DNA of 64,000 nucleotides from an uncultured Planctomycetaceae bacterium (GTDB lineage: Bacteria; Planctomycetota; Planctomycetia; Isosphaerales; Isosphaeraceae). This document shows positions 1-64,000 of this stretch, piece after piece. Within the stretch, counting starts at the first letter, position 1. Every line of letters starts with the position of its first letter. The DNA is taken from assembly GCA_963833985.1 (NCBI GenBank), contig CAWIAD010000001.1, positions 2,752,001-2,816,000 of the forward strand, written 5' to 3'. Under the pieces are notes generated by a model. It saw only the letters and a program-made list of their open reading frames with translations, ran no database searches and was not told the DNA's origin. Made by a program: the position numbers and the translations under genes.

Positions 1-374
1 CGCGACAGCGTTGTCCGCGCCAGCTTGAGCTGGGCCTGGTACAGGTTCACCTGGCCGACGGCCTGGTCGAGCTGCGCCTGGTAGGGCCGCGGGTCGATGA
101 CGAAGAGCAGGTCGCCTGCCTTGACCTCGGCCCCCTCCTCGAACTCCATCTTCACGAGGTAACCGGTGGTGCGCGGGCGAATGTCCACCGACTGGATGGC
201 GTCGGTGCGGCCGGTGAAGTCGACGAAGTCGGTGACCTCGCGGACGACCGGCTTGCTCACCGGGATGGAGACCGTCTCCGCGCGGGCAACCTGGGGAGGC
301 TTCCGCGCACAGCCGGCCGGCACGGCCAGCATGAGAGTCAGGCAGGCACAGCACCAGCGCATGGGTAAGGTCAT
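1..374 (-). CDS. RND efflux periplasmic adaptor (membrane fusion protein), 3' end outside window
   Basis: Manual translation from ATG 374: MTLPMRWCCACLTLMLAVPAGCARK...REVTDFVDFTGRTDAIQSVDIRPRTTGYLVKMEFEEGAEVKAGDLLFVIDPRPYQAQL; lipobox-like AGC plus AcrA/HlyD lipoyl motif. Confidence 0.9.
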   Translation of the reverse strand, partial: MTLPMRWCCACLTLMLAVPAGCARKPPQVARAETVSIPVSKPVVREVTDFVDFTGRTDAIQSVDIRPRTTGYLVKMEFEEGAEVKAGDLLFVIDPRPYQAQLDQAVGQVNLYQAQLKLARTTLS

Positions 375-484
375 CAACGGGCCCGCTCTTCCACGGATGC
401 GATCACTGACTTTCCCCGTATGCAGAACCGTCCGCATCGACCGGCGAGGGTGATCGGCCGCCAGTGACTATTCTTCAAGGAATA

Positions 485-2307
485 TCAGCGACAGTTCAAG
501 CGTGCCGGGTCTCGACTCGCCGCGGCTCCGCCACTTTTCGGTGGGATTGTCCACGCCGGCGGCATGATTGGACAGGCTTCGTGGCATGATGGCCTGCTCA
601 GGCGGCGGCCTTGCGCAGTCCGGCGCAGGAGGCCCAGGGGCACGAGCCCGATGGTCACGGCCACGCATGCCTGGCCCAGCCAGTCTCCCCAGTTGGTGTA
701 CAGGCTGGTCCGATCGTCAAGCGGGACCGTGACGCTGAGCACGCCCTCAGTCAACCGGGGACGGGTATCGCGGATCTCGCCGTTGCCGTCGATCAGGGCC
801 GAGATCCCCGTGTTCACGGCCCGCGCCAGCGGCGTGCGCTGCTCGATGGTGCGGAAGACGCTCACGGCCAGATGCATGTCCAGCTCCGACGAGCCGCGGA
901 ACCAGCCGTCGTTGGACATATTGATCAGCATGTCCGGCTGCCGTGCCCCCTGCGGCTCGCGGAAGAAGCGGCGGATCAGGTCCGGGACCGTGTCCTCGAA
1001 GCAGATCGCCACCGCCATGCGGTACGAGCCCAGGGGCAGAACCTTCGGCTCGGTGCCGAAGGCCAGGGTCGGCACGTAGCCGTTGCGGTACGGCGTGAAG
1101 ATGGTCAGCCAGGGGAGCGTTTCCAGAAACGGGATGAACTCGCCAAAGGGAACAAGATGGATCTTGGTGTATGCCTGCACGGTGCGGGCCATCGGCTCGA
1201 AGAGCAGCGCGGCGTTGTACTTGCTGAGCCGGTCCGGGCGATGGTCGTACATCAGGGCACCCACCAGCATCGGCACGCCGGCCCGGTCGGCCATGTCGTG
1301 CAGGTGCTCGGCGATCTTTTCCTTCTTCTCCAGCCACTCGGCCGTCTGAATCTCCCTGGAGATATGGGCCACCTGGCGCCCCATCTCGGCTGCCGACGTG
1401 GCCGGGTCGGTGATGATGTAACCATAGGGATACGCTGTCTCCGGCCAGACGAGGAGATCGGGCTTGGGCTCCACGGCCAGGGCGCGCGTGATCAGGTTCT
1501 CGATGCGCGTGAGGATCACCAGCGGATCTCCGCCCATCTTGTAGCGCTGCTCGAAGTTCGTTTGCAGCAGGGCCAGCCGCGGACCCGCGCGGAACTGCGC
1601 TGTTGACAGCCGGAAGGCGCCGTAGCAGAGCGAACCGCCGATCAGAACCGTCACCACCCAGAGCCGCACCATCTGCCTGGAGGTGAGCCTCATCCCGCGG
1701 GCCGTGGACCGGAGCAGTGGCAGCGACACCAGGTCCACCACCCAGGCATTGACCAGCACGACCAGAAAGCTGATTCCCAGGGCGCTTGTGGTGTCGGCGA
1801 TCTGGATGAGTGGCAGGAAACGGTACTGGCTGTGCCCCAGGTAGTACCAGGGGAAACCCGTGAGCACGAAGGCCCGGATAAACTCCATGCCGACCCAGAG
1901 GATCGGCGCCGCGAGCATGAGCGGCAGCCGGAGCCGGAACACGGCCAACCGCGTCAAGGCCAGGAATGCCGGCCACCACAGCGAGAACGCCAGCGCCATC
2001 GCCACCCAGGCCAGCCAGGCGGTGTCATCGGTCAGGCGGATCCATTGCAGGCTCAGGAACCAGAACGCGATGCCGCCGGTCCAGGCGCCCAGGTAGACTC
2101 CAGCGATCGGCTTTGCTGGACGGCCAGCCAGAGAAGGGGCACGAGACCCACCCAGGCCAGCCAGCTCCATTCCACGGGCGGAAAGGCCGTCCAGAGCACG
2201 GCACCCGAGGCCAGTCCCGCGACGATGGGCTCCGGCGCGAGGCGAAAGCCCCCTTTCCGCTTGGAAAGGGTCCAGGCGTCCAGCTCCAGCGGCTGGGTCG
2301 TGGTCAT
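485..2307 (-). CDS. lnt: Apolipoprotein N-acyltransferase (frameshift near 2100)
   Basis: N-terminus in ORF 2053..2307 (LWTAFPPVEWSWLAWVGLVPLL), remainder in ORF 485..2737 with GFPW, VWPET, KIHLVPFGE, ICFED, NDGWF and RAVNTGIS motifs. Confidence 0.93.
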
Positions 2308-2366
2308 CTCCGGCTCCTCGCATGAGTGGACGACACGCGCTCGCGGTACGCACGGCCTCCCTGATC

Positions 2367-3596
2367 CTAGCGTAGCGGCAGAAAACGGACAATTTCTCCT
2401 GCCTCGAAAACGCGATCACCCACGGGGAAGATGGCGAACCCGTCGGCCAGAGCCATGCCCAGGAGGTCGGCCGAGCCGGCCCAGTCCAGCAGGTCAATCG
2501 TCGCTGGCGTGCCGGTCTCGGCCTGCGGTGGCTGGAGCCAGCGCGCCGGAGAATACGTCTCGCGGTCGCCGCGCTGGTGGTACTCACAGCCGAGCCGGGC
2601 CCATCGTTCCAGGACCGGCGGAGCCTGCAACCCCGCAAGCAGGTCGAGTGCCGGCCGGACGAAAACCAAGAAGCCCACCAGCGTACTGGCCGGGTTGCCC
2701 GGCAGCCCGAATACCAGCGTCCCTGGCCGCTCCCCACGCCGCGGTCCCACGCCGAACCAGAGCGGCTTGCCCGGCTTGATGCTCACCTTGTGAAAGACGC
2801 GCCGCACCCCGCTGCGCTCGAGCGCCGCGGGGACCAGGTCGCGCTGGCCGGCGGAGACCCCGCCGGTGATCAGCAGAACATCGAACGAGAGGCATTCGCG
2901 AACCATCCGGGAAAGCTCGTCGGCATCATCGGGCGTGATCGGCAACGCCCGGGGACACGTACCATGCTCCTGGGCCAGTTCCTCGAGCATGATGGCGTTG
3001 GAGTTGCGAATCTGGCCCGGGCCCGGCCGCTGGTCGGCAGCGACCAGCTCATCTCCGGTCGGCAGAATGGCCAGGCCGGGACGGGGGATGACCCGGACCC
3101 GTGTCCGGCCCACGGATGCCAGCAGTCCCAGGCAGGTGGGCGACAGGACCGTGCCGGGGCGCAGCAGGATGTCACCCTGCTGGTAGACGCGGCCCTGGCG
3201 GAGGATATTCTGGCCGGACCTCGGTCCGGAGCCCTCGATGATCAGCTCACCGGAATCGCATCGCGTGTGCTCCAGCATGACCACGGCGTCGGCCAGGGCG
3301 GGCAGGGGGGCCCCGGTCATGATGGCCGCGGCCTCCCCCGGTCCCAGCGGGCGGGTCGGTGGGCGGCCGGCCAGGATGGTCTCGCCGATCCGCAGCCGGC
3401 CGTCGGACTGCTTCAGGTCGTCCACCCGGACCGCGTAGCCGTCCACCAGCGCCTTGTCGAACGGCGGCTGGTCGGCGTCCGCCTCCACATGCTCGGCAAG
3501 AACACAGCCCAGGATCTCGCGGAGCGGCCCCTCGATCGGCGGCAAGGGCGTGGCCTCCCCGATCACCGCCGCGACAGCCTCTTCGACCCTGAGCAT
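2367..3596 (-). CDS. moeA: Molybdopterin molybdotransferase
   Basis: PPFDKALVDGYAV, IMTGAPLP, TGDEL, GQIRNSN, ITGGVSAG, KPGKP and GLPGNP motifs. Confidence 0.95.
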   Translation of the reverse strand: MLRVEEAVAAVIGEATPLPPIEGPLREILGCVLAEHVEADADQPPFDKALVDGYAVRVDDLKQSDGRLRIGETILAGRPPTRPLGPGEAAAIMTGAPLPALADAVVMLEHTRCDSGELIIEGSGPRSGQNILRQGRVYQQGDILLRPGTVLSPTCLGLLASVGRTRVRVIPRPGLAILPTGDELVAADQRPGPGQIRNSNAIMLEELAQEHGTCPRALPITPDDADELSRMVRECLSFDVLLITGGVSAGQRDLVPAALERSGVRRVFHKVSIKPGKPLWFGVGPRRGERPGTLVFGLPGNPASTLVGFLVFVRPALDLLAGLQAPPVLERWARLGCEYHQRGDRETYSPARWLQPPQAETGTPATIDLLDWAGSADLLGMALADGFAIFPVGDRVFEAGEIVRFLPLR

Positions 3597-3609
3597 GTGT
3601 TCGCCTTGT

Positions 3610-4188
3610 TCAACCGGGTGGTCGTTCCAGGAAATTCTTGAGCAGCCTGATGCCTTCGAGGGTCAGGAAGCTCTCCGGATGATACTGCACGCCCTCCAGC
3701 GGGTAGGTCGTGTGGCGGACGCCCATGATCTCGTTCTGGTCCGTCCAGGCCGTCACCTCGAACTCCGGGGGAAGCGTTCCCGGCTGGATCACCAGGCTGT
3801 GGTAGCGAGTGGCCTCGAACGGGTTGTCGAGATCGCGGTAGACGCCACGCCCGTCATGGTGAATCCAGGACGTCTTGCCGTGCATGATGCGGCCGGCGCG
3901 GACGACCTTCGCGCCGAAGGTGTGACCAATGCACTGGTGCCCCAGGCAAACGCCCAGCAGCGGGATCGTGGGACCGAGCCGGGCGATCAGTTCGTTGGAG
4001 ATCCCCGCCTCCAGGGGCGTGCACGGTCCCGGTGAGATGATCAGATGCGATGGGTTCATCGCCTCGATCTCGGGCACGCTGACCTGGTCGTTGCGGCAAA
4101 CCTTCAGCTCGATGCCGGGATCGATCTCGCCCAGCCGCTGGACCAGGTTGTAAGTGAACGAATCGTAGTTGTCGATCAGCACGATCAT
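3610..4188 (-). CDS. trpG: Anthranilate/aminodeoxychorismate synthase component II (TrpG/PabA glutamine amidotransferase)
   Basis: IDNYDSFTYNL, SPGPC, GVCLGHQ, TRYHSL, QYHPES. Confidence 0.93.
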   Translation of the reverse strand: MIVLIDNYDSFTYNLVQRLGEIDPGIELKVCRNDQVSVPEIEAMNPSHLIISPGPCTPLEAGISNELIARLGPTIPLLGVCLGHQCIGHTFGAKVVRAGRIMHGKTSWIHHDGRGVYRDLDNPFEATRYHSLVIQPGTLPPEFEVTAWTDQNEIMGVRHTTYPLEGVQYHPESFLTLEGIRLLKNFLERPPG

Positions 4189-4437
4189 GAGGAGTCCGGG
4201 CTGCGTGCAAGGAATGGCGGGCTCGGCTGCCTGCCGACCTGTCCATGGAGATCGATCGTACCGTCGGCGCCTGGCCGTCGGAAGACGATCTCGCGCCGGC
4301 GGCCGTCCTCGGGCGATTGCGCGTGGTAGAGTTGAACTCTGGCAGAACCCGCGCTCGCAGGGCCTCAGCCGTTCTCGAAGGTCACCGGGCGTCGACCCGG
4401 AAGTGCCGCCACGAGCGTACCGACACGGAGGATCGCG

Positions 4438-4962
4438 ATGACCACGACCATCGTCTCTATCGCCCTGGTCCTGGGGCTAGGAAACAGCGGCCAGTGCTGC
4501 TCGGATCCGCTGCCCGGCCCGCACATGCATCGGCCGCCAAACTATCACTACAGGGTGCTGGGATCGGGCGGCTGGATCATGCCTCCGGGACCCGGCGACG
4601 GCTGGGGGTTTCCCAATAAAAACTCGGACCAGTCCGGCTGGTACGACAATGGGCCCTACCTGCCACTGGGTCCTGACAGGACCACCGATTACTTCTTTCC
4701 CCGCTACTACACCGTTCCGCTTGACCAGGCGTTCATGGGCACGTATTACAACCCTTACGTCAATCGCGGCCAGCGCTACATTCCCTTCACCGGCAACGGC
4801 GGTTGCCACCCCATGGGCGGGCCCGCCCCCGACACCGCGCGCACTCCCGTTCGACCCTATAGCGACCTGGCGAACAAGCGAACAGTGAACAGCGTGCCGC
4901 GTCTCAACGGACGCGTCGAGGCGCCCGTGGTCAATTCGGGAACCACCGGGCTGACTCCCTGA
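4438..4962 (+). CDS. Hypothetical Pro/Gly/Tyr-rich exported protein
   Basis: 174-aa ORF with hydrophobic N-terminus, GGAGGA RBS upstream and host-like codon usage. Confidence 0.7.
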   Translation: MTTTIVSIALVLGLGNSGQCCSDPLPGPHMHRPPNYHYRVLGSGGWIMPPGPGDGWGFPNKNSDQSGWYDNGPYLPLGPDRTTDYFFPRYYTVPLDQAFMGTYYNPYVNRGQRYIPFTGNGGCHPMGGPAPDTARTPVRPYSDLANKRTVNSVPRLNGRVEAPVVNSGTTGLTP

Positions 4963-5107
4963 CCGTTCGCCCGGCGTCACCACCGACCGAGTGGAGAAAA
5001 CGCGACGGGGCGCAGGGGCTCTTGACGCGGCGTCCGGGACGCGCCATATGATGGTGTCCCTCCGATCACGTCGCTGAGATCGCCACGTAGCGCACAGGGA
5101 GCCGCCC

Positions 5108-5659
5108 GTGAAACCTCTCGATTTCAATCAGCCCGAACCGCTCGAAGAGTATGCCTCTCCCAAAGCCGGGCTTGACCCGGCCGCAAAGCCTCTGGGGAGC
5201 CTTGCCCAGTCCGCCCGGGGGAAGGAACTGAACCAGGCGCGGTGGATCCTGGTCTTCGTCGGCCTGTTGACCCTCGGGGGCAATATCTTCCTGATTTACA
5301 ACACGCCGCGCGAAGTGGATCAGGTACTCACCCAGGCGAACATTGATCCTGCACAGATGGAGCAGACGCGGCAGGCCGTCACCATGTTCTGCTACGTCAT
5401 CTATGGCGGGCTCTGTTCCCTGGGGGTGCTGTTTCTGCTTTTCAGCGTGTTCATCAAGTCTTACCCGGTGCCGATCACGATCATCAGCCTGGTGCTCTAC
5501 ATCCTGGCCAACGTGGGTGTCGGGCTCATGAACCCGGCGGCCGTGGCTTCGGGGCTGATCGTGAAGATCATCATCGTGGTCGGTCTCTTCCGGGCGATCA
5601 AGGCGGCGCGGGCTTACGAGAGTGAGCGCCGCGCCGAGGGGAGCCTGGCCTACGAATGA
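5108..5659 (+). CDS. Hypothetical membrane protein (~4 TM)
   Basis: Several hydrophobic segments; stop overlaps the next start (ATGA). Confidence 0.8.
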   Translation: MKPLDFNQPEPLEEYASPKAGLDPAAKPLGSLAQSARGKELNQARWILVFVGLLTLGGNIFLIYNTPREVDQVLTQANIDPAQMEQTRQAVTMFCYVIYGGLCSLGVLFLLFSVFIKSYPVPITIISLVLYILANVGVGLMNPAAVASGLIVKIIIVVGLFRAIKAARAYESERRAEGSLAYE

Positions 5660-6672
5660 TTGGCCGGACGGTCAGATCACGGCCCGAGCCTGTCGTCTGG
5701 GCGCTCTTGCTCATCGGCCTGGGGTTCGTCCTGGCCATCGCGGGCCCGCTCGCGGGTTGGCCGGTGCTGCTGCCCGCGGCACTGCTGCCGCTGGCCGTGG
5801 GCGGGTCGCTGCTGGTCCTGGGCCGAGAGCGCCCGTTCGTGGCCCGGTTCACCGAGGCAGGTGTGGAAGCCGGAGATCCACCCGTCCTGGTCCCTTACGA
5901 CCGGATGCTCCGGGTCGCCGCCGAGCAGGGCGCGGTGGACCCGAAAACCTTCCGCAAGCGATCCGCCGCGCTGCTGGTCGAGCACGATGCCGGCGTGCTG
6001 GGCTTTCCGTCCCGACTCGACTGCCCGTCCCACGAGATCTACGCCTTTCTGGCGGATCGCGTTCCGCATCGGTCCGGCCGCGATGTCCACCCCGCCCTGC
6101 TGGATTACCTGGAACGCGAGGAAGCGCGTTTCGGCCCGGACCAGATCTGGGTCTACTCCTGGACGCGCCGGCCCCGGCACTCGCGGCAGGCCCGCAGGCT
6201 GCGGGCGATCTGCATCGGGGCATTCATCGCCGCCGTCGGCTGGCTCGCCCTCGGCTTCTCGAGCGAGGCACCCATCGGCTGGACGATCACCGGCGTCATC
6301 ACCGCCGTCACCGCGGCGGTTTTGTTCCTGGCCAGTCGGGTGGCCAACGTTCCGCTGTCGATGGCTGGCCGGAACCTCAAGCAAGCCTGCCTGGTGATCG
6401 GCCCGAGCGGCATGGCCATGGTGCAGGGCGAGGTCCAGGGAGAGATCGGCTGGCCAGAGGTCCTTGACATCCGCTACGGGCCTCTCTTCTCCTTTCTGGG
6501 TTCGGGCCGGGGGCACGCGTCCGGACTCCCCTTCATCCGCCTGCGGGTCAAGGGAGCGGAGATCCCCATCCTGGATATCTACGACCGTCCGCTCTACGTG
6601 ATTCATGACCGCATGCTGGAGTGCAGGTCAGGCCAGAATCATCCCGCGGCAAGCTTCCCCGAACCGCGCTGA
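5656..6672 (+). CDS. Hypothetical membrane protein
   Basis: Two TM pairs each followed by a soluble segment; translationally coupled to the previous gene. Confidence 0.75.
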   Translation: MIGRTVRSRPEPVVWALLLIGLGFVLAIAGPLAGWPVLLPAALLPLAVGGSLLVLGRERPFVARFTEAGVEAGDPPVLVPYDRMLRVAAEQGAVDPKTFRKRSAALLVEHDAGVLGFPSRLDCPSHEIYAFLADRVPHRSGRDVHPALLDYLEREEARFGPDQIWVYSWTRRPRHSRQARRLRAICIGAFIAAVGWLALGFSSEAPIGWTITGVITAVTAAVLFLASRVANVPLSMAGRNLKQACLVIGPSGMAMVQGEVQGEIGWPEVLDIRYGPLFSFLGSGRGHASGLPFIRLRVKGAEIPILDIYDRPLYVIHDRMLECRSGQNHPAASFPEPR

Positions 6673-6855
6673 GTCATTGTCGAGGAACTACCGCCCGTCT
6701 TGCGGTTCTCGGCAGGCGGAACGTGCCGGCGCGCTGAGATCACGATCGGAACGGCGGACGCCTGCGAGATCCCTCGCGCTATGCCCTCCCTGTACTGGTG
6801 CGTCCCGATCGCTTCACCGCAGGTATTCCCTGCATCTGCTCTTCTCGTCGATTCA

Positions 6856-6893
6856 GGCCTTCCCGTAGCAAACGGACAAAAAACAACGCTAAG
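6856..6893. mobile_element. Tn3-family terminal inverted repeat (38 bp, degenerate outer end)
   Basis: GGCCTTCCCGTAGCAAACGGACAAAAAACAACGCTAAG: 38 bp ending ACGCTAAG like Tn3-family IRs (GGGG...TAAG), overlapping the TnpA remnant stop codon. Confidence 0.8.
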
Positions 6894-7065
6894 CCGGAGG
6901 CCGGCCCGGACGGAGCGGACGAAGCTTCGCACCGCCGAGGTCCTGGCTCATCTCGAAGGCGTATTTGCCGTAGGGGTTGATGTGCTCATAACGGCACGGT
7001 GAGAGGTGGCTCAGATCGGACTCCTGGACCAGGTGACCATCGATGCGGAGCCGGTCGAGCGCCGC
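6889..7065 (-). pseudogene. tnpA: Tn3-family transposase C-terminal remnant (58 aa)
   Basis: Manual translation AALDRLRIDGHLVQESDLSHLSPCRYEHINPYGKYAFEMSQDLGGAKLRPLRPGRPPA*, matching the TnpA C-terminal LSP..EHIN..GKY..LRPLR signature. Confidence 0.85.
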
Positions 7066-7084
7066 CGGGAGGGGAAACGGGGAC

Positions 7085-7143
7085 GGAGGGAAAACGGGGA
7101 CGCAGCTAGTTCTCGATTCTAGCTGCGTCCCCGTTTTCCCTCC
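7085..7143. repeat. Perfect 25-bp inverted repeat (REP-like palindrome)
   Basis: GGAGGGAAAACGGGGACGCAGCTAG (7085-7109), 9-nt loop, CTAGCTGCGTCCCCGTTTTCCCTCC (7119-7143); partial direct copy at ~7068-7084. Confidence 0.85.
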
Positions 7144-7712
7144 CGACCCTCGGAGGTGCTGGTGGCTTTGATGAAAGCCACTCTACTCTGCTGGCTCATA
7201 TCTGGCGAGCGGAAGACCTCGCGATCAGCAATCGGCGGGTCGTGACTCCACCGACGGCTGACCCACTCAACCAGCTACCGGGGAAGAAGAAAGCGACAGC
7301 AGCAGAAAGGGACAGAGCAGAAAGCAAGCAGAAAGGGACAAGCAACGCTGTCTTGCATCGCCCCAGACCCGCTCGCCCACCCTGGCAGCGCCAACCCGAC
7401 GCGGCTACGATGACCGTACGCGCATGGCACGCTTTAACACTGGCCTCGAGTTGCCCAACTGGAGCCCCGGCCAGGTTCGCAGTTCACGGTCGTCGTGAGC
7501 GTGACGGGGTCGGTGCGACGCAGTGGCGGCGTCATGCAGCCGCAAGGGGCTCCCGGCGTCATGTGGGTCATGCCCATTTCGTCAGGGCGGCTGAGAAACC
7601 CTTGTCCCATGCCCGACGCATTAGCGGATACCGGGGAATTGCGTTGGGGCTCTCGTCTTTGACAGGATGATGAGGACTGAGGAATCGTCAGGCTTACCAC
7701 GAGAGGGGAGCG

Positions 7713-8267
7713 GTGGCGATGAATCGAAGGCGGTTACTGGGCGTCCTTGGAGTTGGTGTACTGGCGAATCCGTCGGACAACCGAGCGGCCGAGCCCGCGG
7801 AGGTGGCCGCCCTGGCGGTTCGAATCGTCCCGACGAGCTACGGGGAGAAGGATCGACGGGCGGTTATCGACCTGCGCGGTGCCTCGGCGCATTTCCACGT
7901 CGTGGTCACCAACGTCTCGCGTGAGCCGATTCGGCTCTTCAAAGAGTGGTCCAGCTGGGGCTACTTCAACCTCTCGTTTCAGCTGACGGACGAGGCGGGC
8001 TCTTCGGTCAATGTGGAGAAGATGCAGCGAGCTTGGACCAGGAACTATCCCGACTGGGAGACCATCCCGCCCGGAGGGCACCATCTGCGGGAGGTGACGT
8101 TCGACCCGACGGATTGGGCGGGCTTGCCTCCGCCGGACGCCCATCGGCGCAAGGCCGTGAGGATGAAGGCCATCTACGACATCCAGCCGGACTGGGACAC
8201 GAAGGAGCATGGGGTCTGGACGGGCCATATCTCGTCGCCGGAGGAGTCGTACGAACTGTGGGGATAG
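7713..8267 (+). CDS. Hypothetical protein with twin-arginine-like signal peptide
   Basis: MNRRRLLGVLGVG N-terminus, GAGGGGAG RBS, beta-rich body. Confidence 0.75.
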   Translation: MAMNRRRLLGVLGVGVLANPSDNRAAEPAEVAALAVRIVPTSYGEKDRRAVIDLRGASAHFHVVVTNVSREPIRLFKEWSSWGYFNLSFQLTDEAGSSVNVEKMQRAWTRNYPDWETIPPGGHHLREVTFDPTDWAGLPPPDAHRRKAVRMKAIYDIQPDWDTKEHGVWTGHISSPEESYELWG

Positions 8268-8347
8268 GCGTCAGCTCGGGCCGCGCCGTATCGTTCTACC
8301 CGATTCAGGCGCATACCAGAGGCTGCCGACGCGGCAGTGTTCGCCGC

Positions 8348-8586
8348 TTCGAGGGGCGGTTCCAGAGCGTGGCGACCCTCGATGAGGAATCGTTGCCGGC
8401 GACCTGGGCTGACATCGATCTGAACCCGGTGGCCGCGGGCATTGCCGAGGTGCCCGAGGCCAGCTCGCACTCGTCGATCAAGGAACGGGTGGAGCACGTG
8501 CGGGAGCAGGACCGGGCCGAGGACCTGAAGGCTGCCGAGGCGGGCAGCGTGGCGGGGTCGCAGGCGGCGGAGGGGCTGGAAGAAGA
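8348..8586 (+). pseudogene. Fragment of IS200/RAYT-like (Y1 HUH) transposase
   Basis: FEGRFQSVATLDEESLPATWADIDLNPVAAGIAEVPEASSHSSI resembles the FWEGRFKS..LD....AY(I/V)DLNP.RAG motif; the Tyr position is Asp; no start or HUH part. Confidence 0.7.
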
Positions 8587-9307
8587 TGCCACGAAGTGCT
8601 GGTCGGGCTCACGCCCGAGGTTGGAGGCTGCGCCCGTGAAAACCACGTGCTCACGCACGTGGCCACACGCCCACGAATTCCCGCGCTCGTCCGTGGGCCA
8701 CTCTCCGTTTTCTCTGTGGTTCCACGGTTTTCCCGACTGACTGCGAAGAGGTGTCAGCAATGGTCGTGCGTATCCGGGTCTCAGGTCCTCACCGGGTGCC
8801 CTGGAGACGCCGAGGTCACGGCGCGATGTGCCGAGCCGGGGTGAAACGGGGTCCGGAACGAAACGGGACGCGGTTCGTTTCAGAGCGGGAGGCCGGGTGC
8901 GCTGCTTGTCAAGCCGGGCATCGGGCGGGTACGATGTGCAATTCCTGGAGCCTGCCTGGCGGCTGACAGCCTTGCGGCCCACGCCAGGGTCTCCGGACAG
9001 GCCGATGTTCGACTTCGCCTGAGGGTTTCGAACCTTCTTCACGAGCCGAACGTAGCAGGCCCAATGCGTGGGTCCACACGGCCTTGATCGTGCATCCGCC
9101 CACGGGTGGCGAATTCTGCCTCATGACACCATCATAATACTGATCGTCCCCGGCCCGTTCCGGCGCGAGCCCGGCGGGTACGGTCCGGTCACCGAACCGC
9201 GTTTCTTTCCACCGAGACTCCACAGCAAGAACAGGACAAGGCGACCGGGCGACACGTGGTTCCGTCGCAACTTCCATCCTCGTGATCCATCGTGAGACAA
9301 GGCGCTG

Positions 9308-10258
9308 GTGATGAAAACGACTCCTGAGGTGATCATTGAAACGCGAAACCTCACCAAGGTTTATCGCGATTTCTGGGGACGGCCGAAGGTCCAGGCGCTG
9401 AAGGCGCTGGATCTTCAGGTTCACCGCGGGGAGATCTTCGGGCTGCTGGGGCCCAATGGTTCGGGCAAGACCACGACGATCAAGCTGCTGCTGGGACTGA
9501 TCTTCCCGACCGACGGCGAAGCCCTGATCTTCAACGAGCCCACCTCGAACGTCTCGAAGAATGAGCGGATTGGCTACCTCCCCGAAGAGTCGTACCTGTA
9601 CAAGTTCCTCAATGCCGAGGAAACGCTCCATTTCTACGGCCGTCTCTTCAAGATCTCCGCGAGCGAGCGGACGAAGCGTGTCGGCCAGCTCATCGACATG
9701 GTGGGCCTGACCGGGGCCAAGCATCGCCAGCTGCGCGAGTACTCCAAGGGCATGCAGCGGCGCATCGGCCTGGCCCAGGCGCTGATCAACAACCCGGAGC
9801 TGATCCTGCTGGACGAGCCGACCTCGGGGCTCGACCCGATCGGCACCGCCGAGATCAAGCACCTGATCCGGGATCTCCGCGAGCAGGGCAAGACGATCGT
9901 CCTCTCGGGTCACCTGCTCGCGGACATGCAAGACATCTGCGACCGGATTGCCATCCTGCATCGCGGGGAGCTCAAGGAGCTGGGTCGCGTGTCCGACTTG
10001 CTGACGGTGCAGGACGTCACCCAGATCAAAGCGCGGAACCTCTCGCCAGCGGCGCTTGACGAGATCAAGGAGGTCATCGCCCGCCACGGCGGCGAGGACA
10101 TGAGCGTCGATCATCCGACGACCACGCTGGAGGAACTGTTCCTGCGGATCGTCCGCGAGAGCGATCTGCATCCGGGCCGTCGCAAGGTTGCCGGCGACGA
10201 TTCCAAGCCCGCTCAGCTCACACCTGCTGAGCTTGCCGGCACGCGGTCGGAATCCTGA
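9308..10258 (+). CDS. ABC transporter ATP-binding protein
   Basis: GPNGSGKTT Walker A, YSKGM signature, LILLDEP Walker B. Confidence 0.95.
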
Positions 10259-10428
10259 ACAAACCGTCGCGAGCCGCACGCTGGCACGAGCACGGCTTCG
10301 CCCGCCGTCGCATGCCAGAGCACGGCGAGACGTCCGCCGCCGGACGCCAAGGCCGGCCCGAGAGCAGGCGCGGCAGCTTGAGAGACATCTTTTTCACTCG
10401 GACTTCGTTTCGGGGAGCCTCATCATCC

Positions 10429-12897
10429 ATGTCATCACTTCTCGCGTTGCCTCTTCTCTGGGCCCAGGCCGGCGCGGGCAATCCTGCGGTCGTCGAAGTT
10501 CCTAAATGGCTGCGCAACACCTTGCTCTGGCTTTTCCTGTACGGTGAGCCCGCCTACCAGACCGGCGGGCTGCTGGGCGGATGGCTCACCTGGATCAAGG
10601 CCATCAGCCTGCTCTGCTTCCTGTGCTGGATCGGCGTCTGGCTGATGAAGGCCATCAAGGAAGGCTTGCTGGCGCGGGGCCGGTGGTATGACATGGTCGC
10701 CCTGGCGGCCGCCTTCGTCATTCCCGCCTCGGTGCTGGTGCGGACGCTCGAGTCCACCAAGCAGCTCAAGGTCTACCAGGTTGGTTCCCTGCCGCTGGCC
10801 ATCCTGGGCATTTACATTGCCTTACTGGTGCTCGCCATCTGGGCGGAGATCGGACTGTGGCGGACGATCCGCCGGCTCGGCCGGACGGCCGACCTGATGG
10901 TGCTGGCCGGCATCCACCTGGCACTCGCGCTGGGGCTGTCCGTGGGCGTGCTCATGGAGCGCTACGGATTTCTGCAATCGCTCAACCCCGGCCAGAAGGT
11001 GGTGTGGAGCGATGGCCTGGTCTACGGCGCCCGCCTGAGCATGGTTTACATGGGCTACGTCATCCTGGCACGGATCCTCATCCTCTTGAGCGACGAGCTC
11101 TTTGCCGTGCGCGGCCGCCGTCTCCGCTCGATCGCCCAGCTTTCCATCTACGAGGCGAACCGGCGGATGTGGGCCCCGTGGGTGGTGCTGATCGCGTTCG
11201 GGCTGGTGCTGGCGTTCACGCACTGGTTCCTGCAACCGCCCCGGCCCGCCGAGATGGGGCGGCTTTTCGTGGCCACTCTCACGCTGCTCTGCTCGCTGCT
11301 TCTGACCGCCATGGTCACGTTCATGGTTCCGCTCAGCCTGCCGAACGATATCCAGCAGCAGACCATCTACACCGTCGTGTCCAAGCCGGTCCGCCGTCTC
11401 GAGCTGATCTGGGGCCGGATCATCGGCTTCATGACCCTGGTGACGGCGCTGGTGATCGTCTTTGGCGGCATCAGCCTGGCGTACCTCTGGCGCACCGTCG
11501 GCACCACCATCCGAAATACCGAGGAAGCGGCCGTACGGGCCAAGAAGGAAGGCCGCGTGCGCGATGCCGCGCAGCTCGTCGAGCAGGCCGACCAGCTTCG
11601 TTCGCGGATGGCGGCGCGGGTGCCGGTGAAGGGTTCGCTGTCGTTTCTGGACTCGCGCGGCACGCCCCATGCCATGGGCATCGACGTGGGCATGGAACAG
11701 TCCATGAAGGAGCCGCGCAGCCATATCGAGGGTTCAACCCCGGCGACGGCCATCTGGAGCTACGGCGTGGTGCCCGACCCGTTCGCGCCGGCCAACCACC
11801 CGGTGCTCATCGACCGCAGGCTCTCGGTGTCGGACTTCCTTCCCGACCGGACCATCGAGGGGCTGCTGAACCGCTCGATCGAGCTGCGGTTCCAGATTGC
11901 CGGGGATGAGCGGAGCAAGGCTCAGCCGAACCTGCCGGCCAGCGAGGTCGCGAGGCTGGACGCCAGCCTGAATCGCAACCGCGACCTGAGCAAGCAGATC
12001 GCCACCGAGTACGAGACCCTGCGCCGCCGGGCCGATGACCTGGAATCGCAGGCGGCCAACGCCGAGGCGGCGGGCGACGCCGGCGCCTCGAAGTCGCTGC
12101 ACGACCAGGCACGCGCCCTCCATGCCGACCCGGTCATCGTCGAGATGTCCTTCAACGTCTACCGCACCACCAAGGGGAAGGTGGGCGACCCGGTGCTGGC
12201 CGAGATGCAGGTGACCAACCCGCACACCGGGGCCGACTATGTGAACATCTTTCCGGTGAAGGAATATTATACGAACCGGCAGTTGCTCAAGCCCGAGTTG
12301 CTTGCCGGCTCGATGGGCGACCTGAAGGTCGAGATCCGCTGCATCAGCGCCACCCAGTACCTGGGCATGGCCGAGAGCGACCTCTACCTGCTTTCCAGCT
12401 CCGGCAACTTCGGAGCGAACTACATGAAGGGACTGCTGGGCATCTGGCTCCAGGCGCTGGTGCTCACCGCCATCGGCGTGTTCGCCGGCACCTTCCTGAG
12501 CTGGCCGGTCGCCCTCTTGACCACGGTCGCCTTCTTCTTCGCCGGACAGCTTGCCTATGGCTTCCTGGTTGATTTCACCCGCCAGGCCATCATGGGCGGT
12601 GGTCCGTTCGAGTCGCTCATCCGGCTGCTCACCCACGACAACCAGATGAGCGACCTGGCCCCCACGGCCGCGGCCGTCATCGCCAAGTCGCTGGACTCGA
12701 TGGTCATGCCGATCATGTCGATGCTCGTCTACATCGTGCCCAACTTCCAGGCCCTTGACGTCAGCAACACGGTGGCCGATGGGTTCGCCGTGAGCTGGCC
12801 GCGGATCATCGGCAGCACGCTCCTGGCCCTGGCCTACGCCTTGCCGTTCTCCATCGGCGGGTACTTCATCCTCAAGAACCGCGAGGTGGCCGCATGA
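10429..12897 (+). CDS. ABC-2-type transporter permease with large extracytoplasmic insert
   Basis: Many TM segments, LPNDIQQQTIYTVVSKPVRRLELIWGRIIG motif, C-terminal LKNREVAA; start chosen at ATG 10429. Confidence 0.85.
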   Translation: MSSLLALPLLWAQAGAGNPAVVEVPKWLRNTLLWLFLYGEPAYQTGGLLGGWLTWIKAISLLCFLCWIGVWLMKAIKEGLLARGRWYDMVALAAAFVIPASVLVRTLESTKQLKVYQVGSLPLAILGIYIALLVLAIWAEIGLWRTIRRLGRTADLMVLAGIHLALALGLSVGVLMERYGFLQSLNPGQKVVWSDGLVYGARLSMVYMGYVILARILILLSDELFAVRGRRLRSIAQLSIYEANRRMWAPWVVLIAFGLVLAFTHWFLQPPRPAEMGRLFVATLTLLCSLLLTAMVTFMVPLSLPNDIQQQTIYTVVSKPVRRLELIWGRIIGFMTLVTALVIVFGGISLAYLWRTVGTTIRNTEEAAVRAKKEGRVRDAAQLVEQADQLRSRMAARVPVKGSLSFLDSRGTPHAMGIDVGMEQSMKEPRSHIEGSTPATAIWSYGVVPDPFAPANHPVLIDRRLSVSDFLPDRTIEGLLNRSIELRFQIAGDERSKAQPNLPASEVARLDASLNRNRDLSKQIATEYETLRRRADDLESQAANAEAAGDAGASKSLHDQARALHADPVIVEMSFNVYRTTKGKVGDPVLAEMQVTNPHTGADYVNIFPVKEYYTNRQLLKPELLAGSMGDLKVEIRCISATQYLGMAESDLYLLSSSGNFGANYMKGLLGIWLQALVLTAIGVFAGTFLSWPVALLTTVAFFFAGQLAYGFLVDFTRQAIMGGGPFESLIRLLTHDNQMSDLAPTAAAVIAKSLDSMVMPIMSMLVYIVPNFQALDVSNTVADGFAVSWPRIIGSTLLALAYALPFSIGGYFILKNREVAA

Positions 12898-14346
12898 GAA
12901 GCAACCAGAACAAGAAGATCGTCTACGGTCTGATCATCGTCCTCATCTTCGGCGGCATGTTCCCGTACACGTCCTGGCTGGCCCAGGAGAAGAAGCGCCG
13001 GGACCTGGGCGAGGCGGCGATCGGCCAGATCGACACCGGCAGCTTCGTGATGAAGCTCTTCCTGCTGGGCGGCTTCCGCGGCATCGTCGCCAACTACCTC
13101 TGGCTCCGTGCCGAGGAAAACAAGCGCGACCACGACTGGGACCGCCTCAAGTCCAACGTCGATCTGATCACCAAGCTCCAGCCTCACTTCCTGTCGATCT
13201 GGACGTTCCAGGGTTGGAACCTGGCGTATAACGTCGCCGTCGAGTGGGACGCTCCGGAAGACAAGTACGAGTGGATCAAGCAGGGCATCAAGTTCGTCCA
13301 GCGCGGGGTCGACAATAACCGCCGTTCCCCCGACCTCATCTGGGACACGGCCTGGTTCTATTATCACAAGCTGGGCTTCTCCGACGAATCGATCATCCTC
13401 CGCCGGCTCTTCCGCGACGACGAGGACGAGGACTTCAAGCGCTACCGCGACCCCGAAACCGAGTTGAGCGTGGTCAAGCACGACAACTTCCAGCTCGGTT
13501 ACGGCTGGTTCGCCCGGGCCATCGATCTGGCGGACTCCGGCGCCCGCCGCCAGAACGAGGGGACCACCGCGGACATCCAGCAGATCAACTACGTCGACCC
13601 GACCCCCCAGCGCAAGCGGGCCGACGACATCACTTTCCGCTCGATGCCCGCGCATGCCCAGACGCATTACGCGATCGCGCTGGAGAAGATGAGCATCATG
13701 GGCGTGGAACCGACGTTCGGCGAGGTGGCCATGAACGAGTGGGCACGCGCCCTCCGCGAATGGGTCAAGTTCGGCAGCTTCAAGTTCGAATCACCCAACG
13801 TCATCGAGCGGAACGGCAAGTTCGAGCACGACATCGTCCAGATTGACGATCGCACGAACGTCGAGAAGTACAATTCCGACCGGATGACCAAGAACGAGAA
13901 GTACTGGGCCGATCGCTGGGCCGACCAGCTCAACTACCGCTACTGGAAGGAACGCTGCATCGCCGAGGCCACCCGCAAGGCGACGACCGCCCGGCAGCTC
14001 TTCTACGAAGGCACCCGGGCCTACAAGACGGGTGATTTCGCCACGGCGGCCGCCAAGTTCAAGGAAGGCCTCCTCACCTGGAAAGACAACCTGAAAGACT
14101 TCCCGGTGTTTCGCGAGGATGACCTGAACAAGAAGGAGACCGGGTTGATCGTCAAGCGCTATCGAGCGCATCCTCATTCAGCAGGGCGAGAAGCTGCCGG
14201 ACGACCTGCCGTTCAAGGAACTGCTCCCCGCGGCCAAGGCTGACACCACGCTCGATCCGTTCGACGCCATGGAGATGCTGGGCGTCCCCGGCGCGGCGGG
14301 CGGAGGCGGAAGCGCCGCGGGAAGCGCACCGCCCGGCGGCCGCTAG
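12894..14346 (+). CDS. Membrane-anchored helical (TPR-like) protein in the ABC operon (frameshift near 14165)
   Basis: Coupled to the permease; LLGGFRG and LQPHF..W...WNLAYN motifs; continues in another frame as ERILIQQGEKLPDDLPF...PPGGR* ending 14346. Confidence 0.8.
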
Positions 14347-14384
14347 GACGACACCAGGCCAGGCTGGCCTGGATTTTGCCCCTA

Positions 14385-14428
14385 CGAGCGGCCCGGGCCT
14401 CTCTTTTTTCGAGAGCCCGGGCCGCTCG
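14385..14428. terminator. GC-rich hairpin after the ABC operon
   Basis: CGAGCGGCCCGGG ... CCCGGGCCGCTCG inverted repeat with an inner CTCTC/GAGAG pair. Confidence 0.5.
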
Positions 14429-14496
14429 CATCGCGAACGGGCCCTGCCATGCTGGCCAGCAGCCAGCCGTCGTTCCTTTCCAGTCCGGAGGTGCTC

Positions 14497-14800
14497 ATGC
14501 TCATCATGCACGTCCAGATCCAGGTGAAGCCAGAACACGCCGAGGCCTTCAAGGCGGCCAGCGCGGAGAACTCGCGCAACAGCCTGCTCGAGCCGGGCAT
14601 CGCCCGCTTCGACGTGTTGCAGCAGGTTGATGACCCCACGCGCTTTCTGCTCGTCGAGATCTACCGCACGCCCGAGGCGCCCGCCGCGCACAAGCAGACG
14701 GCGCACTACCAGAAATGGGCGGAGACGGTGGCCGATATGATGGCCGCGCCGCGACTCCAGCGTGAAGTTCAGCAAGCTCTACCCCGAAAACGGCGCGCGC
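14497..14800 (+). CDS. ABM/LsrG-like putative quinol monooxygenase (frameshift near 14753)
   Basis: [47 protein letters not shown]; 3' end uncertain. Confidence 0.85.
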
Positions 14801-15955
14801 ATGATGTTCGAATTCGCCACCGCCGGGCGCATCCTCTTCGGGCCAGGGCGCATCCAGCAGCTTCCCGGCCTGGCACAGGGGCTCGGTCGCACCGCGCTGC
14901 TGGTACTGGGGAAGAGCCACCGCCATGGCGAGCCAGTGACCGCGGCGCTCGCCGGCTGCGGCCTGCGCTCGGTCGTCTTCAGCGTCGAGCACGAGCCGAC
15001 GATTCACCTTGTCGACGAGGCCGCGACGCTGGCCCGCGACTCGGGCTGCGATCTGGTGATTGCCGTCGGCGGCGGCAGTGTCATCGATGCCGGCAAGGCG
15101 ATCTCGGCCATGCTCACGCATCCCGGCGCCGTGCTTGATTACCTTGAACTGGTGGGCGGAGGCCGGCCGCTGGACCGTCCCGCGGCGCCCTGCCTGGCCG
15201 TACCGACGACAGCCGGCACGGGCGCCGAGGTGACCCGCAATGCCGTGCTCGGCGTGCCCGAGCACCGGGTGAAGGCCAGCCTGCGCAGCCCTTTCCTGCT
15301 GCCGCGCGTGGCCCTCATCGATCCCGAGCTGACCATCCCGCTGCCGCCGGCCGTCACCGCTTACACCGGCATGGACGCGCTCACGCAGCTTATCGAACCG
15401 TTTGTGAGCAGCGCGGCCAACCCGCTCACCGACGGCGTCTGCCGCGAGGGCATGGCGCTCGCCGCACGGTCCCTGCGCAGGGCCTACCAGGACGGTTCGG
15501 ACCTGTCTTCCCGGAATGACATGGCGCTCGCCGCCCTTTTTGGCGGCCTGGCCCTGGCCAATGCCAGGCTGGGCGCCGTGCACGGCCTGGCAGGCGTGCT
15601 CGGCGGCGTCACCGGCCACCCCCACGGCGCCATCTGCGCCCGGCTCTTACCCTTTGTAATGGAGGCGAACATCCAGGCCCTGGAGGCGGATCGCCCCGGA
15701 ACTCCGGTCTTGCCGCGCTACGCCGAGGCGGCCCGCATCCTTACCGGGAATCCTTCCGCGCGGCCCGCCGACGCCGTGGCCTGGGTTTGCGACCTCTGCG
15801 CCGCACTGGAGATTCCGCCCCTGCGTGCCGGCGGCCTTGCACCGGCCGATGGCCCGCACATCATCCCCATCGCCCAGCGCGCCAGCAGCATGCAGGGCAA
15901 CCCGGTGAAGCTCAGCGACGATGAGCTGGCTGCGATCCTCGAAGCGGCGATCTGA
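14801..15955 (+). CDS. Iron-containing alcohol dehydrogenase
   Basis: [37 protein letters not shown] motifs. Confidence 0.93.
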
Positions 15956-16204
15956 TCGCAGCGTGCGTCCCCCCGGCCTTTGCCGTCTCGGTGCGGGAGC
16001 GGAGCCGGGCCGCCAGGCGAGGGCGGCCAGGGGAGCGTCAACCGGACGGCATCGTGGCAATGGCAACCTGCATCCATGGCCGATGCTGCTTGCCATGCTA
16101 TGCGGGGATCGGGGGCGTGCTCGCCGCCCTCTTGCTGACTACAATATTGCAGCGGGTTTGCGCGAGGACGTCTCGTGCCACCCAGGACCGCATGAGGAGC
16201 TTCC

Positions 16205-17053
16205 ATGGCATCGGGCGAGACAGCAACCATCCGCGTCGGGCACAGTCCGGATTCCGACGACGCGTTCATGTTCTATGCACTCACGCACGACAAGCTGGAC
16301 ACCGGCGGCTTGAAGTTCGTGCACCAGCTTCAGGACATCGAGACGTTGAACCAGCGCGCGATGAGGTCCGAGCTGGAGGTTTCGGCGGTGAGCATCCACG
16401 CCTTCGCCCACCTCGCCGACCGCTACGCCCTGCTGGCCTCCGGCGCCAGCATGGGCGACCGCTACGGACCCACGCTCGTGACGCGCGAGTTGCTGACGCT
16501 GGACGCGCTCAAGGATCAAACCATCGCCGTGCCGGGCAAGTTGACGTCGGCCTACCTGGCGCTTCAGCTCCGCATGGGCAGCAATGTGCCGGTCACGGTC
16601 ATGCCGTTCGACCAGATCTTGCCGGCGGTCGCGGAGGGTAAGGTCAAGGCGGGACTGCTGATCCACGAAGGGCAGCTTTATTACGGAGATCGCGGGCTGC
16701 ACCAGGTGCTCGACCTGGGCCAGTGGTGGTACGAGCAGACCGGACTACCCCTGCCGCTGGGCGGCAACGTGGTTCGCAGGGACCTGGGCGAACCGCTCAT
16801 CCTGAAAATTGCCGGGCTCCTGAAGCAGAGCATCCAGTATGCGCTCGACCATCGCGCGGAGGCTCTCGATTACGCGCTGGGGTTTGCGCGCGACCTCGAC
16901 CCCAAGCTCGCCGACCGGTTCGTGGGAATGTATGTCAACCACTGGACCGTCGATTACGGAACACGGGGTCGAGAGGCCGTTCGCACGTTTCTCGGCCGGG
17001 CGGCGGAAGCGGGTTTAGTCCCGGGACCGATTGACTTACAATTTGTCGGATGA
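16205..17053 (+). CDS. mqnD: 1,4-dihydroxy-6-naphthoate synthase (futalosine menaquinone pathway)
   Basis: [39 protein letters not shown]. Confidence 0.88.
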
Positions 17054-17187
17054 TCCCGAGCCAGGCCGAGGCACGCCTTGCTGGGCCAACTGGCCGGAGC
17101 GTGCCGCTCGAGGCTCGCACTCATGTGGGGGTTGAGCCAGCCTGGATCGGCCCTTTCCCCCCGATCGCATGCTCGAAGGGACGAGCC

Positions 17188-19905
17188 ATGACCCAGTCGT
17201 TCGGCGCGCTGGCGCCCCTGTCCGTTGGCGAGAACAGCCACCAGTACTACCGGCTCGACGCCCTCAGGACGCACGGGCTCGACCCGGCGCGCCTCCCTTT
17301 CTCACTGAAGGTGCTGCTTGAGAACTTGCTCCGCTTCGAGGATGGATCGACCGTGACCGCCGACGATGTGCGCGCGCTGGCCGCCTGGGATCCGCATGCC
17401 GAGCCCGACCGGGAGATCGCGTTCCGTCCCAGCCGCGTGCTGCTTCAGGACTTCACGGGCGTGCCGGCGGTGGTCGACCTGGCCGCGATGCGCGACGCCA
17501 TGCGGCAGATGGGCGGAGACCCCAGGAGAATCAACCCGTTGCAGCCGGTCGAGCTGGTCATCGACCATTCGGTGCAGGTCGATGAAGCGGGAACTTCCAG
17601 GGCCTTCGCCATCAATGCGGATCTCGAGTTCCGCCGGAACCGCGAACGCTACGGATTCTTGCGCTGGGGCCAGAACGCTTTCGAGAGTTTCAAGGTCGTT
17701 CCGCCTGACACCGGCATCGTCCACCAGGTGAACCTGGAATACCTGGCACGCGTGGTTTTCACCGCCCCGGCCAGTGCGGGCAAGGCCTCCCTGGTCTATC
17801 CCGATACGCTGCTGGGCACCGATTCGCACACCACGATGATCAACGGGCTCGGGGTCCTGGGCTGGGGGGTGGGCGGCATCGAGGCGGAGGCAGCCATGCT
17901 GGGCCAGCCGGTTTCCATGCTGGTTCCGCAGGTGGTCGGCTTCAAGCTCACCGGTTCGCTGCCGGAGGGCGCCACGGCCACCGACCTGGTCCTGACCGTC
18001 ACCCAGATGCTGCGCAAGAAGGGAGTCGTGGGCAAGTTTGTGGAATACTACGGCGACGGCCTGTCAGGCTTGCCGCTGGCGGACCGGGCCACGATTGCCA
18101 ACATGGCGCCGGAGTATGGCGCGACCTGCGGCATCTTCCCGATCGACGCCGAGACCCTCCGGTATCTCGAGCTTTCCGGCCGGCCGCAGTCCAGTATTCG
18201 CCTGGTCGAGGCGTATTACCGGGCCCAGGGAATGTTCCACGAGCCGGGAGTGCCGGAGGCCGCGTATTCCGAGACGCTGGAGCTCGATCTCTCCACCGTG
18301 GCGCCCAGCCTGGCGGGCCCGCGCCGGCCACAGGACCGCGTCACGCTGTTCGATGCCCGGGCGTCGTTTCACAAGGCGCTCCAGGAGATGCTGGCCACAC
18401 GGCCGGAGCAGACCCGCAAGGCTGCACCAGCCCGGCGGGAAAGCCCGGGCAATGTGCACGCCGAAGACGAGCTGGCACATGGATCGGTCGTGATCGCCGC
18501 CATCACGAGCTGCACCAACACGTCCAATCCGTCGGTCATGTTGGCCGCCGGGCTGCTGGCGAAGAAGGCCGTCGAGCGCGGGCTGACCACGCGGCCCTGG
18601 GTCAAGGCCAGCCTGGCGCCGGGCTCCAAGGTGGTGACCGATTACCTGCGGCAGGCCGGGCTCGACACGTATCTCGACGCCCTGAAGTTCAACCTCGTGG
18701 GTTACGGCTGCACCACCTGCATCGGCAACTCGGGCCCGCTGCCCGAGCCGATCTCCCGGACCATTCAGGACAACGACCTGGTCGCCGTGGCCGTGCTCAG
18801 CGGCAACCGCAACTTCGAGGGCCGGATCAACGCCGACGTGCGGGCCAATTACCTGGCTTCGCCTCCGCTCGTGGTCGCGTACGCGCTGGCCGGCACGATG
18901 GACATCGACATGGCCTCCGAGCCGCTGGGCACCGGGCGCGACGGCGAACCGGTCTTCCTCAGGGACATCTGGCCCAGCCAGCGCGAGATCCAGGATGCGA
19001 TCATGAGCTCCGTCCAGACCGAGATGTTTCACAGGCAGTACGGCCAGGTCTACGAGGGAGACGAGCACTGGAGATCGCTGCCGGCGCCGGAGGGCGACCT
19101 GTACCAGTGGGACGACGCCTCAACGTATGTCAAGAACCCGCCTTACTTCGTGGACATGCCCGCGCAGCCGGCACCCCTGGCCCCGATTCGCGGGGCCCGG
19201 GTCCTGGCCGTTCTGGGAGATAGCATCACCACCGACCACATCTCGCCGGCCGGCTCCATCAGGGCGGACAGCCCGGCCGGCCGTTACTTGATTGCCCATG
19301 GCGTGCCGCTCGCCGAGTTCAACTCGTACGGGTCGCGGCGCGGCAATCACGAGGTGATGGTGCGGGGCACCTTCGCCAATCTCCGGCTCCGCAACCGGCT
19401 GGCACCCGGAACCGAGGGGGGCTGGACACGGCACCTTCCCGACGGTGCCGTGATGTCCATCTTCGACGCCTCCGAGGCCTACCAGAAGCAGGGCATCCCG
19501 CTCCTGATCCTGGCGGGAAAGGAGTATGGGTCGGGCTCCTCGCGCGACTGGGCGGCCAAGGGACCGAAGCTGCTGGGAATCCAGGCCGTGATCGCCGAGA
19601 GCTACGAGCGCATTCATCGTTCCAATCTCGTCGGCATGGGGGTCCTGCCGTTGCAGTTCGAGCCGGGACAGAGCGTCGAGAGCCTGGGGCTCAGCGGCGA
19701 GGAAGTCTACGCGGTCGAGGCGCCTGAGGAAGGACTGGCCCGCCGGCTGGCCGCAACCCGCCGCCTGGCTGTCACGGCCGAGGCCGCCAACGGATGGAGG
19801 CTCGAATTCTCTGCCGTGATCCGGATCGACACGCCCCAGGAAGTGCTCTACTTCCAGAATGGGGGAATCTTGCCTTACGTTCTGAGGCAGTTGCTGCGAT
19901 CGTAG
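17188..19905 (+). CDS. acnA: Aconitate hydratase A
   Basis: [61 protein letters not shown]. Confidence 0.97.
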
Positions 19906-19928
19906 CAAAACCGCCATCCCCGCGGACT

Positions 19929-19948
19929 CCGGCACGAATGTTGCCTTA
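19929..19948 (+). promoter_or_regulatory. Putative sigma-54 (-24/-12) promoter
   Basis: CCGGCACGAATGTTGCCTTA = GG-N10-GC with GGCACG and TTGC, ~60 bp upstream of ORF 20008. Confidence 0.65.
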
Positions 19949-20007
19949 GTGAAGCACTGGCGCGTGACGATGCGTTTCAACCGAAGCCTGGCGACAAGGA
20001 GACATTC

Positions 20008-20547
20008 ATGCCGACTCGAAAAACGCCCTTTGAGCGGGCGATGGCACTGGCGGCTCTGAGCGGATTCAAGATTGCCCTCGGACCGGCCTTTCTGGCTGCT
20101 TCCCGGCGCAGCTCGAACACGGGCCCGTGGGCACTGGCGGCCCTGAGCGAGATGTTCCTCGACAAGATCGGGATCTTTCCTCCCCGCTTCCGGCCGGCTC
20201 TGCTGATCCCGCACGCGATCTCGGGCGCCTGGGTGGCCCGCGAAAGCTTGCGCGATGAAGGCGTCGACGATCCCACGGCTCCGATCATCGGTGCCGTGGT
20301 CGCGGCGGGCGTTTCGTGTGTCGCGCCGCTGACGCGGATTGCGCTGCACAGGGGACTGGGTATCTCCGACACGCTGCTCGGCGTGGGCGAGGATTACCTG
20401 GCCCTGCGGCTCGGAACCGAGGCCACCGAGGTCTCCATGAACCAGGTCGGAGAGATCGCCCGCGACGCCATTGATGATCTGCGAGGCAAGGTCGAGCCTG
20501 CGCTTTCCTCATTGCCGAACATCCCGTCGATGGCGGAGCGCAGATAA
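20008..20547 (+). CDS. Hypothetical membrane-associated protein (possibly DUF4126-like)
   Basis: AGGAG RBS; ALAALSG...E...DK...P.R motif pattern. Confidence 0.75.
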   Translation: MPTRKTPFERAMALAALSGFKIALGPAFLAASRRSSNTGPWALAALSEMFLDKIGIFPPRFRPALLIPHAISGAWVARESLRDEGVDDPTAPIIGAVVAAGVSCVAPLTRIALHRGLGISDTLLGVGEDYLALRLGTEATEVSMNQVGEIARDAIDDLRGKVEPALSSLPNIPSMAERR

Positions 20548-20721
20548 GGAGGGTTGGCCGCGGTCATTCCGTAGCCCGGCACGAAACAGCCAGGATTCGA
20601 GATGCGCGCGAGCATCCTCTTTCCCATGGCTGCGCACGAGTATCTGGGGAGTCACCCCTTCTTTCAACCAACCGTGGCGATGTCGATGTCTGCACGCGTT
20701 GTCTTTTCAGAACACGTGACA

Positions 20722-20741
20722 CCGGCATGAATGTTGCCTTA
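20722..20741 (+). promoter_or_regulatory. Putative sigma-54 (-24/-12) promoter
   Basis: CCGGCATGAATGTTGCCTTA, 19/20 identical to the site at 19929. Confidence 0.65.
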
Positions 20742-20821
20742 AGATCGGTTCCAGCGGCGGTCGGTCGTGGGCCTCTGGCGAGGTCGCGGGCTGCCGGGTA
20801 CCAGCAGGACAAAGGAAGACC

Positions 20822-21034
20822 ATGAAGAAGCTCATGACTGGACTGGCGGCCTCTGGCCTCTTGACCCTGGCGTTGGGAGTCGTCGGCTGCAGCGATAAGT
20901 CGACAACCACCGACAAGAAAGAGGTCAGCGGCCCCGGAGGCACGACGACCATCACCGACAAGAAGGAAGTGAAGCAGTCCGGCGACAATCCGCCGCCGGC
21001 CGGCACGACGAACCCCGCACCGCCCAAGCAATAA
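20822..21034 (+). CDS. Small lipoprotein
   Basis: MKK + hydrophobic stretch + VVGC lipobox; internal TDKKEV repeat; AAGGAAG RBS. Confidence 0.85.
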   Translation: MKKLMTGLAASGLLTLALGVVGCSDKSTTTDKKEVSGPGGTTTITDKKEVKQSGDNPPPAGTTNPAPPKQ

Positions 21035-21064
21035 GTGCACTCAGGGATCCTTCGAGATTCACGG

Positions 21065-21108
21065 CGCCCGCGCCGGCATATCAGATTGCCGGCGCGGGCG
21101 TTTCTGTT
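21065..21108 (+). terminator. Rho-independent terminator
   Basis: CGCCCGCGCCGGCA, 8-nt loop, TGCCGGCGCGGGCG followed by TTTCTGTT. Confidence 0.75.
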
Positions 21109-21284
21109 CCGGCGCGACCCGGCAACTCCCTCGCCGCGCCGGGACGCGGCCGTTGCGCCGCATGGGCCCGATCCGATCAGCCGGTGAGGCCCGAAACCCA
21201 CTTTACAAGCGGGGAAGGGCAGAGAAGAATGATGGTTTACTTGCCAGCGGGTGCATCTGCCCTGGGGGGCGGGAGAGACGGGCC

Positions 21285-22223
21285 GTGCATGAGGAGGCGA
21301 TACGCAAGGCGGATGTGCTCATTGGCGCACTCGGGTACATCCGCAAGTTCCACGGCCGCTTCACCGTCATCAAGCTCGGCGGATCGGTCATGGAAGACAC
21401 CGGATCGCTGGCTGCTCTGCTCGTGGATATCGTCTTCATGCAAACCGTGGGGATGCGCCCGGTCGTGGTCCACGGCGGTGGCAAGGCGATCACCGTGGCC
21501 ATGGAGCAAGCAGGGCTCACGCCGCGGTGGGTGAAAGGCCGGCGCTACACTGACGACGCCACGCTGGAGATCGTCGCGCGCGTGCTGGCCGAGGAGATCA
21601 ATGCCGACATCGAACGGCACATCAACAAGTTCGGCGGCCGCGCCTCGGGATTGCACCACAAGACCCACCAGTGCCTGTACGGCCGCAAGCTGGCGATGGA
21701 CGACGGTGACGGTCACCAGGTTGACCTGGGACGCGTGGGCGAGGTGACCGAGGTGGACACCATGCCCATCGAGAACCTGTGCCTGGCGGGGGTCGTCCCC
21801 GTGCTACCGTCGCTGGCCGAGGACGAGGACGACGAGAGCCGGCTGCTGAATGTGAACGCCGACACGGCCGCAGCCGCGGTGGCACAGGCGCTCCAGGCCG
21901 ACAAGCTTGTGCTCCTGACCGACACGCCGGGCATCCTCAAGGACCGCGATGAACCGATGAGCTTGATCTCGGGTCTGAACCCCGAAGAGTGCCGCGAGCT
22001 GATGGCGCGCGGGGTGATTGACAAGGGGATGATTCCCAAGGTGGAAGCCTGCCTCAAGTCGCTCGAGGCCGGCGTGCGCAAGACGCACATCATCGATGGC
22101 CGCCTGCGCCACTCGCTGCTCCTGGAAATCTTCACCGAAAGTGGAGTCGGCACCGAAATCGTGCTCGACGAGAACAGCGAGCAGGTCTCCAGCCAGGGCC
22201 GACGCCCCGTCCTGGTTCGGTAA
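21285..22223 (+). CDS. argB: Acetylglutamate kinase
   Basis: VIKLGGS, VVHGGGKAI, NVNADTAA, GMIPKV, HIIDGR. Confidence 0.95.
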   Translation: MHEEAIRKADVLIGALGYIRKFHGRFTVIKLGGSVMEDTGSLAALLVDIVFMQTVGMRPVVVHGGGKAITVAMEQAGLTPRWVKGRRYTDDATLEIVARVLAEEINADIERHINKFGGRASGLHHKTHQCLYGRKLAMDDGDGHQVDLGRVGEVTEVDTMPIENLCLAGVVPVLPSLAEDEDDESRLLNVNADTAAAAVAQALQADKLVLLTDTPGILKDRDEPMSLISGLNPEECRELMARGVIDKGMIPKVEACLKSLEAGVRKTHIIDGRLRHSLLLEIFTESGVGTEIVLDENSEQVSSQGRRPVLVR

Positions 22224-22298
22224 GCCTGGCACGACTTCCGTACAGCAGCAGAGAGGTTGGTCCACTCGATCCTTGCATCCGGAGCCAGTTCCTTGTCA

Positions 22299-23528
22299 GT
22301 GACGCAAACGTCTCACCAGAGCTCGGCGGAATCGATCGCCCAGTTCGCGCGGTACGTGATACCCAACTACCGCCGGTTCCCGGTGTGCCTGGTCAGGGGC
22401 GAAGGCTCGTGGATCTGGGATGCCGAGGGGCATCGCTATCTCGATTTCTTCCCGGGCTGGGGATGTAACCTCATCGGCCATTGCCCGCCCCGCGTGGTGG
22501 CCGCCGTGCGCGAGCAGGTTGGCCAGCTCATTCACGTGCCCAACACCTGGTACATGGAGCCCCAGGGCGTCTTCGCGCAGTCGCTCTCGGAGCGGTCGCT
22601 CGGTTCCGGCGGCAACCCCGGCCAGTGCTTCTTCTGCAACAGCGGGGCCGAGGCAAACGAGGCCGCCATCAAGCTGGCGCGTGCCTGCGGCAAGCCGCAT
22701 GGCCGGTACAAGATCATGACGATGGAAGGCGGCTTTCACGGACGGACCTACGCCGCGCTCTCGGCCACCGCCCAGCCCAAGTACCACGCCGGCTTCGAGC
22801 CGATGGTCCCCGGGTTCTTCCACGTACCGTATGATGACCTCGATGCCGTCGCCCGGGCGATCGACAAGGAGACCGCCGCCATCCTCGTCGAGCCGATCCA
22901 GGGGGAAGGCGGCGTGAACATCCCCGGTCCGGACTATCTGCCCGGCCTGCGCCGGCTCTGCGACCAGCACGGGGTGCTGCTGATTCTCGACGAGGTGCAG
23001 ACCGGCATGGGGCGAACCGGGCGGTGGTTCGCCTACCAGCACTACGGAGACGCGGCCGAACCCGACATCCTGACCTGCGCGAAGGCGCTGGCGGGGGGTA
23101 TCGCCGCGGGCGTGATGATTGCCCGTCCGGCGGTGGCGGAGGTACTCAAACCGGGAATGCACGCGTCCACCTTCGGCGGGAACCCGATCGCCTGCCGGGC
23201 TGGCAGCGCCACCATCGAGACCATCGAGGAAGACGGCCTGCTGGAACGCGCCGTGGCGATCGGCGAGCGATTTCGCAGCCAGTTTCAGGCGCTCAAGGAC
23301 GAGCTACCCGGGCAGATCCGCGAGGTGCGGGCCCGGGGAGCGATGATCGGCCTGGAGCTGACATTCGACGCTTCCGACGTGGTTGCCCGGTGCCTGGAGA
23401 GGCGGCTGCTGATCAATGCCACACATGGTCACATCGTGCGGCTATTGCCGGCGCTCACGCTCAGCGACGAGCTGATCGATGAGGGCTGCGCGATCCTGGC
23501 GGAGGTCTTGCGGGAGGCGGTGGTGTGA
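22299..23528 (+). CDS. argD: Acetylornithine aminotransferase
   Basis: [47 protein letters not shown]; lies between argB and argF. Confidence 0.93.
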
Positions 23529-24580
23529 AGCTTGTGACCGACAGTCCCTCAGACACGATCCAGACGGATGCCGCGCCGGGATCAGCCAGGAGCCCCGCAC
23601 CGGCGGTCTCCGCGGTGGCCGGCGGGGCGGCAAGCCCGGGCTCCGCCCCGCAGACCCTGCGCCACTTCATCTCGCTCTTCGACATCTCGCCGGCCGAGGC
23701 CGCTCTGCTGGTGGAGCAGACCATGCGGCTGAAGCGTGGCGACCCGAGCGATCAACGCACCTCGCTGCTTCTGGGCAGAACCCTCGGGCTCGTATTCGAG
23801 AAGCCGTCCTTACGCACCCGTGTCAGCTTCGAGGCCGCCATGACCCGCCTTGGCGGCAACTCCATCTTCCTGCGTGGCAAGGACGTGGGCCTGGGCGTGC
23901 GCGAGAGCGTGAGCGATTTCGCACGCGTCATCAGCCAGTACGTCGACGTGCTCGCGGTGCGGACCTTTGCGCAGTCGGTCGTGGAGGAACTGGCCCGCCA
24001 TGCCACGGTCCCGGTGGTGAACGCGCTCTCCGACGCATCGCACCCCTGCCAGGCCATGGCCGACATGGTGACGGTCCTCGAGCACCGCGGTGCGCTGGCC
24101 GGCTGCAAGCTCGTCTTCGTGGGCGACGGCAATAACGTGGCCCGCTCGCTGGCCCTGGCGTCGGCCTTGCTCGGGGCCGACTTCGTACTCAGCGGGCCCG
24201 CCGGCTTCGATTTCCCGGAGGCCTTCTCTGCCCGCTACGACGCGCAGTTTCCGCGCGTGCCGCTGGTCGTGGAACGCGATCCGCGCAAGGCGGTGAAGGG
24301 CGCCGACGTTGTCTACACGGACGTCTGGGCCAGCATGGGCCAGGAGCACGAGGCCGACCAGCGGCGCGAGATTTTCAAGCCGTACCAGGTGACCGAGGCC
24401 CTCATGGCGCGGGCGCGAAGCGACGCGATCTTCCTGCACTGCCTGCCCGCTCACCGTGGCGAAGAAGTGACTTCGGCGGTGCTCGACGGGGCGCAGAGCC
24501 AGGTCATCCGCCAGGCCGCCAACCGCATGCACTTGCAGATGGCCCTCTTGCTCTGGCTCCTGGACGCAGGCCAGGGCTGA
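23525..24580 (+). CDS. argF: Ornithine carbamoyltransferase
   Basis: [41 protein letters not shown]. Confidence 0.95.
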
Positions 24581-24603
24581 CCACGGCCCGGAGAATCTCC
24601 TTC

Positions 24604-25339
24604 ATGACGCGCGTGGACGGCCGCGAGTGCGGCGAGCTCAGGCCCATCAGCATCGAGCGCGGGTTCATTTCCAACAGCCCCGGCAGCGTTCTCTTCCGCG
24701 CCGGTGCCACGGCGGTGCTGGTCACCGCACAGCTCTCGGAGTCGGTACCGCCGTTCCTGGAGGGGAAAGGGACGGGCTGGCTGACGGCCGAGTACGCGAT
24801 GCTGCCGGGGAGCACGCCCGACCGCAAGCGGCGCGGGGCCGACGGCCGCGGCACCGAGATCCAGCGGCTCATCGGCCGCAGCCTGCGCGGTCGTCGACAC
24901 CCGCGCCCTGGGCCCCTGGACCATTCACGTCGATGCCGACGTGATCAACGCCGACGGCGGGACCCGCACGGCGGCCATCACGGCCGCGTTCCTGGCCGTG
25001 GCCGATGCGCTCCGGGGCCGGTTCGGCGAGCACTCGCGGCTGATCCTGCGTGACAGCGTCGCCGCCGTGAGCGCGGGGATCGTCGCCGGCGAGGCTATGC
25101 TCGACCTGAACTACCCCGAAGACTCTCGCGCCGAGGTCGATCTCAACGTCGTTCGCCTGGGGCGCGGAGGCCTGGTGGAGGTGCAGGGAACCGGCGAGGG
25201 AGGCGTCTTCTCGCGGGGCCAGTTGCACGCGCTGCTGGACCTGGCCGAGGCGGGAATCGACCAGCTCCATCGGGTCCAGGTTGCCGCCATGGGCTCGGAC
25301 TGGCCCTGGGAGGCGGCACGGCCGGCGCCCGAGGTGTAG
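24604..25339 (+). CDS. rph: Ribonuclease PH (frameshift near 24888)
   Basis: [11 protein letters not shown] and [11 protein letters not shown] in one frame; [23 protein letters not shown] and VEVQGTGE in the next. Confidence 0.93.
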
Positions 25340-25566
25340 CCCTCGTTTCCTGTCCGGCAATAATCTGAGAAAGACCGGCAAGACCTCTGGGCAGGTTTTG
25401 CAAGTTCTGCTAAAGTTCCGCTCGTTTCTTGCCGGGCTGAAGTCTGACCGGCTCAGGATGGAAATCGGGACCAAGACCGAGCAGGATGCCGGGCACCCGC
25501 ACAACGGGAAGAGGCTCGGCCCTGGCCGGCCCGATACGGACGATCCGACAAGGAGGGGGATCACCC

Positions 25567-26742
25567 ATGAGAACGCCGACCGTTACGCTTGCGCTCGCAC
25601 TTGCCGCTTTTGGCACCTCGCTGGCAACCCCGTCGCATGCACAGACTGGCGGACCGGCCGTTGCCGGATCGCAACCCAGGTCTCCTCTGTTCTCCACTGT
25701 TCCCGGCGGAGCGCCCGGCATGCCTGCGGGCAACCCGGGAGACGCAACAGCCGGAGGGGGGCACGTCTACGCCGATGGCGCGGCCATGCCCGAACCGACG
25801 TCGGCCGACGAGCTCAAGGCCCATAACATGGTGCTGCCCAATGACCCCATCGAACCTTACCTGCTGAAGGTCGAGAACGGTCCCTTCATGGTGCTCGCGA
25901 AGACCTTCCGGGGCGTGGACAGCGAGCGAATGGCACTTGCCCTTTGCAAGGAGCTGCGCGAGAAGTACGGCTTGCCGGCTTATATCCTCCGGTCCAAGGA
26001 CTTCCCGGGCCGCAGCAATATCCGCGGCGTACCGCCCACCGCGGACCCCGAGGTCGTCCAGGCCAACATCAACGTCCCCGAGAAGTTCCGCACCTACGAC
26101 GAGGCCGCGGTGCTGGTGGGCAATGAGAAGACCGAGAAAGACTCCGCCCTGCTGCTGCACAAGGTCAAGAAGATCAGGCCCGAATGCCTCAAGAACATGC
26201 CTTCCATGTTCAAGTGGCGGGACGGCCTGGGCATGGCCCTCCGCACCACCAACCCCTACGTCGCCGCCCAGTACCTTTACCCTCGCAAACCGGACAAGCT
26301 GGTGGTGCAGATGAACCAGAGCCCGCGCAGCGTGGCCAATTGCCCGGGCAGGTTCAGCCTCCAGGTGGCCGAGTTCTCCGGCCGCTCCACCTTCAACGAA
26401 AAGGATGAGCGGTTTCTCGGCATCCTCAGCCTCAAGCAGAGCCCCCTGGCGACGGCAGCCGCCGACGCCGAGCGGCTGGCGGACCGGCTGTCCAAGGACC
26501 CGGACGTCCAGCGGCTGCACCAGCCAATCTACGTGTACCATGACCGCACCTCCAGCCGTGTCTTCGTGGGCTCGTTCAACGCCTGGCAAGACCCCGAGGC
26601 CGTCACCGTGCGGCAAGCCATGCTCAAGCTCGCCGTGCCCCTGCTGGACCGCAGGCGGCCCACCGGAGGCATGGACGCCATGATCGTCCCGGCCGGCATG
26701 CTCACCGACCTGAACGACGCCAAGAAGAAGCTCTTGCAGTGA
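25567..26742 (+). CDS. Conserved-looking exported hypothetical protein
   Basis: Signal peptide (SHA|Q), strong AGGAGG RBS, strong host codon bias. Confidence 0.85.
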   Translation: MRTPTVTLALALAAFGTSLATPSHAQTGGPAVAGSQPRSPLFSTVPGGAPGMPAGNPGDATAGGGHVYADGAAMPEPTSADELKAHNMVLPNDPIEPYLLKVENGPFMVLAKTFRGVDSERMALALCKELREKYGLPAYILRSKDFPGRSNIRGVPPTADPEVVQANINVPEKFRTYDEAAVLVGNEKTEKDSALLLHKVKKIRPECLKNMPSMFKWRDGLGMALRTTNPYVAAQYLYPRKPDKLVVQMNQSPRSVANCPGRFSLQVAEFSGRSTFNEKDERFLGILSLKQSPLATAAADAERLADRLSKDPDVQRLHQPIYVYHDRTSSRVFVGSFNAWQDPEAVTVRQAMLKLAVPLLDRRRPTGGMDAMIVPAGMLTDLNDAKKKLLQ

Positions 26743-26957
26743 CAGCAAGCTGCGCAGGAGACCGGCCCAGCGCCTCACTCCGCTTCGCGCCGCGCCGGTC
26801 TTTGCGAATGCCCGATCATGCGGGACAATCAGAATCGCCTCCGGGTCGTTCTCGACACGAGGGGCGATCTCGTTTTTCCCCAATAACCACATGCTCCGGC
26901 TCGGCCTCCGGCTCGCCCGCGGACCCGGCCGTGAACCAACGTTGCGGCGCATCACCC

Positions 26958-27632
26958 ATGAGCAGCTCTCGAATCGAGACAACTTCCCCCACGCGGGCGC
27001 TGGTCCTGGGCTCGCGGAACCGCAAGAAGTGCCGCGAGATGGCGGAGCTCATCCGGCCGGCCTGGGAACCGTCCCGCTCATTGAACCGCCTGGACATCCA
27101 GTCGCTGGATGACTACCCGAACGCTCCTGAAGTGGACGAGTCCGCCGAGACCTTCGCGGGCAACGCATGCAAGAAGGCGTCCGAGCTGGCCAGGGCGCTC
27201 GACCGCTGGGTGCTGGGGGACGACTCGGGCCTGACCGTCGACGCCCTCCAAGGCGCTCCTGGCGTGCTTTCGGCCCGCTACGCCGGCGAGCCGTGCGACG
27301 ACGACGCGAACAACCGCAAGCTGCTGGAGGCCCTGGCCGACGTCCCCGACGAGCGCCGCGGCGCCGCGTTCCGCTGCGCGCTCGCCCTGGCGGACCCGAC
27401 GGGCGCCATCCGCCTGGAAGCCGCGGGCGCGTGCCGGGGCCGGATCGTCCGCGCACCGCGTGGAGCGGCCGGGTTCGGTTATGATCCGCTGTTCCTGATC
27501 CCCGAATATCACAGGACCTTCGGCGAGCTGAGCCCGCTGGTGAAGCACCAGCTCAGCCACCGCTCGCGCGCGTTCGCCCACCTGCGGCCCGCCCTGGAGC
27601 GCCTGCTCGGCGAGATCTTCGCTGACGGCTGA
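26958..27632 (+). CDS. rdgB: Non-canonical purine NTP pyrophosphatase (Ham1 family)
   Basis: SRNRKK, ETFAGNA, DDSGL, PGVLSARY, GFGYDP, K..LSHR. Confidence 0.93.
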   Translation: MSSSRIETTSPTRALVLGSRNRKKCREMAELIRPAWEPSRSLNRLDIQSLDDYPNAPEVDESAETFAGNACKKASELARALDRWVLGDDSGLTVDALQGAPGVLSARYAGEPCDDDANNRKLLEALADVPDERRGAAFRCALALADPTGAIRLEAAGACRGRIVRAPRGAAGFGYDPLFLIPEYHRTFGELSPLVKHQLSHRSRAFAHLRPALERLLGEIFADG

Positions 27633-27770
27633 ACGGGTCACCGCACACTCAGGCTGCCACTGCAACAGGTTGTGGCACGTTGAATCGATTGTGCTCGTGA
27701 GGCGCAGCACCGGCAGGGGCCACCGGCTCAGCACCGCCCAGGACGGAGCTTCGCCCCGCCGCTTCCCGGC

Positions 27771-28835
27771 TCAGCTCAGTGCTGCCTCGCCCGGCTCGAT
27801 GCTGTAGACCGAGCGGAGGAGGCGGGAGAAACGCTCGTAGAAGCGCTCGGTCTGCTTCAGCCGCTCCTCATCGCCGGGCAGCTCGAGCTGCACCTTACCG
27901 TCGGCTCCGTTCATCGGGCCCGCCGGGAGCTCCTTGCAGGCTTCCAGCACGACGGCGCGGAGGAACTTCATGAACCGGAATTCCAGGGTGAGGTATCCCG
28001 GGTAAAGCAGCAGGCCGCCAAACCGCGCACCGGGCAGTCCGATGGCCATTCGTGTTTTCAACTCCCGCTCATGTGTCCAGCCGATCATGCTGAGGATCGT
28101 GCCGGGCATCCACATGGGCGAGCGCGTCACGTAACACTGATCGAGCCGCTCATGGAGGATCCGGTCGGCCTCGGACGGACTGAACATGGGCAGACCTTCA
28201 AGACTGCCCCGGACCATCCAGCTTTTCAGCTGGTCGCGGAACGCGGCCATTTCTTCCACGGCATGGCTCTGGTAGACCAGCTCGCTGAAGCCCCAGGTAT
28301 CGCGGTAATACGAGACGCCTTCCTCGTTGGGCCGCACGTAGAGGCAAAGCGCACCCTGGCAGATCGCCCGGGCAAGGGCCTGCGCGATCGCCCGGCCATC
28401 GGGCGTCTTCTCGAACTCGTAGGGCGTGTTGGTCGGGGCCGAGAAGGCGTAGAAGCAGTTTGCGCCCAGGGTCTGGAGCACCCGCACCGAGTGCCCGGCA
28501 TAGCGCTGATACGTTTTTTCGGCGACCCGGTACTCCAGGTCAACGCGTCTCAGAGATTCCTCCGTCGGATGGGCACGCGATCGATCCCTGACCTTGTTGT
28601 CAATCAGGTCCACGCCCAGGCCCGCGGCCGCTTCCTCGTCCAGGCCCTCCCAGTGCAGGATCTCGGCCAGAAGGGGCAGGCAGCCCCGCCGGACCTGGTT
28701 CCGCTGCTTCCATGACGCAATCGTCTGCACCGGCAGGTTCAGCCGGCGAGCCAGCCACGACTCGCTCTTCTCCAGCCTGGCGAGATGCCGGCTGATTTCA
28801 GGCCAGAACCTCGATCGCCCGTTTCGAACGGCCAT
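27771..28835 (-). CDS. Putative transcriptional regulator: N-terminal Cro/XRE-like HTH plus unknown C-terminal domain
   Basis: SWLARRLNLPVQTIASWKQRNQV helix-turn-helix pattern. Confidence 0.6.
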   Translation of the reverse strand: MAVRNGRSRFWPEISRHLARLEKSESWLARRLNLPVQTIASWKQRNQVRRGCLPLLAEILHWEGLDEEAAAGLGVDLIDNKVRDRSRAHPTEESLRRVDLEYRVAEKTYQRYAGHSVRVLQTLGANCFYAFSAPTNTPYEFEKTPDGRAIAQALARAICQGALCLYVRPNEEGVSYYRDTWGFSELVYQSHAVEEMAAFRDQLKSWMVRGSLEGLPMFSPSEADRILHERLDQCYVTRSPMWMPGTILSMIGWTHERELKTRMAIGLPGARFGGLLLYPGYLTLEFRFMKFLRAVVLEACKELPAGPMNGADGKVQLELPGDEERLKQTERFYERFSRLLRSVYSIEPGEAALS

Positions 28836-29106
28836 GACAAGCGCTCCGGAAACCAGCTTGCATAAACCTCAGACTTTACGCAAGAATCCGCATAAATAAA
28901 AGGGCCGCATCACGGCGTAAGCCCTGAAAACCGGCGATGTTCGGCCGCCCCAGGTCTGTACAATGTGCAGCACGTGGCGCATGCCGTGGGGCATCTGCCG
29001 TCCGCCCTCGGCCTTCTGGCATCCGGTTCTCCGCATGCGTCATGCCCCTCTCGATCATGACCGCCTGATGCTCCCGGTTCGGACGAGACGTGAGGAGACG
29101 ATTCCG

Positions 29107-29331
29107 ATGCGAACGAGGTGGATCGAGTCGGTGCTGGGCCTGGCGGTGCTCGCACTGGCGGCAAGTGCGGGCTGTGGTGGAGATCCCGAGGGCCAGACCG
29201 ACCTGGCCAAGCTTCCTCCTCCCTCGCAGCAGGTCATCGATCGTTCCAAGGCCGCGCGGGTGCCCAAGGCCCGTCCCAAGTTTGGATCGCCGCCGAAGTC
29301 CGAGATGGGTATCCCGAAGACCTCTTCCTGA
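29107..29331 (+). CDS. Small lipoprotein
   Basis: MRTR + hydrophobic stretch + SAGC lipobox; GAGGAG RBS; precedes a DUF1559 gene. Confidence 0.8.
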   Translation: MRTRWIESVLGLAVLALAASAGCGGDPEGQTDLAKLPPPSQQVIDRSKAARVPKARPKFGSPPKSEMGIPKTSS

Positions 29332-29498
29332 TCGTCTGACGTGCGGGGGCGGTTCCGCTCCTGCTTCTCGGCTCCAGTCCTCTTCCTCGAGAGCCGGTAT
29401 TCAGAACCAATTCGATACGCCTCCTGGTTCGAAGAGCCAGCATGATCCCCCGAGACTGCTGGTTCCGAGCTCACCCCGAAAGTGATGGAGTACATGTC

Positions 29499-30653
29499 AT
29501 GCGTCTTTCCTACGGAACGGTCAGGCAGCGCCGCACGGGCTTCACGCTGATCGAGCTGCTCGTGGTGATCGCCATCATCGCCGTCCTGATCTCGTTGCTC
29601 TTGCCGGCCGTCCAATCGGCCCGCGAGGCGGCCCGCCGCGCCCAGTGCACGAACAACCTGAAGCAGATTGGCCTGGCCATGCACAACTACCACGGTGTTA
29701 ACAACGCCTTCCCGCCGGGCGGCACCAACACCAGCACGATTCAAGGCCAGGTCGCCCAGGGATGGGGCTGCTGGAGTGCACATGCGATGATGCTGCCCTA
29801 CCTGGAGCAGACAACGATCTACAATGCCTTGAACTTCAACATCGTCTGCGAGAGCGCCAGCAACAACAACGACGACCTCTGCCAGACGACGGGTACGACC
29901 AGGAACATCAGCGTCTTTTTATGCCCCTCGGATGCCGGTGCCGACACGTTCGGCCAGTGGTCGGGCGGACCTGCCGGCCAGAGCTACAATTTCCCGGGCA
30001 ACAACTACTTCGCTTCGGTCGGTTCAAGCATGAACCAGTATGGCAACAGCCTCTATGCCGAGATTGTCCCGGTGGGCGCCTCGGCCCCCAACGGCATGTT
30101 CCAGGTCTTTGGCAGCTCGATCACCGTCGCCTCGGTCACCGACGGCACATCGAACACGATTGCCATGGGCGAGTGGATCAAGGGCTCGACGAAGGGCACG
30201 CTGCAACTGCCGCAGGACGCCGTCGTGATGGGTACGACCCTGCCGGCCGGGGCCGCTCCCGGTTCCCCTTTATTGCTGATGCCGGCGGGCGGCGCCGGCT
30301 TCAATGCCTGGCTCCAGCAGTGTGTTCAGCAAATCCCGGCGACCAACGGCATGGGCAATCCCTACAGCGAGCTCGGCCAGGACTGGTGCGTCGGGCTGTT
30401 CTTTCACACGATCGGCAATACCCTGGTCGGTCCGAACCCGCCCTATCCGAACTGTGCCGCGGACGTCTACGGCCTGGGCGATACCGACGATGACATCGGC
30501 TACTTCGGCCTCAGCAGCCGCCATCCGGGCGGATGCAACGTGCTCATGGCCGACGGTTCGGCCCGCTTCCTCAAGAACTCGGTCAGCCAGTTGACACTCT
30601 GGGGCCTGGGTTCGCGCAATCAGGGCGAAGTCTTCAGCGCCGATTCTTATTGA
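29499..30653 (+). CDS. DUF1559 prepilin-type protein
   Basis: [45 protein letters not shown]-terminal [13 protein letters not shown] (H-X9-DG). Confidence 0.95.
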
Positions 30654-31002
30654 AGCAGCCCGGACGCGGACGACCCCCCGTCGAGTGGAAACCTGATGAA
30701 ATCGTGCAGCGCGGCCACCGCGCTCCCCCGCCCCCCGTGGGAGTGTGGGCTTTGACGCTCTGCGCCGTGTCCCATCACGGTTCAGCCGTCGCGAAAGACG
30801 GGCACAACGAAACGAAGCCGGCGGCTGGGGTTGCCTGGCGTGGCCGGCTTCGTCGTTTCATCCGGGCCGATTCGCGACCTAGCCCGTTCCCCGGGCCGCT
30901 CGGGGGGTGATAGAATGAGCCCGACGGCGATGCGTAGCCGTCATCCCGCCGGTACCGCGACGGTCCAGCCTGCCCACCCCACCACGCTGAAAGGGCGCTC
31001 TT

Positions 31003-32076
31003 ATGATCAATCACCATTCCATGACTCGGAGGGAGATCTTCCGCGCGTCGCTTGCGGGCGGCGCGGCATGGGGGCTTGGCGGATGGACGGGCATGGGGGC
31101 CGGTGCCGCGTGGACGGAGCCGGCGCGGCAGCCAGCGGCCCGCGTGGCCCTGTCAGCCGGCGACGACCATGCCGGCATCGTCTTCGACGGATTGCGTCGG
31201 CTGCGAGCCGAGATTGCCGCGTCCATCGGCGAGCGTCCCGTGGTCATCAAGCCGAACCTCGTGGCAATTGACAATGCGCTCGCAGCCACGCCGGCACAGG
31301 CCGTCGAGGGCATCCTCGAGTTCCTGCGCTCGATCGGCAAACACAGGAACGTCGTCATCGCCGAATCGGCGGCGAACGGGCCCACATCCGAAGGGTTCTC
31401 GAACTACGGATACATGCCGCTGGCCCGGAAATACGGGGCGAAGCTCGTGGACCTGGACGGAACGGCCGTCGAGACCGTCTACGCGGTGGACCAGAACGAC
31501 ATGCGGCCGCATCCCCTCCGCGTGGCGCGGCTGCTGCTGGACCGCGGCCACTTCGTGATCTCCGCCGCCAGGATGAAGACCCACGATCGCGTGGTGGCCA
31601 CACTCTCCCTCAAGAACATCGTCGTCGGCGCACCCGTCAAGGACCCCGGCTTCCGCTGGGGCCCAGGTAGCAAGGCGGGTGCCACGACCGACAAACCCAT
31701 CGTGCACGGCAACGGCTTCCACGGACTGCAATACAATCTCTACGCCCTGGCTTCCCGGCTGCGCCCGGACCTCGCCGTGATCGACGGCTTCCAGGGGATG
31801 GAAGGCAATGGACCGGTGGGCGGCACGCCCGTCGAGCAACGCGTGGCTGTCGCCAGCCTGGACTGGCTGGCCGCCGATCGCGTGGCCGTGGCGCTCATGG
31901 GGATTGACCTCCAGAAGATGGGCTACCTCAATTACTGTGCCGAGGCCGGCATGGGTGAGGCGCGCCTGGAGCGGATCGAGGTGCTCGGCCCGCTCATCGC
32001 CAACCATGCCCGCCAGTACCGGCTGGCCGACAACGTCGACAAGCAGCTCGAATGGATGAAACCCTTGCGCGAGTGA
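31003..32076 (+). CDS. DUF362 domain protein with Tat signal
   Basis: TRREIF signal; IKPNLV, MKTH, TLSLKN, IDG..GMEGNGP, AADRV motifs. Confidence 0.88.
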   Translation: MINHHSMTRREIFRASLAGGAAWGLGGWTGMGAGAAWTEPARQPAARVALSAGDDHAGIVFDGLRRLRAEIAASIGERPVVIKPNLVAIDNALAATPAQAVEGILEFLRSIGKHRNVVIAESAANGPTSEGFSNYGYMPLARKYGAKLVDLDGTAVETVYAVDQNDMRPHPLRVARLLLDRGHFVISAARMKTHDRVVATLSLKNIVVGAPVKDPGFRWGPGSKAGATTDKPIVHGNGFHGLQYNLYALASRLRPDLAVIDGFQGMEGNGPVGGTPVEQRVAVASLDWLAADRVAVALMGIDLQKMGYLNYCAEAGMGEARLERIEVLGPLIANHARQYRLADNVDKQLEWMKPLRE

Positions 32077-32333
32077 TGAGACGTTGATTCGCCCCGGTGG
32101 GCTGCGTCAGTTCGAGTTCAAGTGCCGGGTCGATTCTGGATGACGCCGGCGCGCAGACCGAACGTCCTGGAGCATCGTGCGTAGCCCCGCTGTTGGGATG
32201 AGTCACCACCGCGGGGACCGCCCCGGCCGCGGCTTTGACATTCGTCGCCGATGTCCCGCGCACTGCATGCAAGAGCGCCCTGCAAGGCTATAATAGCTGC
32301 GAGATCGTTAATTTCCTGTCGAGGAGGTTCGGG

Positions 32334-32606
32334 ATGTCCAGCACCGTCAGGACGGAGCATCCGCACATTGTCCGGCTCGAGGGCGTCTGCGGCGGAGAGC
32401 CCGTGGTTGACGGCCTGCGCGTCAGCGTCCGCCATGTCGCGACCCTTCATCTGCGCGGGGAAACGATCGCCGAGATCGCCGGAGCCCTGGGACTGACGGA
32501 TGCCCAGGTATTCCATGCGCTGAGTTACTATTCCGACCACCGAGAGGAGATCAGCGCGCTGATGGCTCAGGAAGAGCAGGCCCATGCCGAATACTCCGGC
32601 TCCTGA
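32334..32606 (+). CDS. DUF433 antitoxin-like protein
   Basis: HIVR..GVCGGEPVVDGLRVSV...AQVFHALSYY..H.EEI. Confidence 0.9.
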   Translation: MSSTVRTEHPHIVRLEGVCGGEPVVDGLRVSVRHVATLHLRGETIAEIAGALGLTDAQVFHALSYYSDHREEISALMAQEEQAHAEYSGS

Positions 32607-32970
32607 GGGCCTGTTCCTCCGGCTCTACTTCGACCGCCACATCATGACCCGACTGGCCGACGACCTGCGCAACCGTGGACACGATGTGTTGAGGACCGAG
32701 GAGGCCGGCCTCGACACGGCCACGGACGAGCAGCAACTCGCCTTCGCCGCGGGTGAAGGCCGGGCCATTCTGACGTTCAACATCCGCGACTTCGCTCCGC
32801 TCCACAACGAATGGATGGCGGCTGGCCGGTCTCATGCCGGGATCATCGTGTCGCGACAGCTGGGCAGTCGGCAGTACGGCCTGCTATTGCTGCGCGTGCT
32901 TCAGCTGCTCAACCACGACACCGCGGATGAAATGACCGGCAGCATCGTTCACCTCGAACAATTCAAGTAG
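32584..32970 (+). CDS. DUF5615 PIN-like toxin
   Basis: LYFDRH, GHDV, DEQQL, RAILTFNIRDF, HAGII; overlaps the DUF433 gene. Confidence 0.88.
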   Translation: MPNTPAPEGLFLRLYFDRHIMTRLADDLRNRGHDVLRTEEAGLDTATDEQQLAFAAGEGRAILTFNIRDFAPLHNEWMAAGRSHAGIIVSRQLGSRQYGLLLLRVLQLLNHDTADEMTGSIVHLEQFK

Positions 32971-33074
32971 AGCTCCGGTACGCCTCGAGCCCCAGGGCCC
33001 TGGCCTGGAGGGCCTGGCCCGGCTTCTCCCGCGCCCGTTTCGGAATAGCGGCAGCGGCCGAGCCGGCAGGTCAG

Positions 33075-34076
33075 TCATCCTGGCGGGTCCGACGTCGCTC
33101 CATCGGGCCGGAAGTCCTTCTCGAACCTCGCCTGAAGCGCGGGCAGGTCACGCTGGAGAACCGCATCCGCGATCCGCTGGCGCATTCTGGGATCATGCAC
33201 GTGGACCTTGAGCGCCGACAGAGCCGCCAGGGCCGTGGTTTCGCTCTCGTCGGCCAGCAGGCCAATCAGGAATTCGGTCGCGGCCGGCAAGCGAAGCATG
33301 ACCAGCGCCAGGAGGGTCGTCTCGCGCAGGACCATGGGCGGCCGGCTCTCCCAGAACCGGCGCAGAGCCTCGAACGCCGCGGGGAGCCGCGACCGGCCGA
33401 GGGCCAGCAGGGCGGCCTCCTGTACGGCGTCGTCATCCCGGTCGAGGAAGCTCGTGACGAGAGGCAGGTTCTCCGCGGCATTGCAGGTCAGCAGACCGCC
33501 CAGGCATTCGGAGAGGACGTCCGGCTCCGGGTCGCCGATCCGGGCCTTCAGCCGCAGCAGCATGCCCGCGGCTTCCGAGCCGTAAGCCCCCAGCGCGCTG
33601 GCGGCCGAGATCCGCACGTCCTTCTCCGGGTCAACGAGGCCATCGACCAGAAGTGTGAGGAGGCCCGGGGCATTGATCCGCGTCAGGGCCACCAGGGCGG
33701 CTGATCGCAACGGCGCAGCGGTGTCCACCTTGCCGCCCCAGACGGGCTCCATCTGGACGTGGCGTGCGGCCTTGAGGAAGACGTCGGGGTCCTCGTGCTC
33801 GAGCCGGTCGAGCGTCTGGATGACCGCCAGCTTCGCCCGGCAGAGCTGGTCGTTGTTGACGGGGTCAATCAGAAAGCGCGCAAAGGCCGAGCACAGCGGC
33901 CCGGCCAGCTCCATGATGCCGCGGTCGCCGGCGATCGCCGCAGCCGCGGCCACAATGAGGTTCGAGCGGTCGGCGATGCCTGCCTTCAGCTCGGCCGTGA
34001 GCTCCGCCGACGCCTCCCGATCGCGGAGCCGGCGCACGGCGGCGAGCCTGTCATCGAGCGAAGCGCGTTTGGCCAT
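33075..34076 (-). CDS. HEAT repeat protein
   Basis: Repeated L.D....VR..A..ALG units. Confidence 0.85.
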   Translation of the reverse strand: MAKRASLDDRLAAVRRLRDREASAELTAELKAGIADRSNLIVAAAAAIAGDRGIMELAGPLCSAFARFLIDPVNNDQLCRAKLAVIQTLDRLEHEDPDVFLKAARHVQMEPVWGGKVDTAAPLRSAALVALTRINAPGLLTLLVDGLVDPEKDVRISAASALGAYGSEAAGMLLRLKARIGDPEPDVLSECLGGLLTCNAAENLPLVTSFLDRDDDAVQEAALLALGRSRLPAAFEALRRFWESRPPMVLRETTLLALVMLRLPAATEFLIGLLADESETTALAALSALKVHVHDPRMRQRIADAVLQRDLPALQARFEKDFRPDGATSDPPG

Positions 34077-34361
34077 GGTCGGAGCATTATACACCAGCGG
34101 CACCGGGATTCGATGCGTCGGGAACTCTGCGTTGGCACGGCGATGGTCTTGCCATCCGGAGAGCCAATCACTCTCATGATTCCCGGGTGCTCGGCACCGT
34201 ATTGATGAAGGCGATTTTAGAGTTCCTCACAAGCCTGGAGTCGAGCCCGCCGCTATCATGGCGCCGTCGATGGGGTCGCGCCATCCGATCCGGCGAGTCC
34301 TTGCGCTCGCCTTCCGTAGCGGTCCCGCAACTCAGCGCTCACCCAGATCCAGGGGGTTCTC

Positions 34362-35480
34362 ATGCATCGGATTTCGACGCGGCGTGAATTCCTGTCAGCC
34401 ACAGTCGGGGCCAGCGCCGCGGGGTGGCTTGTGCCGGGATGGCTGTGCGCGCAGGACGCCAAGGACTCTCCGCAGGTCCAGGAGATCCTCGCCGCCAGCA
34501 TCGGCATTGATATGCACAACCATGTCACGCCCGGCGGGGAACGGGGGGATGCGCGGCGCAAGGAGCAGCAAACGCCTCAGTCCGAGCTCGACCTGGCTGA
34601 GGAGATCCGGCGCTCCGGATTGACGGCCGTCTGCGCCGCCTTCCGCATAGGCTTCAATGACCCCGACCCCTACGGCACCTTCACGAAGGGGCTCACCGCG
34701 ATCGACGGAATGGTGGCCAAGGGAGGCCTGACCCGCGCATTGAACCTCAAGGACCTCCAGGCCGCTCACGAGAAGCGCCAGCCGGCCATCGTCCAGTCGG
34801 TCGAGGGAGCCCATTTCCTGGAAGGGCACCTCGAGCGCGTCGAGGAGATCTACCGGCGCGGGCTGCGGCATCTCCAGTTGCTGCATGACAAGGGCGACAA
34901 GGTCAAGCCGCTCGGCGACATCTACACCGAGCCCGCGAGCCTGGGCGGTTTGACGCCGTTTGGTGCGGACGTCATCAGCGAGTGCAACCGGCTGGGGATC
35001 CTTGTCGACCTTGCGCACGCGAGCCACGACACGGTGCTCGCCGCTCTGAAGGTATCCGCTCATCCGGTGATCGTCTCGCACACCAGCCTCGACACGCGGG
35101 CGGGGAAGAATGCCCGGATGGCCCGGATGATGGCCCCGCGCTTGATCAGCAAGGAAAAGGCCCGGGTGATCGCTGACGCCGGCGGCGTGGTCGGCGTGTG
35201 GACGAAGCTCTCCGATTCGCTGAGCGAGTACATTGGCGGGATCAAGGCTCTTGCCGACGCCATCGGCATCGACCACGTGGGCATGGGCACCGACAGCGAC
35301 ATCCTCTCGGCACGGCCGGGCCAGTCCACGAACGCCGCCTGGACGGGGCTTTCGGGCGGGTTCTTCACGGCGGCCGTGATGGAGATGCTGCAACAGGGCT
35401 TCACGCCCACCGGGATCGCCAAGGTCGGCGGCGGGAACTTCTGCCGGGTCTTCGACCAGGCCACGGCGGTGCGCTCGTGA
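34362..35480 (+). CDS. Membrane dipeptidase (M19) family protein with Tat signal
   Basis: TRREFL signal; DMHNH, VEG, GLTPFG, CNRLGILVDLAHAS, SHT, DHVGMGTD. Confidence 0.9.
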   Translation: MHRISTRREFLSATVGASAAGWLVPGWLCAQDAKDSPQVQEILAASIGIDMHNHVTPGGERGDARRKEQQTPQSELDLAEEIRRSGLTAVCAAFRIGFNDPDPYGTFTKGLTAIDGMVAKGGLTRALNLKDLQAAHEKRQPAIVQSVEGAHFLEGHLERVEEIYRRGLRHLQLLHDKGDKVKPLGDIYTEPASLGGLTPFGADVISECNRLGILVDLAHASHDTVLAALKVSAHPVIVSHTSLDTRAGKNARMARMMAPRLISKEKARVIADAGGVVGVWTKLSDSLSEYIGGIKALADAIGIDHVGMGTDSDILSARPGQSTNAAWTGLSGGFFTAAVMEMLQQGFTPTGIAKVGGGNFCRVFDQATAVRS

Positions 35481-35518
35481 AGTGGAGAGTCAGAATCAGC
35501 AGGATCGTCCTCCAATAA

Positions 35519-35554
35519 CAAACGCCCTCGGGGGTTGAATCCCGAGGGCGTTTG
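35519..35554. terminator. Intrinsic terminator hairpin (next to repeat copy 1)
   Basis: CAAACGCCCTCGGG, loop, CCCGAGGGCGTTTG. Confidence 0.75.
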
Positions 35555-35751
35555 CGGTTGGGGAGCGTTGAAGAGAGGTGATGGATCGAGCAGTCGAGGG
35601 CGCGGGCCTTCGACTCAGTGATGGAACAGGCCGCCCAGCCGCCCGAAGAGCGGGTGGCGGGCGTCGCACGGATCACAGGGCGGGACGGTGCTCACCGGCA
35701 ACGACTGGCTGGAGGCCACGACGCTCTGCGCCGAGGGGAGCACGCCGGCCG
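35547..35751. repeat. Direct repeat copy 1: orphan 3' end of the YTV gene plus downstream flank
   Basis: Ungapped match to 40883..41087 with ~10 mismatches in 205 bp by manual count; encodes ...PPCDPCDARHPLFGRLGGLFHH* on the minus strand. Confidence 0.95.
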
Positions 35752-36297
35752 CGAGGGCGGCGTGCGAGGCCGCTGGACCGACAGAGCCAGGCCACCCGTG
35801 TGAGCGGTAGCCGGTCATCGTCCTGTCCGCCAAGGGTCGACAATAGAGATTTCAGAAAATTCTTGACAGACCGAAATGTTCCAATTAAACTCGGATCATC
35901 CGAATTGGGATAAGGTCTCGGGACAATCCGGGCGCATTTCTGAGCCATTGCAGCTGGTGCCCGGCTTTGGCATGGCATCTGAGGATGGCATGGTCAAATT
36001 GCGAGGGACACGCGCGGCCGTCACGCCCTTTTCCCTAGCGGCAGCCCTGTCCGCGCTCGGCATCGTGGCCGTTCTTTCTGCCGGTTACTACCGTTTTGGC
36101 TCGTTAGCAGTTGCGGCCAGGTACGTAGCTGGCGAGCGACTCCTCGTGGACCAGCCCACAAAATCCTTCGGGTTGCAGAAGCGCGGCAGCCCGTGCACCG
36201 TGTTTTTCCGGCTCATGAACGCGACGGTCGCTTCTGTCCGGATCCTGGCGCAAGGTCTTCTTGCAGATGCATAACGCCGAGGGGTGTCCCTGCTTCG

Positions 36298-37398
36298 CTA
36301 GTGTCCTGAGTTAGAAGTTCGCTCACAAACCCTCGCCACTCGATCTAAGATCATATCAGCATCTGCCGTCCATACGAAAGGCTTGGGATTTACGTTGTGT
36401 TTTGCCAGGAATTCATGGATCGCCTGTTCCAACGCCGCCACGCTCCGGAATACTCCACGGCGAATTCACTTCTCGGTAATCTCCGCGAAGAATCGTTCAA
36501 CCTGGTTCAGCCAAGAGCCGCTGGTGGGAGTGAAATGCAGATGATACTCGGGATGGCGAGCGAACCACCGCTTCACGGCTGGAGCTTTGTGTGTGCCGTA
36601 GTTGTCCATGACGAGGTGAATCTCGACGCCTGGTGCTTTGGCGATCTGGCTATCGATCTCGTTGAGGAATTTGAGGAATTCTTGTTGTCGATGGCGACGG
36701 TAGCATTTGCCAATCACACGACCTGTCGCGACGTCCAAGGCGGCGAACAGCGAAGTCGTCCCATTGCGTACATAATCCGGAGTTCGCCTCTCCGCCTGGC
36801 CAGGCCCCATGGGAAGCAACGGCTGGGTACGGTCCAACGCTTGCACCTGGCTCTTCTCGTCGATGCTCAAGACGATAGCGCGCTCCGGCGGGCTCATATA
36901 CAACCCGACGATGTCGCGGACCTTCTCGATGAAAAAGGGGTCCGTGGAAAGCTTGAACGTCTCGCTGCGGTGAGGCTTCAACTCGAACGCTCGCCAGATA
37001 CGCGAGATCGCTGTCTGAGACAAGCCGACGGCTTCCGCCATGCCCCGAGTGCTCCAATGCGTGGCGGCCTTGGGTTTCTCCTCCAGAGTCTTGGTCACAA
37101 CGGCCTCGACCATTGCGTCCGTGATTTTGCAGGGCGCCCCCGGCCTTGGCTCGTCGGACAGGCCGTCGAGACGATCGAGGAGGAAACGTTTCCGCCATTT
37201 CCCGACCGTCACGACATTCACCCGGAGCTGTGCGGCGACTTCCTGATTATCGAAACCTTGAGCGCAAGCCAAGATGATCCGCGAACGGAGGGCGAGACGC
37301 TGGCTGGTCTTGGGCCGGCGCGACCACGCTTCGAGTTTCTGACGCTCGACATCATTCAAAGTGAGAGTAGCCTTGGGGCGACCACCTTTATTCATCAT
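36298..37398 (-). pseudogene. IS630 transposase with an in-frame TGA at 36466-36468
   Basis: HTH (GKWRKRF..RPGAP), DEKS/DNY/VER catalytic residues; after EITEK* the frame continues IRRGVFRSV...PKPFVWT...SNSGH* to 36298. Confidence 0.9.
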
Positions 37399-37473
37399 AA
37401 ATCTCCTTTGAGAGATTATATGACGAATACATGATAAGTCAAGGTTATTTGGTGAATTTGTAACTCAGGACAC
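36301..37473 (-). mobile_element. IS630-family insertion sequence (1173 bp) with TA target duplication
   Basis: Ends CTA|GTGTCCTGAGTTA ... TAACTCAGGACAC|TAG; TA at 36299-36300 and 37474-37475. Confidence 0.95.
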
Positions 37474-37661
37474 TAGGACCAAACTCCGACCTCGAACTGA
37501 GCATCACCGTTGCTACCGACCGACCCCCGGGCGAGGTTGATGAAACGGTCACGCTCTTTATTGACATTCCGAGGCGGCCGACGCTCGCGCTCCGGATTCG
37601 CGGGCGCATTGGGTAACCCGGTTGCCTTACGAGGGGCTCCGACTGAAGCCGCGGTACAGAT

Positions 37662-38081
37662 ATGAAGATCCTCAGCGTCCGATCGTGCTTTTTAGCCTCC
37701 TGTGTGTGTTTTCTGACCGGCGCCGCGATCGAGCTTGGTGGGCCAGCCACGACGGGGTTGGGAGCCGAGCCGTCATCCCGCGACGTCGGCCCCCTGGATG
37801 TCGAAACGGAACAGTTCTTCGAGTTTCAGCTCGTCAATCGAAGCTCAAAGCCCGTTCGCCTGGTCGGCGCTTCGTCGGGTTGCAGACTAACCTATTGCAT
37901 TCGATTGGATGACATGCCGAAAGTCATTGCAGCGAATGCGAGTGTCCGCATGAACGTTGTTGTGAAACCCCGGAAGGCCGGCAAAGTCTTGGCCCAGATA
38001 ACAGTTTATTCGAATGACGGAGTGCACCCACAACTCGAGCTCAAGGTTTCGGGGACCGCCGTAGAAAAGCAAGGTCACTAG
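37662..38081 (+). CDS. DUF1573-like Ig-fold exported protein
   Basis: Hydrophobic N-terminus; F.LVN.S..PVRLVG..SGC motif; ITVYSND..HPQLELKVSG. Confidence 0.75.
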   Translation: MKILSVRSCFLASCVCFLTGAAIELGGPATTGLGAEPSSRDVGPLDVETEQFFEFQLVNRSSKPVRLVGASSGCRLTYCIRLDDMPKVIAANASVRMNVVVKPRKAGKVLAQITVYSNDGVHPQLELKVSGTAVEKQGH

Positions 38082-38148
38082 GACCTTATTGGGCTCACGA
38101 GCTCACCAAATGGCTCCGTTTTCCGATCCTTTTCAGAGGGAAATCCCG

Positions 38149-38439
38149 GTGTCCACAATGAGAAGCATTATGGCCGGTTGCCTTGCGGGCGTTGGCTTCG
38201 TCTTCCTCTTTCTTGCCACGGTGGCGTTCACGAGCACTGTCGCCCACGCCGCGGTCCAACCGCCGCAGCAAGGCTGTGCGTGCGAGGGAAACACGTGCGA
38301 GTACGACGTAAACAATGGCAATTGCAGACAGCGGACTCCAGACGGCAGTGCGAGTACCTGTCCGGACGCGCAAGACTGTCACAACTGCCAGTGTAAAGAC
38401 ACGCAAAAACCTATGGACTGCGCCTGCCAGGCGATGTAG
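38149..38439 (+). CDS. Small secreted cysteine-rich peptide (10 Cys in the mature part)
   Basis: Signal peptide ending VAHA; mature AVQPPQQGCACEGNTCEYDVNNGNCRQRTPDGSASTCPDAQDCHNCQCKDTQKPMDCACQAM. Confidence 0.8.
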   Translation: MSTMRSIMAGCLAGVGFVFLFLATVAFTSTVAHAAVQPPQQGCACEGNTCEYDVNNGNCRQRTPDGSASTCPDAQDCHNCQCKDTQKPMDCACQAM

Positions 38440-38711
38440 TTGGAACCGGGTAGCCTGGCCCCGTGGAACGAATCATCCGCGATCTCGGGCTCGGAGGTGA
38501 CAGCGCGGGCGACAACGGGTTGCACTGTTCCCCCACTTCCCAGACCGACGAGGCGACAGTGACTTGTAAATAGCGCGCGTCTCCCGAGGGGCTTGGTGAT
38601 GGTTCGTGCAGGGGGGTGACGGAGTTGGGGTACGCAGCGGTGGGGCCGACCCAGAAGGATACCTCGGGCCTGAGGACATATTGAACCACCTGCCTGTAAT
38701 TCGCGCACGAG

Positions 38712-39737
38712 GTGATTCTCATGTGCAAGTTCACGACGTTCTTTTTTTTGCTCACGGCCTGCACGCAGAGCCAAGGCTCGGTCCAGGATGATGGTCCGCT
38801 CAAGGAGCGCGTGCTGACCGAGTACCCGGCCGCACTGAAGCGCCTTGAGGAGCGACTGTCTCGCATCCACATTGAGGGAACCAGCGTACACACCCAACTC
38901 GATCCGCGGACGAAGAAGGAACAGCGAACCTCGATACACTACGTGTTCGCTATCAACGGGCCATCGAGACTGAAGCGCAGCTCGACCAGCTCGGGCACCG
39001 GGGGCAAGGACGAGGGCTATCATTTCGTATCTTGCATCAACCCGAGGTACTCTTTCCGTCTCAGGGCGATCGGCACGGGCAGGCCCTTAGAGATCAAGGA
39101 CTTCGGGGGCGGTCTCGACCCGAATGTCGCCAACGACATGGGTAGTGATTTCGCTCGGTACGTCTTCGCGCCGATCACCTTCAAGGCTATGTCTATCGCG
39201 GAAACGATGGCGCACCCAACGTTCGAGTTAAAGCATGTGAGCGAGGAGATCCATAACGGCAAGAAGTTTCTGAAGATTGAGTTCAGGTGGCACCCGGTCC
39301 AGAAGTATCCCGCCATTCCCGGTTGGTGGTTGGTCAGCCCCGAGGAGGACTGGGTCCTGCGAGAATGGGAATTCCTCGTGGGCCGGCATGAGGACGTCAC
39401 GTGGCATGGCCGGGTTGAGTATGCAGACTCCGTCGATGGAATTCCGCTGCCAATCTCACTCTCCGAGACGCACCCGCTTGAGACGCGGCAATTTAGTTTC
39501 GATCGAGTCCGACCGGGCCCCGTGCCGGAATCGGAGTTTACGCTGACGGCATTCGGCCTGCCCGAGCTCGATCAGCCGGGTCGCAGCCGGTCGACGATGT
39601 CACCCGGACTATGGTTCCTTGCCCTGGGCTGCCTCTTCCTAGCGATCGCGGGGGTCCTCGGGCGCAGGTGGCGCAGTCAGGGCACGCGCCGGATCATGCG
39701 CCTGCGCAGTGAGCGGCCGGTGGAGCGAGGGACATGA
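38712..39737 (+). CDS. Exported hypothetical protein with C-terminal TM anchor
   Basis: N-terminal FFFLLTAC (lipobox-like), beta-rich body, EFTLTAFGLPE then GLWFLALGCLFLAIAGVLGRRWR; overlaps the next start. Confidence 0.8.
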   Translation: MILMCKFTTFFFLLTACTQSQGSVQDDGPLKERVLTEYPAALKRLEERLSRIHIEGTSVHTQLDPRTKKEQRTSIHYVFAINGPSRLKRSSTSSGTGGKDEGYHFVSCINPRYSFRLRAIGTGRPLEIKDFGGGLDPNVANDMGSDFARYVFAPITFKAMSIAETMAHPTFELKHVSEEIHNGKKFLKIEFRWHPVQKYPAIPGWWLVSPEEDWVLREWEFLVGRHEDVTWHGRVEYADSVDGIPLPISLSETHPLETRQFSFDRVRPGPVPESEFTLTAFGLPELDQPGRSRSTMSPGLWFLALGCLFLAIAGVLGRRWRSQGTRRIMRLRSERPVERGT

Positions 39738-40804
39738 GGGGTCGGCGGACGGCGGGAGCGTTCACGCTCATCGAGATGCTGGTCGCGATGGCCACGATCA
39801 GCTTGCTGATCGCGTTCCTACTGCCGGCGGTGCAATCGGCACGCGAGGCCGCCAGGCGAATTCAGTGCGCGGGAAACCTGAGGCAGCTCGGCATTGCGCT
39901 GCACTCGTACCACGACCGCTTCGGCAGCCTGCCACCGGGCCGGATGATGACATACGATCCACGCTACGCCGGCCCACATCCCCCTTGCACATCCACGATC
40001 GTCGACAAGAGCTTCCTGGTCATGATCCTGCCCGATCTCGAGCAGGGCGCACTTGACAGCGCGATCAACCAGTCGCTCACCATCATCGGGTACGAGAACA
40101 GGACAGTTCACGCTGTCGCCGTGAGTACCTTTGCGTGTCCGAGCGATCCTTCGTCCGGCATCGCCCGGGAGATCGACACGGAGAGGATGGCGTCGCACGG
40201 ACTTGCAGCCGAGGGTGAGAACTTGCTAGGCGTGTTCACGAGTTACTCCGGTTGCGCGGGATCAATGTTCGTGAATGCGCTAGCCTCCCCTCCGAGCTGC
40301 GTCGTGCCCCAGGTCACGAGGCGCCAGTCCAACGGTTGCTTCAACGATATTTCACCTATACCGTTCAACTCAATTACAGATGGCCTCGGAAACACCATCT
40401 TCGTGCTCGAGAAGGCCACGACACTGTTCCGCGGCCCGGGCGGCAGTACCAGTCCGACTTACTCCGAATACGGCTGGTACTTCACCGGCAACTGGGGTGA
40501 CACCCTGGCCTCGACGTTCTACCCGATGAATGCCGACAAGGCCATAGCTGCGGCTGCGACGTACGCGCAGGTCTTCTCATCATCGAGCCTGCATCCCGGC
40601 GGCGTGAACGTCCTGATGGGCGATGGTTCCGTGCGATTCATCAAGGAAACAATCGACACGTGGCCATGTGATAGGTTCACCGGCAATCCCAGCGGTGCTG
40701 CCCAGATGAAGGACGGATCGTGGACGAACCTCCCTCCCTCGGGCGTCTGGCAGGCGCTCGCCACGCGCGCCGATGGCGAGGTCATCGGCTCCGATTCGTA
40801 TTGA
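39734..40804 (+). CDS. DUF1559 prepilin-type protein
   Basis: AFTLIEMLV...[40 protein letters not shown]. Confidence 0.95.
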   Translation: MRGRRTAGAFTLIEMLVAMATISLLIAFLLPAVQSAREAARRIQCAGNLRQLGIALHSYHDRFGSLPPGRMMTYDPRYAGPHPPCTSTIVDKSFLVMILPDLEQGALDSAINQSLTIIGYENRTVHAVAVSTFACPSDPSSGIAREIDTERMASHGLAAEGENLLGVFTSYSGCAGSMFVNALASPPSCVVPQVTRRQSNGCFNDISPIPFNSITDGLGNTIFVLEKATTLFRGPGGSTSPTYSEYGWYFTGNWGDTLASTFYPMNADKAIAAAATYAQVFSSSSLHPGGVNVLMGDGSVRFIKETIDTWPCDRFTGNPSGAAQMKDGSWTNLPPSGVWQALATRADGEVIGSDSY

Positions 40805-40853
40805 CGGCCCGCGGAGTATTCAGCGCCGGCTGACGTCTCTCGGTCCCCGAATG

Positions 40854-40890
40854 AAAAAACGCCTGCCGGATGAGTTCCGGCAGGCGTTTG
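40854..40890 (-). terminator. Intrinsic terminator of the YTV gene (possibly bidirectional)
   Basis: AAACGCCTGCCGGA-TGAGT-TCCGGCAGGCGTTT with an A6 tract at 40854-40859. Confidence 0.8.
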
Positions 40891-41087
40891 CAGTTGGGGA
40901 GCGTTGAAGAGAGGTGATCGATCGAGCAGTCGAGGGCGCGGGCCCGCGACTCAGTGATGGAACAGGCCGCCCAGCCGCCCGAACAGCGGGTGGCGGGCGT
41001 CGCACGGATCGCAGGGCGGGACGGTGCACACCGGCAGCGACTGGCTGGAGGCCACGACGCTCTGCGACGAGGGGAGCACGGCGGCCG
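40883..41087. repeat. Direct repeat copy 2: 3' end of the intact YTV gene plus flank
   Basis: Matches 35547..35751 at a constant offset of 5336 bp. Confidence 0.95.
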
Positions 41088-43221
41088 GCTCGCAGTAGAC
41101 CGTCACCGGCACCTGGACGCAGACCTCGACCGGGACCTGCTTGCAGATGGTCTTCGGCACGCAGACCGTCTTCATCTCGGTCACCTGCCTGGGCACCGTC
41201 ACCGGGCACACGATCGTCTTCGGCTCGACGATTTGCTGGCAGGTGGTGTAGGGAACCTTGCGCACGCACTGCACCGTCTGCATCTCGCAGACGGTCTGGC
41301 AGACGGTCTTCACGCAGGGCTCGGTCACCATCTCGCAAACGGTCTGGCAGACCTTCTTGACGCAGGGCTCGGCCACGGTTCGGCAGGTGGTGACGGGCAC
41401 CTGGCAGGTTCGCGTTTCACACACGTTGCGGCAGGTCGTCACCGGAATCTGCTTGACCTGCTGCTCGGTCACCATGCGGCAGACGGTCACCGGCACGCGC
41501 TTGACGCACGTCTGCGGAACCATCCGGGTGACGGTGCAGGGGACCTGCTTGCACACCGTCTCGCGGATGGTCCGGGTGACGGTGTAGGGCACCTGCCTGT
41601 ACTGCTTCTCAGGCACATAGCTGGTGACCGTGTACGGGTCCTGGCGGTACTCGGTCTTGTTGCACATCTTGGTCACGCAGACCGGCACGCAGCGGTTCAC
41701 CGTGCGGGCCTCGGTGCTGCACACGGTGTAGGGAACCGTCTTCATGCAGGTTTCCTGCACCATGCGGCAGGTGGTGACGGGCACCATCTTCACCTGCTCC
41801 TGCGCCACGTACTCGCAGACGGTGTAGGGAACCTGTTTGGTCATCGTTTCCTGGACCATGCGGCAGGTGGTGACGGGCACCATCTTCACCTGCTCCTCGG
41901 CCACCATGGTGCAGGTGGTGACGGGCACCTGCTCGGTGATGGTCGTGGGGACCTGGCGGCAGACGGTGACAGGGACCTGCTTGCGGATGGTCTGCGATTC
42001 GTAGACCGTGCAGCAGACGTTCTCGACGACGGTCCGCGGGCACCAGACCTTCTTCTCGCAAACCGTCGGGGGCGCCTGCACCAGGCAGCCGTTGATGCAG
42101 ACGGTCTTGCCGGGCGAGCAGGTTTGCTGCGTCACCCACTCGCCGCACTCGCGCGTGACCTGCTTGGTGACGGTGTGCGGCACGCAGACCTGCTCGCAGA
42201 CGTCGCGGTACTGGGTTTCCTGGACGGTATTGCAGACCGTCTTGCACACGGTCTTCATGGTCGTGGTCTGGACCGGCCGGCAAACCGTGTAGCGGCACTC
42301 CTTCATGACCGTCTCCCGCACGGGGCGGCAGACGGTATACGAGCAGGTCTTGATCTCGGTCCGCTGCACGGGCACGCGCACGGTGTAGCGGCATTCCTTC
42401 ATGACCGTCTCGCTCACGGGGCGGCACACCGTGTAGGGCACCTGCTTGTAGGCCGTCTGGCGCACCGGCACCATCACCGTGGTCGGCTGGCTTTGCAGCA
42501 CCGTGGTCTGCACCGGCACCTGCACGGTGAAGGGCACCGTACGGTAGCAGGTTTTCTGGACCGGCCGGCAGACGGTGTAGCACACCGTCTTGTAGCACGT
42601 TTCCTGGATCGGGCGGCAGACCGTCTGGTTCACCGTCCGCACGATGGTCTCGCTCACGGGTCGGCAGACCGTGTAGGTCACCTCCTTGAACGAGGTCTCG
42701 CGCACCGGCCGGCACACGTTGTAGACGCAGGTCTTGATCGCCGTCTCCCGGACCGGGCGGCTGACCGTGTACGACCTGGTCTCGTAATGGGTCTCGCGCA
42801 CCGGGCGGTAGACGGTGTAGGTCACGTCTTTCCAGATCGTCCGCTGCACCGGCCGTTGCACGGTGTACTGGACCTCACGGCTCACCGTGCGATACACCGG
42901 ACGGTTGACCGTGTAGGCCTCCTCACGCACGTGCTGCTCCACGACGTTGCGGGTCGTCGTGATGGTCCGCGGCTGCATCACCGTCTCGCAGACGGTCCGC
43001 ACGCAGGGAACCTGCTGCGTCTCATAAACGGTCTCCTGCACGTTCCGGAGTACCGTTTGACGCTGGAGTTGATACTGGACATGCCCGCCACACTCCTGGG
43101 GCACGGGGCAAACTCGGCACGAGGCACCACCAGCATAACTCGCTGCCTGGGCCGGGCGCGCGGTAACCCCCAGCCCCAGTCCCAGGGCAAGCAGGGCAAC
43201 CAACGGTAGTTTTCTCAACAT
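40951..43221 (-). CDS. Secreted Cys/Val/Thr/Pro-rich YTV-type repeat protein (putative envelope protein)
   Basis: Signal peptide (AQA|A); 16-aa periodic YTVCRPVxET / VPVTTCRMVxE repeats. Confidence 0.88.
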   Translation of the reverse strand: MLRKLPLVALLALGLGLGVTARPAQAASYAGGASCRVCPVPQECGGHVQYQLQRQTVLRNVQETVYETQQVPCVRTVCETVMQPRTITTTRNVVEQHVREEAYTVNRPVYRTVSREVQYTVQRPVQRTIWKDVTYTVYRPVRETHYETRSYTVSRPVRETAIKTCVYNVCRPVRETSFKEVTYTVCRPVSETIVRTVNQTVCRPIQETCYKTVCYTVCRPVQKTCYRTVPFTVQVPVQTTVLQSQPTTVMVPVRQTAYKQVPYTVCRPVSETVMKECRYTVRVPVQRTEIKTCSYTVCRPVRETVMKECRYTVCRPVQTTTMKTVCKTVCNTVQETQYRDVCEQVCVPHTVTKQVTRECGEWVTQQTCSPGKTVCINGCLVQAPPTVCEKKVWCPRTVVENVCCTVYESQTIRKQVPVTVCRQVPTTITEQVPVTTCTMVAEEQVKMVPVTTCRMVQETMTKQVPYTVCEYVAQEQVKMVPVTTCRMVQETCMKTVPYTVCSTEARTVNRCVPVCVTKMCNKTEYRQDPYTVTSYVPEKQYRQVPYTVTRTIRETVCKQVPCTVTRMVPQTCVKRVPVTVCRMVTEQQVKQIPVTTCRNVCETRTCQVPVTTCRTVAEPCVKKVCQTVCEMVTEPCVKTVCQTVCEMQTVQCVRKVPYTTCQQIVEPKTIVCPVTVPRQVTEMKTVCVPKTICKQVPVEVCVQVPVTVYCEPAAVLPSSQSVVASSQSLPVCTVPPCDPCDARHPLFGRLGGLFHH

Positions 43222-43558
43222 CGGACGCTCCACGAGGTACACTCCCGACGAACTTCAGCGCTCACCGATTCACGGACCATGAGACTCCGCCTCCGGCCCG
43301 GAACCGCCAACTCACAGATAAGCTTCGTCACGCCAAACCCAGTGGCTTAAAGAACTTTCTCCAAATTTCCCAATGGTCTTATTTTCCCAAAACGCAATGT
43401 TTGCCCAGATGTTACGCCAGTCATGCAAACCGCCCTCACTACCGTAAAATGCGGCACGAGCCGGAGAGCAGAGTGTTTCACTCACTCGTGAAAAGCGCGC
43501 ACCTCGACCGCAGGCTCTGGTCGATGGTTGCCTCTGAGCACGGCCTGGCGGCGACTCG

Positions 43559-44473
43559 CTATTTCGACTTTCCCGCGATCCTCTGCTGGAGCTCGGCCCT
43601 CAACTTCAGCACCGCTAGCTCCTTGGCCTTGGCCTCGACCTCCACGGTCAGGTCAAGGCCAAGCCAGCAGCCGGGGAAGTCGTGGATCTCGATGAAATCG
43701 TGGTGCCGCTCGGGTTGTGCTCCCTTCCACCCGGCGACAGGGCTGGAGATGTGAAAGAGCGGCTCGCGATTCCAGGTGGCGATGGCCATCCCGGTGGCCT
43801 CTTCCACGCTGAGGCCATCCACCAGGCAGCGGTGGTGATGCACGTCGTAGACCAGCGGCAACCCCTCGGCGCGGCAGAGGGGCAGCAGATCGGCCGGTGT
43901 GAAGATGGTGTCGTCGTTCTCGACCGTCAGCCGGCTGCGGGCGCGGGGCGACAGACGCTCGAGGTTCCGCGCAAAATCGTCCAGGGCCGTTGCCTTGTCG
44001 CCATAGGCACCACCCCCGTGGATGTTCACCACGTCGGCACCGACCCACTCGGCAACCTCGGACTGGTACTCGAGTTCGCGAATCGAGGCTGCCACCACCT
44101 CGGCCCGGCGCGAGTTCAGGACGACGAACTGGTCGGGATGGAAGCAGACTCGCAGGCGGGCCTGCCGCGCGAATTCCCCACATTGCCTGAACCTGGAGAC
44201 GATCGCATCGCCGCCGGGAAGCTCCTCCATCCGGTATCCAAGCTGGGGATGAGTCCTGAGCGGCAGGATCTGGCTGTTGATTCGAAAGCAGCCGATCTGG
44301 TTGCGGGCACAGAACTCGAACGCACTCAGCAATGCCCCGGCATTGGCCATGCAGAGCCGGTCGAGTTTCTGCAAGCCATCGGCACGGCTCATTCTCCCGA
44401 CCGCTGCCGCCGTCGTGTTGAAGAACTTGATGGGCTCGTCCCGGAAGATGCAGCAGAGGCCAAGTCGAATCAT
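43559..44473 (-). CDS. uvsE: UV DNA damage repair endonuclease
   Basis: FRINS, FHPDQFVVLNS, NIHGGGAYGDK, VENDD, YDVHHH, HHDFI, VEAKAKE. Confidence 0.95.
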   Translation of the reverse strand: MIRLGLCCIFRDEPIKFFNTTAAAVGRMSRADGLQKLDRLCMANAGALLSAFEFCARNQIGCFRINSQILPLRTHPQLGYRMEELPGGDAIVSRFRQCGEFARQARLRVCFHPDQFVVLNSRRAEVVAASIRELEYQSEVAEWVGADVVNIHGGGAYGDKATALDDFARNLERLSPRARSRLTVENDDTIFTPADLLPLCRAEGLPLVYDVHHHRCLVDGLSVEEATGMAIATWNREPLFHISSPVAGWKGAQPERHHDFIEIHDFPGCWLGLDLTVEVEAKAKELAVLKLRAELQQRIAGKSK

Positions 44474-44858
44474 AGGTGTTGCTGCAAGCTGGATGTTCGA
44501 TCCGGGTCCGTGAAGCCGCCTTGCCTTCCCGCAACCCGATGCATGTCCTTTTAGCGTAGGGATGCGGTCAAGATGCGACGCCGCTGGCTACCTGGGCAAC
44601 GCCCTCGCGGTCGGGTCTCTGGTGACTCGCTGCAATCGGCGACAGGGATGGGAAGGGTGCCAGCATCATTCCACAAAGGCGCGGTATCGTTTCCCAAGAT
44701 TGTGGGTGGCTTCACCTTGGATCCCTTCGGGCCGGTGTCGCACCTGGGCCGCGCGCTCGTCGCGTGGTGAGAGAACGTTCTTCATCAAGAGCTGCAGAAG
44801 CGTCGCAGGCGGAAAACAGCGGCTTGGATCTGCTCGCGCCGTACTTCTGTGGCCAAGT

Positions 44859-47646
44859 CTACTCCTCTCGGTACGGCTGCTTCGCCTGGAAGCGTCTCAG
44901 CATCGTTTCGCCAGCTTCTTTGTCTTCCGGTTTGGAGAAGCGCTCGTTGGCCTTCGTCTGCCATTTCACGGCGAGATCGAAGTCGCCGGCTTCGGCGTAG
45001 GCGGCGGCGAGCGTGAGGAGGGCGTCAGAGTTGTTCCATCCTGTCAGCTCGCAGGCCTTTGTGGCCGAGTCCACGGCTTTCTTGCCGTCGCGGTACCTTC
45101 CATCGGGGCACGTAGCCAGCAGCCACGCGCGGCGTTCGTATGCATCCGCATAGTCCGAAGCCACGCGAACGGCCTGGTTGAAGTCGGACAGGGCTGCGTC
45201 GTACGCCTTCGTGTTCCTCCGGGCGCAACCGCGCCAGATGAAGGCTTCGCCGTTCCGGGGGTCGAGCTGAAGAGCCTGAGTGAAATCTGAGATCGCCTTG
45301 GTGTCCAGGTCAGCGTGCAGCCATGTCTTGCCGCGTTCGAGGAGGGCGAGTGCATCACGAGGATTGAGCTGGATGGCCCGGTCGAGGTCCTTGAGAGCCT
45401 CGTCGTACTTCTTCATCGCATGGAGGACGAATCCCCGATTGAAGTACGACGAGGCGTCATTGCCGTCGAGCTGGATGGACCTGTCCAGATCGGCGAGTGC
45501 CTTGTCGTACTCGCCCCTGTCGCCGAAAACGCGTCCGCGTTGATTCAGCGCCCACGCATCAACCGAGCCCAGTCGAAGAGCTTCGGTATAGTCGCTGATG
45601 GCCTTATCGTCGTCGTTTTTCTTGTCCCAGGCCAGTCCACGATTGAGATATGTCAATGCGGAGTTTGGCTCCAGTCGGAGGGATTCATCGTAGTCGGCGA
45701 TCGCCCTGCCATAGTCATTCATCGCGGCCCGAGCCTGACCTCTGCTGAAAAAAGCGCCGGAGTTCCTGGGATCGAGACGAATCGCCTCGTCGAAGTCGGC
45801 GATGGCTTTCGCCTGTTCGTTCTTGCTTTTCCAGGTCAAGCCGCGACCCTCGTAAGCGGCAGACAACTTCGGGTTGAGTCGGATGGACTGATCGTAATCG
45901 GCAAACGCTTTCTCGTATTCGCCCTTCCTTGCCCAGACGCTGCCACGGTTGTTGTAGTTCAAGGCATGGTCCGGCCTCAGGCGAATGGCCTCGGTGTAAT
46001 CGCTGAGCGCCTTGTCGAGATCATTCTTCTTGAGCCATTCGGTTCCCCTGTTTTCGTAGGCTCGGGCCTCTTTGGGCTCGAGGCGAATGACCTCGCTGTC
46101 ATCTTCGATGGCTTTTTCAGTCTCCCCTATCTGGGCGAGCGCAAGGCCCCGCCAGAAATACGCTTCGGTCAGCTTCGGATCGAGCCGGATCGCCTCGTCG
46201 CAGTCCGCGATTGCCTTGTCGAATTCGCGCTTCACAGCCCAGGCATGTGCTCGGCTGACGTAGTGATAGGAATAAGCCGGCCAGAGGCGTATCGACTCCG
46301 TATAGTCGGCGATCGCTTTATCGTAGTCCTCCTTCCGATCGAGGTAAACATTTCCACGGTTGACAAGGGCGACAAAGCTATCCGGCTGAAGCCGGATCGC
46401 CTCGGTGAAATCAGCCACAGCTTGATCCGGTACTTTCATCCACTTCCAGACGAGCCCTCGCCGGCAAAATGCATCAACCTTGATGGGGTTGATCTTGATT
46501 TCGCTCGAATAGAAGTCGATCGCCTGGTCGAGCGGAACCAGTCTGGTGTCTACCACCCAGCCGACCACCCCCGAAGAGGCAATCTTGACCTGATTGCCAT
46601 CGACCTGTTCGACAGTGTAAATCCGGAACTGGCTGTCGTCGTCGACAACGGCAGCGTCTCCGTCCTGGAGGGGAGTCGGGTATTTTGTCACAACCTTCTG
46701 ACCGACCTGGAACAGCGGCGGTTGGTCGGCGTGTTGGTTCGCTGGCGGCATCACCGCGAAGAGCTGCGATCGAACGAGAACTCCGGCGAGGGAGGCCATC
46801 GCCACTGTCGTTGCGATGGCGACCGTGGCGATCCTGGCCCACCGGAGCATCGCCATGCTCTTCAAGATCTCTGCCATCAGGCACGAACCCGTCGAGGAGA
46901 CCGCTCCGCCGGATGCGGTCTCGAGCACAAGGTGTGCTGTGGACCTGACCAGAGAGTCCGACAGTGCCGGTGCGGAGATCCGCTGCGGCAGAGCCACGAA
47001 CCCCGCTCCTCCGGGACGCGAGATCCCGCGACGGGTCAGCCTGGCCTTCAACTGCTTACGGGCCCGCATCAGCCTGATCCCGAGCGTGCTGGGAGGGCAG
47101 CCAAGCGTGCTCGCAGCCGCCTCATGAGTCATGCCCTCGAGATAACAGAGGATGATCGCCTCCCGGTACTTGCGCGGGAGTCTCTGCACCTCCTGATGGA
47201 GCGCCTCACTGTCGACCCCTCCGTCCTCCGGACGCGTTGCGTCGGCATTGAGCTCGCGGCTCATCATCTCACCGAACTTTCGTTCCTCAGCTTTTCTTCT
47301 CGCCGTTCTCGACCGGACCCGGCGCGACGCGGAGGGCAACGCCGTGCAGCCAGCCTGCCACCGACCGGTGCTCGCGAATCAACCGCGCTCTGTTGGCCAG
47401 GATCAAGAACGTGGCTTGAAAGGCGTCCTCGGCGTCGTGTCGATCGACCGCGATCCTGCGGCAAACGGCGAAGACCATGGGGCCGTGCCGCAAAACCAAC
47501 GTCTCGAACGCCGCCTCGGAAAACTCGTTCGGACCAGACAGGAAGCGTTCCAGTAGCTCGATGTCCGATAGCCCGCTGGCGGTGCCCGCACTGAAGAGGA
47601 TACCCGTTGATCGATGATCCGCCGCAGCCCAGTCGTTCATCGCCAT
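44859..47646 (-). CDS. ECF sigma-70 factor fused to a TM segment and a long TPR array (frameshift near 47320)
   Basis: ORF 47287..47646 has region 2 (RHGPMV..C..DAEDAFQATFL); ORF 44859..47339 has region 4 (LPRKYREAIILCYLEG), TM and many AIADYxEAIRLxP repeats. Confidence 0.9.
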
Positions 47647-47985
47647 CTGTCTCCCGACAAATCCTCGTCTCCGTTCAGTATAGTGCGGCCGGCCGAGAAG
47701 AACCTTTCACGACTCTTCGAGAATTGCTGGAATCTCCGTCCGAACAGAGTACGCGGCACCACTGCCGTCGGCCGGACCTGGCTATGCTGACGGACTGCAG
47801 GAAGGTCTGAGCTCCCAGCCAGAAGGCAGTGATGCGCATGGGCAAACCTCGGGAACCAACCATTACCCGCGGGTTGCGGGCCGGGGCCGTGAAACGGGGA
47901 TGAGACCCACGGGATGAAAGGAATTCAGCCTGCCGAGTTCGCTCTCGGGTCTGCTATCATGCCGGATAGGGAGGAGGTCCCGATC

Positions 47986-48273
47986 ATGCCGATCCTGTTG
48001 ACACTTGCCGGTGTGTATCGCGACGGCAAAGTGGAGTTTACGGAACGTCCCGCTGGCGTGGGTGAGGACGTGCCCGTACTGGTGACTTTCCTACCCGGGA
48101 ACCAGGTGAGCCAGTCGAAGCCACCGTCTCGTTTGACCGAGGAGGAACGCCGGTCAGCGCGCGAGCGCGTCCTGGCCCGTTTGAAGCAGGCAATGCCTTT
48201 CGGCGGACCGCCATATCCTGAGCGTGACGAATTCTATGACCGATTCGATGGCCGAGACGAGAGTCCTCGTTGA
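47986..48273 (+). CDS. Putative antitoxin
   Basis: GAGGAGG RBS; GVYRDGKVEF..VLVTF N-terminus, RDEFYDR C-terminus; overlaps the PIN gene. Confidence 0.75.
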   Translation: MPILLTLAGVYRDGKVEFTERPAGVGEDVPVLVTFLPGNQVSQSKPPSRLTEEERRSARERVLARLKQAMPFGGPPYPERDEFYDRFDGRDESPR

Positions 48274-48530
48274 TACCAACATCCTGATTTATGCCGCCGA
48301 TCCTCAAGCCGGAGACAGGAATCGCAAGGCCGTGGAACTCGTTGATCGTTTGATGGCTCAGGACCGCATGGTCGTCAGCGCTCAGGTTCTCAACGAATTC
48401 TTCCACGCTGCGACGCGCCCTAACAAACCTCCCTCGCTTTCGTACCACGACGCTTATCAAACGATCAGGGATCTTGCGCAAGCTGTCCCGGTCCTGGCTT
48501 TGACCGGCCCGATTACCCTCCGTGCCCTGG
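48236..48530 (+). pseudogene. Truncated VapC/PIN toxin
   Basis: VLVDTNILIYA and SAQVLNEF present; the C-terminal acidic motifs (D..I / TED) are missing and similarity ends near LRAL. Confidence 0.7.
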
Positions 48531-48605
48531 CACAATCCGCGCTGGGTCTGGGCTGCGAGGCAGCAGAGGACGCCCGGCAGGCGCTCTGGCCCTGGAGGAC
48601 GGTAG

Positions 48606-50282
48606 ATGGCGGACGCTCAGACGCACGGCAAGGGGCGCGGAAATCTCAGGGTTGCACTGGCCGCCTCGGTGGTCATCGCTGCGGCGATCGGCATGTATAT
48701 TTACCGATCACCGCAGGCGGATGGGGCACGGCGGATCCTGGCTCGGATCACCCGGGCCCTGGGAAGGCTTGCCGGCAAGGAGGATCGAGTCAGGAAACCC
48801 GTCGGGGTCATCATCCAGGAGATCGAGCACGGCGACGCAGTGCAGCGGGCGCAGGCCATCGGATCGGTCTGCGACGAGTTGACGGGACCGGCCGAGTTCG
48901 TGCAACTTGTTCCAGCTCTCATCGGGGCCATGGAAGATGAATCGAAGATCGTTCGGGACACGGCGACGGCTGCTCTCAACAAGCTGATCCTTCTTTACGG
49001 CCAGGACGGGTCGGCAACACAGCTCGAGGAGAGTCTCGTTCGGCTTCTTGATGAGCCCGAGCCGGAACTGCGTGTCCAGGCGGCGGGCCTGCTGAGAACG
49101 CTGGCCGCGCTCCGCAAGCTTGACGTTCCGCCGCCGCGACTGCTCGAGTGCCTGGACGACGATTCCGGAGCGGTCCGAGCAGCCGCGGCAGCTTCCGTGA
49201 TCGAGTACGGTCAGGGGCCAGAACTGTTCCTGCCCGTTGCGCTGCGACGCCTTCCCAACGAAAGCCCGGTCGCCTGGCATGAGTTCACGCATATCCTCGA
49301 GTCCATTCGCTTCCGGCCCACCGTCTTATCGCTCTTGATCGAAGGATTATCGAGTGAGAACAGCTTTGTGTGTGTCAGTGCCGCGACGGCGCTGAACCAC
49401 ATGGGCCTGGATGCCGGACCTGCGCGGCCCGCGATCATGGCGTTACTTCGCCGGGAGCTCGAGACGCCCCACCCCAGGTTGGAGCTGCGCCTCATCAACT
49501 GGGGCGATGGCTCGGCCGCTCCGACCCTGGCTGTCAACTTGCTCGTCATCGGCATCGGCGATGATGGCGTACTTCACTTCCGGGTCTTCGGGCCTGATGG
49601 CGGCCGCGTGACGGACGCGGATGAGACGCAATTCACCACCCAGGCCGGTGCGATCTCCGCTCTGAAGAAAGAACTCCCGCTCCTGCGGCCCCCGCATGGT
49701 CTCAGCCTTGCGGAGAAAGCCCGAGTCATTGACGAGGCGCTCCGCATCGTCGGCCAGACTCGTCTCAATGACCCAAACAGCTTCACCGCCGTGGACATCA
49801 TCGAGCAGACATCAGAGGCCCTCGTCCAGCTCTCGCCGGACGGGGAGCCCTTTCCGGGGACCGTCGAGATCCTCTGTGACGTGCTGAGGCGCCCGAACCA
49901 GAAGAGACAGCAAGCCGCCGCCTGGTCCCTGGGGTTCCTTGGCCGGGCCGCCACGTCCGCCGTACCTCTGCTGATTGCCACCTTCGAGGCAACCCCGCAG
50001 GATCGTGACGACTTGCGTGGCACGATCGCCGAGTCGCTGGCGGCGATCTCCCAGGGAACGCCCGATGAGGAGCTTGTCGCCGCAAAACTTGCAAGGGCAT
50101 GGAAGCCAGCACAGCAAAGGCAAAGAACCGTACTCGCGCGGGCTCTTCGTCGTCTTGGTCCGAAGTCAGAACAGCTCGTGCCGGAACTCCGGCAGGTGCC
50201 TCCTGACCCGATACCAACAAGCATCCATCGCGGCGGAATTCCCAGGTCCTTCCTTGAGGGAATCAAGCCGGCTGCGCGCTGA
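48606..50282 (+). CDS. Membrane-anchored HEAT repeat protein with an inserted non-HEAT domain
   Basis: GGAGGA RBS; N-terminal TM; HEAT units; beta-rich insert encoded by ~49479-49760. Confidence 0.8.
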   Translation: MADAQTHGKGRGNLRVALAASVVIAAAIGMYIYRSPQADGARRILARITRALGRLAGKEDRVRKPVGVIIQEIEHGDAVQRAQAIGSVCDELTGPAEFVQLVPALIGAMEDESKIVRDTATAALNKLILLYGQDGSATQLEESLVRLLDEPEPELRVQAAGLLRTLAALRKLDVPPPRLLECLDDDSGAVRAAAAASVIEYGQGPELFLPVALRRLPNESPVAWHEFTHILESIRFRPTVLSLLIEGLSSENSFVCVSAATALNHMGLDAGPARPAIMALLRRELETPHPRLELRLINWGDGSAAPTLAVNLLVIGIGDDGVLHFRVFGPDGGRVTDADETQFTTQAGAISALKKELPLLRPPHGLSLAEKARVIDEALRIVGQTRLNDPNSFTAVDIIEQTSEALVQLSPDGEPFPGTVEILCDVLRRPNQKRQQAAAWSLGFLGRAATSAVPLLIATFEATPQDRDDLRGTIAESLAAISQGTPDEELVAAKLARAWKPAQQRQRTVLARALRRLGPKSEQLVPELRQVPPDPIPTSIHRGGIPRSFLEGIKPAAR

Positions 50283-50389
50283 CAGCACCCCTGCGGGAGG
50301 AGCCCCCTGTTCCGGCGGAATGGAAGGAGCTGAGTCCGCGGGCAGGAGCAGCATGCTGGGGCTTGTTGCCCGGGGCGTTTTACCAACCC

Positions 50390-50519
50390 TCACGGCGCCG
50401 GTGTGAACGGCTGCTGGGGAACGCAAGATCCATCATCAGGAACCGGAAGTCGGGCCGGCCGCGGAGAGGGGCCAGCTCGGCGCGAGCAACCCGAGCAGCA
50501 GATGACTGTCGGCGGCCAC
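50390..50519 (-). pseudogene. Internally deleted remnant of a planctomycete Ser/Thr kinase-TPR gene
   Basis: VAADSHLLLGLLA (N-terminal motif) abuts ELAPLRGRPDFRFLMMDLAFP (C-terminal motif). Confidence 0.6.
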
Positions 50520-50773
50520 GGTGCATCATCCCGGAGCTGGTGACGGTCGGCGGCTCTCCCCGTCGGAAGTCGCCGGCGATCGGACGCAGGATCGCGCCGA
50601 TTCTATGTGAATGATGCCGTGGGGTCAGCAAGCTGGATGGCCTCCGGGCCGCGATTGCGTTCCGTCGCATGACCGCGAACCTGGCCGGGCGGCTCTTTGT
50701 CTGGGTCGAGATCACCGTTATGCTGACGTGCATGGCCGGGATCGAGCCTTACGGAAACAGAAGGGCAAGAGGC

Positions 50774-51977
50774 ATGGACAACCCCCAGGACCTGCTCATT
50801 CCCAGGGGCTTTCGCGCCGGGGCCGTGAAGGCGGGAATCAAGCCTTCGGGCGGGCTCGACCTCGCGTTCATCGTGGCCGAAGGTCCCTGTGCGGCCGCGG
50901 GGACCTTCACGACCAACCGGGTTTGTGCCGCTCCGGTAAGATGGTGCCGCGATCACCTGCCGGCCGACGAGATCCGCGCGGTGGTCGTGAATGCCGGCAA
51001 CGCCAACGCGGCGACGGGAGGCGCAGGGTCTGGCCAGCGCCGAGCGCACCGCGGAACTGGCGGCGGCGCACCTCGGCTGCCGGGCCGACCAGGTTCTGGT
51101 CGCGTCCACCGGGGTGATCGGCCGGCAGTTGCCGATGGACCGGATCGAGGCGGGCCTGGCCGCGGTCAGCGCTCAGCTCTCCACCGATGCGGCTGCCTTC
51201 CACACCGCCGCGCAGGCCATCCTGACCACCGACACCCATCCCAAGATCGTCTCGCTGGAGCACTTCGGGCCGGCCGGCCGGTTCACGCTGCTGGGCATGG
51301 CCAAGGGCGCGGCGATGATCGGACCGCGCATGGCGACGATGCTCGCCTTCCTGCTCACCGATGCCCCCGTCTGGCCGAATGACCTTCAGCCGATCCTCTC
51401 GGATGCCGTCGAGAGCACGTTCAACTGCGTGAGCGTGGAGGGCCATACGAGCACCAACGACACCGTCCTGCTCCTCTCCAGCACGGCGGCGACCGAGCCG
51501 GTCCTGAACGGTGCGGATCTCACGGCCTTCGCCGCGATGGTGCGCTCCGCGTGTGAATCGCTGGCGCGGATGATGGCCGCCGACGGCGAGGGCGCGACGC
51601 ACTTCATCACGATCGACGTCGAGGGCTGCGAGAGCCGCGAGGAGGCCCGGACGATCGCCCGGGCGGTGGCCGATAGCCCGCTGGTGAAGACGGCCATCCA
51701 TGGTGCGGACCCGAACTGGGGGCGGATCGTCTCGGCCGCCGGCTATGCGGGAGTGCCTTTCGCCGAGGAGGAGCTCTCCCTCTGGATCAACGGCGTGGCC
51801 GTCTACCGGTCGGGTGTCCCATGCGACTTCGACGCAGAGGGGCTCTCGGCCCGGCTCCGAGCTCAGCGCGAGGTCGACCTCCGGCTTCTGTTCCAGCGCG
51901 GCGACGGCCGGATCCGGTTCTGGACCTGCGACCTGACCGCCGAGTACGTCCGCCTGAACGCCGATTACACGACCTGA
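50774..51977 (+). CDS. argJ: Ornithine acetyltransferase (frameshift near 51018)
   Basis: GTFTTN, NAGNANAATG, STGVIG, LTTDT, AKGAAMIGPRMATML, STND, DGEGAT, DPNWGR, CDLT..YV. Confidence 0.95.
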
Positions 51978-51990
51978 ACGGGCTGCGAGC

Positions 51991-52779
51991 TCACGCCAGC
52001 GAGGCGACTGCGCTCTTGAAGAGGCGCAGGCCATGGCCCTCAGTGGCCGAGGGACCATTGGTCTGGCGCGTCCACCGGGGATGATGGATGGCCAGGGCAA
52101 AACGTTCCGGGTGCGGCATGAGCCCGAAGATTCGACCCGTGCTGTCGCAAACCCCCGCGGCCGCCAGCACGGACCCGTTCGGGTTGGCCGGGTAGTCCAT
52201 GGTTGGCCTGTCGTCCGGGCCGGCGTACTGGAGCACGATCTGCCCGGCGTCGTCGAGGGCGCGTGTGGTCTCGGCCTGGGCTGTGAGGAACTTGCCTTCG
52301 CCGTGCGCGACGGGAAGTTCGATGGGCTCGGTGAACGTCACAAACGGCGATCGGCCGGGCCGGGGCAAGAGCCGGATCCACCGCGCCTCGAAGCGGCCCG
52401 AGTCGTTATGCGCCAGCGTCACGGCGCCGGAGAATGGCGGGCCCGGCAAGAGGCCGCAGCGGACGAGCACCTGCAAACCGTTGCAGATGCCGGCGATCAG
52501 GCCCCCGCGGTCGTGGAATCGCCGCAGGGCATCGCCCAGGAGGTGGCCGAGACGCGTGGCCAGGATGCGACCCGCGCCCAGGTCATCGCCATAGGAGAAG
52601 CCGCCGGGGATGGTGAGGATCTGAAAGCCGTCCAGGGCGCCGGGCGTCTCCAGCAAGCGGCCGACGTGCCAGGTCTCGGCCTGGGCGCCCGCGAGTTGCC
52701 AGGCGGCTGCCGTTTCCTCGTCGCAGTTGGTGCCGGGGGCACGCAGGACGATCACGCGGGGAACTGCGGTGGTGCTCAT
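51991..52779 (-). CDS. purQ: FGAM synthase glutaminase subunit
   Basis: PGTNC, PGGFSYGD, GICNGLQ, AHGEG, NPNGS, MPHPER. Confidence 0.95.
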   Translation of the reverse strand: MSTTAVPRVIVLRAPGTNCDEETAAAWQLAGAQAETWHVGRLLETPGALDGFQILTIPGGFSYGDDLGAGRILATRLGHLLGDALRRFHDRGGLIAGICNGLQVLVRCGLLPGPPFSGAVTLAHNDSGRFEARWIRLLPRPGRSPFVTFTEPIELPVAHGEGKFLTAQAETTRALDDAGQIVLQYAGPDDRPTMDYPANPNGSVLAAAGVCDSTGRIFGLMPHPERFALAIHHPRWTRQTNGPSATEGHGLRLFKSAVASLA

Positions 52780-52887
52780 GGATCAACAAGGCCCCGGACA
52801 GATGAGACGGCTTCCAGGCAACGGGCAGGTGGCACGGGACGAACAGCAAGGGGAAACAGTGGGAGGTGGCCAGCTGAGCCGCACGCT

Positions 52888-53718
52888 TCAGTAACTGCTC
52901 TCGCCGGGGTTGTAGTTCGACTGGTAATCGGCTTCGGCCCGGTAGGCCAGGTTCCGCCTGAGCAACTCCGCCTCGTAGACCTGGACGACGAAATCGGCCG
53001 CGATCTTGAGCCGCGAGGACGCCCCCTTGGCGGGAAAGTCAGCCGGCGAGCCACGGCGAAACTCGGTCACGCCCACGTGCTTCGACCTCCCCTTGACGTA
53101 GTTGATGCCGGGAATGCCGTCGGCATCGCCAGAGATCAAGAGCGCGATGTCATAAGTGTCCTGCAATGCCACCATGTCGACGGCGAGGCTTGTGTCGAGC
53201 CCTTTCTCGTTCACCGTATGGTGCAGCAGATCCACCTTCCAGTGGCCTTCCTGGCGGATCTCGACGAAGTCGGTCGCCGACTGAACGCCGTGGTAAAACC
53301 GCTTCTTGCGTTCCAGGGCCCGGCGCTTGTTATCGTACCACTCGCGGGTCTCGCCGAAGCAGAGGTTCCAGGCTTCCTCGATGCGCCGGTCGGCCGGCAG
53401 ATCGGGCAGCCGGCGGCTGACATCCTCGATGTAGGCGTCACGCAGCCTGGGGTTCATCTCGAACCGGGCGCGGAGCCGCGCCTCGGCCTTGGGGTCGTTC
53501 AGGTCCCACTCGTCCATCTTGCCCACGACATACCAGTAGATTCGCGAGTGCTGCGCGGTCGGCCAGTCCGCGCCCTCGGCGAAGGTGCGGCCCCAGTAGT
53601 GGACGCTCTGCTCGAAGACGTGACGATAGAAGGCTCCATAATCGTCGACCCGCAGGTTCAGGTGCTTGAGCACGCCGTCCAGGTTCGAGCCATCCACGAA
53701 TGTAACGAATTTAACCAC
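52888..53718 (-). CDS. NYN (LabA/DUF88) domain protein
   Basis: FVDGSNL, EKGLDTSLAVDM, LISGDAD. Confidence 0.88.
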   Translation of the reverse strand: MVKFVTFVDGSNLDGVLKHLNLRVDDYGAFYRHVFEQSVHYWGRTFAEGADWPTAQHSRIYWYVVGKMDEWDLNDPKAEARLRARFEMNPRLRDAYIEDVSRRLPDLPADRRIEEAWNLCFGETREWYDNKRRALERKKRFYHGVQSATDFVEIRQEGHWKVDLLHHTVNEKGLDTSLAVDMVALQDTYDIALLISGDADGIPGINYVKGRSKHVGVTEFRRGSPADFPAKGASSRLKIAADFVVQVYEAELLRRNLAYRAEADYQSNYNPGESSY

Positions 53719-53810
53719 GGCAATTATCCTTTAATTGAACTACAGCCTCATAGACTAGTCTCAAGCAAATCCGGCGCGACATCGGCTTCCACCCGGCGCC
53801 GGCGGCCGTC

Positions 53811-56689
53811 TCACCATTTCAGCGGTTGCTGCCAGACCTGCTTCAGGTCGTCAACGCGCGCATCGATGGCGACGGACCTCTCCAGGCCGGCAACCAGCAG
53901 CCGGGGAGCCGCGCCCGCAGTGGTCGCGGCGACCTCGCCCAGCCGGCCCCATGGCAGCGACCCGAGCAGGTCGGAGAGGGCGGCGTGGTGCTCGGGAGCG
54001 ACCTCGAGCAGGAACCGGGAAGGCGATTCGGAGAACAGCAGGACGGGGTCGCTCGCGGCGTCTGGCTCGCAGGGCACGTCCCGCAGCGAGACCGCCGCGC
54101 CCCAGCCCCCGGCGATGGCCATCTCCGCCAGGGCGACCGCCAGACCGCCCTCGCTCAGGTCATGGCAGCTACGGACCAGGCCGCGGTTGATCGCCAGGTG
54201 AACGGCCCGGAAGACCGCCTGGCCAAGATCGGGATCGACGCCCGGCACGTCGCCCCCCTGACGGTCGTGAACGGCCGCCCAGAGGGACCCGCCCAGCTCG
54301 TTGCGGGTGATGCCGACGAGGACCACGAGGTTGCCGGGTTCCTTGAAGTCCATGGTGACGCAGGCGCGGACGTCGGGCACGTGGCCGATTGCACTGATGA
54401 GCAGGGTGGGGGGGATCGCCAGGCTCTTGCCATCGTGGGTGTATTCGTTGTTCAGGCTATCCTTGCCCGAGATGAACGGGGTCTTGTAGGCAAGGGCCAA
54501 GTCATGGCAGGCCTGGGCGGCCAGCACCAGTGAGCCCAGGGTCTCTGGCCGCTCGGTGTTGCCCCAGCAGAAGTTGTCCAGCAGCGCAATGCGCCGGGGA
54601 TGCGCCCGACGGCCACGCAGTTGCGGATCGCCTCGTCGATGACGCAGGCCGCCATGGCGAACGGGTCGATCAGGCCATAGCGTGCATTGATGCCGCAGGC
54701 AACCGCCAGGCCCCGGTACGAGCCGCGCACCGGCAGAATCACGGCCGCATCGCCGGGTCCGTCGTCCGCCACGCCGACCAGGGGCTTGATGACCGTCCGG
54801 CCCTGCACCTCGTGATCGTACTGGCGAACGATCCACTCCTTGCTACAGACGTCCCAGTGCCCCAGCAGGGCCCGGAGATCGGCCGTGAAATCGCCGGCCC
54901 CGGGAAGTTCCAGATCTGTTCGCGGCAGTGGCGTGAACCGCGCCTGCCGGACGACAGGCGGCTGGCCCTCATGCAGGAAGTCCATGGCCAGGTCGGCCAC
55001 CACCTGGCCGTGGTAGCGTAAGACGAGCTTGCCGCCGGGGACGAACTCGCCCAGATCGGTGGCCTCGACCCCCTCGGCCGCGCACAGTGCCGCGAGCTCG
55101 GGCCAGGAGTCCGGCGGCACGGCCAGTACCATGCGTTCCTGAGCCTCGGAGATCCAGATCTCGGTGTACGAGAGCCCCTGGTACTTGAGCGGGGCGCGGT
55201 CCAGGTCCACCACCGCGCCCAGCTCGGCCCCCATCTCGCCGACGGCCGAGCTGAACCCGCCGGCACCGCAGTCGGTGATCGCGTGCAGCAGCCCCCGGTC
55301 GCGCGCCTGGAGCACCACATCGGCCACCATCTTCTCGGTGATGGCATTGCCAATCTGCACCGCGCCGCCGGAGACCGTCTCGCTCTGGCTGGTGAGCTCG
55401 GCGGAGCTGAACGTGGCGCCGTGGATCCCGTCCCGGCCGGTCCGGCCGCCCACGGCGATGATCCGGTCGCCCGGCTCCACTTTCTTGAACGCCTTGCCGC
55501 GCGGCAGCACGCCGACCGTGCCGCAGAAGACCAGCGGATTGGCCAGGTAGCCCGGGTGCACCGCCAGCGCCCCGTTGACCGTGGGAATGCCCATCCGGTT
55601 GCCGTAATCACGCACGCCGGCCACAACGCCCCTGAGGACTCGCCGGGGATGGAGCACGCCGGCGGGCAGCGAGTCGACAGGCCAATCAGGCGGGGCCACG
55701 CAGAACACGTCGGTATTGCAGACCGGCCTGGAGCCCAGGCCCGTCCCCAGCGCGTCGCGGATCACGCCGCCGATTCCGGTGTTCGAGCCGCCGTACGGGT
55801 CGATCGCCGAGGGGTGATTGTGCGTCTCAACCTTGAAGCAGACATCGTGATCCTCGTCGAACCGGATCACTCCGGCGTTGTCGCTGAAGACGCTGACCAA
55901 CCAGTCCAGGTTCAGCTCCCGGGTCGCGGCGAAGATTGTCTGCTTGAGCAGGTTGTCGATCGTCCGCCCCTCGAACTCGATCTTGCCCTTCAAGGTCTTG
56001 TGTGAGCAATGCTCGCTCCAGGTCTGTGCCAGGGTCTCCAGCTCGCAATCCGTCGGTTCGCGGCCGATCGCGCGGAAGTGCCGCTGGATGGCCTGCATCT
56101 CGGCCAGACTGAGCGAAAGCTGGCCCGAGCGGCTCAACTTCGCCAGCGCAGCATCGTCCATGTTCCTCAGTGGCACGGTGAACAGCTCAAAATCGTAATG
56201 CCGGCCCTGCCCCAGGTGGTCGAATGGCAGGGGGACGGTGATCGCCTGCTCGACGGCGTCGTTGGCCAGCACGCGCTGGATCAGCCGCGGCAGGTGCTCC
56301 ACGGGGCCATCCACGCGATAGGTGCGGATCGTTCTCACGTCGGTCACGGCGAAGCCCAGCTCACGCAGCAGCGCGCAGGCACTCTCGGCCTCGGGGTCGG
56401 TCACTCCCGGCCTGGGAAGCACGTGGACGACCGACCTGCCGGGGTTCATGGTCTGCGCCGGCGCGGGGACGGTGTGGGCCTCGAACTGCTCCACGACCGG
56501 GTCGACCAGCACCTGCCGGGCCGCCCGCACGACGTCCTCGCGTTCCAGGGCCCCCTCGATCAGAAAGCCGCGGCCGGCCCGGATCGACCAGGGACCCGGA
56601 ACGGCGGACTCGACCGCCTCTTGCACCAGGCTCTTGCCGGCCAGGTCGGGACAATCCTCGGCAGGCTGAATCTCAATGTGCCAGAGCAT
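53811..56689 (-). CDS. purL: FGAM synthase subunit PurL with N-terminal PurS-like domains (frameshift near 54606)
   Basis: [35 protein letters not shown]; then [26 protein letters not shown] in the next frame. Confidence 0.95.
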
Positions 56690-56771
56690 GCTTCATCATC
56701 ACACAAAGAAGAGCAATGGGTGGTGTTCCAAGTTTGACCATGGAAGATCTGCTTCGACGGTGCCTGCCCAA

Positions 56772-57643
56772 TCACGAGTCCTGGATCGCTGAAGTCTGGC
56801 TGGAGCCGTACTGGCCGCGGCGCAGGCGCGCCTGCTCCCACCATGAGGCGATGGCCTCCTCGTCGTCCGTCATGAGAGCGTACTTGAACGCGGCCAGCCG
56901 CTCCTCGAGAGAATCGAGGGCCTTCAGCAGTGGGCCGCGATTATCGCGAAATACCGCCGTCCAGAGACCGGTGTCCGCGGCCGCGACACGCGTGCCGTCG
57001 CGGTAGGCGCCGGCCGCCAGCGTGAGCCATTCGGCAGGCACCGAGGCCGCCAGTGCCCCGGCAAGGGCATGCGGCAGATGGCTCGTGTAAGCCAGCACTT
57101 CATCGTGCTCGGCAGGCGTCATCTCGACCAGCCGGCAGCCAAGCCTGCCCCAGAAATCGCGGGCTTGCTGGAGCGCGGATGCCGGCGTCCGCGGGGTGGG
57201 CGTGAGCACGCAGGCGCGGTCCCGGAAGAGCGCCCCGGTGGCATGGGCCACGCCCGCCCGCTCGGAGCCCGCGATCGGATGCGCACCGACGAAGACCTCG
57301 GCGAGCGACGAGCTTGCTTCGACGGACTCGACGATCAGCCGCTTGGTGCTCCCCGCGTCGGTCACGAGGGCGCCGCGGGCGCGGCCCCGGCCGCGCGCCG
57401 GACGTCGCTCGGGATCCGGCTCACAGGAGTGCACACGACCACGACATCGGCATCGGCCACTCCGTCTTCGAGATCGACCGTGCCACGATCGATGGCACCT
57501 TGATTCAGGGCCTCCTGAAGTTTCGCGGGATCACGCCCGACTCCAACCACGCGCGCGGCCAGATGTGCCGATCGCAGCGCCAGCCCGATGGAGCCGCCGA
57601 TCATCCCCACCCCCACGATCGCCACCGTTTCCAGCGCCCTCAA
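56772..57643 (-). CDS. tyrA: Prephenate/arogenate dehydrogenase (frameshift near 57376)
   Basis: GVGMIGGS Rossmann motif in ORF 57362..57643; TDAGSTK, HPIAGSE, HD...SHLPH, DGTRVA in ORF 56772..57434. Confidence 0.9.
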
Positions 57644-57842
57644 GACGACCCCTCACGACCCTGGCCCTGGCCCTCTGGAAGGACCGAACATTCATCGAAC
57701 GTTTATTTTACAGACGGATCATCGCTGCGACGAGACGGTTGCTGTTGATTCTGCCTGGTGTTCAGGGCCATCCAGAAGCCGGGACGGCCAGCGGGTGGCG
57801 CCCGCAGGCCAAATAGATCCTCGCCTCTTGGAATGTGGGCCA

Positions 57843-57878
57843 GCCGCCCTCGGCTGGCTGAGGACGGCCGAGGGCGGC
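57843..57878. terminator. Hairpin downstream of the kinase gene
   Basis: GCCGCCCTCGGC ... GCCGAGGGCGGC. Confidence 0.5.
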
Positions 57879-57910
57879 CGTTCCACACTTTCCCTCTTAC
57901 GGGGAGCTAT

Positions 57911-59281
57911 TTAGAGACTCTCGGCGGGTTTCTCCAGCGTCGCGGTACTGCCTCCGCTGAGAAAATCGCGCAGCGCTTGCCACATCTTCCCGGCGGACTT
58001 CCAGCGGTGGTGCGGCTTTTTCCGCATTGCCTTCAGCAGGATGCGCTCCAGTGCCTCGGGGGCATCGGGCCGGTAGGCGCGGAGGGGAACGGGCGGGTGG
58101 TCGAGGATCATCTCGTACGAATCGGGGCGGGAAGGATCGAAACCGAGGTACGGGAATTTCTGGGTCAGAAGGTAGAACAGCGTCGCCCCCGCGCAGTAGA
58201 TATCGGCCGGTTCCCGGAGCTCGCCGAACTGGCGGATGTGCTCGGGCGAGAGGAAGCCGGCCGAGCCGCCGACGTCTCCCTGGCGGGTGAGGTTCGAGAA
58301 GACCGTACTGCCGGCCATGCTCTTGGCCAGTCCAAAATCCGAGAGCTTCACCTTCGGTCGGTGCACCGGCCCGATCACCAGCAGATTGGATGGTTTGATG
58401 TCCCGGTGGACATATCCCTTCGAGTGCGCAAAATGCAGGGCCGAAAGCAGGTCCTGGCCGATCAGAGCCGCCGTGGCGATCGGCAGCGGCTGCTTGAGCG
58501 CGCGAAGCCAGCCCAGGGCGTTCATGCCGTCGACATATTCCATGACGAGCTGGAAGTGGCCGTCGATCTGGAAGATCTCGTAAAACTCCACGATGCTCGG
58601 GTGGCACTTGCCGCCCGGCATGAGCATGTCCCGCAGGGCGCAGATTTCCCGCTGGAAGTAGTTCTTGGCTTTCACGCCGGCCGTGCTGTTGGCGGTCATC
58701 ATCTTGATGGCCACCCTGCGGTTGCGCGAGATCTGCCGCGCCCGGTAGACCGTGCCCATGCCTCCCTCGCCGATGACCTCCTCGATCAGGTAGTCGGCAT
58801 TCGTTTCCGGGAAGAGCCGTCTCCTGGCCTCGCACGCGGAGCAGAGTGGCATGGACTGCGCTGGGCGCGATAGGGCGATCACGGTTCCAGGCTCAGCGTG
58901 TTCACCGGCCAAGGGCTGCGCGCCCTGGTCGAGCCGGGCTCCACAGCCGGCACACTGGTCGTGTACCGGTGCATCGCCTTCCAGGCCCGCGAAGTGAACG
59001 GCAAACTCGCTGTCGCCGGCAGCGATGAGGTCGGCTTCCCGGAGCAGAACCCGCTGGACCCTCAGCCCGTTGACCTTGGTTCCGTTCGTGCTTCCCAGGT
59101 CAACCAGGCGACAGAGCGGGGGACTGTGCTCGATCTGGAAGTGCTCCCGCGACAGGGCGAGGTCGGCCGCCATCGAAAACGCCGCCCTGGAAGCTCGCCC
59201 GACGACAAAGCTGCCGCTCCGATCGATCCGATATTCGTGGCCCTCGTACGGACCCGAGATGACACGAAGGACGATATCCAT
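57911..59281 (-). CDS. FHA domain + CxxC/CxxC linker + Ser/Thr protein kinase
   Basis: GR..SREH..DLGSTNGT; CAGC and CSAC; GEGGMG, VAIK, HRDIKPSN, DFG, SPE. Confidence 0.95.
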   Translation of the reverse strand: MDIVLRVISGPYEGHEYRIDRSGSFVVGRASRAAFSMAADLALSREHFQIEHSPPLCRLVDLGSTNGTKVNGLRVQRVLLREADLIAAGDSEFAVHFAGLEGDAPVHDQCAGCGARLDQGAQPLAGEHAEPGTVIALSRPAQSMPLCSACEARRRLFPETNADYLIEEVIGEGGMGTVYRARQISRNRRVAIKMMTANSTAGVKAKNYFQREICALRDMLMPGGKCHPSIVEFYEIFQIDGHFQLVMEYVDGMNALGWLRALKQPLPIATAALIGQDLLSALHFAHSKGYVHRDIKPSNLLVIGPVHRPKVKLSDFGLAKSMAGSTVFSNLTRQGDVGGSAGFLSPEHIRQFGELREPADIYCAGATLFYLLTQKFPYLGFDPSRPDSYEMILDHPPVPLRAYRPDAPEALERILLKAMRKKPHHRWKSAGKMWQALRDFLSGGSTATLEKPAESL

Positions 59282-59471
59282 CCTCCCCTTCCCCCCGGCG
59301 GAACTCGAAAGCTCAGTCTATCTTAAGGAGTCCTTCCATGAATGAAACCCTTTCCTTCATGAATCGTACCTGTGCCAGTCCGGCGGCTGCGCCGGCAGAC
59401 GCGGAAACGGCGGATCGCGCGCACCTGGCGAGACGACCCGATGCGCGGTGCCGCGGCGGAAAAAGCCGCGT

Positions 59472-61155
59472 TCAGGCGACCGGTTGCCGCTCGGCCAGCT
59501 CGCGAATTCGCCGTAAATCGACCTTGCCCGTCCCCGTGATGGGGATTTCGGGCACGGAAATGAAGTCGCGCGTCGAGGGGATCCAGAGCCGGGGAATACC
59601 GCTGGCGACGAGTGCCCGGTGGACGTCCTCCACCGGCAGTCCCAGCTCCGTGTACAGCACGCACAGCCTCTCGCCGTGCTTGGGATCGGCCACGGCCGTG
59701 ACGGCGAGCTGATGCTCCTGGGCCCGCGAAACCTGCATGATGGCTGCCTCCACCCCCAGGTGGGGAACCATCTCGCCGGCGATCTTGGAAAAGCGGCTCA
59801 GCCGGTCGGTGATCTTCAGGAAACCATCGGCGTCGACGAAGCCGAGGTCGCCGGTCGTGTACCAGCCGTCCTTGAGGACCTTGGCGGTCGCCTCGGGCCT
59901 GTCCAGATAGCCGACCATCACCTGGGGCCCCTTGACGGCCACGACTCCCTCGGACCCCAGCGGCAGATCCGCGCCGGTCTCGGGATCCAGCGTCTTGATC
60001 AGCGTGCCGGGTAGGGGAAGACCCACCGTGCCCGGCCGGTTGCCGTGAACCGTCCGCCCGTCCATCAGCGTGATGGACCGCGGCACGTTCACAGCGACGA
60101 CCGGTGAGAGCTCGGTCGTGCCGTAACCCTCCATGGGCTCGATGCCCAGCCACCGGTTGATGTCGCGATAGAGTTCGGGCTTGAGCTTCTCCGCACCCAG
60201 TACCAGGTACCTCAGCGCCGCGAACTGCTCCGCCGGACAGCTCTTGAGGTAGAACCTCGTGAACGAGGGCGTGCCCGCGATCAGCGTGACCTGGTGCTCC
60301 TGGCAGAGCTTGCCGATGGTCCGTGCGTCGAGCGGGTTGAAATGGTAGACCACCTTCTTGCCCAGCGCCAGCGCCGTCCAGATCGTCACGCAGAAACCGA
60401 AGGAATGGAAGAAGGGGAGGATCCCCAGCAGCACGTCGTCGGGTACCAGATGGAGCTGCTCCTGGATCTGGAGCACGTTGCAGAGGATATTGCGGTGCGA
60501 CAGCACCACGCCCTTGGGCTGGCCCGTCGAGCCCGAGGTGAAGATCACCGTGGCGATCGAGTCCAGGTTCAACCTTGCCAGCCCGGGCAAGAGCCGCTCG
60601 AGCAGGCCCAGGCGCAGCAGGCGCGCCTGGATGAGCCCCGCAAGCTTATCGGAGCGGCGGATCTGGCGAGCGACGTCTTCCAGCAGGATCAGGTGCGCGT
60701 CCGGCGTCACCGAGAACCGCTCCAGGACCCTGGGTGACGTGATGACATGGCGAATGCCGCACTGCCGGATGGATGAGTCGATACACTCCTGTCCGGCGGT
60801 ATAGTTGAGATTGACCGGAATCTTGTCGTGCAGCACAAGAGCCAGGTTCGCCACCGCGGCGGGCACCGTTGGCGGCAGCAGGACGCCGACGTAGCGGTCC
60901 GGGCCGATTGTCCGCATCAGGTGCCGCCCCAGCACGATGGCCCGGAGCAGCGTCTCGCCGTAGGTCAGACGCGTTCCCGTACTGTCGCACAGGGCCACGC
61001 TCCGCGGCTCCTTGCGAACCTGGTCAAGCAGCGCGCTGCGCCAGTGATCGCCACGGGCCCGGTAGTGGAGGAAGCGGCCGGAAACCCGGCTGTGCAGGCA
61101 CGCTCGATGCAGGTTCCGACGGCCGGCCGGTGCCGGTATGCACGCTCAGGCTCAT
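59472..61155 (-). CDS. AMP-binding acyl-ACP/acyl-CoA synthetase (Aas C-terminal-like; frameshift near 61037)
   Basis: FTSGSTGQPKG, EGYGTTE, TGD, RFSKIAGEMV, TGKVD; N-terminus MSLSVH...PWRSLA in an adjacent frame. Confidence 0.9.
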
Positions 61156-61550
61156 CTCGAGACAACTCCCGTCGCGAAACGCAAACCTAACGGTCCGTAG
61201 GAATTCGGGCTGTCGCTGGGTGTGTGTCCAATCTAAGCGAAGCGGCTCGCAAGAGCAATCTCGGTATCGAATGCGGTGGGCCCGGCTTTCCTGATACGGG
61301 CGAATCGGCCGCTCCCGGGCAGACTCCCCGCGAAGAGCTGGCGGACGGCAACCTTCGGATTTTGCTTCCGCATGCGGAAGCCGATCGTGTACAACAGATT
61401 CAATCACCCCGAAAAGCCGGGCCCGAACCTGACGGCCTGTCGAGACGGCAGCCAGGCCCCGGTTTGCAGCAAGTGGCCGCATGCCGGTGTTTCCATGCCT
61501 TGAACGACTCATCTGAAACCATCCCCGAGATCGGCCCGCGCGAGGGACTC

Positions 61551-64000
<2,450 letters not shown>

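Follow-up and report, generated by a model that had tools for sequence, protein, structure and literature searches.

A five-gene cargo between two copies of a YTV gene end: a probable insertion-duplication scar in an Isosphaeraceae genome

How did a block of five genes come to lie between two copies of the same gene end? The question is raised by a locus in the window analysed here, a 64,000-nucleotide stretch of the genome of an uncultured Planctomycetaceae bacterium (contig CAWIAD010000001.1, positions 2,752,001 to 2,816,000). An earlier note, made from the letters of the window alone, had read the locus as a 5.3-kb cassette integrated at the 3' end of a protein-coding gene, and had named three routes for its arrival: a recombinase acting in trans, a recombinase since lost, or homologous recombination. 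The features on which our argument depends are the following.

33075..34103, minus strand: HEAT-repeat gene, next to YTV on its downstream side in most relatives of the genus
34362..35480, plus strand: M19 dipeptidase, outside the repeat and also absent from the site in relatives
35507..35554, minus strand: terminator-like hairpin behind the orphan tail (folding z -8.7)
35547..35751, minus strand: orphan copy of the YTV 3' end, with 45 codons, the stop (35615-35617) and 3' flank; 95.1% identical to 40883-41087
35752..40882, no strand: inserted cargo, 5131 bp in all and about 3.95 kb once the IS is subtracted, GC 0.594; absent here in 13 relatives of the genus
35863..35891, plus strand: candidate sigma-70-like promoter in front of the cargo operon, TTGACA-17-TAAACT (match to the consensus pattern only)
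35990..37616, plus strand: first cargo gene, DUF1573-like through its homologues, with a frameshift near 36250 and split by IS630
36298..37476, minus strand: IS630 element, 1.18 kb; its transposase (NCBIfam), 37398-36298, is cut short by a premature stop (36466-36468)
37662..38081, plus strand: DUF1573 Ig-like protein with a hydrophobic N-terminus (Pfam PF07610, above cut-off)
38152..38439, plus strand: 95-aa peptide with a signal-like N-terminus and a 10-cysteine core, hypervariable among homologous modules
38721..39737, plus strand: 338-aa protein with a predicted LolA-superfamily fold (structure model) and a C-terminal membrane helix
39734..40804, plus strand: DUF1559 prepilin-like protein with an H-X9-DG C-terminus (profile match), of a subfamily that travels with the cargo module
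40843..40889, minus strand: hairpin where the DUF1559 and YTV genes converge; of the two terminators it is the more diverged (folding, genus comparison)
40883..41087, minus strand: live copy of the YTV 3' end (BLASTN)
40951..43242, minus strand: intact YTV-repeat cysteine-rich gene, 763 aa (Pfam YTV; 79-91% identity within the genus)

The repeat is as the earlier note had described it: an ungapped direct repeat of 205 bp with 10 mismatches, which takes in the last 45 codons of YTV, its stop and a further 68 nt downstream. Looser similarity extends past it, to 245 nt at 89%, and reaches two strong hairpins, whose folding z values are -8.7 and -7.3. A genome-wide BLASTN, which the note had proposed, found just two copies in 10.16 Mb, and the 205-bp element is therefore not a dispersed multi-copy repeat.

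Between the copies, the insert proved slightly shorter than the 5.3 kb first given (5131 bp). Its five genes all lie on the plus strand, and they do use more A/T-ending codons, as had been claimed: GC3 is 0.65-0.77 in the cargo against 0.87 and 0.91 in the flanking genes (genome median 0.83), and overall GC is 0.594 versus 0.65. The promoter pattern occurs three times in the region, compared with 1.3 expected. The block is predicted to encode exported proteins. The 95-aa peptide matches no Pfam or NCBIfam family. For the 338-aa protein, the structure model (pLDDT 90.8) found as top matches a DUF1329 protein (Z 14.3) and LolA3 (Z 13.7); its family is large and unannotated, with 4782 clusters at E<=0.001 and no sequence match among solved structures. 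Our literature search found no paper on an operon with a cysteine-rich peptide and a LolA-fold protein, and this conserved operon around a hypervariable, predicted exported peptide is a separate lead.

The N part of the first cargo gene has no Pfam match, but both of its parts align with a single reading frame in the homologous module of genome G082; the frameshift near 36250 may be an assembly error. The split in this gene is due to an IS630 element, overlooked in the first reading of the window. This element has a DDE transposase (NCBIfam IS630, 250 bits), 34-nt inverted ends and the TA-containing CTAG at both ends, and seven other full-length copies are present in the genome at 99.2-99.8% identity; the premature stop is found in the cargo copy alone. 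It is a later passenger. The claim that no recombinase is encoded thus holds for tyrosine and serine recombinases, none of which was found in or near the insert by profile matches (the nearest lies 42.6 kb away), but not for DDE transposases, since the cassette does hold one. A composite transposon was rejected, because the IS is single and internal and the flanking repeats are host gene sequence.

The state of the site in relatives was then compared, as the note had also proposed. In the genus, each of the other 13 genomes has a single YTV tail and no such cargo at the site. In 11 of these 13 the HEAT-repeat gene is the downstream neighbour of YTV, across a gap of 0.2-2.6 kb with variable content, which makes a donor with cargo at this spot plausible. 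The M19 dipeptidase, which has a 72% paralogue elsewhere in the genome, is also missing at the site in relatives and would therefore be an earlier or separate gain. Among 120 family genomes, many of them incomplete, no contig carried a second YTV tail; of the 26 with a match, only G062 had two tails, on different contigs. The orphan-side hairpin outscores the one at 40843..40889 against 13 of 13 genus relatives, so that it is probably the original host terminator, and the 40843..40889 hairpin probably arrived with the cargo. The footprint seen by the earlier note, an intact gene, then cargo, then an orphan 3' copy, is thus borne out as that of an insertion.

Our preferred explanation, which we consider probable, is that the locus is an insertion-duplication scar, made by single-crossover host recombination of a relative's DNA and not by a dedicated docking enzyme. 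The geometry, the empty site in relatives, the lack of a recombinase, the orphan terminator of more ancestral type and the recurrence of the pattern at about 20 unrelated genes are what we observe; the donor, its circle, the host recombination and the order of events are what we infer. A piece of a close relative's chromosome, with a YTV gene end, its terminator and the adjoining five-gene operon, would have closed into a circle and joined the host chromosome through a single homologous crossover within the YTV tail. The YTV gene would have been kept whole, with the cargo landing behind it, and the old host gene end and its terminator would have been displaced 5 kb as the orphan; IS630 would have inserted later. 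The same product, indistinguishable here, would result if homology anchored one side only and the joint within the gene end was illegitimate. Among the three routes first named, entry by homologous recombination fits best.

This type of structure is not limited to YTV. Local-only repeats in the whole genome were direct in 101 cases and inverted in none. At about 20 loci, a 3', 5' or internal gene piece of 86-897 bp brackets a cargo of 0.2-5.7 kb, in many cases a toxin-antitoxin or DUF1559 module. The duplicated pieces belong to unrelated genes and are of 3', 5', internal and whole-gene types; arbitrary host segments are thus duplicated in direct orientation around foreign DNA, which defines insertion-duplication. 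Of 47 gene-fragment rows, 14 are internal; among the 33 that include a gene end, 29 have their cargo placed so that the host gene stays intact. Arrays, such as repeated events would build, are present at dprA, hsdM and Hsp70. PIN toxin loci were bracketed in 7 of 21 cases, compared with 9 of 150 random small genes; in two other genera none was (G114, 0/4 of 8 matches; G106, 0/1 of 5). A relative, G004 (99% complete, 3 contigs), has 3'-end cases at fae and DUF1501; in 20 windows spaced along it, one gene-end case was seen, where the source genome would predict 1.3.

These loci bear on a site-specific alternative, in which an element entered YTV at codon 718 or 719 with a replacement 3' end and its integrase was later lost or acted in trans. 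We regard this as rather unlikely, though several points favour it. The geometry is that of icd/icdC, as described in PMC13626634, and also that of the tadA island in the source genome, where a 102-110 bp repeat has a tyrosine integrase at a distance of 819 bp. Recombinase matches in the whole genome number 13 for the tyrosine and 12 for the large serine type; 11 of the 12 serine genes, however, are one element inside a group II intron, and as it has no link to the YTV site this multi-copy recombinase was rejected as a helper. No recombinase remnant was found in the cargo, which opens with a promoter (by pattern match) and an operon. In the filtered set of 20 bracketed loci, PF00589 or PF07508 matched inside none and within 5 kb at one, and a separate lost enzyme would have to be assumed for each of the roughly 20 different target genes.

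The junctions point both ways. At the orphan junction (35751), an 8-bp inverted repeat surrounds a 10-bp spacer (P 0.005 versus background), a dyad symmetry that would suit a site-specific element, but over 27 junctions the mean dyad score is at background (4.4 vs 4.2). The dprA orphans of G000, G007, G008 and G003, four species, start at codon 215-218 behind a common CACTAG-like motif; against this, the remaining dprA orphans have their starts at six further codons. The accessible parts of PMC12637031 and bioRxiv 10.1101/2021.11.05.467528 hold nothing on dprA as an integration target. CCGGCC/GGCCGG occurs at 6 of 27 host junctions (3.2% in the background) and CGGCCG at 5 of 27 (2.4%), which is only a hint of a common junction motif because the eight motifs screened were chosen post hoc and there is overlap among the rows.

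The integration or cassette-exchange site of the earlier note, taken as a reusable att site at the YTV end, is not supported by these comparisons: no second tail was found in 13 of 13 genus relatives, so the site was not reused there, and the same geometry recurs at some 20 unrelated host genes with no shared junction sequence. Nor is the cargo family repeat-flanked elsewhere. Repeats flanked none of 20 homologous operon loci (two of these are tandem module copies), and no bracketing repeat was seen at 10 further homologous module loci, several on short contigs, which rules against a cassette that moves by itself and brings its own ends. Three other cargos were followed through their homologues at 10 loci of relatives; a flanking repeat was seen at one of these, formed by a duplicated antitoxin gene.

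The differences between the copies bear on another alternative, a local tandem duplication that came first, with the cargo arriving or the second copy being trimmed later and the divergence arising in place. Pooled over loci, 142 differences were synonymous and 83 non-synonymous, compared with the 40-46% expected if the orphan had merely decayed once duplicated (p<=1e-7); note that the gene calls came from a crude model and the subsets below were chosen after the data were seen. Without the largest locus the ratio was 87 to 69 (p 6e-5 to 7e-3). Twelve terminal loci without comM, hsdM, tadA and YTV gave 60 to 34, with 0 indels in 801 codons, and dropping the same four but keeping internal rows left a weak lean (69 to 60, p 0.0015-0.046). 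The synonymous lean would fit alleles from another strain; as it is also expected of an element carrying a replacement gene end, it does not separate the site-specific alternative. The YTV pair alone, with 3 synonymous and 3 non-synonymous differences, is uninformative on origin; outgroup states place the derived base in the orphan for 4 of the 6 coding differences, which does not fix the crossover position. That orphan bias would suit the tandem duplication, and direct-only orientation is also expected from it. Against it stand the pooled lean and the lack of indels, the low-GC cargo that always fills the space between the copies, and the BLASTN search of the genome, which found no trace of a longer second YTV. 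We consider it improbable. For the insertion of a relative's DNA, one copy of the YTV tail may come from a donor allele: the pooled lean and the hairpin asymmetry support this, while the YTV pair itself divides evenly, three against three, and the comparisons turned up no donor.

A mis-assembly joining two strain alleles is, in our judgement, very improbable indeed. The assembly has 3.9% contamination and several frameshifted genes (e.g. comEC and a glucanotransferase), and the contigs examined from eight read runs, of low depth, from other samples and in small shares, lie mostly over IS630 and do not cover the junctions; neither a circle junction nor a same-species empty site was seen in them. 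However, the assembly consists of two contigs (of 3.5 Mb and 6.6 Mb), two different intact hairpins accompany the copies, the orphan begins mid-gene behind unique DNA, and similar structures occur in other assemblies, including G004.

The locus itself would be a recombination scar, with value as a marker. Given about 20 such loci in a single genome and comparable cases in relatives, our results suggest that single-crossover capture of a relative's DNA, rare in the laboratory, underlies a visible share of the accessory genes in these large genomes. Such scars would allow gene gains to be dated and oriented where an integrase is lacking, and would be a genomic hint of DNA exchange in this planctomycete group, in which natural DNA uptake is, to our knowledge, not established; homologues of ComEC (comEC in two frames), DprA and ComM are present in the genome. 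More tentatively, recombinase-free gene-end cassettes (cargo plus 0.1-0.9 kb of a core gene) could possibly be a standing route of gene gain in the genus, looping out between their repeats, docking at the same gene of a relative without breaking it and building the arrays at dprA, hsdM and Hsp70. They would then carry toxin-antitoxin pairs and an undescribed export module (the hypervariable cysteine-rich peptide, the LolA-fold protein and the DUF1559 prepilin-like protein), and would evade integrase-based island finders.

Several known systems resemble this locus in part. The e14 prophage has its own integrase and a fixed crossover core, both absent from the YTV insert. Integrated at icd, e14 leaves icdC, and an intact gene, an insert and a C-terminal pseudogene fragment are likewise seen here; e14 differs as a 15-kb prophage that excises on SOS induction (PMC13626634). 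Long direct repeats and no recombinase gene, as found at YTV, define unconventional circularizable structures. Their long imperfect repeats are exemplified by the E. coli microcin H47 island, with repeats of 148 and 144 bp and a secreted-peptide cargo, but those structures were shown by PCR to excise as circles (PMC7843796, PMC5426353), and the cargo family here is free of flanking repeats at its other loci. In the Rhs and Vibrio T6SS effector-immunity arrays (PMC5361080), a module anchored by upstream homology displaces the old 3' end downstream, and arrays build up; there the new 3' end alters a toxin, whereas here a near-identical allele of an ordinary gene would have taken over the tail, and the cargo is unrelated to that gene. 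The closest likeness is to single-crossover and homology-facilitated illegitimate recombination in E. coli, in which a gene end is duplicated around foreign DNA with no dedicated recombinase. According to PMC3240628, single crossovers with a re-circularised donor accounted for 56 of 60 clones, and the 14 sequenced had duplications of 109-950 bp, compared with 86-897 bp at our 20 loci. Those events came from an engineered plasmid at about 6e-9 per recipient (PMC3240628); the scars described here, whose mechanism we infer, are natural and frequent across the genome.

Sequence comparison confirmed the direct repeat that the earlier note had claimed at the YTV gene: 205 bp, ungapped, with 10 mismatches, comprising 45 codons of this 763-aa gene together with its stop and 68 nt of flanking sequence. 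A genome-wide check (10.16 Mb, two contigs) found two copies in total and no more. The likeness extends loosely into two terminator-like hairpins, each intact and each different. The insert between the copies (35752-40882) has a GC content of 0.594, and the codon ends of its cargo do lean towards A/T, as had been proposed (GC3 0.65-0.77, vs 0.87 and 0.91 for the genes on either side). The features are:

35547-35751, orphan copy of the YTV 3' end
35990-40804, cargo genes in order: broken DUF1573-like, DUF1573, 95-aa peptide, 338-aa protein, DUF1559 prepilin-like
36298-37476, IS630 element splitting the first cargo gene, overlooked in the earlier note
40883-41087, live copy of the YTV 3' end
40951-43242, minus strand, intact YTV gene

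The IS630 is one of eight near-identical full-length copies in the genome, has a premature stop in the cargo copy only, and is a later passenger.

Comparison of the interval across the genus revealed that the YTV cargo is absent from the site in all 13 other genomes, and the YTV tail is single in each; among the genomes searched its duplication is confined to G000, the source genome, in which the window spans C1:2752001-2816000. The suggested integration or cassette-exchange site is not supported if taken to mean a reusable one, no downstream repeat of the tail being seen in the 12 relative loci scanned. A HEAT gene follows YTV in 11/13 genomes across a gap of 0.2-2.6 kb with varying content; this gap tolerates insertions. 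The orphan's hairpin is nearer to the relatives' hairpin in 13/13 comparisons, and thus the orphan probably represents the host's native gene end, while the terminator behind the live YTV gene probably arrived with the cargo. Note that an M19 dipeptidase gene (34362-35480), absent from the site in the 13 other genomes, lies between HEAT and the orphan terminator with host-like GC3 and no flanking repeat, and has a 72% paralogue at C1:617733. An inserted DUF433/DUF5615 pair (32235-32970) separates the DUF362 gene from the HEAT gene; the two genes are adjacent in some relatives. Taken singly, the YTV locus is ordinary.

In a self-comparison of G000, 264 pairs of repeats lay no more than 20 kb apart; the local pairs lacking a distant copy were 101 direct and 0 inverted. 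A crude gene model, in which some rows overlap, yielded 47 cases of a gene with its own fragment: 15 were 3' ends with cargo downstream, 14 were 5' ends with cargo upstream, 14 were internal and 4 had the opposite polarity. By Pfam, the hosts include a glucanotransferase, a phosphoesterase, a BON protein, a fabF-type synthase, comM, dprA, hsdM and Hsp70, and the cargo includes pairs of the PIN, ParE-type, TacA/GNAT and DUF433/DUF5615 kinds as well as DUF1559 modules. Bracketing was found at 7/21 PIN loci (one PilT-like match excluded) vs 9/150 random small genes. The hsdM and Hsp70 5' ends each occur three times, and comM has two overlapping duplications, with cargo between each (L178, at G000:C1:1716000-1735999, L179 and L177). 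Several genes read in two frames, among them comEC, the glucanotransferase, the first cargo gene and an ECF sigma-TPR gene (G000:C2:3102822-3103702; L102:5767-7961; window near 36250 and 47287), which suggests indel errors of assembly.

A set of 20 loci (identity at least 88%, host GC3 at least 0.8) had repeats of 86-897 bp and cargo of 243-5673 bp. Recombinase matches were found inside the locus in 0/20 and within 5 kb in 1/20 (tadA). When five loci were each compared with five relatives, the host gene was matched, and host plus cargo never in one piece; at the phosphoesterase locus, relative G009 carries a clean empty site. Differences between copies were 142 synonymous and 83 non-synonymous, vs 40-46% expected under duplicate decay. 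This lean falls to 69 vs 60 without comM, hsdM, tadA and the YTV pair; within this reduced set, the 12 loci of terminal type give 60 vs 34 and no indels. The YTV pair on its own gives 3 vs 3.

The simplest account is that the YTV scar is a relative's DNA captured by host recombination. A circle would have formed from a piece of DNA bearing the YTV tail, the terminator and the adjoining operon, and would have integrated through one crossover; alternatively, homology would have anchored one end, with illegitimate joining at the other. The main rival, which we consider less likely, is an element that has since lost its integrase, modelled on icd/icdC as described in PMC13626634. It is kept in play by the dyad at the YTV junction and by the tadA and dprA cases. 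The tadA-like deaminase 3' end is duplicated over 102-110 bp at 98-100% (L106, at G000:C2:2133000-2140000) with a tyrosine integrase adjoining the orphan, and is a conventional island end. Additional dprA 3' pieces occur in 6/12 genus genomes with a match, with the intact gene on the same contig in 3. Up to four copies with differing cargo were seen (L117:5062-11316, which is G000:C1:1163k-1169k, L161, L162, L163, L166, L167, L169 and L170). Orphans in four species begin at codon 215-218, preceded by a common CACTAG..AG..GG|TTT-like motif, making this a likely recombinase site, although a scan of adjoining frames detected no recombinase gene. Since the dprA orphans point to such a site, both host recombination and a recombinase may operate in the genus. 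Elsewhere in G000, a multi-copy group II intron has its reverse transcriptase gene interrupted by a 2.0-kb unit for a large serine recombinase of about 600 aa, in 11 near-identical copies (G000:C1:773938-778015 and ten more places); unit-free intron copies are also present.

Similar loci were also observed in other genomes. G004 (99% complete) carries a PIN pair flanked by copies of a 178-bp fae 3' end, as well as a DUF1501 3' end in three copies, and 2/15 of its PIN loci are bracketed. Twenty spaced 20-kb windows of G004, two of them moved off loci previously examined, contained a direct repeat in 3, one of which is a gene 3' end (G000-based expectation, 3.9 and 1.3). In G002, 5/20 PIN loci examined (of 27) are bracketed, two by unclassified repeats of 1.3-1.6 kb. 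In G006, an antitoxin-gene repeat (343 bp, 96%; L185:377-4995, C1030) surrounds several small genes, a PIN pair among them, a MazF-like partner, assigned by eye from translation, being kept beside one copy only.

The cargo genes are preceded by a predicted promoter whose pattern matches the consensus. The 95-aa peptide has ten cysteines and a signal-like start; across 13 modules a hydrophobic leader is retained and the cysteine core is freely variable. The 338-aa protein, whose family is mostly Planctomycetota (Atlas), has matches in 34/121 family genomes, G000 counted, yet in 2/13 other genus genomes. The best match, G082 from another genus, has all five genes in the same order at 33-67% identity. 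The protein's model (pLDDT 90.8) resembles LolA-superfamily structures (Z 14.3, rmsd 4.4, 204 aligned), a predicted likeness of fold only from which function does not follow. We infer a putative module that exports or displays a variable, disulfide-rich peptide. The recurrent operon (35990-40804; L081-L100, L118, L120, L193-L200) has two or three DUF1573-like genes, a cysteine-rich hypervariable peptide, frequently with an A-D-E-P-L leader end, a LolA-fold membrane-anchored protein and one DUF1559 subfamily. Partial or related modules lie at two other G000 loci, and related cargo is adjoined by a peptidase C39 or TlpA gene. A bracketing repeat was found at 0/20 homologous module loci and 0/10 further loci, so the module itself lacks defined ends.

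The literature searched, mostly outside subscription journals, yielded no planctomycete gene-end scar pattern and no cargo module; the scar density, the toxin-antitoxin cargo link and the peptide module merit systematic study. The mechanism class is already known. In PMC3240628, the single-crossover product was found in 56/60 clones, with duplications of 109-950 bp, and PMC5361080 proposes the anchored route for Vibrio orphan 3' ends. The H47 island and circularizable structures, as presented in PMC7843796 and PMC5426353, show that elements with long repeats and no integrase occur in nature.
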